Of a stretch of 32,000 nucleotides of DNA, positions 1 through 32,000 are shown piece after piece. Within the stretch, counting starts at the first letter, position 1, and every line of letters starts with the position of its first letter. The position numbers were made by a program, and so were the translations under genes. The notes beneath the pieces were generated by a model. That model was not told the DNA's origin, ran no database searches, and saw nothing but the letters and a program-made list of their open reading frames with translations. Source of the stretch: Methylophaga frappieri (lineage in GTDB: Bacteria > Pseudomonadota > Gammaproteobacteria > Nitrosococcales > Methylophagaceae); NCBI RefSeq assembly GCF_000260965.1, contig NC_017856.1:2010001-2042000 (forward strand), written 5' to 3'.

Positions 1-957
1 ATCGACTTAGCTAAGGAAACCGATGCGATACCGATCTTGGTACCGGCAGAACCAGGTTCTTTGGCTTCGCTGGAACGAGCCATGGAAGCCATGGATAAAA
101 TTGGTAAACCCTGGATTGCGGATCCGATTCTCGACCCCATTCATTTTGGTTTTACTGAATCTATTGTTCGTTATCATGAATTACGCCGTAAATACCCCGA
201 TGCGCCCATGATGATGGGGGTCGGCAACCTGACAGAATTAACCGATGCGGATACTAGCGGCATCAATGCTATGTTGTTTGGCATGATCTCCGAGCTAAAC
301 GTCAACTGCGTACTCGCCACCGAGGTGAGTTCACATGCTCGCCGGGCGATTCGGGAAGCCGATGTGGCCCGCAGAATGATGTATGCCGCCAAGCAGGATA
401 ACAGTCTGCCCAGAGATTTCACTGGTGATCTGATGGTGTCACATGAACGACACCCTTTCACCGATACCGCTGAAGAAATCCACCAATTAGCGGAAACGAT
501 TCGTGATTCCAATTATCGTATTATGGTCGCTAGAGATGGCATTTTCATGTTCAATCGCGACGGGATCGTGCAAGATATCGACCCTTTTGAGTTCTATCCT
601 CACCTGAAAGTAGACAATGATCCCGGGCACGCCTTTTATCTCGGCGTTGAATTAGCCCGAGCAGAAGTCGCCTGGCAATTGGGTAAACGCTATACCCAGG
701 ATGAGGATTTGCAGTGGGGCTGTGCCGTCGATCAGGCCGAAGAAGATCTGACCGAGCAAAAAGAAGCGGGTACGACGATGAAACAACCCAAAAAATCGCG
801 CGCCACTCCCGCAGAAGAGGCTGAGGACACGCCCCGGGAAAAAATGAAAAAAGTGGTACGTGATGAGCAAGCCCCTAAAGTCAAAAAGCCGCGTACCGCC
901 TGCGGCACCGCAGAACCCCCAAAAAAGAAAAAAGGAGCGTCCCTGTGGCACGGCTGA
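1..957 (+). CDS. dihydropteroate synthase-like (pterin-binding) protein of the tetrahydromethanopterin-linked gene set; 5' end lies outside the window
   Basis: Frame 1 is open from nt 1, with no stop before the listed Met at 37, so the gene starts upstream. The translation shows a pterin-binding/DHPS-like segment (GVGNLTELTDADTSGINAML...ATEVSSHARRAIREADVARRM). A second conserved module follows, then a ~70-aa Lys/Pro/Glu-rich tail. The stop overlaps the next gene by 13 nt. Confidence 0.7.
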   Translation: MDLAKETDAIPILVPAEPGSLASLERAMEAMDKIGKPWIADPILDPIHFGFTESIVRYHELRRKYPDAPMMMGVGNLTELTDADTSGINAMLFGMISELNVNCVLATEVSSHARRAIREADVARRMMYAAKQDNSLPRDFTGDLMVSHERHPFTDTAEEIHQLAETIRDSNYRIMVARDGIFMFNRDGIVQDIDPFEFYPHLKVDNDPGHAFYLGVELARAEVAWQLGKRYTQDEDLQWGCAVDQAEEDLTEQKEAGTTMKQPKKSRATPAEEAEDTPREKMKKVVRDEQAPKVKKPRTACGTAEPPKKKKGASLWHG

Positions 958-1523
958 CCGCAAAGATTCATGAGGTAATCGTCACCACCCAAAATGCAGA
1001 TGGCTCAGCACATCATGCCCCGATGGGTATTAGTGAAGTAAATGGTCACTTTCAAATAAAGCCCTTTAAACCATCGACGACCTATGACAATTTACAACGT
1101 CAACGTACCTGTAGCATCAACTACACGGACGATGTCCGCGTGTTCGCTGGCGCCTTAACCGGCCATCGAGAGTGGCCAGCCTCACGCTGTGAAAAAGTCG
1201 ATGGCCTGTATTTAACAGATGCTTTGAGTCACAGCGAGATCCGCATCAAAACAATTGACGATGATGACCCACGAGCCTGCTTTCATGGCGAAGTGATTTT
1301 TGAGCAGCAACATGGCTTTTTTCGCGGCTATAACCGTGCGCAAAGTGCCGTTATTGAAGCCGCGATTCTGGTCAGCCGGTTGTCGATGTTACCCGAACAA
1401 AAAATTCGTGATGAATTAGCCTATCTAACGATTGGCATGGAAAAAACCGCTGGTGAACGCGAGTGGCAAGCCTGGGGCTGGCTGATGGACAAAGTCAAAC
1501 AAGCAGGTATCCATGTCGACTAA
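945..1523 (+). CDS. DUF447-family (split-barrel, flavin-binding-like) protein associated with H4MPT biosynthesis clusters
   Basis: 192-aa ORF with a GTG start at 945, preceded by AAAGGAG (931-937) at 7-nt spacing. The N-terminus IHEVIVTTQNADGSAHHAPMG...IKPF..STTYDNL resembles my recollection of DUF447 proteins of methanogens and methylotrophs. It overlaps both neighbours (13 nt and 11 nt), which implies an operon. Confidence 0.6.
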   Translation: MARLTAKIHEVIVTTQNADGSAHHAPMGISEVNGHFQIKPFKPSTTYDNLQRQRTCSINYTDDVRVFAGALTGHREWPASRCEKVDGLYLTDALSHSEIRIKTIDDDDPRACFHGEVIFEQQHGFFRGYNRAQSAVIEAAILVSRLSMLPEQKIRDELAYLTIGMEKTAGEREWQAWGWLMDKVKQAGIHVD

Positions 1524-2199
1524 TACCCAATGGCTGGCCAGCGTGCAATCATTAGCAGAGGCGCAATCCCTAAACGCTTGCCTGCCCGATATGCTGGATA
1601 TGAAGCAGCCGGCTAAGGGCGCGCTTGGCGCCCTTCCGCTGGATGTGGTGAGCGACATTGTGCGTTGGAACGCCAACCGTTGTCTGACCAGCGCCACAAT
1701 CGGTGATCTGCCAATGCAGGCGCCAATGATTGAATCCGCCATTCATCAGATGGCAAAAACCGGTGTGGATTTCGTTAAAGTCGGCTTATTTGGTGGCGAC
1801 GAACAAGCGGACTGTTTGCAGGCATTAACGCCGTTTATCAGCCAACAAAATACCCCCGTTATTGCCGTCATGTTTGCGGATCGTCAGTATGACAATGATG
1901 TCATCACCCAGATTGTTAATACCGGTTTTCGGGGAGTGATGATAGATACCGCAGATAAAAACGGTCAGTCCTTGTTGGATTTGTGGTCAACCGAGGCACT
2001 GACAGAATTTGTCCAAAAAATTAAAAGCGCCGATCGGTTATGTGGCTTAGCCGGTGCGTTGCGCCTCGGTGATATTGCCACGCTACGTGCTCTGCAACCC
2101 GACTACCTTGGTTTTCGCAGCGCTTTATGCCCAGAACGCAATCGAAATGGGTCATTATCAGCCGCGCTCGCCAAATCGATCGCCGCTGCATTACAGTAA
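1513..2199 (+). CDS. mfnB: (5-formylfuran-3-yl)methyl phosphate synthase, MfnB-like (DUF556), methanofuran biosynthesis
   Basis: The 228-aa ORF is collinear with archaeal MfnB as I recall it: LASV..L.EA, DMKQP..GALGA (DVKNP..GSLGA), VDFVKVGL (ADYIKVGL), MIDTADKNGQSL (MLDTAVKDGKTL), LAGAL...LGFRSA. Confidence 0.85.
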   Translation: MSTNTQWLASVQSLAEAQSLNACLPDMLDMKQPAKGALGALPLDVVSDIVRWNANRCLTSATIGDLPMQAPMIESAIHQMAKTGVDFVKVGLFGGDEQADCLQALTPFISQQNTPVIAVMFADRQYDNDVITQIVNTGFRGVMIDTADKNGQSLLDLWSTEALTEFVQKIKSADRLCGLAGALRLGDIATLRALQPDYLGFRSALCPERNRNGSLSAALAKSIAAALQ

Positions 2200-2258
2200 C
2201 GACTCAACCACGATATTTTGGCAGGAAGCCAATTCAACACAATCGCAAGGAGGCGACC

Positions 2259-3125
2259 ATGCAGACCAGACAACGGTCTATTTCGCTCGTTTACATGCTC
2301 ACCCTGCTCTGTCTTTGCACGGTCGCAGTCCATGCTCAGGCAACGCCGCCCGTGCAGCTGGCCAGCGTCTATCAGCCAGAGACGGCAGCGCCAGTTTCTG
2401 CCTATCTGATTAGTGAAAAGTATGATGGTGTCAGAGCGATTTGGACGGGAACCCAACTCTTAACCCGAAACGGCAACGTCATTAACGCCCCAGACTGGTT
2501 TACCGATCCCCTGCCCGATGTTTGGCTGGATGGCGAGTTATGGACAACCCATCAAGACTTTGCCCGGTTAAGCGGCATTGTCAGAACCCAAATACCGGAT
2601 GATGCCGAATGGCAGCAGGTGAGTTATCGGGTATTCGATATGCCGGACAGCACATTGCCGTTTGAACTACGCTATCAACACTACACACAACTCATCACGC
2701 AGCTGAATTCGGCACATATTAAACCCGTTCAACAAGTTCGGGTTCAGAGTCAGGCGGCCCTGCAAAGTTTGTTAAAAGACAAACTGGCAACGGGCGCAGA
2801 AGGGCTCATGTTGCACCTCGCCACGGCGAAGCATCGGGGTGGACGGACAAGAGCTGTGCTCAAATTAAAACCCTATGAAGATGCCGAAGCCGTGGTAATT
2901 GGCCACCTGCCCGGCAAAGGCAAATACATCAACCAACTCGGTGCCTTACGCGTCAAGAATGAGCAAGGCCAAATCTTTGCTATTGGCAGCGGCTTATCGG
3001 ATCAAGATCGCGCCTCTCCCCCACCCATTGGCACCATCATCACCTATCGTTATCAAGGCTATACCAAAACGGGTTTACCACGCTTTGCCAGATTTATACG
3101 TATTCGCGAACCAGATCCTGATTAG
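2259..3125 (+). CDS. ligE: minimal ATP-dependent DNA ligase with N-terminal signal peptide (Lig E type, predicted periplasmic)
   Basis: The start was moved from the ORF-track 2127 to ATG 2259, which has AAGGAGG at 2247-2253 and does not overlap mfnB. Signal peptide: MQTRQRSISLVYMLTLLCLCTVAVHA|QA. Nucleotidyltransferase motifs are visible: KYDG (Lys codon 2418-2420), FDMPD, AEGLMLH, LKLKP. An OB-fold-like C-terminus ends RFARFIRIR. Confidence 0.85.
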   Translation: MQTRQRSISLVYMLTLLCLCTVAVHAQATPPVQLASVYQPETAAPVSAYLISEKYDGVRAIWTGTQLLTRNGNVINAPDWFTDPLPDVWLDGELWTTHQDFARLSGIVRTQIPDDAEWQQVSYRVFDMPDSTLPFELRYQHYTQLITQLNSAHIKPVQQVRVQSQAALQSLLKDKLATGAEGLMLHLATAKHRGGRTRAVLKLKPYEDAEAVVIGHLPGKGKYINQLGALRVKNEQGQIFAIGSGLSDQDRASPPPIGTIITYRYQGYTKTGLPRFARFIRIREPDPD

Positions 3126-3226
3126 CTTGTATGCTGACTATAACTAAAAAGTGAGTAATGACTTACCAATTTTATTTTTCATACAAACCGGTTTCATTGA
3201 GCGCTTAACTTGTTCAAAGATGAAAA

Positions 3227-3242
3227 TGTGATAGATTTCACA
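3227..3242. promoter_or_regulatory. candidate CRP (cAMP receptor protein) binding site
   Basis: There is a perfect TGTGA-N6-TCACA core (TGTGATAGATTTCACA) with an AAA/AAG flank. It lies in the AT-rich ligE-to-cassette intergenic region, ~130 bp upstream of the 3373 ORF. Only the motif is seen; function is not shown. Confidence 0.4.
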
Positions 3243-3342
3243 AAGTGAGGCCTGTTTCGCATGATTAAACTGCGCCGATGAAAATGCCGTGTTTGGTGAT
3301 TATTTAAGGATTACAGGGAATTTTATTCCCGTTAATAACAAG

Positions 3343-4216
3343 TTGGGCGGCAATTGAGGCATAGGAGTAGCTTTGGAAGTTAAGAACAATCCAGCGGGTC
3401 GCCTTCATGACCTTTTGCGTACTGCACAAAAACAACCCGCGAAAGAGAGGGCGCGGAATGCTTGGGGAAAAGTCTTTAAGGTAGAGCCAGGTGACACCGG
3501 TTTGCTGCTCGAAATGCTGGCGAACCTGATTGGTCTCGTGTCAGATACAAAAACGGCCATTGAACGCCTCGACGACGTGGATCACGCGCTGTACCTAAAA
3601 CCATTCAAGAAACTCGAGGTTTTCCTGTCGCAGGTGAACTTGGATGCAGGATGGGAACATTGGCAGAAGCAACTTGATGAGCCGACCCTTTACGGGTTGC
3701 AGTTTGCTGCGGATCGACTTTCGCGCAACAGCGGTAGCACCTCAATTTCTGAGAAGGACATCGAGGAGCTACAGGTTGAACTCGAGGAATTTGTTTCAAG
3801 CGTGCTCAAATCCGATCTTCCGTCTGGGCTAAAAGCACTGTTCCTGAGAAATCTTGAAGCTGTGCGCCACGCACTTTTGGTTTTTAGAATTCGCGGCATT
3901 GATGGCTTGGAGCACGAGCTGGAAAGGGCTATTGGTTCGTTGCTGCTCAATCAGGAGCATATTCCCCCAGCTGGAGATAAATCCGCTCCAAGAAAATTTT
4001 GGGAGCGATTCTTTGTTGTTATAGAACGCATCAATAAAGCGGTCACGCTGAGCCGAGGCGCGAAGGAACTTGCCGGCCCCGCAATGCAGGCCATTGAACA
4101 CATGATAGGCAAGTGAAGTTGCCGCCCAACAAATCGCTGCAGGGGACGTTTGACCCGCCGCCCATTTTTGCTTCCGCAAAAAGGGTCGTTGCCTCAAACG
4201 CCCCTGAGCTCAGGCG
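3343..4216 (+). mobile_element. integron-type gene cassette (single ORF plus attC) outside any visible integron
   Basis: The left junction is G|TTGGGC (3342-3348, fits GTTRRRY). The right junction is G|TTACGC (4216-4222). The left core is the exact complement of the attC inverse core GCCCAAC (4124-4130). Complementarity extends to 12 bp (3342-3353 GTTGGGCGGCAA versus 4119-4130 TTGCCGCCCAAC). The 874-bp unit has a short 5' leader, one ORF, and attC starting 8 nt after the stop. Confidence 0.7.
3373..4116 (+). CDS. hypothetical protein (247 aa, predicted largely alpha-helical, no signal peptide or TM segment); cassette cargo
   Basis: TTG start at 3373 with AGGAG at 3363-3367. The ORF is the longest in the interval and fills the cassette. 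I recognise no family signature. Confidence 0.6.
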   Translation: MEVKNNPAGRLHDLLRTAQKQPAKERARNAWGKVFKVEPGDTGLLLEMLANLIGLVSDTKTAIERLDDVDHALYLKPFKKLEVFLSQVNLDAGWEHWQKQLDEPTLYGLQFAADRLSRNSGSTSISEKDIEELQVELEEFVSSVLKSDLPSGLKALFLRNLEAVRHALLVFRIRGIDGLEHELERAIGSLLLNQEHIPPAGDKSAPRKFWERFFVVIERINKAVTLSRGAKELAGPAMQAIEHMIGK

Positions 4217-4222
4217 TTACGC
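4124..4222 (+). other. attC (59-base-element-type) recombination site, ~99 bp
   Basis: Elements in order:
- R'' GCCCAAC (4124-4130).
- Unpaired spacer AAATC.
- L'' GCT(G)CAGGGG(A)C (4136-4147), pairing with L' GCCCCTGAGC (4200-4209) and leaving G4139 and A4146 extrahelical.
- Variable arm stems GTTTGA/TCAAAC (4148-4153/4194-4199) and CCC(A)TTTTTGC/GCAAAAAGGG (4161-4171/4176-4185).
- Spacer TCAGGC.
- R' GTTACGC (4216-4222).
The outline resembles the aadA attC (…TCTAACAATTCGTTCAAGCCGAC…GGCTTAACTCAAGCGTTAGA). Confidence 0.7.
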
Positions 4223-4229
4223 AATGAAA

Positions 4230-4264
4230 GAATCAAAGGAGTCAGAGTCTGCCCCCTTTGATTC
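4230..4264 (-). terminator. candidate terminator hairpin downstream of metE
   Basis: 10-bp perfect stem GAATCAAAGG / CCTTTGATTC with a 15-nt loop. On the minus strand it is followed by TTTCATT. It lies ~96 nt past the metE stop. The T-tract is weak. Confidence 0.3.
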
Positions 4265-4359
4265 AACCGATAAAAAGTGTTGCCCCCACTCGCTTGATTA
4301 ATTAATTAGGTAAAACAACCACTAAGCCTCCTTGCTTTGCGGCTTATCTTTCGAAAACC

Positions 4360-6639
4360 TTACGCTACGTGTTGTTGACGCAGTTGTTTTGCGGCTTCTA
4401 CCATTGTTTGTAGTGCCGGTTTCACTTCGGCCCATTGCCGGGTTTTCAGACCACAGTCCGGGTTCACCCATAAACGCTCAGCCGGAATACGCTGCGCGGC
4501 TTTTTCCATCAGGCTTTTTATGTATTCCACCTTGGGAATATTTGGCGAGTGAATGTCATACACGCCGGGGCCAATTTCGTTCGGGTATGAGAAGGCATTG
4601 AATACATCCAGCAGTTCCATATCAGAGCGCGAGGTTTCAATGGTGATAACGTCGGCATCCATTGCGGCAATGGATTCAATGATGTCATTGAATTCCGAGT
4701 AGCACATGTGGGTGTGGATTTGGGTTTCATTTTCCACGCCATTGGCGGTAATGCGGAAACAACGCACGGCCCAGTTCAGGTAATCTTGCCATTCGGCGCG
4801 ACGCAGTGGCAGACCTTCACGTAAAGCGGCTTCATCGATTTGAATAATATTGACGCCGGCTTTTTCCAGATCCTGCACTTCATCACGAATCGCCAGCGCC
4901 AGTTGTAAACAGGTTGCTGAGCGCGGTTGATCATCACGCACAAACGACCAGTTCAGCATGGTGACAGGGCCGGTTAGCATGCCTTTTACCGGTTTATCAG
5001 TCAGTGATTGGGCGTATTTAATCCAATCCACGGTCATCGCTTTCGGGCGGGCGATGTCACCAAAAATAATCGGCGGTTTCACACAGCGTGAGCCGTAGGA
5101 TTGCACCCAGCCAAAGCGGCTAAAAATGTAGCCTTCCAGCTGTTCACCAAAATATTCCACCATGTCGTTGCGCTCGGCTTCGCCGTGCACCAATACATCC
5201 AGACCGACTTGTTCCTGCTCTGCAATCGCCCGTTGGATTTGCGCCTGCATTTTTCCCTGATACGCGGGAAAATCCAGCTCGCCTTTGCGAAACATTTGAC
5301 GCGCCTGGCGGATCTCGGTGGTTTGTGGAAAGGAGCCAATCGTCGTCGTTGGATACATCGGCAGATTGAATTTGGCTTGTTGTAACTTGGTCCGCTCCGC
5401 ATAAGGCTGCTGACGATTTGCTATGTCATCGGTGACAGACTGTAGGCGTTGTTGCACATCGTTGCGGTGAACGCGGCTGGAGGTTTGACGTGCCGCAATC
5501 GACTTGGCGTTGGCAGCCAGTTCTGCTGCAACGGCATCACGTCCTTCATTCAGTGCGGTTGCCACAATCGTCAGTTCTTCCAGCTTTTGTTCAGCAAATG
5601 ACAGCCAGTCTTTCACTTCGGCATCCAGGTCGGTTTCGCTATTCAAATCGACCGGCACATGCAGTAACGAACACGACGGTGCCAGCCATAAACGATCGCC
5701 AAGACGATTATGTATTGGCGCCAACCCGGCAACCAGATCGTTCAAATCCGTTTTCCAGACATTGCGGCCATTAATCACACCCATTGATAAGACTTTGTTT
5801 TCAGGTAAGTGACTAATCACATCAACAACCTCTTCAGCGGCATTGAGGGTATCGATATGCAAACCGGCGGTGGGTAATTCACAGGCCAGTCGCAGGTTTG
5901 TTTTCAGGCTGCCGAAATAGGTGGTGAGTAGTAATTTAACGGGGGCTTTGTTTAAGGCGAGATAGGCTTGGTTCAATGCCTGTTGCCAGTCGTCTTCGAG
6001 TTCGGTGACTAGAATGGGTTCGTCGATTTGCACCCATTCGATGCCTTCTTCGGCAAGTTGTGCTAGCAGCGCTGAATAGACGGGTAAGAGTTTGGGCAGC
6101 AGATCGACCTTGTTGCTGTCGTCTTTACTTTTACCCAACCAAATATAGCTGACCGGGCCAAGTAATACCGGTTTGGCGTTGACGCCCTGTTGTTTGGCTT
6201 CTCGCACATAAGACAGATAGCGATTAGCATGTAACTCAAAGTCCGTATCAGCAGCAAATTCTGGCACGAGGTAGTGATAGTTGGTATCAAACCATTTGGT
6301 CATTTCTGCTGCCGCTACCGGCGTTTGTTCAACGGCTTTGCTGGTTTGGCCGCGTGCGGCTTGAAAATATTGATCCAGTTCAGGCAGGTCACTCTGCGTC
6401 CGTTTCGGTAAGTTACCGACCAACAGGCTGGTATCGAGCACATGATCATAAAACGAGAAATCGCCAACAGTTTGAAAATCGAGTTTTTTCTGTGACTGCC
6501 AGTTTTGTTGGCGAATCGTGGCGGCGATACTCTCCAGATCCGCAACCATACTTTCGCCGCGCCAATACGCCTCTTGAGCGAATTTCAGTTCACGTTTTTT
6601 ACCAATACGGGGAAAGCCGAGGGTGTGTGTTGTGATCAT
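4360..6639 (-). CDS. metE: 5-methyltetrahydropteroyltriglutamate-homocysteine S-methyltransferase (cobalamin-independent methionine synthase)
   Basis: 759-aa two-domain MetE: N-terminus [23 protein letters not shown]; C-terminal Zn-site region HTHMCYSEF...[14 protein letters not shown] at 6647-6651 (minus strand) lies 7 nt before the ATG at 6639. Confidence 0.95.
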
Positions 6640-6719
6640 TAGTATGCCTCCAAACCAATCTTGAAGGCATTGTAATGGTCACTGTCGATAAAAAATAATG
6701 ATATTTATTCCATGATCTA

Positions 6720-6732
6720 TGAAACTATCTCA
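6720..6732. promoter_or_regulatory. candidate MetR box upstream of metE
   Basis: TGAAACTATCTCA matches the E. coli MetR consensus TGAA-N5-TTCA at 7 of 8 specified positions. It lies 81-93 bp upstream of the metE start. The flanking inverted repeat TCCATGA (6709-6715) / TCATGGA (6740-6746) brackets it. Confidence 0.3.
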
Positions 6733-6843
6733 TGAATTGTCATGGAGAATATCTACCTGCCCAACGCAGGAAAACCATTTGATTATCTGAAACAGGATGG
6801 TTAATCGTTAATGCTGTAAAGGCTTATGGAAATACCGACTAAA

Positions 6844-7641
6844 CTAATCCGTGCCGTCTAATAACCGACACAGTGTCTGGCGAATAATCTCTGGCTCAAA
6901 AGGCTTATCCATCAAAGCAGAGATGCCAGATTGCTGAACCTGACTCAGGCGCGTCTCATCTTGCTCACTGGTGACAATCAAAATCGGCAGAAAAGTATCA
7001 CCCAGTTGCTTACGAACAAATTGCGTCAGCGCCTGACCATCCATTTCCGGCATGTTTAAATCGCTGACTACTAAATCAAAGGGTTGTTTCTGTAAGTGAG
7101 TAATCGCTTCTAGTCCATTTTCAACCTTGACGATATGGCCAATACCGAGACTATCGAGAATTCGGCCAATGTGATTTCGTGAGGTGGTGCTGTCGTCCAC
7201 TAACAAGACGCGCAGGTTGGCCGGATCATAGTTTTCAAGCTGTAATTCTTGCGGATCAACGTGATCCACCGTGGTATGTAAAGCGCGGCGTAGATCTTCG
7301 GATTGAAATGGTTTTGGCAAAATCGCGACGACACCAGCCTGACGCAAGGGTTCGAGTGCTTCGGGATCGGTCTCGCTGGAGATCAGCATAAACAGACAAG
7401 CGGCGTTTTCGGCACGAATTTGCTGGAGTAATTCAACCGCAGTGCTGTCGGGTAAATACATGGCACTAATGACGAGATCCGGTGGATAACGACGGATTTG
7501 ATCCAAGGCTGCTTCAGCATCACTGACGCCATCAATTTTTTTCACACCAGCCGCTTGCAGCTCACGCATGATGATTTTTAGCTGTGTTGTTGAGGGTTCG
7601 ATCAGCAGGATCGAGAGTTGTGATTCATCAAGCTGCTGCAT
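6844..7641 (-). CDS. response regulator with two tandem receiver (REC) domains and no output domain; N-terminal REC is degenerate
   Basis: REC2 is canonical: LLVDDS, DLVVSDLNMPEMDG, IVTSE, DKPF. REC1 has EP in place of the acidic pair and Ala60 (codon 7462-7464) in DLVISAMYLPD where the phospho-acceptor Asp should be. REC1 keeps the Ser and Lys (LISSE, LPKPF). Confidence 0.8.
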   Translation of the reverse strand: MQQLDESQLSILLIEPSTTQLKIIMRELQAAGVKKIDGVSDAEAALDQIRRYPPDLVISAMYLPDSTAVELLQQIRAENAACLFMLISSETDPEALEPLRQAGVVAILPKPFQSEDLRRALHTTVDHVDPQELQLENYDPANLRVLLVDDSTTSRNHIGRILDSLGIGHIVKVENGLEAITHLQKQPFDLVVSDLNMPEMDGQALTQFVRKQLGDTFLPILIVTSEQDETRLSQVQQSGISALMDKPFEPEIIRQTLCRLLDGTD

Positions 7642-7655
7642 GGCGATTCCTGTGG

Positions 7656-8207
7656 TCAGGCGCTTAAACCGGCAGCAACCTGTTGTCTGCGGTTTGAGTC
7701 AGTTAATACTTCAACCAATGTTAAAGCAAATGCGATAGCCGTTCCGGGGCCTCTGGAGGTAATCCGTTTTCGATCAATGACAACGGCATCTGAACTGATT
7801 TGGACCAATGGGAAGGCGTCTGCTGTCAGCGTACCGGGAAACGCGGTTGCCTGGTAGTTATCCAGCAAACCATGTGTTGCTAATACACTGGGCGCAGCAC
7901 AAATGGCGGCCAGCCAGCGATCTTGCCTGCCATAATCGAGGAGTGATTGTTTAAGTCGGGTGTCGGCTAAAAGATGACGCGTGCCGGGCTGACCACCGGG
8001 TAAAACAATCATATCGAAGTCATTCACCGGTGTGTCAGCGAGAGATTGGTCAGCAACCAGTCGTACACCACGGCTGGCAGTGATATGAAGATTATCATCC
8101 AGACTAGCCGTGACCACCGATATGTCTGCACGACGCAGAATATCGATAATGGTCACGGCTTCCAGTTCTTCGCAGCCTTGTGCAAGTGGCACTAAAGCAG
8201 ATTTCAT
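7656..8207 (-). CDS. yajL: DJ-1/PfpI family protein (YajL-like deglycase/chaperone)
   Basis: The 183-aa ORF is collinear with E. coli YajL: E.EAVT.ID.L, VLPGG, nucleophile elbow AAICAAPSVLA, TSRGPGTAI.F. Confidence 0.8.
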   Translation of the reverse strand: MKSALVPLAQGCEELEAVTIIDILRRADISVVTASLDDNLHITASRGVRLVADQSLADTPVNDFDMIVLPGGQPGTRHLLADTRLKQSLLDYGRQDRWLAAICAAPSVLATHGLLDNYQATAFPGTLTADAFPLVQISSDAVVIDRKRITSRGPGTAIAFALTLVEVLTDSNRRQQVAAGLSA

Positions 8208-8214
8208 GTCGGTA

Positions 8215-9561
8215 TTAACGACGCTGTTGCAGGATCGTCATCCCTTTCAGCAAATTCAGCGCTTGAGAAAGTTGATAATCACGTACCGCTAGCGGTTGTT
8301 TCTCAATGTTTTCCGCATCGTCGTCGATGGTTTCCTCATTTAATGCATCAGGCGCGATTTGCTCTTCTTCCGACTTCTGGCCATTTTCCAAATGGTGGCT
8401 CAGGTCGGCCTCACGTAAGGGGACGAAAGGACTTTCTTCCGCTGCGGAGACTTGAATGCCTTCAATTTTGATGTCTGGCTCAATACCATCCGCCTGAATC
8501 GAACGGCCATCGGGTGTGTAGTAACGCGCTGTGGTCATTTTGACCGCCGTATCGTTGGTTAATGGCATCACAGTTTGCACCGAGCCTTTACCAAAGGTTT
8601 TATTGCCCATGACCACGCCACGTTTATGATCCTGCAAGGCGCCAGCAACGATTTCTGATGCAGAAGCAGAGCCACCATTGACTAAGACAATAACGGGTGC
8701 GCCATTAAGCATGTCGCCTGGTTTGGCATGGAATTTCTGATCTGAATCACCGATACGGCCTTCGGTGTAAACAATCAGCCCTTTATCGATAAAGGCGTCT
8801 GAGACATCAACGGCAGCATCAAGCACCCCGCCTGGATTATTTCGCAAGTCCAGAACCAGTCCCGCCAACTCGTCATCGTTTTCGGATTTTAGGGCGCTGA
8901 TGGCTTCACGGACACTTTGCCCGGTCGGTGACTGGAAGGTTGAAATACGCAGATAACCAAAGCCTGGTTCAAGCGTTTCATAGCGAACACTTTTCACTTT
9001 GATAATGGCGCGTTCGATTTCAATAATGAGCGGTTTATCTTCGCCTTCACGCATGATGGTCAAGACAATATTGCTACCCGGCTCGCCACGCATAATATCC
9101 ACCGCATCATTCAAGGTCATACCTTTGACGGGCGTGTCATCGAGACGAATAATCAGGTCACCGGCTTGAACGCCAGCTTTGGCTGCCGGGGTGTCATCAA
9201 TTGGTGCGACAACTTTGACAAAACCATCTTCCATCGACACTTCGATACCGAGGCCGCCAAACTCACCAGTGGTGCCTTCTCGCAGCTCTTTGAAGCCCTC
9301 TAAATCCAGATAACTGGAATGTGGGTCGAGGCCGGATAACATGCCGCGAATCGCATTTTCGATTAATACTTTGTCCTCTACCGGCTCGACATAGCTACTT
9401 TTAATTCGGCCAAAAATTTCAGAAAACGCGCGCAAATCTTCAATCGGTAGATCGGGTTGTGTCGGTGGACGTTCAGCAAACACCATCTGGCCAAATAACA
9501 AACTTACCCCGAACACCGCACCTGCCGTTAGCAGCGTCAGATCACGTTTCATCAATTTCAT
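8215..9561 (-). CDS. ctpA: S41 family carboxy-terminal processing peptidase
   Basis: 448 aa with an N-terminal signal/anchor and a PDZ region (GGLGIEV...AGVQAGDLI). The S41 catalytic region reads LVNGGSASASEIVAGALQD...GNKTFGKGSVQ. Confidence 0.9.
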   Translation of the reverse strand: MKLMKRDLTLLTAGAVFGVSLLFGQMVFAERPPTQPDLPIEDLRAFSEIFGRIKSSYVEPVEDKVLIENAIRGMLSGLDPHSSYLDLEGFKELREGTTGEFGGLGIEVSMEDGFVKVVAPIDDTPAAKAGVQAGDLIIRLDDTPVKGMTLNDAVDIMRGEPGSNIVLTIMREGEDKPLIIEIERAIIKVKSVRYETLEPGFGYLRISTFQSPTGQSVREAISALKSENDDELAGLVLDLRNNPGGVLDAAVDVSDAFIDKGLIVYTEGRIGDSDQKFHAKPGDMLNGAPVIVLVNGGSASASEIVAGALQDHKRGVVMGNKTFGKGSVQTVMPLTNDTAVKMTTARYYTPDGRSIQADGIEPDIKIEGIQVSAAEESPFVPLREADLSHHLENGQKSEEEQIAPDALNEETIDDDAENIEKQPLAVRDYQLSQALNLLKGMTILQQRR

Positions 9562-9582
9562 ATTTATTCCTTAAAAAATCGC

Positions 9583-10722
9583 TTAGCGCTGTTTTTGCAG
9601 CCATTTTAAAGGGTCAGTTGGCTGACCTTTTTGTCGAACTTCAAAATAAACGCCGGTCATTTGCCGTTCACGTTGTTGTCCACTCAATGCAATGGGCTCA
9701 CCTGCGTTCACCGTTTCGCCGGTAGATTTAAGTAAGCTGTCATTATGACCATACAAAGTCATAAATTGCTGGCCGTGGTCGACAATAATCAGCAGACCAT
9801 AACCTTGCATCCAATCTGCAAAGACAATGCGCCCGGCAGCACTGGCCTGAACCTGAGAACCGCTCTCTGCCGAAATCATAATGCCCTTCCACCGGAGTTT
9901 ACCAATATTTCTGGACGCACCATAGCGCGCCAGTAATTTGCCATCTGCCGGCCAAAGTAGACTGCCACTCTGACCAGAAAAAGACGGAATTGGTTTCTCG
10001 GGCGCTTTTTTCGGGGCCGGTGGTGGCTGTTTACGCAGTTTTTCCAATAAGCTTTGTAAGGCTTTTTCTTGTTGCTGTAGCGCGTTTAACCGTGAAGATT
10101 TATCACTGATTTGGTTATCCAGTTTTGCGAGCGTTTGCTGGCGCTGTTCGCGCTGCGCTTCTAACAGCGCCTGTTGTTGTGCTTGATTTTCTTGCAGAGC
10201 GAACAGGTCTTTTTGTGCCGCAAATACGGTTTTTTGTTCCTGACTTAACGACGCTAATTGATGCTCGATTTGGCTGAGCTGTGTCTGTCTGGCTTGATGA
10301 AAATACCGATAATACTGGTGATGCCGACTAATCAGCGCCGGATCATGTTGATTAAGCAGGATTTTCAGATAGCTGGGCTGCGCATGACGATAGGCAGCAC
10401 GTAATTGCTGATAAAGTGCATCGAGTTGCGCTTGCTGGGCTTCGGTTTGTTTGCCCATCTTTTGCTCAAGACCAGCGATATGCTGATTTTGCTTTGCGAT
10501 AGCATCTTGGGTTTGGTGGATATCTCGATCAAGTTGATCGATTTTTTTGTTTTGTTCCGCCAGTTGCGTTGCCAGACTGGCCCGCGATTGCTTATCCGCC
10601 TGCAGATCGGCATTCAGCGAATCCATTTCGCTGCGAACCGATTCCAGTTCCTTTTTGGGGCTTTCGGCCTGCACCGTCGACGCGATAAGCAAGCTGATAA
10701 GGCTGAGCAGTATGCATCGCAT
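9583..10722 (-). CDS. envC: murein hydrolase activator EnvC (coiled-coil plus LytM/M23 domain)
   Basis: A long Gln/Leu-rich coiled coil is followed by a C-terminal M23-like domain (GYGLLIIVDHGQQFMTLYGHN...GVYFEVR..G.P.DP..W). I prefer the ATG at 10722 (MRCILLSLISLLIASTVQA signal peptide) over the ORF-track TTG at 10746, which overlaps gpmI. The start is uncertain. Confidence 0.8.
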   Translation of the reverse strand: MRCILLSLISLLIASTVQAESPKKELESVRSEMDSLNADLQADKQSRASLATQLAEQNKKIDQLDRDIHQTQDAIAKQNQHIAGLEQKMGKQTEAQQAQLDALYQQLRAAYRHAQPSYLKILLNQHDPALISRHHQYYRYFHQARQTQLSQIEHQLASLSQEQKTVFAAQKDLFALQENQAQQQALLEAQREQRQQTLAKLDNQISDKSSRLNALQQQEKALQSLLEKLRKQPPPAPKKAPEKPIPSFSGQSGSLLWPADGKLLARYGASRNIGKLRWKGIMISAESGSQVQASAAGRIVFADWMQGYGLLIIVDHGQQFMTLYGHNDSLLKSTGETVNAGEPIALSGQQRERQMTGVYFEVRQKGQPTDPLKWLQKQR

Positions 10723-10729
10723 CGGGTGC

Positions 10730-12265
10730 TTATTCGGTCGGTTCAACTAAGATATGTTTGCTCATTTCCGCTGGAATGGGCAGATCAATCAAGCTCAGCA
10801 TGGTTGGCGCAATGTCAGAGAGATTGCCGGTTTCACTGCATTTGGCTGGGCGGCCGGCAAAAACAAATGGTACTAAATTACTGGTATGAGCCGTGTGTGC
10901 TTGATCTTTACCAATATCATGCATTTTTTCGGCGTTACCGTGATCGGCGGTGATCATCATTTCGCCGCCAACGGCTTGCAAGGCATCCCAAACCTTGCCA
11001 AGGCAGGTATCCACGGCTTCAATAGCCGCCACCGCCGCATCGAAGTTACCGGTATGACCGACCATATCGGCATTCGCAAAATTACAAATAATGACGTCAA
11101 AGGTGTTGCTGTGAATTGCATCAACCAGTTTTTCGGCAACTTCCGGCGCGCTCATCTCGGGTTGCTGATCATAGGTCTCGACTTTTGGCGATGGCACAAG
11201 AATCCGGGTCTCACCTTCGTACGGTTGATCGCGACCACCATTAAAAAAGAAAGTCACATGCGCGTATTTTTCTGTTTCGGCAATACGTAATTGCTGTTTG
11301 CCATGATTGGCCAGGTAATCACCGAGTAAATTAGCAAAGCTTTCCGGCGGAAAGGCGATAGGTGCAGCAAAGTCTTTTTTGTACTGCGTCAGGGTCACAT
11401 ATTCAGCCAACGCAATTTGTCGCGGTTTAGCGAAGGCGGAAAACGTTTCATCAATAAAGCATTCAGTCAGTTCTCTTGCCCGATCAGAACGGAAATTCAT
11501 GAATAAAACACTGTCGCCATCTTCGACTTTGACCGGTTCACCAATCACCGTAGCTTTTACAAACTCATCATTTTCATCGCGCGCATAGGCATTATCCAAA
11601 CCGGCCTCGGGCGTCTCAGCATGAAAACTGCCCTCGCCTTCGGTAATCAAGTTGTAGGCTTGCTCAACTCGGTTCCAGCGTTGATCGCGATCCATGGCAT
11701 AGAATCGGCCAATCATCGTGGCGATTCGACCGGCACCACACTCGGTAAAGGTGCCAGCCATTGCGGCTAGCGCAGCATGGGCACTGCGTGGTGGCGTATC
11801 ACGACCATCCAGAAAAGCATGCACGTAAATTTGTCTCGCACCCCGCTGTGCAGCGAGTTTGACCATCGCTTGAATATGCTCAACGTGGCTATGCACGCCA
11901 CCATCAGATAGCAAACCCATGATATGAACAGCTTTATCCGCTTGGACGGCTTTATCCACCGCAGCAGAAAGGATGGGGTTGGTGAAAAAATCGCCATCGA
12001 GAATCGCTTTGCCGATACGGGTGAAATCCTGATAGATAATGCGGCCGGCACCGATATTCATGTGACCGACTTCGGAATTACCCATCTGCTCGCCAGGTAA
12101 GCCAACGCCAGTACCGGAAGCATGGATCAGGGTGCGGGGACAGGTTTGCCATAATTTGTCCCAAACCGGTGTCTTTGCCGCCAGAATCGCATTGTGTGCG
12201 GGATCTTCACTATGCCCCCAGCCATCCAAAATGATCAATGCCAGGGGACGAGGTGTCTGAGTCAT
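10730..12265 (-). CDS. gpmI: 2,3-bisphosphoglycerate-independent phosphoglycerate mutase
   Basis: 511 aa: [38 protein letters not shown]. The gpmI-envC-ctpA order is conserved in many gammaproteobacteria. Confidence 0.95.
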
Positions 12266-12578
12266 GATTTTATCCTTGCTATATCAGATGGCTAGGGCGA
12301 TGCGCCCAAGCTGGCAGGTTAAAGCCTGCATTTTCAAGTCGATGCCGTGTATTATATGGCGTTTTGCAATGATTTACAGTCAGGGCATGGAGAAATCAGT
12401 CGTATTCAGACTTTCTCAGGTCGAGGTGAAAGCTTAGGTAAACGTGGTCAATGCTAAGAGGTTAACCTGGTTGAGCTCAGCACGCCGGTGAAACCAGCGG
12501 TTGTTTTCATGGCCTTGTAGAATCGCCATTTTGCCCTGATGTGATGAGTGCTACATTCCAAATGATGGACGCAGGATA

Positions 12579-12998
12579 ATGGAAAATTTAGGCGAATTTA
12601 TCGTTAATCACTGGATTTTATCCAGTCTTTTTGTCGTGTTGTTGTTTTTGATTTTTTCCGACACGCTGACACGCCAGTTAAGCGGGGCGAAGTCGCTGAG
12701 CGTCAACGAAGCGGTCACCCTTGTTAATCAGCAAAAAGGGTGCTTTGTTGATATTCGAAGTAAAGAGGCGTTTGAAAAATCGCATATCGCGGATGCGGTT
12801 AACCTGCCACCTGATGCATTGGCTGAAGCCGAAAAGAAACTGAAGAAACCACAACAACCGTTAGTGGTGGTCTGTGATAGCGGCCAGCGTGCCAGACAGG
12901 CAGCCCGGCAGCTTAAAAAGCAAGGTTATACTGATGTTTCGGTAATGACCGGTGGTTTGTATGCTTGGCGTGAAGCCAAGTTGCCCTTGTTTGACTAG
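12579..12998 (+). CDS. membrane-anchored rhodanese-domain protein (YibN-like)
   Basis: 139 aa with an N-terminal TM helix (HWILSSLFVVLLFLIF). The rhodanese fold has the active-site loop VVVCDSGQRA. It occupies the yibN position upstream of grxC-secB-gpsA, as in E. coli. Confidence 0.75.
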   Translation: MENLGEFIVNHWILSSLFVVLLFLIFSDTLTRQLSGAKSLSVNEAVTLVNQQKGCFVDIRSKEAFEKSHIADAVNLPPDALAEAEKKLKKPQQPLVVVCDSGQRARQAARQLKKQGYTDVSVMTGGLYAWREAKLPLFD

Positions 12999-13011
12999 AG
13001 GTAAATTCAAT

Positions 13012-13263
13012 ATGTCACAAGTCACTATCTACTCAACCGCACAGTGCCCTTATTGCGTGATGGCCAAGCAGCTATTAGATCGTAAAGGGATTGCTTACAA
13101 CGAAATTCGCATTGACGAATCACCGGAAAAGCGTCAGGAAATGATGCAAAAAAGTCAGCAACGCACGGTGCCACAAATTTTCATAAACGATCAGGCAATC
13201 GGTGGTTACACCGACTTAGTTGCACTGGATCGAGCAAATGAGCTCGATAAAATGCTGGCCTGA
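13012..13263 (+). CDS. grxC: glutaredoxin 3
   Basis: The start was moved to ATG 13012 (AGAGG at 12997-13001), giving MSQVTIYSTAQCPYCVMAK with the CPYC active site and TVPQIFI..Q.IGG. The ORF-track start at 12952 overlaps the rhodanese gene. Confidence 0.9.
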   Translation: MSQVTIYSTAQCPYCVMAKQLLDRKGIAYNEIRIDESPEKRQEMMQKSQQRTVPQIFINDQAIGGYTDLVALDRANELDKMLA

Positions 13264-13299
13264 TTTTACTAAAAAAACTTATCGAGAAAGGACAGACGC

Positions 13300-13791
13300 A
13301 TGGCGGAAGACAACGCAGCAGCACAAGAACAACAAGCACGATTTATTATTCAAAAAATCTATACCAAAGATATTTCCTTCGAAACACCGAATTCACCGGC
13401 AATTTTCCGTGAAGAGTGGAAGCCTACGCTAGATCTGCAATTGGGCACCGAACACGAAAAAATTGATGAAGAAAACCATGAAATCGTTCTGGTGGTGACG
13501 GTCACGGCGCGCGTCAATGACAAAGTTGCTTTTATTGCCGAAGTTAAACAAGCCGGTATTTTTACGCTGGCTGGTTACTCGGATGATGAAATGGGGCCAC
13601 TGATCGGCAGCTATTGCCCGAATACTGTTTTCCCCTTTGCCCGTGAAGTCGTTGCGGATATGGTCACTAAAGGCGGTTTCCCACAGTTGGTTCTGGCACC
13701 GGTGAACTTTGATGCGGTTTATAAACGTAAGCTCGACTCAATGGCACAAATGCGTGAACAGTCCGCAGGCAATCCGGAACAAACCCACTAA
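13300..13791 (+). CDS. secB: protein-export chaperone SecB
   Basis: 163 aa: F.IQKIYTKDISFE.PN.P..F...W.P...L.L, CPN.VFPFAREVV.D.V..GGFP.L.L.P.NF. Confidence 0.9.
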   Translation: MAEDNAAAQEQQARFIIQKIYTKDISFETPNSPAIFREEWKPTLDLQLGTEHEKIDEENHEIVLVVTVTARVNDKVAFIAEVKQAGIFTLAGYSDDEMGPLIGSYCPNTVFPFAREVVADMVTKGGFPQLVLAPVNFDAVYKRKLDSMAQMREQSAGNPEQTH

Positions 13792-13812
13792 GCACGAAAG
13801 AGCGAAAACCCA

Positions 13813-14841
13813 ATGTCTGCACAACGGCTTTTACCGACGTTGGTAATAGGTGGTGGCGCCTGGGGAACGGCGCTGGCCATTGCCTTGGCGCGTAACGAAC
13901 ACCAGACTTGGCTGTGGACACGTGATGCCGAAATGGCCGAGGTGATGCAAAAACAGCGTTGTAATACACGCTATTTACCTGGTGTGACGTTGCCATCTGC
14001 GCTGGAGATCAAAACAGATTTGCAAGCGGCGGTTCAGCAGGCCGCACATATTTTGATTGCCGTGCCAAGTAAAGCTTTTGCCGGTGTGCTGGATAGTCTG
14101 CAACCCTGGCTTTCGGATAACGAAAAGCCGGTAAGCTGGGCAACCAAAGGCTTGTTGCCGGAGTCGGGTGCGTTTTTGCAGCAGGCTGTTCAATCAAAGC
14201 TGGGAAGTACGCGGCCTTTGGCCATTATTTCTGGACCGTCATTTGCGGCGGAGGTGGCAGCAGGATTGCCGACAGCGCTGACCGTGGCGTCATCGAATGT
14301 GGCATTTGCCAGTGATTTGGCAACTTTGCTGCATGGGCCTCAATTACGCGCCTACTATTCACCGGATGTGATTGGGGTGCAGATTGGCGGTGCGGTCAAA
14401 AATGTTCTGGCTATTGCTGCTGGTATCAGTGACGGCTTGCAATATGGCGCGAATGCGCGTGCTGCGTTATTGACCCGCGGTATGGCAGAAACGCTTCGTT
14501 TGGCGACCGCGTTAGGTGCCGATGTACAAACCATGTTTGGGCTGGCTGGTATGGGCGATTTGATCCTGACGTGTACCGATGATCAGAGTCGTAATCGTCA
14601 GCTTGGTTTACACATTGGCCAAGGCGCATCAGTCGCAGAAGCCGTGCATAAGGTGGGCCGTACGGTGGAAGGTATGGATGCGGCACGAGAGGTGCAAATG
14701 TTGGCCCAGCAGTTAAATATTGAGATGCCAATCGTTGATCAGGTATGCAAAGTGTTGTTTGCAGGGTACGATCCGCGGCAATCAGTGCAAGCGCTGTTGC
14801 GTCGGGAGTTAAAGGCGGAAGATAGCCAGAATACGGTCTGA
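13813..14841 (+). CDS. gpsA: NAD(P)H-dependent glycerol-3-phosphate dehydrogenase
   Basis: 342 aa: GGGAWGTALA, N.RYLPG, SGPSFA.EVA.GLPTA, GGA.KNV.AIA.G..DGL..G.N..AAL.TRG. Confidence 0.95.
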   Translation: MSAQRLLPTLVIGGGAWGTALAIALARNEHQTWLWTRDAEMAEVMQKQRCNTRYLPGVTLPSALEIKTDLQAAVQQAAHILIAVPSKAFAGVLDSLQPWLSDNEKPVSWATKGLLPESGAFLQQAVQSKLGSTRPLAIISGPSFAAEVAAGLPTALTVASSNVAFASDLATLLHGPQLRAYYSPDVIGVQIGGAVKNVLAIAAGISDGLQYGANARAALLTRGMAETLRLATALGADVQTMFGLAGMGDLILTCTDDQSRNRQLGLHIGQGASVAEAVHKVGRTVEGMDAAREVQMLAQQLNIEMPIVDQVCKVLFAGYDPRQSVQALLRRELKAEDSQNTV

Positions 14842-14880
14842 TTTAGCGATAACCTACTGAATATAAAAGAGGAAATGTTT

Positions 14881-15756
14881 ATGCGTGGTTTTGTAAAATA
14901 CAGCGGCGTCATTGCGCTGGGTATGACAATGCTGGTCGGGCTTTCTGCTTGCGGTGGCTCATCTAACCAGGCTGACGATCTGGAAGTGGTTGTTACCGAT
15001 GAAGGCAAAATCCTTTGGGAAACCGGCCTGCAATACGTCAAAGTGGTGGAGCGAGATGCACCGGGCGAAGCCAATCAACATCCTTATGCCATTTCGCAGG
15101 AAGAAATGCGTGATGTGTTGAATTCGATGTATGTCACGCAACGTGTTTTGTTGAAAGAAACGCAAATTCCGCTGTTTTCTCCGGGAGAAGTCCAAACCTT
15201 GTCTTCGACTATCGCACGGGGGTTGGGGATGGCGACTACCGGTGAAGATGTCACCTTCGTTACTTTGGGGGTCCATCAGGGGGCGTTGGCGCGCGAACGA
15301 AACACCAACTCAGGTCGGGTTTTTATTGATTCGCGTGGTCGGTTGAACATCATTTTTGGCCTGTTGCAGGCGGAATATCGTGATAAAGATCAATTTACCG
15401 GTCAGGAAATTGATCGTCGGGTGAATCCACTGCGTCCAGGTAGTCGCCGCGTTGACGCTAATCCTGCTACCCGTCTTGCCTTAGATAATGGCCAGGCTTA
15501 TTACACTGATCCAGAAACAGGGGAAGAGCGTAACGACTGGGTGGTTATTGATATCCCGACCGTGCTGGCGACCATGCAGCAACGTCGTGGTGACTCTCAA
15601 ACAGGTACGGTGACGCCGGCGCTGAAAGAGCAAATTGATCGCAACACCCGTGATAATCAAATTCTGCGCGAAGATATGACGAACATTAAAGAAATTTTGT
15701 TTGAGATGTCAGCAGAAATCGAAGCATTACGTGAAGATTTGAAAGCCGGCGAATAA
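14881..15756 (+). CDS. hypothetical lipoprotein
   Basis: I prefer the ATG at 14881 (AGAGGA at 14868-14873, 7-nt spacing) over 14875. Lipoprotein signal: MRGFVKYSGVIALGMTMLVGLSA|CGG (lipobox LSAC). The C-terminus looks coiled-coil. I recognise no family. A strong terminator follows. Confidence 0.65.
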   Translation: MRGFVKYSGVIALGMTMLVGLSACGGSSNQADDLEVVVTDEGKILWETGLQYVKVVERDAPGEANQHPYAISQEEMRDVLNSMYVTQRVLLKETQIPLFSPGEVQTLSSTIARGLGMATTGEDVTFVTLGVHQGALARERNTNSGRVFIDSRGRLNIIFGLLQAEYRDKDQFTGQEIDRRVNPLRPGSRRVDANPATRLALDNGQAYYTDPETGEERNDWVVIDIPTVLATMQQRRGDSQTGTVTPALKEQIDRNTRDNQILREDMTNIKEILFEMSAEIEALREDLKAGE

Positions 15757-15771
15757 CGTTTTCGCGTAGAT

Positions 15772-15797
15772 AAAAAAGGCGCTTCGGCGCCTTTTTT
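15772..15797. terminator. bidirectional rho-independent terminator
   Basis: AAAAAA-GGCGC-TTCG-GCGCC-TTTTTT: a GC stem with a TTCG tetraloop, flanked by A6 and T6. It lies between convergent genes, and the T-tract overlaps the TAA stop (15796-15798) of the minus-strand methyltransferase gene. Confidence 0.85.
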
Positions 15798-16965
15798 ATT
15801 GCTCGTAAGATGAGGCTAAGCGCTGCCGTTGATCGCCTTGTTGGAGGCGCGGTAAGGCAATCTCGCGGGTCAGTGTCAGCACTTTGAAACGCTCCCCCAT
15901 CATGTTTGGCAATAATAGTTGCTTGAGCGCGGCTACCTGAGCCAAGGTCGGTTGCTCGGATTGAATCAGAGTCAAAATCTCGCCGGATATTAAAAAATCG
16001 CGTTGCGTTTGAAATGCGGAGACGGTCAAGCCGGCCACATATGCCGCCTCGGCTAGCTCAGAAAAATTAAGGTGTGCTGTGATGTCCTGTAAGCCAGGCC
16101 AGAAAAAGACATCGTCATGAACCTGATGACGATAATGACAGTGAATGCCCCCTTCAGCGCGACTGACATGAAAGTAATCCTGGAATGGGTAGCCATAATC
16201 AGCAATAAAAATGGCGCCATGCGCTAATCGCTCAGCTAGGGTATTTACCCAGGCCAGCGCCGTTTGATTGACTTCGGTGATAAAACCAAAATTGGGGATT
16301 TCATTGCTTACCGCTTGCAGGCTCGCCAATATTGCCGCGTCTTGCACTGGCTGAGTTTGCCACGCTAGCTCACCTTGACCAATCAGGCCGATACCGCGTT
16401 CGACGATCTGCCCTGCCCCGATTTGAAAGCTGCGCACAGGCATGGCATCACAAACTTCATTCGCGATAATTGCACCAGTGAAATTATCAGGCAATTGCGC
16501 CAGCCAATGAACGCGATCGATAAGCGCCGGTATCTGCTGGTGGATCAGCTGTCGTTGTCGCTGTTGCAGCGTTGCACTGGTTTCCAGAATAAAATACCGT
16601 TTTGGCAGGTGTTGGCGTTGTTGCAGTTGTTTTAAGAGATCAACAGCAAACTGACCACTTCCGGCGCCAAACTCCAGACAGTCGCCGGTTGTTTGAATGA
16701 GCACTTCAGCAATATGGTTAGCGAAAGTGGCTGCATATAACGGACTGATTTCCGCCGCGGTGACAAAGTCCCCCGCCGCGCCGAGTTTAGGCAGGGTGTT
16801 TTGGTAATAGCCAAGTCCGGGATAATACAAACAATGCTGCATGAACAGATCAAAACGTAACCAGCCATTGTGCTGATGAATCGCCGACTGGATGTGCTGT
16901 TGTAGTGTCATGCTGAGCTGTTGCGCAGCAATGTCTGGTAAGGGTAATTTGTGCGTTTGAGTCAT
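15796..16965 (-). CDS. class I SAM-dependent methyltransferase, MidA/NDUFAF7-like (COG1565/DUF185)
   Basis: 389 aa: YY......LG..GDF.TA.EISPL.A...A, plus the SAM motif LEFGAGSGQFA. Confidence 0.75.
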   Translation of the reverse strand: MTQTHKLPLPDIAAQQLSMTLQQHIQSAIHQHNGWLRFDLFMQHCLYYPGLGYYQNTLPKLGAAGDFVTAAEISPLYAATFANHIAEVLIQTTGDCLEFGAGSGQFAVDLLKQLQQRQHLPKRYFILETSATLQQRQRQLIHQQIPALIDRVHWLAQLPDNFTGAIIANEVCDAMPVRSFQIGAGQIVERGIGLIGQGELAWQTQPVQDAAILASLQAVSNEIPNFGFITEVNQTALAWVNTLAERLAHGAIFIADYGYPFQDYFHVSRAEGGIHCHYRHQVHDDVFFWPGLQDITAHLNFSELAEAAYVAGLTVSAFQTQRDFLISGEILTLIQSEQPTLAQVAALKQLLLPNMMGERFKVLTLTREIALPRLQQGDQRQRLASSYEQ

Positions 16966-16980
16966 TAATGAGGTGTATCG

Positions 16981-17697
16981 ATGGATCCGATTTTAGTTAC
17001 GGGCGCGAGTCGGCGTGTAGGATTACATATTGCCCAGCGTCTCCATGCTGATGGTTACAAGGTGTTAGCGCATTACCGCACAGAAACGGATGGGGTGCAA
17101 TCATTACGCGATGCGGGTGTTGATTTGATTCAGGCGGATTTTGATAGTCAATCGGCGATTTTGAGTTTTGTTCAGCTGCTTAAAACCCGGTATCCAAACT
17201 ATCGTGGCATCATTCACAATGCGTCCACTTTCACGCCAACAGAGTCAGATCTGACCGCTGCGGCAAGTCAATATGCAGCTTTTTTTCATGTTCATATGCT
17301 GGCGCCCTTTCTCATCAATCAGGCGCTTGCCGAGCAATTACGCGGCGAACAGGATAGCCCGGCGGATATTGTGCATATCACTGATATTAATGCCGAAAAC
17401 CCAACCCCGCGGTTTGATAGTTACGGCACGACCAAAGCGGGTTTGCATAACATGATGCTGGCAATGGCAAAAAAATTAGCGCCCAAAATCAAAGTCAATG
17501 CCGTTGCGCCCGGCCCCGTCTTGTTTAATGTGTCTCATACGCCAGCAGCCAGACAGGAAATGTTATCCGAGACCCCGCTTGCCTGCGAAGGTGGCGCCGA
17601 ACCTGTTTATCTGGCGGTGCGCAGTTTATTGCAAAACCCGTTTTTGACTGGTGTCAGTATCCCGGTCGATGGTGGTCGGCGTTTGTCCAAAAAATAA
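16981..17697 (+). CDS. folM: dihydromonapterin/pteridine reductase, SDR family (FolM-like)
   Basis: The 238-aa ORF is collinear with E. coli FolM: ILVTGASRRVGL (ITGGGRRIGL), YRT, IQADF, IHNAS, KLAPKIKVNAVAPGP, PVDGGRRL. It lies next to folK-like and folB. Confidence 0.8.
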   Translation: MDPILVTGASRRVGLHIAQRLHADGYKVLAHYRTETDGVQSLRDAGVDLIQADFDSQSAILSFVQLLKTRYPNYRGIIHNASTFTPTESDLTAAASQYAAFFHVHMLAPFLINQALAEQLRGEQDSPADIVHITDINAENPTPRFDSYGTTKAGLHNMMLAMAKKLAPKIKVNAVAPGPVLFNVSHTPAARQEMLSETPLACEGGAEPVYLAVRSLLQNPFLTGVSIPVDGGRRLSKK

Positions 17698-18153
17698 GTG
17701 TTGGTCCTGAATGCTCACCCCTGCCGGCATCACGGGTAACGGTTTATTATCCAGAAATGCCTGTAGCTCACTGATAACTGGGTAAAGAAAGTATTCCTCG
17801 GTAATGGCGCTAACCGGTTTTTGAATAATCTCCTGCCGATCAGCCTGACAAAGAATGTCTATATCGGCAGGCCGGTCTTTACGTTTGCTATCGGGATCGG
17901 CGCGATCTCTGCCCATGGTCGCTTCAATTTCATTGCTCAGCGTTTTAAATTCGTCGGCAGATAATGTTGTTTCAATGTAGGCAACGCAATTTAAAAACTG
18001 TCGATAACTATTCATGCCAACCGGTGGTGTCGCCAAAACCCGACTCAATACCAGCGTATTCACATACGGCAATAAAGCATGAACCATGCGTGCCATATTC
18101 TGCTCGGGGTCGAGGTTACATCCCAGACCAATGAGGTATTTGTTATGGTGCAT
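17626..18153 (-). CDS. folK: 6-hydroxymethyl-7,8-dihydropterin pyrophosphokinase-like protein (divergent FolK)
   Basis: 175 aa: LIGLGCNL, TPPVG, FLNCVAYIET, GRDR...RPADIDIL match the HPPK layout. The region aligning to the E. coli PH...R motif reads SAITEEYF, so this may be a divergent paralog. Its start overlaps the folB stop (TAATG at 18151-18155). Its 3' end overlaps folM by 72 nt. Confidence 0.6.
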   Translation of the reverse strand: MHHNKYLIGLGCNLDPEQNMARMVHALLPYVNTLVLSRVLATPPVGMNSYRQFLNCVAYIETTLSADEFKTLSNEIEATMGRDRADPDSKRKDRPADIDILCQADRQEIIQKPVSAITEEYFLYPVISELQAFLDNKPLPVMPAGVSIQDQHLFFGQTPTTIDRDTDTSQKRVLQ

Positions 18154-18503
18154 TAGCGGCTTCGCACAATCTCGATTTTGGCCTGGTTTTGCCCATGAAG
18201 CCGGACTGGCTTGGTCAAGGTAAGCTGTAAACGTGTTATCGGAAAATGATTCAGTAACAACTGTGCCACTTGCTCTGCCAAGGTTTCGATAAGTTGAAAC
18301 TCACTATTTTCAACAAACGCGACAACTTTTTCGGCAACCAGACCATAATCCAGTGTGTGCTGTAGATCATCTTGTTGAGCCGCTGGGCGAATGTCCCAAT
18401 CAAAAATAAAATCAAACCGCAGTGTTTGACGAGTATGCCGTTCCCAATCGTACACGCCGATGATGGTGTCAATTTTTAAATCATTTAAATAAATTTTATC
18501 CAT
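18153..18503 (-). CDS. folB: dihydroneopterin aldolase
   Basis: 116 aa: I.L.DL...IIGVYDWER...Q.L.FD......D...AA..DDL..TLDY..V..KV, typical of FolB. Confidence 0.9.
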   Translation of the reverse strand: MDKIYLNDLKIDTIIGVYDWERHTRQTLRFDFIFDWDIRPAAQQDDLQHTLDYGLVAEKVVAFVENSEFQLIETLAEQVAQLLLNHFPITRLQLTLTKPVRLHGQNQAKIEIVRSR

Positions 18504-18577
18504 GATGATGCGCTACTGGAGCCAGAAGATTGCTTGCGCCTATAATGACGGATTTAGACCTAAAGTTGCATCTTATC

Positions 18578-19174
18578 ATGCCCGAAATTTCCTTCCTGAT
18601 ATTGCTGGTATTCATTGGCGCCTACCTGATTGGTTCTTTGTCGAGTGCGGTGATGCTGTGTCGATTGACGGGGTTGCCTGATCCGCGCACACAAGGTTCG
18701 GGAAACCCTGGCGCAACAAATGTATTACGTATGGGCAGCAAAAAAGCTGGCTGCGGTTGTCTTGCTAATCGATATACTGAAGGGCGTGATTCCGGTCTTA
18801 ATTGCCCGTTGGCTGGGACTGGATATGTTTTATGTCAGCTTAACGGCGTTGGCGGCTTTTCTGGGGCACTTATATCCGGTTTTTTTCAGTTTCGTGGTGG
18901 CAAAGGGGTCGCAACAGCTTTGGGCGCTTTTCTGGCGCTCTCGCCATGGTTAGCTTTAGCGGCCGTTGCAACTTGGTTAGCGGTGTTTATGCTGAGCCGG
19001 ATTTCATCCTTGTCGGCCATTAGCGCAGCGATGATGACCCCGATATACAGTCTTTGGCTGATTGCTGATCCCGCCTCTCGCGGCATTATTTTACTGATGG
19101 CGCTGTTATTGTTGGTACGCCACCATGGCAATATTCGACGTTTATTGCATGGCGAAGAAAAAAAATCAGGCTGA
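18578..19174 (+). pseudogene. plsY: glycerol-3-phosphate acyltransferase PlsY, reading frame disrupted by two compensating frameshifts
   Basis: Frame A (ATG 18578) encodes the conserved PlsY N-terminus (...GSGNPGATNVLRMGSKK) and C-terminus (FRGGKGVATALG...LLLVRHHGNIRRL). The conserved middle (LAAVVLLIDILKGVIPVL...LAAFLGHLYPVFF) is encoded only in the +1 frame (ORF 18720-18953). The frame switches fall at the A6 run (18740-18745) and the T7 run (18880-18886). Whether this is real or a sequencing artefact cannot be decided from one sequence. Confidence 0.8.
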
Positions 19175-20179
19175 TGGTGGTGTTAATTCATCTAGCGGCC
19201 AGCGCGCCCGAACAGTGAAAATCGCCGGCATATCTGGTTTCATTGCCTGTTGGCGCATCGCACCAGCAAAGGCAATCATGGCACCGTTATCACTGCAAAA
19301 GCGCATAGCAGGATAGAAAACCTGCTTGCCAGGTAATGCATTTAACGCTTGTCGTAATGATTGGTTGGCACTAACGCCGCCGGCAACGACCAAGCGGCGA
19401 TAACCAGTCTGTTTTAATGCGCGTCGACATTTGATGACCAAGGTTTCTACGGCAGCTGTTTCAAATGCAAGCGCAATATTGGCTTTACTTTGCACAGATT
19501 GATCGCTGTTATGCCAGGCATTCAGCGCCGCGGTTTTTAAGCCGCTAAAACTAAAATCCAGCCCTGGTCGATTCACCATAGGCCGCGGAAAGTCATAGCT
19601 GCCACTGACGCCTTGCTCTGCCAGCTTGGCCAATGCCGGGCCACCCGGATACCCCAACCCCAGCATTTTGGCGGTTTTATCAAATGCCTCTCCGACGGCG
19701 TCATCGATCGACTCGCCCAGCAAGTGATAGTTGCCTACCGCCCGAACATCAACCAATAAGGTGTGGCCACCGGAGACTAATAATGAAACAAAAGGAAAGT
19801 CAGGTGGCGAATCTTCTAGCAAGGGTGACAACAAATGCCCTTCCATATGGTTAATTGGTAACGCCGGAATCGATAATGCCCATGCCAAACTACGACCAAT
19901 GGCCGCGCCGACCAGCAAGGCGCCAACTAAACCCGGGCCGGCGGTATAGGCAACGGCGTCAATATCATTTTGCGTTAATCCGGCATCATCCAGCACTTGC
20001 TGCATCAATGGTAATGCTTTTCGAATATGGTCCCGTGATGCCAGTTCAGGTACAACACCACCATATTCAGCATGCATCTCAATTTGGCTGAATAATCGGT
20101 GTGACAACAACCCTTTCTCGGTATCGTAAAGGGCAATGCCGGTTTCATCGCAGGAAGATTCGATTCCCAAAACACGCAT
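19166..20179 (-). CDS. tsaD: tRNA N6-adenosine threonylcarbamoyltransferase
   Basis: 337 aa: [53 protein letters not shown]. It is divergent from rpsU, as in E. coli. Confidence 0.95.
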
Positions 20180-20248
20180 AAAATGACTTCATAACACGGA
20201 ATAACCGCCACATTATGCCTGAGTTTATAATCAAACGGATTTAACTAT

Positions 20249-20276
20249 TTGCTTTCTGTAGGATATTTCGTACAAT
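20249..20276 (+). promoter_or_regulatory. candidate sigma70 promoter of the rpsU operon
   Basis: TTGCTT (20249-20254), a 16-nt spacer, then TACAAT (20271-20276), ~38 nt upstream of the rpsU ATG. Confidence 0.4.
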
Positions 20277-20313
20277 TAGCAGCTTTTCATCAATAACCGT
20301 TAGGGAAATTTGA

Positions 20314-20529
20314 ATGCCGTCAGTACGTGTAAAAGAGAACGAACCTTTTGATGTCGCGCTGCGCCGCTTTAAGCGCGCATGTGAAAAAGCGGGCACAGTG
20401 GCTGAAGCGCGTGCGCGTGAAGCTTACGAAAAACCAACTACCGTGCGCAAACGTGCGGCAGCCGCAGCAGTTAAGCGTCATCAGAAAAAACTGGCTCGTG
20501 AAAATGCCAGCCGAGTTCGTCTCTACTAA
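20314..20529 (+). CDS. rpsU: 30S ribosomal protein S21
   Basis: 71 aa: [26 protein letters not shown]...E.R.RE.YEKPT..RKR. Confidence 0.97.
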
Positions 20530-20546
20530 GAAAGTCGCTATCAATC

Positions 20547-21008
20547 ATGCCTGCTGAAGCCAGTCCGCTTAAAGTCCGAATTCAGGACAATGTTAAAGAT
20601 GCAATGCGCGCGAAAGACAAACATCGTCTTGGTGCATTACGCCAGATAACGGCGGCGATTAAACAGTCTGAAGTGGATAATCGTCAGGATTTGTCTGATG
20701 ACGATATTTTGGTGATCCTCACCAAAATGACCAAACAGCGCAAAGATGCCTTGAGCCAATATGAGCAGGCAGGACGCGAAGATTTGGCAGCAATTGAGCG
20801 CGATGAATTGGCAATTATTGAAGAATTTCTGCCAGCAGCGATGACCGAAGCAGAGCTGGAGGCAGCCATTGCCTCAGCGATTGCAGAAAGTGGTGCCAGC
20901 AGCGTCAAAGACATGGGCGCCGTCATGAATGTGTTGCGTCCCAAGATTCAGGGCCGTGCCGATATGGGCGCGGTCAGTAGTCAAGTCAAGGCTGCTTTGA
21001 GCGCTTGA
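20547..21008 (+). CDS. GatB/YqeY domain-containing protein
   Basis: 153 aa: L...I..D.K.AM.AKDK.RL..LR...AAIKQ.EVD.R..L.D.D.L..L.KM.KQR.D...Q.E.AGR.DL...E..E...I..FLP, typical of the YqeY family. It sits between rpsU and dnaG. Confidence 0.85.
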   Translation: MPAEASPLKVRIQDNVKDAMRAKDKHRLGALRQITAAIKQSEVDNRQDLSDDDILVILTKMTKQRKDALSQYEQAGREDLAAIERDELAIIEEFLPAAMTEAELEAAIASAIAESGASSVKDMGAVMNVLRPKIQGRADMGAVSSQVKAALSA

Positions 21009-21077
21009 TTTGCCGCAACCTGAGCCTGTCAGGCTGGGCATGGTTGCGTCATAATTTGCTTCGGTCATAATGCCGAT

Positions 21078-22814
21078 ATGGCCGGAAAAATCCCTCCCCA
21101 ATTTATTGATGCGCTCTTAGCACGCGTTGACATTGTCGATGTCATCGATGCGCGGGTGCCATTGAAAAAAGCCGGCAAAAACCTGCAAGCCTGCTGCCCA
21201 TTCCATAATGAAAAAACACCTTCTTTTACGGTGAGTCCCGAGAAGCAGTTTTATCATTGTTTTGGCTGTGGGGCACACGGTACCGCAATCAGTTTTTTAA
21301 TGGAGTATGACCAGCTAAGCTTTCCTGAAGCCATTCAAGAGCTCGCCGAAAGTGTTGGCATGCAAGTACCTGCGGCACAGCAAAACGCTCTGCGCCCAGT
21401 CCAGCAAAATCTTTATGATTTGCTGGAAAAGGCCAATCAATATTACCTTCATCAGCTACAGCATCACCCGCAACGACAGGTTTTTCTTGATTACCTTGAA
21501 CAGCGCGGCCTGAGCACCGAGATTGTGCATCAATTTGATATCGGTATGGCGCCTGACGGCTGGGATAATCTCTTTCGTACCTTAGCCAGCAACAATGAAA
21601 CCAGCCGATTGCTAGAGCAAGCCGGCATGCTCGTTAAAAATGATAAAGGGCGTTTGTATGATCGGTTTCGCAACCGATTAATGTTTCCGATCCGGGATCG
21701 ACGGGGCCGGGTGATTGGCTTTGGTGGACGGGTAATTGAAGCTGACGCACTGCCCAAATATCTTAACTCGCCAGAAACGCCAATCTTTCGTAAAGGTCAT
21801 GAGCTTTATGGCTTATATCAGGCGCGAAAAGCTAACCGACGTCTGGATCGTATTCTGATCGTTGAAGGCTATATGGATGTCATTGCCTTGGCGCAGTATG
21901 GGGTGACCAATGCCGTGGCGACCCTTGGCACGGCAACGACACCGGATCATTTACGGCAATTGATTCGTAGTGCCCCCGAAGTGGTTTTTTGCTTTGATGG
22001 TGATCAGGCGGGTCTGGATGCAGCCTGGCGTGCAGCAGAAAATGCCTTGCCTGTGCTTGGCGGTAATTTTGAATTGAAGTTTATGTTTCTGCCAGCAGGC
22101 GATGATCCGGATAGCTTGATTCGGCGTGAGGGTAAAGCGCAATTTGAGACGATGCTAAACGATGCTCAGAGTTTTTCAGCGTTTTTTCTGGATCACTTAA
22201 AGCAACGTGTTGGGGGCGATTCGATGGATGCGCGGGCGCGTCTAATTGAATTAGCTAAACCTTATCTTGGGCGAATCACGGCGGGTGTTTATCGCGATAT
22301 GCTGGCGCAACAACTCGCCGAGCAGGCACAAACCAGCCGCCACGTTTTAAACAAACATTTAGGGAAAAGTGCGGAATCGAACCGACCTGCAAAAAAGAAA
22401 ACACCAACGGTATCGCAAAAAACACCGGAACGGCTGGCGATCAGTATTTTATTGCAATACCCGACTTTACACCTTGCCCTGACCGAAACCGAGAGTTTGG
22501 CTAATTTATCCAATAAAGGGGTGGTCGTATTGAGGCAACTGCTTGAAATGCTTCGCAACAATCCCCAATTAACGAATAGCGGCATGCTGCTGGAACGCTG
22601 GCGGGGACATGAACTCTTTCCTCACTTGGAAAAGTTGGCAAAAATGCCGTTGGATTTTGATGAAACAGATAAGTTAAGGCCAGAGCTGGTGGGGTGCATC
22701 CAAAAGCTGCAACAACAAGCCAGATACGAAAGGCAAAAATATCTGACCGAAAAATATAAGTCGCCGGCGGGGTTGACCAGTAGCGAAAAAGAAGAGCTGA
22801 GATCACTCATGTGA
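21078..22814 (+). CDS. dnaG: DNA primase
   Basis: 578 aa with a zinc-ribbon N-terminus (ACCPFHNEKTPSFTVSPEKQFYHCFGCGAHG). A TOPRIM region (LIVEGYMDVIAL...FDGDQAG) and a C-terminal helicase-interaction region follow. Confidence 0.97.
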   Translation: MAGKIPPQFIDALLARVDIVDVIDARVPLKKAGKNLQACCPFHNEKTPSFTVSPEKQFYHCFGCGAHGTAISFLMEYDQLSFPEAIQELAESVGMQVPAAQQNALRPVQQNLYDLLEKANQYYLHQLQHHPQRQVFLDYLEQRGLSTEIVHQFDIGMAPDGWDNLFRTLASNNETSRLLEQAGMLVKNDKGRLYDRFRNRLMFPIRDRRGRVIGFGGRVIEADALPKYLNSPETPIFRKGHELYGLYQARKANRRLDRILIVEGYMDVIALAQYGVTNAVATLGTATTPDHLRQLIRSAPEVVFCFDGDQAGLDAAWRAAENALPVLGGNFELKFMFLPAGDDPDSLIRREGKAQFETMLNDAQSFSAFFLDHLKQRVGGDSMDARARLIELAKPYLGRITAGVYRDMLAQQLAEQAQTSRHVLNKHLGKSAESNRPAKKKTPTVSQKTPERLAISILLQYPTLHLALTETESLANLSNKGVVVLRQLLEMLRNNPQLTNSGMLLERWRGHELFPHLEKLAKMPLDFDETDKLRPELVGCIQKLQQQARYERQKYLTEKYKSPAGLTSSEKEELRSLM

Positions 22815-22906
22815 GTGTTCAGTCATCAAACTTGATGCAAATCAAGTGTCTATTCGATATAATATAGTGTTACCGTCAGTGTCGCATCCGTTGTCAAAGG
22901 GGCCGA

Positions 22907-24745
22907 ATGAAAGATCAACAATCACGCGTTAAAGAGCTTATTACTTTAGGGAAAGAGCGCGGTTATCTTACTTATGGTGAGATTAACGATCACCTTCCTG
23001 AAGATTTGGTGGATGCGGATCAGGTCGAAGATATTGTCAGCATGTTCAGTGATCTTGGCATCATGGTGCATGAAGATGGTATGGATACCGACGAAATGGA
23101 GCGACTCGCAGAGGCGGTCGCCAGTAATGATGAAGTTTCTGATGACGAAGCCGCCGCAGTTCTAGCGAGTTCTGATGGCGAGTTTGGCCGAACCACCGAT
23201 CCGGTGCGGATGTATATGCGGGAAATGGGCAGTGTTGAACTACTGACCCGTGAAGGCGAAATTGTTATTGCCAAGCGTATTGAAGCTGGCCTGCGTGAAA
23301 GTCTGGTTATGCTGTCTACCTATCCGCCATGCATTGCAGCGTTTCTGACCTTGTTTGATGCGGTTGAAGCCGGCGAGTTGCGACTCAACGACCTGATTCG
23401 TGGTTTTGTGCAACCGGAAGAAGAGCTTGCCAGCCAAGATGATGACGAAGACGAAGCAGACAGCAACGATAACGACGACAGTGATGGCGACGATGATGAC
23501 GATGATGATGTCAGCAACGTCAGCGATGACGATGATGATTCTGGCGTTATCGATCCCGATGAAGCGCGTGAACGTTTTACCGCGCTGAAAGAAGCTTATC
23601 TGGATGTACTCAGTGCTGAAGATGACGAACTGATCGCCGCTCGTGAACAGGCCAGTAACCTGTTTATGGAGTTTCGCCTGACGCCAAAAACGTTGGTCAC
23701 GCTAAACAGTTTGATGACTGACACTATCGACGCTATCCGTAAACAAGAAAAAATCATTATGGATATCGTTGTTGAAGATGCGCGCATGAATCGTCGTGAC
23801 TTTATCGACTCATTCCAAGGTAACGAAAGTAATCTGGAGTGGGCAGATAAATTTATTCGCGCCAAAAAACATTATTCATCGACGATAAAAAAACACCACG
23901 ACGACATTCTCGATGCACAAAAGCAACTTGCTGACATCGCCGGTGAGCGTGGTCTGAGCATTTCCGAAATCAAGGAAATCGCTCGACAAATGTCGATTGC
24001 TGAGGCTAAAGCGCGGCGTGCCAAAAAAGAAATGGTCGAAGCTAACCTGCGTTTGGTAATTTCGATTGCCAAAAAATACACCAATCGTGGCCTGCAATTT
24101 TTGGACTTGATTCAGGAAGGCAATATCGGCCTGATGAAAGCCGTCGACAAATTTGAATACCAACGCGGTTACAAATTCTCGACCTATGCAACATGGTGGA
24201 TTCGTCAGGCGATTACTCGTTCGATTGCCGATCAGGCCCGAACGATCCGGATTCCGGTGCACATGATCGAAACGATCAATAAACTGAATCGTGTGGCACG
24301 TCAGATGCTACAGGAAATGGGCCGCGAGCCAACGCCTGATGAGCTTGCTGAACGTGTAGAAATGCCGGAAGACAAAGTCCGCAAAGTATTGAAGATTTCC
24401 AAAGAACCTATTTCGATGGAAACGCCAATCGGCGACGATGAAGACTCTCATCTGGGCGATTTTGTGGAAGACGTCAATGTGATGTCGCCCGCCGACTCAG
24501 CCATTATCGAAGGCCTGCGTGAAGCAACCCAAGGCGTGTTGAATGGCTTGACCGAGCGCGAAGCCAAAGTGCTGCGTATGCGATTTGGCATTGATATGAA
24601 TACCGACCACACGCTGGAAGAAGTCGGCAAACAATTCGACGTTACCCGCGAGCGGATTCGTCAGATCGAAGCCAAGGCGCTGCGTAAACTGCGTCATCCG
24701 TCCCGTTCGGATCAACTGAGAAGCTTCCTCGACTCAGATAGTTAA
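22907..24745 (+). CDS. rpoD: RNA polymerase sigma factor RpoD (sigma70)
   Basis: 612 aa: region 1.2 [11 protein letters not shown], an acidic non-conserved region, region 2 ([56 protein letters not shown]), and region 4 ([27 protein letters not shown]). Confidence 0.98.
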
Positions 24746-24753
24746 TCCCTTTA

Positions 24754-24830
<77 letters not shown>

Positions 24831-24840
24831 TATAAATCAA

Positions 24841-24875
24841 AGCCTTAGCGTTATTTTAGCGCTGAGGCTTTTTTA
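24841..24875 (+). terminator. rho-independent terminator after the tRNA
   Basis: 10-bp stem AGCCTTAGCG / CGCTGAGGCT (one G-U pair) with a 9-nt loop, running directly into TTTTTT. Confidence 0.8.
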
Positions 24876-25041
24876 TATCACCGAGGAATGCTTGTTTAAT
24901 TTCATTTTAGTCTTTATCAATTCTGGCATTGATGAAACAAGCCGATGATAGCGATTAATTGCCAGAGCGTTACAAATCAGCCTGTTTGGTGCAAACTCCG
25001 CTTTTTGAGCCAAGATTGCCAAAATTCACCCTCAGAAATGA

Positions 25042-25842
25042 TCAAACCCTGGCTTTCTGTTCTCTCGGCGCATACTCAAACACATCGGAATAGCAGTTTT
25101 TCTCTTTTAAACCTTTGAGTTCAAGCTGATCGATGGTGCCGTAGACCATTTGTGGAGAGCCGCACAGATAAGCCTGAACATCTTCCAATGCGTCAAAGTC
25201 TTCTTGAATCACTTGATAGATAAAGCCGGAGCGGCCAGTCCAGTCTGCATTGGCGGATTCCAGAATGGGCGTAAAGTGAAGGTTGTCATGTTGGGCAGCC
25301 CAGTCTTGAAACGCATCGAGCAGGTAAAACTCATCGGCCTGCCGGTTTGACCAGTAAATATGCACTTCGGCATCGGGTTTTTGCCGGACAATTTCTTCTG
25401 TGATGGCTTTAATTTTCGCGATGCCTGAGCCTGCAGCCACTAAAAGATGCGGCAAGCCAAGGTCTGTTTGCAGATAGGCGCGGCCCATTGGCAAGGCGAC
25501 TTTGAGATTGGCTTTATTATCATTTAAATCAGACAGGCGGTTTAAAATCTTGCCGGCAAAGTCGCTGCCATTTTGGATAATGAGCTGTAAACGACGTGGT
25601 TGATCAGGGTTAACACTGTTGGCAATGGAATAAGAGAGTGACTGATATTGCCCATCACCATTGACATCAAGTTCGAGCTGCAAATGTTGGCCTGCATCAT
25701 AGGCGAGTGTCGAGCCAGCTGGGGTCTCCAATTCAATTTGATAGGTGTCTTTGCTTAACGGTGAGACAGCTAAAACCTGGCAGGCATGTTCAACGACTGG
25801 GCGCGCTGGGTTTGGTGTGGCAGTAGACATATAAAAATCCAT
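25042..25842 (-). CDS. Fre/LuxG-like NAD(P)H-flavin reductase (ferredoxin-NADP reductase-fold FAD/NAD-binding oxidoreductase)
   Basis: 266 aa: flavin-binding LSYSIAN (RxYS-like), NAD-binding LLVAAGSGIAKI, C-terminal YLCGSPQMV. The start could instead be the ATG at 25830 (MSTATPN...). The gene is divergent from metR. Confidence 0.75.
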   Translation of the reverse strand: MDFYMSTATPNPARPVVEHACQVLAVSPLSKDTYQIELETPAGSTLAYDAGQHLQLELDVNGDGQYQSLSYSIANSVNPDQPRRLQLIIQNGSDFAGKILNRLSDLNDNKANLKVALPMGRAYLQTDLGLPHLLVAAGSGIAKIKAITEEIVRQKPDAEVHIYWSNRQADEFYLLDAFQDWAAQHDNLHFTPILESANADWTGRSGFIYQVIQEDFDALEDVQAYLCGSPQMVYGTIDQLELKGLKEKNCYSDVFEYAPREQKARV

Positions 25843-25919
25843 TCTTAGGGTATTTCAAGGATGAGACCAGTTTAAAGTACTTTTAAAATGAATAAAAATG
25901 GTATATTTTCACAAATCAA

Positions 25920-25932
25920 TTAATTTTATTCA
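25920..25932. promoter_or_regulatory. candidate MetR box in the fre-like/metR divergent region
   Basis: TTAATTTTATTCA (reverse complement TGAATAAAATTAA) matches TGAA-N5-TTCA at 7 of 8 positions. It abuts the metR start region. A weaker related copy, TGAATAAAAATGG, lies at 25888-25900. Confidence 0.3.
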
Positions 25933-25940
25933 TGACTGTT

Positions 25941-26849
25941 ATGATTGAGCGTATTCATCTTAAAGTAGTACATGCAGTTGAGGTACATGGTTCTTTGACA
26001 GCGGCGGCCAAAGAATTATGCGTGACGCAATCGGCTTTAAGTCACACCATGCGAAAACTGGAAGATAATCTCGGTACCGAAGTGTGGCTGCGTGAGGGAC
26101 GCAGTTTAAGATTGACGCAGGCTGGCCGGTATCTGCTGAACATCGCCAATCGGGTTTTGCCGTTGCTGGATTATGCTGAGGATAAGCTCAAGCAGATCGC
26201 TCTAGGCGAGCGGGGAACATTGCGAATTGGCATGGAATGTCACCCGTGCTATCAGTGGCTTTTGAAAGTGGTCGCGCCGTTTTTAGATTCGTGGCCGGAT
26301 GTCGATGTCGATGTAAAACAGAAATTTCAGTTTGGCGGGGTTGGCGCGCTGGAAGATTATGAAATCGATTTATTGGTCACGCCCGATCCCATCTATAAAA
26401 CGGGGCTGAGTTTTACCCCGGTGTTTGATTATGAGCAGGTATTGGTCGTGCCGCGCCAGCATGCATTAGCGCGCTTTGACTATATTGAAGCACAAGCGTT
26501 AGCTGATGAAGTGTTACTGACGTATCCGGTTGCAACAGAACGCTTGGATATCTACACCCATTTTCTGAATCCGGCTGAAGTCCTGCCCAAACAGCACAAA
26601 ACCAGTGAAACCACCGAAATCATTCTGCAAATGGTCGCGTCGGGTCGTGGCGTGGCTGCGCTGCCACGCTGGCTGGCGGAAGAATACTGCACAAAATTAC
26701 CGTTATCGGTCGTGCGTTTAGGCGAAGCCGGTATCGCCAAGCAAATCTATTTAGGTACGCGTGAAAGTGACCAGAATATTGAATACCTCAAGGCATTCAT
26801 TGACCTGGCACGCAGTTATAAATATCCCTTGGATCCAGCTAAAGTATAA
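25941..26849 (+). CDS. metR: LysR-family transcriptional activator MetR
   Basis: Collinear with E. coli MetR: MIE..HLK, SLTAAA..L..TQSALSH, LRIGMECHPCYQWL (IECHSCIQWL), PVFDYEQVLVV (PMFDYEVRLVL), LLTYPV...RLDIYTHFL, LQMVASGRGVAALPRWL. The ATG at 25941 is chosen by alignment; the ATG at 25932 is also possible. Confidence 0.85.
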   Translation: MIERIHLKVVHAVEVHGSLTAAAKELCVTQSALSHTMRKLEDNLGTEVWLREGRSLRLTQAGRYLLNIANRVLPLLDYAEDKLKQIALGERGTLRIGMECHPCYQWLLKVVAPFLDSWPDVDVDVKQKFQFGGVGALEDYEIDLLVTPDPIYKTGLSFTPVFDYEQVLVVPRQHALARFDYIEAQALADEVLLTYPVATERLDIYTHFLNPAEVLPKQHKTSETTEIILQMVASGRGVAALPRWLAEEYCTKLPLSVVRLGEAGIAKQIYLGTRESDQNIEYLKAFIDLARSYKYPLDPAKV

Positions 26850-26947
26850 ATCCCACGATGCGCTGCCATATTGATTTGATATGGCTTATCGTATTTATGC
26901 ATAACTGGGCTTATGTTGTTATTCAATGGTCGGCTTGGTTATATGCA

Positions 26948-26960
26948 TGAATAAATATCA
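26948..26960. promoter_or_regulatory. candidate MetR box upstream of mesX-mesD
   Basis: TGAATAAATATCA matches TGAA-N5-TTCA at 7 of 8 positions. It lies ~90 bp upstream of the DUF1852 gene in an AT-rich 193-bp intergenic region. Confidence 0.3.
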
Positions 26961-27048
26961 TCATTATATGAGATAAAATCAATTTTTTTCATGTGGAAAC
27001 CCCTGTATAAAGTGCACTTTAGATTTACCTCAAGATACAGGAATGACC

Positions 27049-28026
27049 ATGAGTACCGGTTTTCAATACACGATTAAGCGGATAAGTTTCGACGAAAACT
27101 ATCATCCCGCTGATAGCACGCGGATCACGACAAACTTCGCCAATCTGGCAAGGGGTGAACACCGTCAAGAAAATTTACGCAAAGCTTTGCGCATGGTGGA
27201 TAGCCGCTTTAATGCATTGGCTCAGTGGGATAATCCCAAGGCCGATCGCTATGCGGTTGAGCTGGAAATTATTTCAGTAGATGTCGATATTGAGGGCAAT
27301 GGTCAACATTTTCCGTCGATTGAAATATTGAAAACTACTATTGTGGATAACCAAACCAACCAGCGTATTGATGGCATTGTCGGCAATAACTTTTCTTCTT
27401 ACGTACGTGACTATGACTTCAGCGTATTGCTGTTGGAACACAATAAAGGTAAAGCAGGCTTCAGCATTCCAGATAACTACGGTGAGTTGCACGGCAAACT
27501 GTTCAAAGATTTCATCAACTCAGACGTTTACAAAGAAAACTTCAAAAAACCACCCGTGATTTGTCTGAGTGTATCCGATAACAAAACCTATCATCGCACC
27601 GATAATCATCATCCGATTCTGGGCGTTGAATACGAGCCGAATGAATCGTCATTGACAGAGCAGTATTTTAAAAAGATGGGCTTAAGGGTCCGTTACTTTA
27701 TGCCGGAAGACAGTGTTGCGCCTTTGGCATTCTACTTTTTTGGTGACTTACTCAACGATTACACCAACCTGGAACTGATTGGCACCATCAGTACGATGGA
27801 GACATTCCAAAAAATCTATCGTCCCGAGATTTATAATGCCAATGCCGTTGCTGGAAGTGCCTATCAACCGAATTTGAAGCATGCCGATCATTCATTAACG
27901 CAGATCGTTTATGACCGTGAAGAACGCAGCCAGTTAGCGATTAAGCAGGGTAAATTTGCTGAAGAAAACTTCATCAAACCCTACAAGGCGATTCTTGACC
28001 AATGGTCTGAACAATACGCTTCTTAA
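27049..28026 (+). CDS. mesX: DUF1852 domain protein (MesX, accessory protein of the MesD methionine synthase)
   Basis: The ~325-aa ORF has segments I recognise as DUF1852: HPADSTRITTNFANLARGEHRQENL, GNNFSSYVRDYDFSVLLLEHNKG, PPVICLSVS, LGVEYEP, ISTMETFQKIYRPEIYNAN. I prefer the ATG at 27049 (AGGA at 27039-42, 6-nt spacing). The ATG at 27043 abuts the AGGA. Confidence 0.8.
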   Translation: MSTGFQYTIKRISFDENYHPADSTRITTNFANLARGEHRQENLRKALRMVDSRFNALAQWDNPKADRYAVELEIISVDVDIEGNGQHFPSIEILKTTIVDNQTNQRIDGIVGNNFSSYVRDYDFSVLLLEHNKGKAGFSIPDNYGELHGKLFKDFINSDVYKENFKKPPVICLSVSDNKTYHRTDNHHPILGVEYEPNESSLTEQYFKKMGLRVRYFMPEDSVAPLAFYFFGDLLNDYTNLELIGTISTMETFQKIYRPEIYNANAVAGSAYQPNLKHADHSLTQIVYDREERSQLAIKQGKFAEENFIKPYKAILDQWSEQYAS

Positions 28027-28047
28027 TGGATCAAAATAGAAATAGAA

Positions 28048-29076
28048 ATGATGAAAAAATTATTACCCACTTCCACTGCCGGCAGTTTGCCGAAACCTTC
28101 TTGGCTTGCTGAGCCGGAAAAACTTTGGTCACCGTGGAAATTAGACGGCGACGAACTGGTGAGTGGCAAGCAAGATGCCTTACGCCTGTCATTACAAGAA
28201 CAGCAACAGGCTGGACTGGATATCGTCGGTGACGGCGAGCAATCTCGTCAGCACTTTGTCACGACCTTTATCGAACATCTTGATGGGGTTGATTTCGCCA
28301 AACGTGAAACGGTAAAAATCCGTGATCGTTATGACGCGAGCGTGCCAACTGTGGTCAGTGCCGTGAGCCGTCAAAAACCGGTGTTTGTTGAAGACGCGAA
28401 GTTTTTACGTACTCAAACGGATCAACCCATCAAATGGGCGTTGCCAGGTCCGATGACCATGATTGATACGCTGTATGATGCACATTACAAAAGTCGTGAA
28501 AAACTGGCTTGGGAATTTGCCAAAATCCTGAACCAGGAAGCAAAAGAGTTAGAAGCGGCAGGCGTAGATATTATCCAGTTTGATGAGCCGGCATTTAACG
28601 TGTTCTTCGATGAAGTCAATGACTGGGGTATTGCCACACTGGAAAGAGCCATCGAAGGCCTGAAATGCGAAACCGCTGTGCACATTTGCTACGGTTACGG
28701 TATTCAAGCCAATACCGATTGGAAAAAAACCTTGGGTGCAGAATGGCGTCAATATGAAAATATTTTCCCTAAACTGCAACAATCCAACATCGATATGATC
28801 TCGTTGGAATGCCATAACTCGCATGTGCCGATGGATTTGATTGAACTGATCCGTGGCAAAAAAGTTATGGTCGGCGCGATTGATGTGGCGAGCAATACTA
28901 TCGAAACGCCAGAAGAAGTGGCAGACACGCTGCGTAGAGCATTGCAGTTTGTTGAAGTGGATTTGTTATGCCCATGCACCAACTGCGGCATGGCACCGTT
29001 ACCGCGTCACATTGCCAGAGCGAAGCTCAATGCATTGACTGCCGGGGCAGAAATCATTAGAAAAGAACTGGCTTAG
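28048..29076 (+). CDS. mesD: core (single-domain, folate-binding-domain-less) MetE-like methionine synthase, MesD type
   Basis: The 342-aa ORF is homologous to the MetE C-terminal catalytic domain only: LPTSTAGSLPKP.WL, D.GLDIVGDGEQSRQHF, IQFDEPAF. Putative Zn ligands are VHICYGY, SLECH and CTNCGM. It lies 21 nt downstream of the DUF1852 gene. Confidence 0.8.
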   Translation: MMKKLLPTSTAGSLPKPSWLAEPEKLWSPWKLDGDELVSGKQDALRLSLQEQQQAGLDIVGDGEQSRQHFVTTFIEHLDGVDFAKRETVKIRDRYDASVPTVVSAVSRQKPVFVEDAKFLRTQTDQPIKWALPGPMTMIDTLYDAHYKSREKLAWEFAKILNQEAKELEAAGVDIIQFDEPAFNVFFDEVNDWGIATLERAIEGLKCETAVHICYGYGIQANTDWKKTLGAEWRQYENIFPKLQQSNIDMISLECHNSHVPMDLIELIRGKKVMVGAIDVASNTIETPEEVADTLRRALQFVEVDLLCPCTNCGMAPLPRHIARAKLNALTAGAEIIRKELA

Positions 29077-29091
29077 TGCTTTTTGATTCTC

Positions 29092-29135
29092 AACAGGCTA
29101 TGGGTGCTTCGGTGTTCATAGCCTGTTTTTGTTTG
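29092..29135 (+). terminator. rho-independent terminator after mesD
   Basis: 11-bp perfect stem AACAGGCTATG (29092-29102) / CATAGCCTGTT (29117-29127) with a 14-nt loop, followed by a T-rich tract TTTTTGTTTGTTGTTT. Confidence 0.7.
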
Positions 29136-29161
29136 TTGTTTAACCACGAAAGTCATACAAA

Positions 29162-29992
29162 ATGAATGTCATTGAATTTATTAGCACGCATCTCTCGACC
29201 TTATTGGCATTGATTGCGACAGGCGCCTTTGCCGGTGTATTAGCCGGTTTATTAGGGGTCGGCGGCGGTATTGTTATCGTGCCAGTCTTGTTTTTCCTGT
29301 TTCAAGGCTTTGGCGTTTCGCCGGAATCAGCGATGGTCATCGCGACTGCGACGTCATTGGCAACCATCGTACCGACTTCCATTAGCTCAATTCGTTCTCA
29401 TAACCGCAAAGGCAACGTCGATTTTGATCTATTAAGACGGTGGGCGGGCTTTATTCTTATCGGTGTTCTAGTGGGTAGTTGGCTAGTAACAAGGGTTGAT
29501 GGCACATCGTTGACCGTGATGTTTGGGGTTATTGCGACATTATCGGCATTAAATATGTTGTTTAGAACCGGTAAATCAGCGTTGTTCGATCAGTTGCCCG
29601 GCAAAGCAGGGCAGGCGGCAATTGGTTCTGGTATTGGTTTTTTTAGCTCGATGGTCGGTATTGGTGGCGGTACGCTCACAGTACCTACGCTGACATTATG
29701 TAACTATCCAGCGCATAAAGCGGTGGGTACGGCAGCGGCGATTGGCTTAATTATTTCCTTACCGGGTGCGTTAACCATGTTGATATTAGGTACCACACCC
29801 GCTGATGCTCCAGTTGGCACTTATGGACTGGTGAATCTAATCGGCTTTGTCTGCATTGTGCCACTCACCGTGCTATTCGCACCGGTAGGCGCCACACTCG
29901 CTAACAAACTAGATGCAACAAAACTGAAAAAAGTCTTTGCGGTAGTCTTGCTCATCACGGGCTTAAGGATGTTGCTGCAGCTGTCCTTATAA
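29162..29992 (+). CDS. TauE/SafE (TSUP, DUF81) family anion exporter-like membrane protein
   Basis: The 276-aa polytopic membrane protein has the duplicated GLLGVGGGIVIVP / SMVGIGGGTLTVP motifs characteristic of TSUP/DUF81 proteins. Confidence 0.8.
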   Translation: MNVIEFISTHLSTLLALIATGAFAGVLAGLLGVGGGIVIVPVLFFLFQGFGVSPESAMVIATATSLATIVPTSISSIRSHNRKGNVDFDLLRRWAGFILIGVLVGSWLVTRVDGTSLTVMFGVIATLSALNMLFRTGKSALFDQLPGKAGQAAIGSGIGFFSSMVGIGGGTLTVPTLTLCNYPAHKAVGTAAAIGLIISLPGALTMLILGTTPADAPVGTYGLVNLIGFVCIVPLTVLFAPVGATLANKLDATKLKKVFAVVLLITGLRMLLQLSL

Positions 29993-30112
29993 ATAAGGGA
30001 ACGTGATTCGCTTTGCTATCCGTTCTTGGTTCAGCCTTTGCCTGTCAAATCGAGGCTGATAAATATCAGGCTCAACTATTCATGCCATATTGATTCAGTT
30101 TAAATACAGCGG

Positions 30113-30147
30113 TGATAAAATTGGCCGAAGCGTTACGCCTCGGCCAA
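30113..30147 (-). terminator. candidate terminator for the minus-strand small gene (possibly bidirectional)
   Basis: Hairpin TTGGCCGA...TCGGCCAA (30121-30147) lies 6 nt after the stop at 30153. On the minus strand it is followed by TTTTATC. Confidence 0.5.
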
Positions 30148-30152
30148 TCCCT

Positions 30153-30461
30153 TTATTTACGCCAATAATCATTGGCGATTGCGATGGTTTTGAACTCGAT
30201 GGCTACCAGTTCGGCAGCATTCATTAATAACTGTGGATCCTCGGCATATTTGGCTCTGACACGATGTTTGGCTGCAACATCAGTTTGGATTGTACCAATG
30301 GTTTTCCTGACGATGGTCATGGCTAGTTGCCTGCCTTCATAGGGTGTCTCGGTAATCAGTGATGGCAGGTAGTTATCATTAGCCATCATTTCCTGTGCGG
30401 CAAGATTGACGGGAATGACAGCAGTCAACGCGGTAAGCAATAATATTTTTTTAGTAATCAT
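30153..30461 (-). CDS. hypothetical small secreted protein (102 aa)
   Basis: Signal peptide MITKKILLLTALTAVIPVNLAA|QE. The mature part is ~80 aa and I recognise no family. The gene is divergent from the MarR/OhrR-like gene and has its own terminator hairpin. Confidence 0.5.
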   Translation of the reverse strand: MITKKILLLTALTAVIPVNLAAQEMMANDNYLPSLITETPYEGRQLAMTIVRKTIGTIQTDVAAKHRVRAKYAEDPQLLMNAAELVAIEFKTIAIANDYWRK

Positions 30462-30480
30462 GATAATCTATCTCTCTCTA

Positions 30481-30515
30481 ACAGTTTGCAAACGAACTGT
30501 TTGCACCCAAACAGT
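30481..30515. promoter_or_regulatory. candidate MarR/OhrR-type operator (three related half-site pairs)
   Basis: The sequence is ACAGTTTGCAAACGAACTGTTTGCACCCAAACAGT. It contains the perfect 10-bp palindrome GTTTGCAAAC (30484-30493). It also has the perfect 8-bp inverted repeat ACTGTTTG-CACC-CAAACAGT (30496-30515). The direct repeat ACAGTTTGCA / ACTGTTTGCA is present as well. It is centred in the 101-bp divergent intergenic region. Confidence 0.45.
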
Positions 30516-30562
30516 AAGGCGGCAGGTATCAGATGTCAAGCGCACAACCAAAGGTGTGTTAA

Positions 30563-30982
30563 ATGGGGCCTAGACTAAACGAGCAGGTATGCTTTGCACT
30601 CTACTCTACAAGTGGCACGATAACGCGCGCTTATCAGCGTTTATTGGCGCCTCATCGTCTGACTTATCCTCAGTTTGTTGTGATGATGTCACTTTGGCAT
30701 CATGATGGGGCGACACAGAAAGCCATCGCAGAATCCATTGGCATAACCAAAGGGACGCTCAGCCCAATCCTGAAAAATCTGGAAATGAACGGCTATATCA
30801 CTCGCAATAGTCCGCCAGGCAATGATCGGATTAAATCCGTGTTTCTGACCACGGCGGGTAAGACTTTAGCAGAACAGGGTGAACGAATTGCGGAGCAAGC
30901 ATTGTGTGCAACCGGGCTGACATTAACTGAAGCCAATGACGTGATCCGTCTTTGTACGAAAATAAAGGATCATCTAGGGTAG
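30563..30982 (+). CDS. MarR-family regulator of the OhrR (organic hydroperoxide-sensing) subgroup
   Basis: 139 aa. LNEQVCFALYS matches the OhrR sensing-Cys motif (LENQLCFLLY/LDNQLCFALY), with Cys10 at codon 30590-30592. TYPQFVVMMSLW (TYPQYLV...LW) and GTLSPILKNLEMNGYITR follow. A second Cys (Cys115, EQALCATG) is as in 2-Cys OhrR proteins. Confidence 0.7.
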   Translation: MGPRLNEQVCFALYSTSGTITRAYQRLLAPHRLTYPQFVVMMSLWHHDGATQKAIAESIGITKGTLSPILKNLEMNGYITRNSPPGNDRIKSVFLTTAGKTLAEQGERIAEQALCATGLTLTEANDVIRLCTKIKDHLG

Positions 30983-31085
30983 CTGGCCCGTAAACGTCTC
31001 TGAGCCACTTCTTTCACATCAAGTTATCTGGTTTATGGCATGATCTTAGACGAAGTAACCTAACCTGCCGAGCTGAGAAAACCAA

Positions 31086-31733
31086 ATGAAAAAAAAGCAG
31101 CCATTGGCTGATTTACGTAATAACTATCAACGTGGTGAACTGGCTGAGCAAGCAACGTCAGAGGTGCCTTTGCAGCAGTTTGAGCAATGGCTCAACGAGG
31201 CGATTACGCAAAAAGTGAATGAACCCAATGCGATGACTTTGGCAACCGTTGATGCTGATGGACGTCCCGCTTGTCGCCCCGTGTTGATTAAAGACTGTGA
31301 TGCGCGCGGTATCGTCTGGTTTACCAATTATCAAAGCAGAAAAGGACTTTCTCTGGCCAACAATCCGTTTGCGGCCCTGCAATTCTTTTGGCCCGAGCTT
31401 GAGCGTGTCGTGCGTATTGAAGGTAAAGTCGAAAAAATTTCGGAAACCGAATCGGATGCTTATTTTCATTCAAGACCATTAAGCAGCCGGATTGGTGCAT
31501 GGGCCTCGCCGCAAAGTACCGTTATTGAAAGCCGAACTGTTATTGTCAGTCAAGCTGCTAAATACGGCGCTGAGTTTGGCCTGCATCCGCCACGGCCACC
31601 ACATTGGGGCGGATACCGATTAGTCCCTGATTATTGGGAGTTCTGGCAAGGTCGTCCATCACGGCTGCATGATCGGATTTGTTACCGTTTGCAACCGGAT
31701 GGTCAATGGCAGCGGCTACGTCTAGCTCCCTGA
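31086..31733 (+). CDS. pdxH: pyridoxamine 5'-phosphate oxidase
   Basis: 215 aa: [62 protein letters not shown]...EFWQGR.SRLHDR. Confidence 0.95.
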
Positions 31734-32000
31734 AGGCGTTTGTTCGCTATTGTCTTGTTCAGATTTGATGACTTGTTGTGCGACGCCAACTGGAAAAAAT
31801 ACCCGCAGTGGATTTTCTTTGGTTTGATCCCAGATGCTGCGCATAAGCGCCGAAAAGCGGCTGATACGTGTCCCGCGGGCACGCAGTGCGACGATTAAGG
31901 CTAAGGCAAAACTGACCCAAAGATTAAAAAAACCAATGATCAGGACAAACAATAAATAGACGAAAAACTCAAAAATGCCCATCGTGCTGCTAAAAGTAGC
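31722..32000 (-). CDS. hypothetical membrane protein; the start may lie beyond the window edge
   Basis: The ORF has a hydrophobic segment ([32 protein letters not shown]) followed by a polar tail. The frame stays open upstream of the listed Met (31982) to nt 32000, so this may be the C-terminus of a larger protein. It overlaps the pdxH 3' end by 12 nt. Confidence 0.4.

Follow-up and report, generated by a model that had tools for sequence, protein, structure and literature searches.

The window analyzed here is a 32-kb stretch (32,000 nt) of the Methylophaga frappieri chromosome, in which a unit of 874 bp, comprising an ORF and an attC site, sits alone between ligE and metE. The unit begins 217 bp after the stop codon of ligE, with which it shares its orientation, and ends 137 bp before the stop codon of the convergent metE gene. 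All features of the unit described below are on the + strand. Its ORF (3373-4116; 247 aa with a TTG start), which we call the cargo gene, is present in the ORF list and is annotated as the hypothetical protein Q7C_2002 (WP_014704561.1). Direct reading of the sequence locates a ribosome-binding site, AGGAG (3363-3367), 5 nt upstream of the TTG. An earlier, sequence-only reading of this DNA, made ahead of the present analysis, had described one ORF ending 8 nt before the attC. The single, close-lying ORF stands, and the gap to the first attC motif, R'', is 7 nt.

The same reading had placed the unit in an otherwise housekeeping region, and the ORF annotation of the window agrees. Indeed, all of the remaining sizeable ORFs are housekeeping genes, among them H4MPT-pathway genes, ligase, metE, a response regulator, DJ-1, ctpA, an M23 peptidase, gpmI, secB, gpsA, folB/folK, plsY, tsaD, dnaG, rpoD, and pdxH. 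No recombinase domain was detected in any ORF of at least 110 aa in the 32-kb window, 3.3 kb of which lies upstream of the unit. In addition, domain searches and the attC model described below agree that the 32 kb contains neither an intI gene nor a second attC site, as the sequence-only reading had it. No IS elements were found in the window, and an Rfam scan returned one tRNA as its sole match. Repeat and feature scans showed that direct repeats, IS elements, transposase genes, and tRNA genes are all absent from the flanks of the unit, and there is no target duplication at its junctions.

Relatives were sought through LigE in species-representative genomes, JGI metagenomes, and a set of 5.8 billion proteins. 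Apart from the source itself, these three sets held no relative closer than 72-74% identity in LigE, and M. frappieri was the sole genome of its species found. In the Methylophaga relatives (L005-L007), the space between ligE and metE is occupied by genes for a 79-aa membrane protein and a LysR protein, and there is no integron at this locus. Blastn of the flanks of the unit gave chance matches only, and the spacers of the relatives do not align with that of the window. Accordingly, these relatives, distant as they are (72-74% in LigE) and with different genes between ligE and metE, provided no empty site. Our literature search returned no text connecting Methylophaga with integrons, and M. 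frappieri has no entry in the part of the IntegronFinder-paper supplements that was covered.

Sequence, fold, and model of the attC site

The attC site spans 99 nt (4124-4222), as delimited by its motifs, its fold, and a covariance model. It opens with the inverse core R'', GCCCAAC (4124-4130), a perfect match to RYYYAAC that was seen by direct reading, in an inverted-repeat search, and in the model, and the pairing of which reaches back to 4119. It closes with R', GTTACGC (4216-4222), which by direct reading is a hybrid: G4216 is the final base of the cassette, and TTACGC is host target. This R' has one mismatch to GTTRRRY, as expected of a hybrid junction, and pairs with R'' at five of the seven positions. 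The remainder of the cassette's own R' lies at the opposite end of the unit, where positions 3342-3348 pair with R'' at 7/7 positions and, when extended, at 12/12.

Between the two cores, the folds and the model alignment place an unpaired central spacer, AAATC (4131-4135; 5 nt), in the R''/L'' arm, followed by the L'' arm and stem (4136-4153), in which G4139 and A4146 are unpaired. The variable terminal structure (4154-4193), identified in the folds and by repeat search, is an imperfect hairpin. It is followed by the L' arm and stem (4194-4209) and by a second unpaired central spacer, TCAGGC (4210-4215; 6 nt), in the L'/R' arm. G4136-C4209 is the first and C4147-G4200 the last of the L-box pairs, beyond which the stem continues to A4153-T4194. 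The sequence-only reading had put GCCCAAC at 4124-4130, GTTACGC at 4216-4222, and GTTGGGC at 3342-3348. It had also proposed unpaired spacers of 5 and 6 nt, an L-box duplex (4136-4147 with 4200-4209) that leaves two extrahelical bases, and an imperfect variable hairpin between the L boxes, and it had counted two mismatches between GTTACGC and R''. All of these elements were recovered here.

Folding of the bottom strand of 4115-4230 gave a z score of -4.0 and beat 200 of 200 shuffles. The R and L boxes and the extrahelical bases are all present in this fold, in line with the earlier reading. On the bottom strand, counted from the R'' end, G4139 becomes C16 and A4146 becomes T23, and a 6-bp stem separates the two. 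Position 23 carries T, the conserved base, and position 16 carries C where G is usual, which is a small correction to the earlier picture. A stable structure was also obtained when the attC was rebuilt by joining G4216 to the TTGGGC that starts at 3343. At -39.1 kcal/mol (z = -6.5; none of 200 shuffles was as good), the rebuilt site has an R stem of 13 bp that leads through an internal loop into an L stem; two single-base bulges interrupt the L stem, and the hairpin at its tip is imperfect.

In characterized attC sites the spacers are 5-6 nt long, position 16 is usually G, and there is a conserved T at position 23/24; the 6-bp spacing between the extrahelical bases is needed for IntI1 (PMC5027507). 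As far as sequence and predicted fold can tell, the geometry of the window attC matches this literature in its spacers, the positions and spacing of its extrahelical bases, T23, and its length, with 99 nt falling inside the 57-141 range of literature attCs. Like attCaadA7 (G16, T23; PMC5027507), the window site combines R'' and R' bearing AAC and GTT with spacers of 5 and 6 nt, and has two extrahelical bases at positions 16 and 23 that are separated by a 6-bp stem, with T at 23. Unlike attCaadA7, it has C16 instead of G16. C16 is also found in the related attCs of L079, L082, L001, and L086, four of the other loci that we compared, and the window attC belongs to the type GCTGCAG...CTGAGCTCAGGC. 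With its 99 nt and long imperfect terminal hairpin, it resembles the attCs of chromosomal integrons more than those of mobile ones.

Because Rfam has no attC family, we built our own covariance model from 14 attCs of the metagenomic arrays L002, L003, and L079, none of which belongs to a cassette homologous to the one studied here. In the alignment underlying the model 84.9% of cells are paired, compared with 25-41% when it is slid, and 13 pairs have changed on both sides. Searched with filters off, the window gave a full-length match at exactly 4124-4222 on the + strand, with 30.3 bits and an E-value of 9e-5 (these E-values are rough). The next-best match in the window scored 9.4 bits. With this one match, the window holds one attC and no more. 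Across 883 kb of other loci, the only matches outside the training set were two attCs, in L003 and L082, each located behind the homologous ORF, and a third site, in L069. The stricter of two heuristic attC scanners also ranked 4124-4222 first in the window, though with noise, and the first scanner was far too permissive. We relied upon the covariance model since such scanners proved too noisy or permissive. Hence, the attC that had been called from sequence alone is a significant match in a covariance search, with a model built here and not that of IntegronFinder.

The model bears directly on the reading that there is no cassette at this locus and that an attC-like terminator, or a REP/MITE-like repeat, happens to stand beside an ordinary orphan gene. 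A terminator would be expected where the site lies, between convergent genes, and single attC predictions were once seen as possible false positives (Cury et al., PMC4889954). Yet the attC model score is far over background. Moreover, the hairpin has no T-run, being followed instead by TCAGGCGTTACGC, and it was not reported by the terminator scan, for which reasons an intrinsic terminator was rejected. A hairpin at 4230-4264, located 8 nt from the cassette, is already a plausible metE terminator. A dispersed REP/MITE palindrome was likewise rejected, because the window holds one copy, with an L'' motif that is single-copy, and the related palindromes elsewhere always follow an ORF in cassette arrays. 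We regard the reading without a cassette as almost certainly wrong.

The same cassette exists in integron cassette arrays

A search with the cassette ORF returned 71 homologues, nearly all of which are metagenomic, and among them the same cassette is found inside integron cassette arrays. The L079 copy is 93% identical in amino acid sequence and 87.5% identical in nucleotide sequence over 3342-4116. In that array another attC precedes the cassette, which opens with GTTGGGCGGCAATTGAGGCA..., the same as in the window. In L082 the cassette is preceded by ...GAGCTCAGGC, which adjoins GTTGGGCGGCAA directly, and the attC that follows the cassette is 83% identical to that of the window, up to GGCGTT. 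L002 carries an intI fragment (PF13495, a tyrosine-recombinase gene on the opposite strand), and the homologue is the second cassette from it. The small ORFs of this array are co-oriented and parted by attCs, of which the run comprises at least 10.

Comparison with L079, L082, and L002 sets the boundaries of the cassette, as linearized by G/TT recombination, at T3343 and G4216 (3343-4216), which confirms the length of 874 bp that had been proposed. By direct reading, the left host flank, AATAACAAG (3334-3342), has as its last base the G of the target GTT. The adjoining GTTGGGCGGCAA (3342-3353) is the perfect complement of 4119-4130 and, starting with 3343, represents the R' half that belongs to the cassette. 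The sequence-only reading had noted that GTTGGGC (3342-3348) complements R'' perfectly and that the match extends to 12 bp, and our repeat search of the window recovered exactly this 12-bp perfect inverted repeat (3342-3353 with 4119-4130). The 12-mer has only these two copies within the window, even with one mismatch permitted, and an identical 12-mer opens the cassette in L079 and L082. In a circular form of the cassette, the 3342-3353 part would re-form the R box.

Covariation between the two ends is consistent with this arrangement. The cassette of L002 opens with GTTAGACGGCA and its attC opens with TGCCGTCTAAC, and these retain the pairing between the 5' end and R'' through compensating changes at two positions. 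L002 has the pair AGAC/GTCT where the window, L079, and L082 have GGGC/GCCC. Such paired changes are expected if the 5' end and R'' together make up a single R box.

The similarity between the window and the array copies starts at G3342/T3343 and stops directly after the GTT at 4216-4218. Beyond these points it is lost: the 40 nt upstream of 3342 are 37% identical to their L079 counterpart, which is the level of unrelated sequence, and the 40 nt after the attC GTT are 38% identical to L082. Both ends of the similarity thus coincide with the predicted crossover points, which bears out the signature of an IntI crossover between G and TT that had been read from the window itself. The unit has one ORF, an attC close behind it in the same orientation, and G/TT boundaries, as a gene cassette does.

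These boundaries also allow two other origins to be weighed. In the first, the unit would be what is left of a former integron or array at this locus, in which intI, attI, and the other cassettes were deleted and the last cassette remained. Integron decay was put forward by Cury et al. (PMC4889954) as one source of CALINs and single attC sites, and decay does occur, as L001 and L086 carry attCs of the same type with decayed R boxes. The window copy, by contrast, has an intact R'', L box, and ORF. Its left junction falls exactly at the cassette G/TT and lacks the L' and spacer of an upstream attC, which L079, L082, and L002 have. Furthermore, the flanks of 217 and 137 bp hold no remnant of an attC or attI and no pseudogene, and they are too short to hide remnants. 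Together with the lack of an integron at the locus in related Methylophaga, these data make array decay an improbable origin.

In the second, the gene and its attC would have arrived without IntI, for instance on a larger fragment that recombined homologously or illegitimately, and the tidy boundaries would be a coincidence. The gene can indeed move in other ways: homologues that lack both an attC and a cassette boundary are carried by a small mobilisable plasmid (L083/L084) and by a restriction/defence island (L085). However, such a coincidence would have to account for two ends that both agree to the base with the IntI crossover G/TT, for a left end that is the exact complement of R'', and for surroundings in which no IS, transposase, tRNA, or direct repeat is found. 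It is therefore even less probable than the decay of an array.

The cargo gene and its expression

Among four aligned cassette 5' ends, the GGAG of the ribosome-binding site is invariant. Compared with L079, the cargo gene has a dN/dS of 0.06; by this sequence-based estimate it is under purifying selection, i.e., a real gene. The AF2 model of the protein is all-helical, with a pLDDT of 86 and a pTM of 0.78. We found no match to the protein in Pfam, NCBIfam, PADLOC, or PHROGs. A profile search of the PDB gave GajA as the best match, at an insignificant E of 0.43, and Foldseek comparison of the fold with the PDB returned nothing at E <= 0.001. Compared with BFVD, the fold had one match, to an uncharacterised myovirus (phage) protein, and no relative of the cargo protein was found in IMG/VR. 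Homologues of the cargo gene elsewhere often have restriction or defence genes as neighbours, and this company hints at a role for the protein.

The cassette has a GC content of 0.517 and a GC3 of 0.53, which are indistinguishable from those of ligE and metE, and its composition thus says nothing on how recent the insertion is. A promoter scan found no promoter-like site inside the cassette upstream of the ORF and one weak promoter-like site at 3237-3265, in front of the cassette. Since the cassette brings only its own ribosome-binding site, expression would come from outside, through read-through from ligE or from the weak site at 3237-3265. The co-orientation of the cassette with the upstream gene makes expression from a host promoter possible. 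It is possible, though rather doubtful, that the cargo is an unrecognised defence-related protein that is expressed by ligE read-through.

Probable insertion at a secondary site and relation to known systems

The sequence-only reading proposed that a cassette was captured at a non-integron chromosomal GTT secondary site, and the attC model, the array copies, the boundaries, and the R-box covariation all support this view. Collectively, these data indicate that 3343-4216 is very probably a single integron gene cassette that was inserted into the M. frappieri chromosome by IntI. The insertion would have begun with a circular cassette carrying a complete attC, in which R'' GCCCAAC is paired with R' GTTGGGC and the bottom strand folds into a hairpin. 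IntI would then have recombined this hairpin with a GTT in the double-stranded DNA of the ligE-metE spacer. A crossover between G and TT would leave TTGGGC of the cassette itself on the left side and would create, at the right junction, a hybrid R' made of the G of the cassette and the TTACGC of the host. From the two junctions we infer an empty site in which AATAACAAG was followed directly by TTACGCAATG. The uninterrupted target would read AATAACAAGTTACGCAATG, and exact excision of 3343-4216 would restore AACAAGTTACGC. The target deduced in this manner, AAG/TTA, has G at -1 and TT at +1/+2 and fits the GWT consensus.

In the experiments of Loot et al. (bioRxiv 10.1101/2022.09.11.507474), IntI1-3 inserted cassettes across the E. 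coli genome at GWT sites, which the authors named attG; they also counted 3400 SALINs (single attC sites lacking an integron-integrase) in 21,105 complete genomes. The element is best read as a SALIN at an attG-type secondary site, an assignment to be taken with the proviso that IntegronFinder clusters attCs within 4 kb and that 3.3 kb is visible upstream of the cassette. The sequence-only reading had called this situation rarely documented. That statement is outdated, because 3400 SALINs have been counted and IntI insertion at GWT has been shown by experiment. The kind of element is already known, and the locus is a clean new example of it.

The integrase that performed the insertion would presumably have acted from elsewhere in the genome, or transiently in trans. 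A more specific version, which we consider possible but rather doubtful, is that the M. frappieri genome is without IntI; the integrase must then have been supplied in trans, e.g., by a transient plasmid-borne integron, which delivered and inserted the cassette. If the lack of IntI holds genome-wide, the locus would be natural evidence that the attG route spreads the cassettes of environmental chromosomal integrons, with their C16 type of attC, into lineages that are free of integrons.

Single attCs were first dismissed as possible false positives and were later explained by laboratory insertions in E. coli. The picture that Loot et al. gave is unchanged by the present locus, which is nevertheless unusually legible: both junctions show the expected swap of R' halves, the same cassette is seen in arrays, and the host setting is the plain housekeeping DNA of a nonclinical methylotroph. 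It serves well as a worked example and offers ready material for excision and insertion assays. As in the SALINs and attG insertions of Loot et al., there is one ORF with one attC and no intI or other att site in the vicinity; the G/TT crossover point fits GWT, and the cassette is oriented as the upstream gene. There are also differences. The locus arose naturally in a marine methylotroph from a denitrification biofilm, whereas the insertions of Loot et al. were made experimentally in E. coli by IntI1-3. In addition, the right-hand CRGM at +6 to +9 of the hotspot reported by Loot et al. is unmatched, with CAAT found at these positions.

The locus can also be set against two further arrangements of cassettes outside integrons. 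Like CALINs, it consists of an attC-bearing cassette without an adjoining integrase; unlike CALINs, which need at least two attC sites within 4 kb (Cury et al. 2016, PMC4889954), it has one attC in 32 kb. The other arrangement is the aadB cassette at a secondary site in RSF1010 (pIE723; Recchia and Hall 1995) and in pRAY. As cited in later literature, a complete single cassette was there too inserted exactly at a place that is not an att site, with host transcription entering from upstream. The aadB cases involve resistance cassettes on plasmids in clinical settings, whereas the M. frappieri cassette is chromosomal, has housekeeping neighbours, and carries a cargo without an assigned function.

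The ligE–metE interval

The interval that holds the lone cassette (window 3126-4359) was compared with the corresponding interval of other Methylophaga (L005-L007, 6880-8370). In these relatives, ligE and metE are separated by two genes, one for a membrane protein of 79 aa and the other for a LysR-type regulator. Neither gene is present in the M. frappieri interval (window 3126-4359), and remodelling of this interval has therefore taken place separately from the cassette. A hairpin at window 4230-4264, with 17-nt arms that are 88% complementary and with TTTCATT directly after it on the minus strand, is probably the metE terminator; 8 nt separate its base from the cassette insertion point. Elsewhere in the window, genes of tetrahydromethanopterin-linked C1 metabolism (37-2199), encoding a pterin-binding DUF4346-like protein, a DUF447 protein and 4-HFC-P synthase, are consistent with a methylotrophic host.

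Genomic settings of the cargo gene

Copies of the cargo gene, which encodes the 247-aa hypothetical protein Q7C_2002 in the window, are also found with neither an attC nor a cassette boundary, at three loci (L083, 8833-9579; L084, 3777-4523; L085, 9617-10360). One attC-less copy is carried on a small Mob/Rep/ParA plasmid, where it adjoins an MmeI-type restriction enzyme, and another lies directly 3' of hsdR in a type I restriction-modification locus that also contains KwaA/KwaB. In cassette arrays, the neighbours of the cargo gene include Mrr, TIR, RelA/SpoT and CoiA-like nuclease cassettes. These surroundings suggest that the cargo may have a defence-related role.

A further locus, L001, harbors a sequence (4180-4268) that resembles attC sites of the type seen in the window but has mutations in both R boxes (GCCTAGA ... 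GCAATTC); downstream of this sequence lies a cargo homologue that lacks an attC (4830-5573). This locus looks like a small array in decay within a chromosomal context.

Comparable attC sites at other loci

L069, a deltaproteobacterial MAG contig included solely for its LigE-like gene, contains two minus-strand matches to the attC covariance model (7327-7427, 17.4 bits; 7981-8046, 38.7 bits), both located downstream of the ligase and no more than 1.3 kb from it. The two sites make up a small cluster of attCs, and no integrase is visible nearby. As in the window, the attCs lie close to a ligase gene, which may be a coincidence.

In Pseudoalteromonas sp. CuT4-3 (L086, NZ_CP142031.1), an HD-GYP gene and an attC 3' of it occupy 11347-12102, in a region that is wholly duplicated on a 65-kb plasmid (L087). 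The HD-GYP gene starts at GTTAGGC, and the attC is 79% identical to that of the window and scores 14.6 bits with the attC model, its inverse core R'' having decayed to GCCTAAA. Gene and attC together resemble a second case of a solitary cassette among ordinary genes, its attC being of the type found in the window.

Follow-up and report, generated by a model that had tools for sequence, protein, structure and literature searches.

The Methylophaga frappieri locus analysed here is a genuine MesX/MesD methionine synthase of the already described type, dependent on O2 and independent of both folate and B12. It lies in a window of 32,000 nucleotides of contig NC_017856.1, the whole stretch of DNA that we studied. 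In our opinion the module is probably functional (its expression and activity we infer) and belongs to a cassette of five genes that moves horizontally, in the order fre <-> metR-mesX-mesD-tauE; with equal assurance we regard it as a second B12-independent methionine route in this organism, beside MetE. What is new is the link to the TauE gene, while the MesD/MesX system and its flavin-reductase linkage were already known.

This system makes methionine without B12 or methyl-folate and is widespread in bacteria. The 2026 literature that we consulted still leaves its methyl source, in question since 2021, without a name, and also describes MesD/MesX methionine synthesis as resistant to N2O. The M. 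frappieri locus leaves the general picture of MesD/MesX unchanged. It does offer handles on the methyl donor, namely a reductase supply drawn from three folds, the TauE accessory gene and a MesX fold apparently without a solved relative.

An initial annotation, made from the sequence, had proposed a MesX/MesD locus coexisting with metE. Each of its elements was found again at the same coordinates (Table 1), and the proposal held in every membership test that we ran. Its description of the host as C1-metabolising is also right, given the identity of this methylotroph, whose recorded proteins match the Fre-like and TauE products at 100% identity, and the H4MPT/methanofuran-type genes at 37-2199. 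The metE gene lies about 21 kb from mesXD within the window. Such coexistence is ordinary, metE being present in 32% of MesD genomes (Price et al. 2021, PLoS Genet 17:e1009342).

Table 1. Genes and predicted regulatory features, in positions of the window
Feature	Position	Strand	Evidence
Full-length metE, folate-dependent and B12-independent, 759 aa	4360-6639	−	NF003556 1172 bits; TIGR01371 1105 bits
Predicted metE operator: GAATAAATATCAT, ATGAGATA and ATGA-N7-TCAT dyad in common with the mesX promoter	6698-6733	−	
fre-like NAD(P)H:flavin reductase gene (FNR fold)	25042-25842	−	PF00175 73 bits; PF00970 23.6 bits
Predicted fre-metR operator/promoter block, ATGAATAAAAATGGTATATTTTCAC...TCAATTAATTTTATTCATG	25888-25934		near-invariant in nine cassette loci
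metR-like LysR-type regulator gene	25932-26849	+	PF00126; PF03466
Predicted mesX operator-promoter	26946-27011	+	conserved in nine related loci
mesX (DUF1852, 'putative oxygenase MesX'), obligatory MesD partner	27043-28026	+	PF08908 611 bits
mesD, catalytic-domain-only (core) Zn-dependent homocysteine methyltransferase	28048-29076	+	NF006589 (PRK09121) 696 bits
Terminator-like hairpin in the mesD-tauE spacer, 16-bp stem and T-run	29092-29127	+	MFE -22 kcal/mol
TauE/SafE (TSUP) family membrane-protein gene	29162-29992	+	PF01925 178.5 bits

The 342-aa product of mesD had been read as the catalytic half of MetE without the folate-binding domain, and the profile searches agree: PF01717 matches residues 6-332 with 125.8 bits, the N-terminal PF08267 domain reaches 19.9 bits, below its cut-off of 27 bits, and the protein aligns with the MetE encoded in this window solely over residues 428-756 of the latter (23% identity). 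The homocysteine and Zn site candidates named at that time all align with MetE motifs (Zn ligands H212, C214, E254 and C313; homocysteine-binding residues S13, E64 and D179), and the distance of 21 nt from the stop of the DUF1852 gene to the start of mesD was given correctly. The score of MesD on its own model is well above the cut-off of 392 bits, against at most 229 bits on the other core-synthase models. Further, the protein scores 625 bits against its Acinetobacter bereziniae ortholog (86% identity) and 667 bits against PDB 3rpd. Price et al. (2021) defined MesD similarity as at least 390 bits in BLASTP or at least 560 bits in phmmer against ACIAD3523, and the NF006589, A. bereziniae and 3rpd scores place our protein there by proxy. 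The PF01717 fold is common to MesD, MetE and MesA-C, and one could therefore suspect that mesD is a metE paralog that has been shortened or has decayed, or that it encodes a corrinoid-dependent core synthase like MesA-C, unrelated to O2-dependent chemistry. We give this almost no credence in view of the distance between the model scores and the closeness of the Acinetobacter ortholog; besides, mesD is paired with mesX, its reading frame is intact with every catalytic residue present, and MesA-C are restricted to strict anaerobes (Price et al. 2021).

Acinetobacter baylyi ADP1 (ACIAD3523/3524) and Sphingomonas koreensis have the same families in the same mesX-then-mesD order, with a short spacer and the same catalytic residues. 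Genetics on such orthologs demonstrated that MesD requires MesX and O2, and neither MetF nor B12 (Price et al. 2021); the initial annotation had described that paper accurately. With MetE, including the copy in this window, MesD shares the catalytic TIM-barrel, the Zn site (His-x-Cys, Glu, Cys) and the homocysteine residues; unlike MetE, it needs MesX and O2 in place of 5-methyl-THF (Price et al. 2021). The structure of a MesD ortholog is already solved, as 3rpd, a structural-genomics entry named 'Methionine synthase (B12-independent)', is near-identical to the M. frappieri protein over 339 residues. It was deposited without MesX, a methyl donor or a functional study.

The PF08908 match of MesX extends over profile positions 1-322 of 323. 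Identity is 79-93% to thousands of homologs and 78-79% to the A. bereziniae orthologs. The AF2 model is of high confidence (pLDDT 91.2); a PDB structural neighbour of this model was not found, nor a PDB sequence match to the protein, and the modelled fold appears to be without a solved relative. All 37 family-invariant positions were defined on the M. frappieri sequence; they include one His and no Cys, and the structural search found no recognisable flavin- or metal-binding fold. Hence direct use of flavin by MesX stays a proposal.

The regulator upstream of mesXD had been called a MetR-like LysR protein, and MetR (NF011950) is indeed its best NCBIfam match, with 217 bits against 121 for the next family, a lead of about 96 bits. 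Since 217 bits is below the equivalog cut-off of 382 bits, we name it MetR-like and not MetR. Alignment of orthologous loci puts its start probably at 25941 (MIER...). MetR-like genes of at least 45% identity flank mesXD in 17 of 80 loci, always in the inner flanks.

We disagree with the earlier view that this regulator is dedicated to mesXD, because identical operator words stand upstream of metE too and nowhere else in the window. The predicted mesX promoter consists, in order, of an ATGA-N7-TCAT dyad (26947-26961), ATGAGATA, TCAATTTTTTTCA and a TATAAA -10-like element (27006-27011). When the whole window was searched, the 13-mer GAATAAATATCAT together with the dyad occurred upstream of mesX and metE only; the 13-mer has two matches against 0.05 expected, a number reached in none of 100 shuffles. 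Near-consensus dyads of the TGAA-N5-TTCA type, predicted MetR sites, are kept upstream of mesX and are common to metE, which apparently shares the predicted operator of mesX, and the fre-metR spacer block reuses half-sites present upstream of both genes. No LysR gene adjoins metE in the window. Given this restriction of the operator words, and no other LysR gene by metE, the protein looks, as far as sequence can tell, like a shared MetR-type regulator that would also control metE. A riboswitch was not found in the locus.

At least 576 species possess the MesD/MesX system, and at least 211 plasmid records carry it, among them plasmids of Klebsiella, Acinetobacter and Pantoea. The two genes adjoin one another in 79 of the 80 nearest species and are paired in all ten distant plasmid contexts. 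The loci of Agrobacterium, Novosphingobium, Pantoea and Klebsiella have the mesXD pair alone, without accessory genes. Accessory genes were counted in the 80 loci of the nearest species, the inner flanks being compared with the outer ones.

By its sequence, the reductase belongs to a distinct Fre-like clade: the PF00970+PF00175 architecture is present, and the best NCBIfam match (Fre, NF005963) has 152 bits, below the equivalog cut-off of 230. Its start, judged from orthologous loci and public annotation, is probably 25830 (262 aa). The gene is divergent from that of the regulator, as had been said. It had also been offered as a new clue; the linkage stands, the newness does not, because such linkage is already published. 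Fre-like homologs (57-67% identity) adjoin mesXD, divergently, in 6/6 reverse look-ups despite unrelated flanks, whereas among the nearest species the suggested co-occurrence falls to 6 of 80 for this clade, and to 11 of 80 for any linked flavin reductase. Acinetobacter MesD/MesX loci also have a linked flavin reductase, and MetR-type boxes upstream. Their reductase, however, is of the PF01613 HpaC type and directly follows mesD, and the chromosomal loci lack the adjacent metR-like and TauE genes. Altogether three mutually unrelated reductase folds (PF00970/PF00175, PF01613 and PF03358) stand beside mesXD in different lineages. This favours a co-substrate role for free reduced flavin; were such flavin the substrate in common, replacement of one reductase family by another between lineages would be expected. 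Two-component flavin monooxygenases (SsuE/SsuD, HpaC/HpaB, LuxG/luciferase) likewise have a small NAD(P)H:flavin reductase encoded beside an O2-requiring enzyme, but in the structural search no known monooxygenase fold matched MesX.

TauE is the best-conserved accessory neighbour of mesXD and the strongest link. As first annotated, a TSUP-family gene follows immediately, 85 nt after mesD, and its PF01925 match is full length (profile positions 1-237 of 237). The suggested co-occurrence is confirmed here: a TauE gene is linked in 44 of 80 loci and 16 of 33 genera (36 loci are without it), always in the inner and never in the outer flanks, and the reverse test placed 4/4 next to mesD. Across orders TauE is 81-92% identical, a conservation equal to that of MesX and MesD. 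There are two TauE subfamilies, with about 33% identity between them, and two arrangements in which they are found. The link is mentioned neither by Price et al. (2021) in their main text nor in the literature that we searched. It might be argued that TauE has its place in sulfur metabolism at large, such as the export of sulfite or sulfonate linked to cysteine/homocysteine supply, and does not handle a substrate or product of MesX. The name of PF01925 does refer to sulfite/sulfoacetate exporters, and sulfur-related genes are frequent in methionine regulons. However, in all the cases that we examined this TauE clade adjoins mesD and is seen nowhere else, none of the 44 genes lies in an outer flank, and the conserved neighbours include no further genes of sulfur assimilation; we consider such a role rather unlikely.

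Our proposal for the mechanism is as follows. Build-up of homocysteine would cause a MetR-type activator to bind the ATGA...TCAT dyads, and this would switch on mesXD, the divergent fre and the distant metE, as the operators suggest. The Fre-like enzyme, judging by family and linkage, would use NAD(P)H to supply free reduced flavin. With this flavin and O2, MesX may produce a methyl group, or act as the carrier of one, that comes from a central metabolite. Price et al. (2021) showed that O2 and MesX are needed; the use of flavin and the origin of the methyl group we infer. MesD would then move the methyl group onto Zn-activated homocysteine to give methionine, an activity shown for orthologs whose catalytic residues are present here. 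The linkage suggests that TauE is a genuine accessory part; our guess is that it most likely exports an anionic by-product of MesX or imports a precursor. We offer only tentatively, at somewhat less than even odds, the complete picture of a four/five-component system in which MesX is a reduced-flavin oxygenase of a new fold, the reductase is interchangeable, and TauE moves the precursor or the oxidised by-product of MesX. If it is true, the identity of the TauE cargo would reveal the methyl donor of MesD.

Could fre and tauE be mere passengers on a mobile cassette whose mesXD core is functional, without a role in methionine synthesis? IS elements, integrase or conjugation genes do lie beside the cassette in two loci (L086 and L087) and on several plasmids, most mesXD loci are without a linked reductase, and in our window a hairpin separates mesD from tauE. 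E. coli possesses its own Fre and a TSUP protein, YfcA. In that host S. koreensis mesD and mesX suffice (Price et al. 2021), so a dedicated reductase or TauE is not strictly required. Nevertheless, we hold mere passengers to be quite improbable. Three non-homologous reductase folds were recruited independently, and the fre promoter region bears the conserved operator words of mesX and metE. The two divergent TauE subfamilies in two arrangements, and a conservation at the level of MesX and MesD, likewise speak against passengers. The hairpin is not kept in every cassette locus, tauE even overlapping mesD in L077 and L091; we take it for a probable attenuator and not for the end of an operon. 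Finally, both the DUF1852 gene (log2 -8.3) and the flavin reductase gene beside it (-2.5) are repressed by B12 in A. baumannii.

The gene layout proposed for this locus in the initial annotation agrees exactly with the ORF map, down to the 21 nt that separate the mesX stop from the mesD start, and the identity of the two products as MesX and MesD is upheld by profile scores and by the alignment of catalytic residues. Families were assigned by Pfam and NCBIfam searches against curated cut-offs (see the table). On MesD, other core-synthase models reach at most 229 bits in the NCBIfam search. The protein is 23% identical to the window's own MetE, aligned to MetE residues 428-756, and its Zn ligands (H212, C214, E254, C313) and homocysteine-binding residues (S13, E64, D179) align with that MetE; a crystal structure of a MesD ortholog exists (PDB 3rpd, 667 bits). 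Two start codons likely need correction, judging from related proteins: the public M. frappieri Fre-like protein begins at ATG 25830, giving 262 aa and not 266, and metR orthologs start at the equivalent of 25941 (MIER...), not 25932.

Genes of the mesXD cassette, with the full-length metE of the same window
Gene	Position	Strand	Basis of assignment
fre-like gene	25042-25842	−	ORF map; best match Fre NF005963, 152 bits vs cut-off 230 (not reached)
LysR regulator gene (metR-like)	25932-26849	+	ORF map; best match MetR NF011950, 217 bits vs cut-off 382 (not reached)
mesX (DUF1852)	27043-28026	+	PF08908 'Putative oxygenase MesX', 611 bits vs cut-off 25
mesD (342-aa MetE-core protein)	28048-29076	+	NF006589/PRK09121 'methionine synthase', 696 bits vs cut-off 392
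tauE-family gene	29162-29992	+	PF01925, 178.5 bits vs cut-off 32.6
full-length metE	4360-6639	−	NCBIfam NF003556, 1172 bits

It is known that MesD needs MesX and O2, not MetF or cobalamin, that mesD and mesX are enough in E. coli, and that MetE is also present in 32% of MesD genomes; flavin use by MesX was predicted by the same authors (Price et al. 2021, PMC7857596). Coexistence with a full-length metE, as seen in this window, is common. According to a 2026 paper, B12 represses the DUF1852 gene of A. baumannii (log2 −8.3) together with the neighbouring flavin reductase (−2.5). MesD is N2O-insensitive (2026 paper), and the mechanism is still described as unresolved in 2026 papers. The locus itself is unexceptional: its family has been published and is widespread, and the genome carries a public annotation. 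Our additions are modest: a mobile, conserved five-gene cassette, a supply of reductase by three unrelated folds, a strong TauE linkage not discussed before, a MesX fold that is apparently new, and an operator that mesX appears to have in common with metE. Together they make the methyl-donor question more tractable.

Gene neighbourhoods were compared in the best 80 of at least 576 species loci, with 10-kb flanks and called ORFs, and neighbouring genes were clustered without prior assumptions. As an internal control, sequence within 3 kb (inner flanks, 455 kb summed over the loci) was set against sequence at 3-10 kb (outer flanks, 891 kb); the loci represent 33 genera. In 79 of the 80, mesD lies directly downstream of mesX. 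The suggestion that the adjacent TSUP gene is meaningful gains strong support, as a TauE family gene is found near mesX in 44/80 loci and 16/33 genera, with 44 cases in inner flanks and none in outer ones. It occurs in two arrangements, either upstream and divergent (32 loci, ~33% identity to the window TauE) or downstream on the same strand (11 loci, ~80% identity), and both types match PF01925. In the reverse look-up, 4/4 TauE homologs (82-84% identity) adjoin mesD, one of them overlapping it by 4 nt, and a linked fre or metR is found at none of these four loci. On this evidence of gene order TauE is the most general accessory partner of mesXD. Transporters, TauE and LysR genes go unmentioned in the main text of Price et al. 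2021 (PMC7857596).

In the window a strong terminator-like hairpin stands between mesD and tauE. A conserved terminator at this junction was considered and rejected, since other loci lack the hairpin or have overlapping genes in its place; hence the hairpin probably tunes tauE expression instead of uncoupling it.

The Fre-like reductase of the window type has a much narrower distribution (6/80 loci, 6/33 genera; 6 inner, 0 outer). The reverse look-up places 6/6 homologs (57-67% identity) divergent from (metR)-mesX-mesD-tauE, while the outer flanks of these six loci are unrelated and two adjoin IS or conjugation genes. This clade is tightly dedicated to the cassette, yet confined to one lineage. 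Other loci carry other reductases. A PF01613 HpaC-type enzyme directly follows mesD in 5/80 loci (Acinetobacter, Cellvibrio and others; inner flanks 5, outer 1; 4/33 genera), and it is present again in Thioclava and on Acinetobacter plasmids; on the latter a truncated tauE comes next. On a Comamonadaceae plasmid, a PF03358 (SsuE/MsuE-type) FMN reductase gene lies directly upstream of mesX, with a MetR-like gene divergent. Three unrelated folds therefore supply the reductase function beside mesXD, a pattern that is consistent with reduced flavin as a diffusible co-substrate and extends the published flavin prediction.

We cannot agree that the MetR-like regulator is dedicated to mesXD, as had been proposed. 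LysR genes occur near mesX in 27/80 loci, 17 of them MetR-like (at least 45% identity; inner flanks 17, outer 0; 13/33 genera). A ~70-bp block upstream of mesX, in which ATGA...TCAT dyads precede a TATAAA element, is kept in nine related loci, and the fre-metR spacer holds a nearly invariant block of ~47 bp. Within the window, ATGA-N7-TCAT, the 13-mer GAATAAATATCAT and ATGAGATA are each found only upstream of mesX and metE; for the 13-mer this means 2 matches vs 0.05 expected, a number that 0/100 shuffles reached. When one mismatch is allowed, the generic TGAA-N5-TTCA box of MetR shows no window-wide enrichment (26 vs 20 expected); only longer, comparatively conserved words are informative. 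No LysR gene flanks metE in the window. The simplest reading of these shared words is that one MetR-type regulator would govern metE, mesXD, fre and its own gene, in which case it is not 'dedicated' to mesXD. Riboswitch control was dropped, as an Rfam scan of the whole window found no cobalamin, SAM or other riboswitch.

In 9/80 loci, mainly of Pseudoalteromonas and Rheinheimera (L024, L032, L042, L046, L052, L065, L069, L074 and L080), mesX is preceded by tandem MetJ boxes (AGACGTCTAGACGTCT, at most 3 mismatches; background rate 0.004 per kb). In these lineages mesXD seems, from the boxes, to be under MetJ and not MetR control. As a general explanation of the divergent tauE, MetJ boxes were rejected, being limited to those nine loci with none in Vibrio.

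The family is large, with at least 8000 clusters at 90% identity (79-93% identity to the query), and mesX was found in at least 576 GTDB species; clustering at 50% leaves only 331 representatives, mostly fragments. The mesX-mesD pair is retained in every distant taxon examined. Plasmid or chromid records with the pair number 211, of which 74 are conjugative or mobilizable. Across several Gammaproteobacteria orders and a Verrucomicrobia MAG (L072), MesX, MesD and the downstream-type TauE share about 76-92% identity, whereas the Fre-like protein of the same cassettes shares only 57-67%. This difference in protein identity indicates very strong constraint on the three-gene core and/or its recent horizontal spread. 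In the window, a tRNA-Met(CAT) gene (24754-24830, +) and a terminator stand directly upstream of the cassette, and cassette GC is 0.43-0.47 (25-30 kb) vs 0.48-0.52 for most of the window. Island-type insertion at this tRNA was rejected because att-like direct repeats are absent.

Among the plasmids are those of clinical Klebsiella and Acinetobacter, and IS elements often flank the genes; examples from the plasmid collection are L101, a 128-kb K. pneumoniae plasmid, and L096-L099. Two unrelated plasmids carry queH directly upstream of mesX, in Acinetobacter schindleri (L096, 3317-3985) and Robbsia andropogonis (L095, 3582-4253), and the former additionally encodes a 'methylenetetrahydrofolate reductase C-terminal domain' protein. 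QueH is the cobalamin-independent epoxyqueuosine reductase, and these plasmids give a hint that functions independent of B12 may be gathered in mobile islands. Pseudoalteromonas luteoviolacea H33-S (L080, 3182-7280) has mesX and a divergent tauE without mesD and, ~380 nt on, encodes a 509-aa protein that by eye looks beta-lactamase/esterase-like. Another strain (L088) has a complete mesX-mesD-tauE, and the H33-S locus is perhaps a second copy that is orphaned or decaying.

As for MesX itself, sequence and profile searches found no relatives in the PDB. A first AlphaFold2 model, from a shallow alignment of 10 sequences at ~80% identity, was poor (pLDDT 48.7), and a fold search from it was meaningless. 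An alignment of 23 sequences, including members at 31-45% identity, gave a model with pLDDT 91.2 and pTM 0.90. With this model Foldseek found nothing significant in the PDB (best E-value 0.15, probability at most 0.13, TM-score at most 0.3), and the predicted fold is apparently novel. Comparison with family members as distant as 31% identity leaves 37 invariant positions. One of them is His and none is Cys; Arg, Ser, Thr, Asn, Tyr and Asp are frequent. This composition speaks against both a classical 2-His-1-carboxylate iron site and an S-methyl-cysteine intermediate; it does not identify the chemistry itself. No domain fusions (Rosetta-stone evidence) were found among MesX representatives, and two over-length members are without a second Pfam domain.

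The Fre-like and TauE proteins of the window match Methylophaga frappieri proteins at 100% identity. The host is a marine methylotroph, and the view that it is a C1-metabolising organism is consistent with the H4MPT/methanofuran-type C1-carrier genes at 37-2199. These are a dihydropteroate-synthase-like gene and a (5-formylfuran-3-yl)methyl phosphate synthase family gene; they and a dihydromonapterin/pteridine reductase-like SDR gene (16981-17697) fit such a host, with all scores under NCBIfam equivalog cut-offs. Finally, the gene of a hexameric tyrosine-coordinated heme protein (HTHP, PF11534, 93 bits; 30153-30461, −) is divergent from an OhrR-like MarR gene (30563-30982, +). Enterovibrio (L031) has the same pair ~6 kb downstream of its mesXD genes, and the two genes may form a module for responding to organic peroxides.
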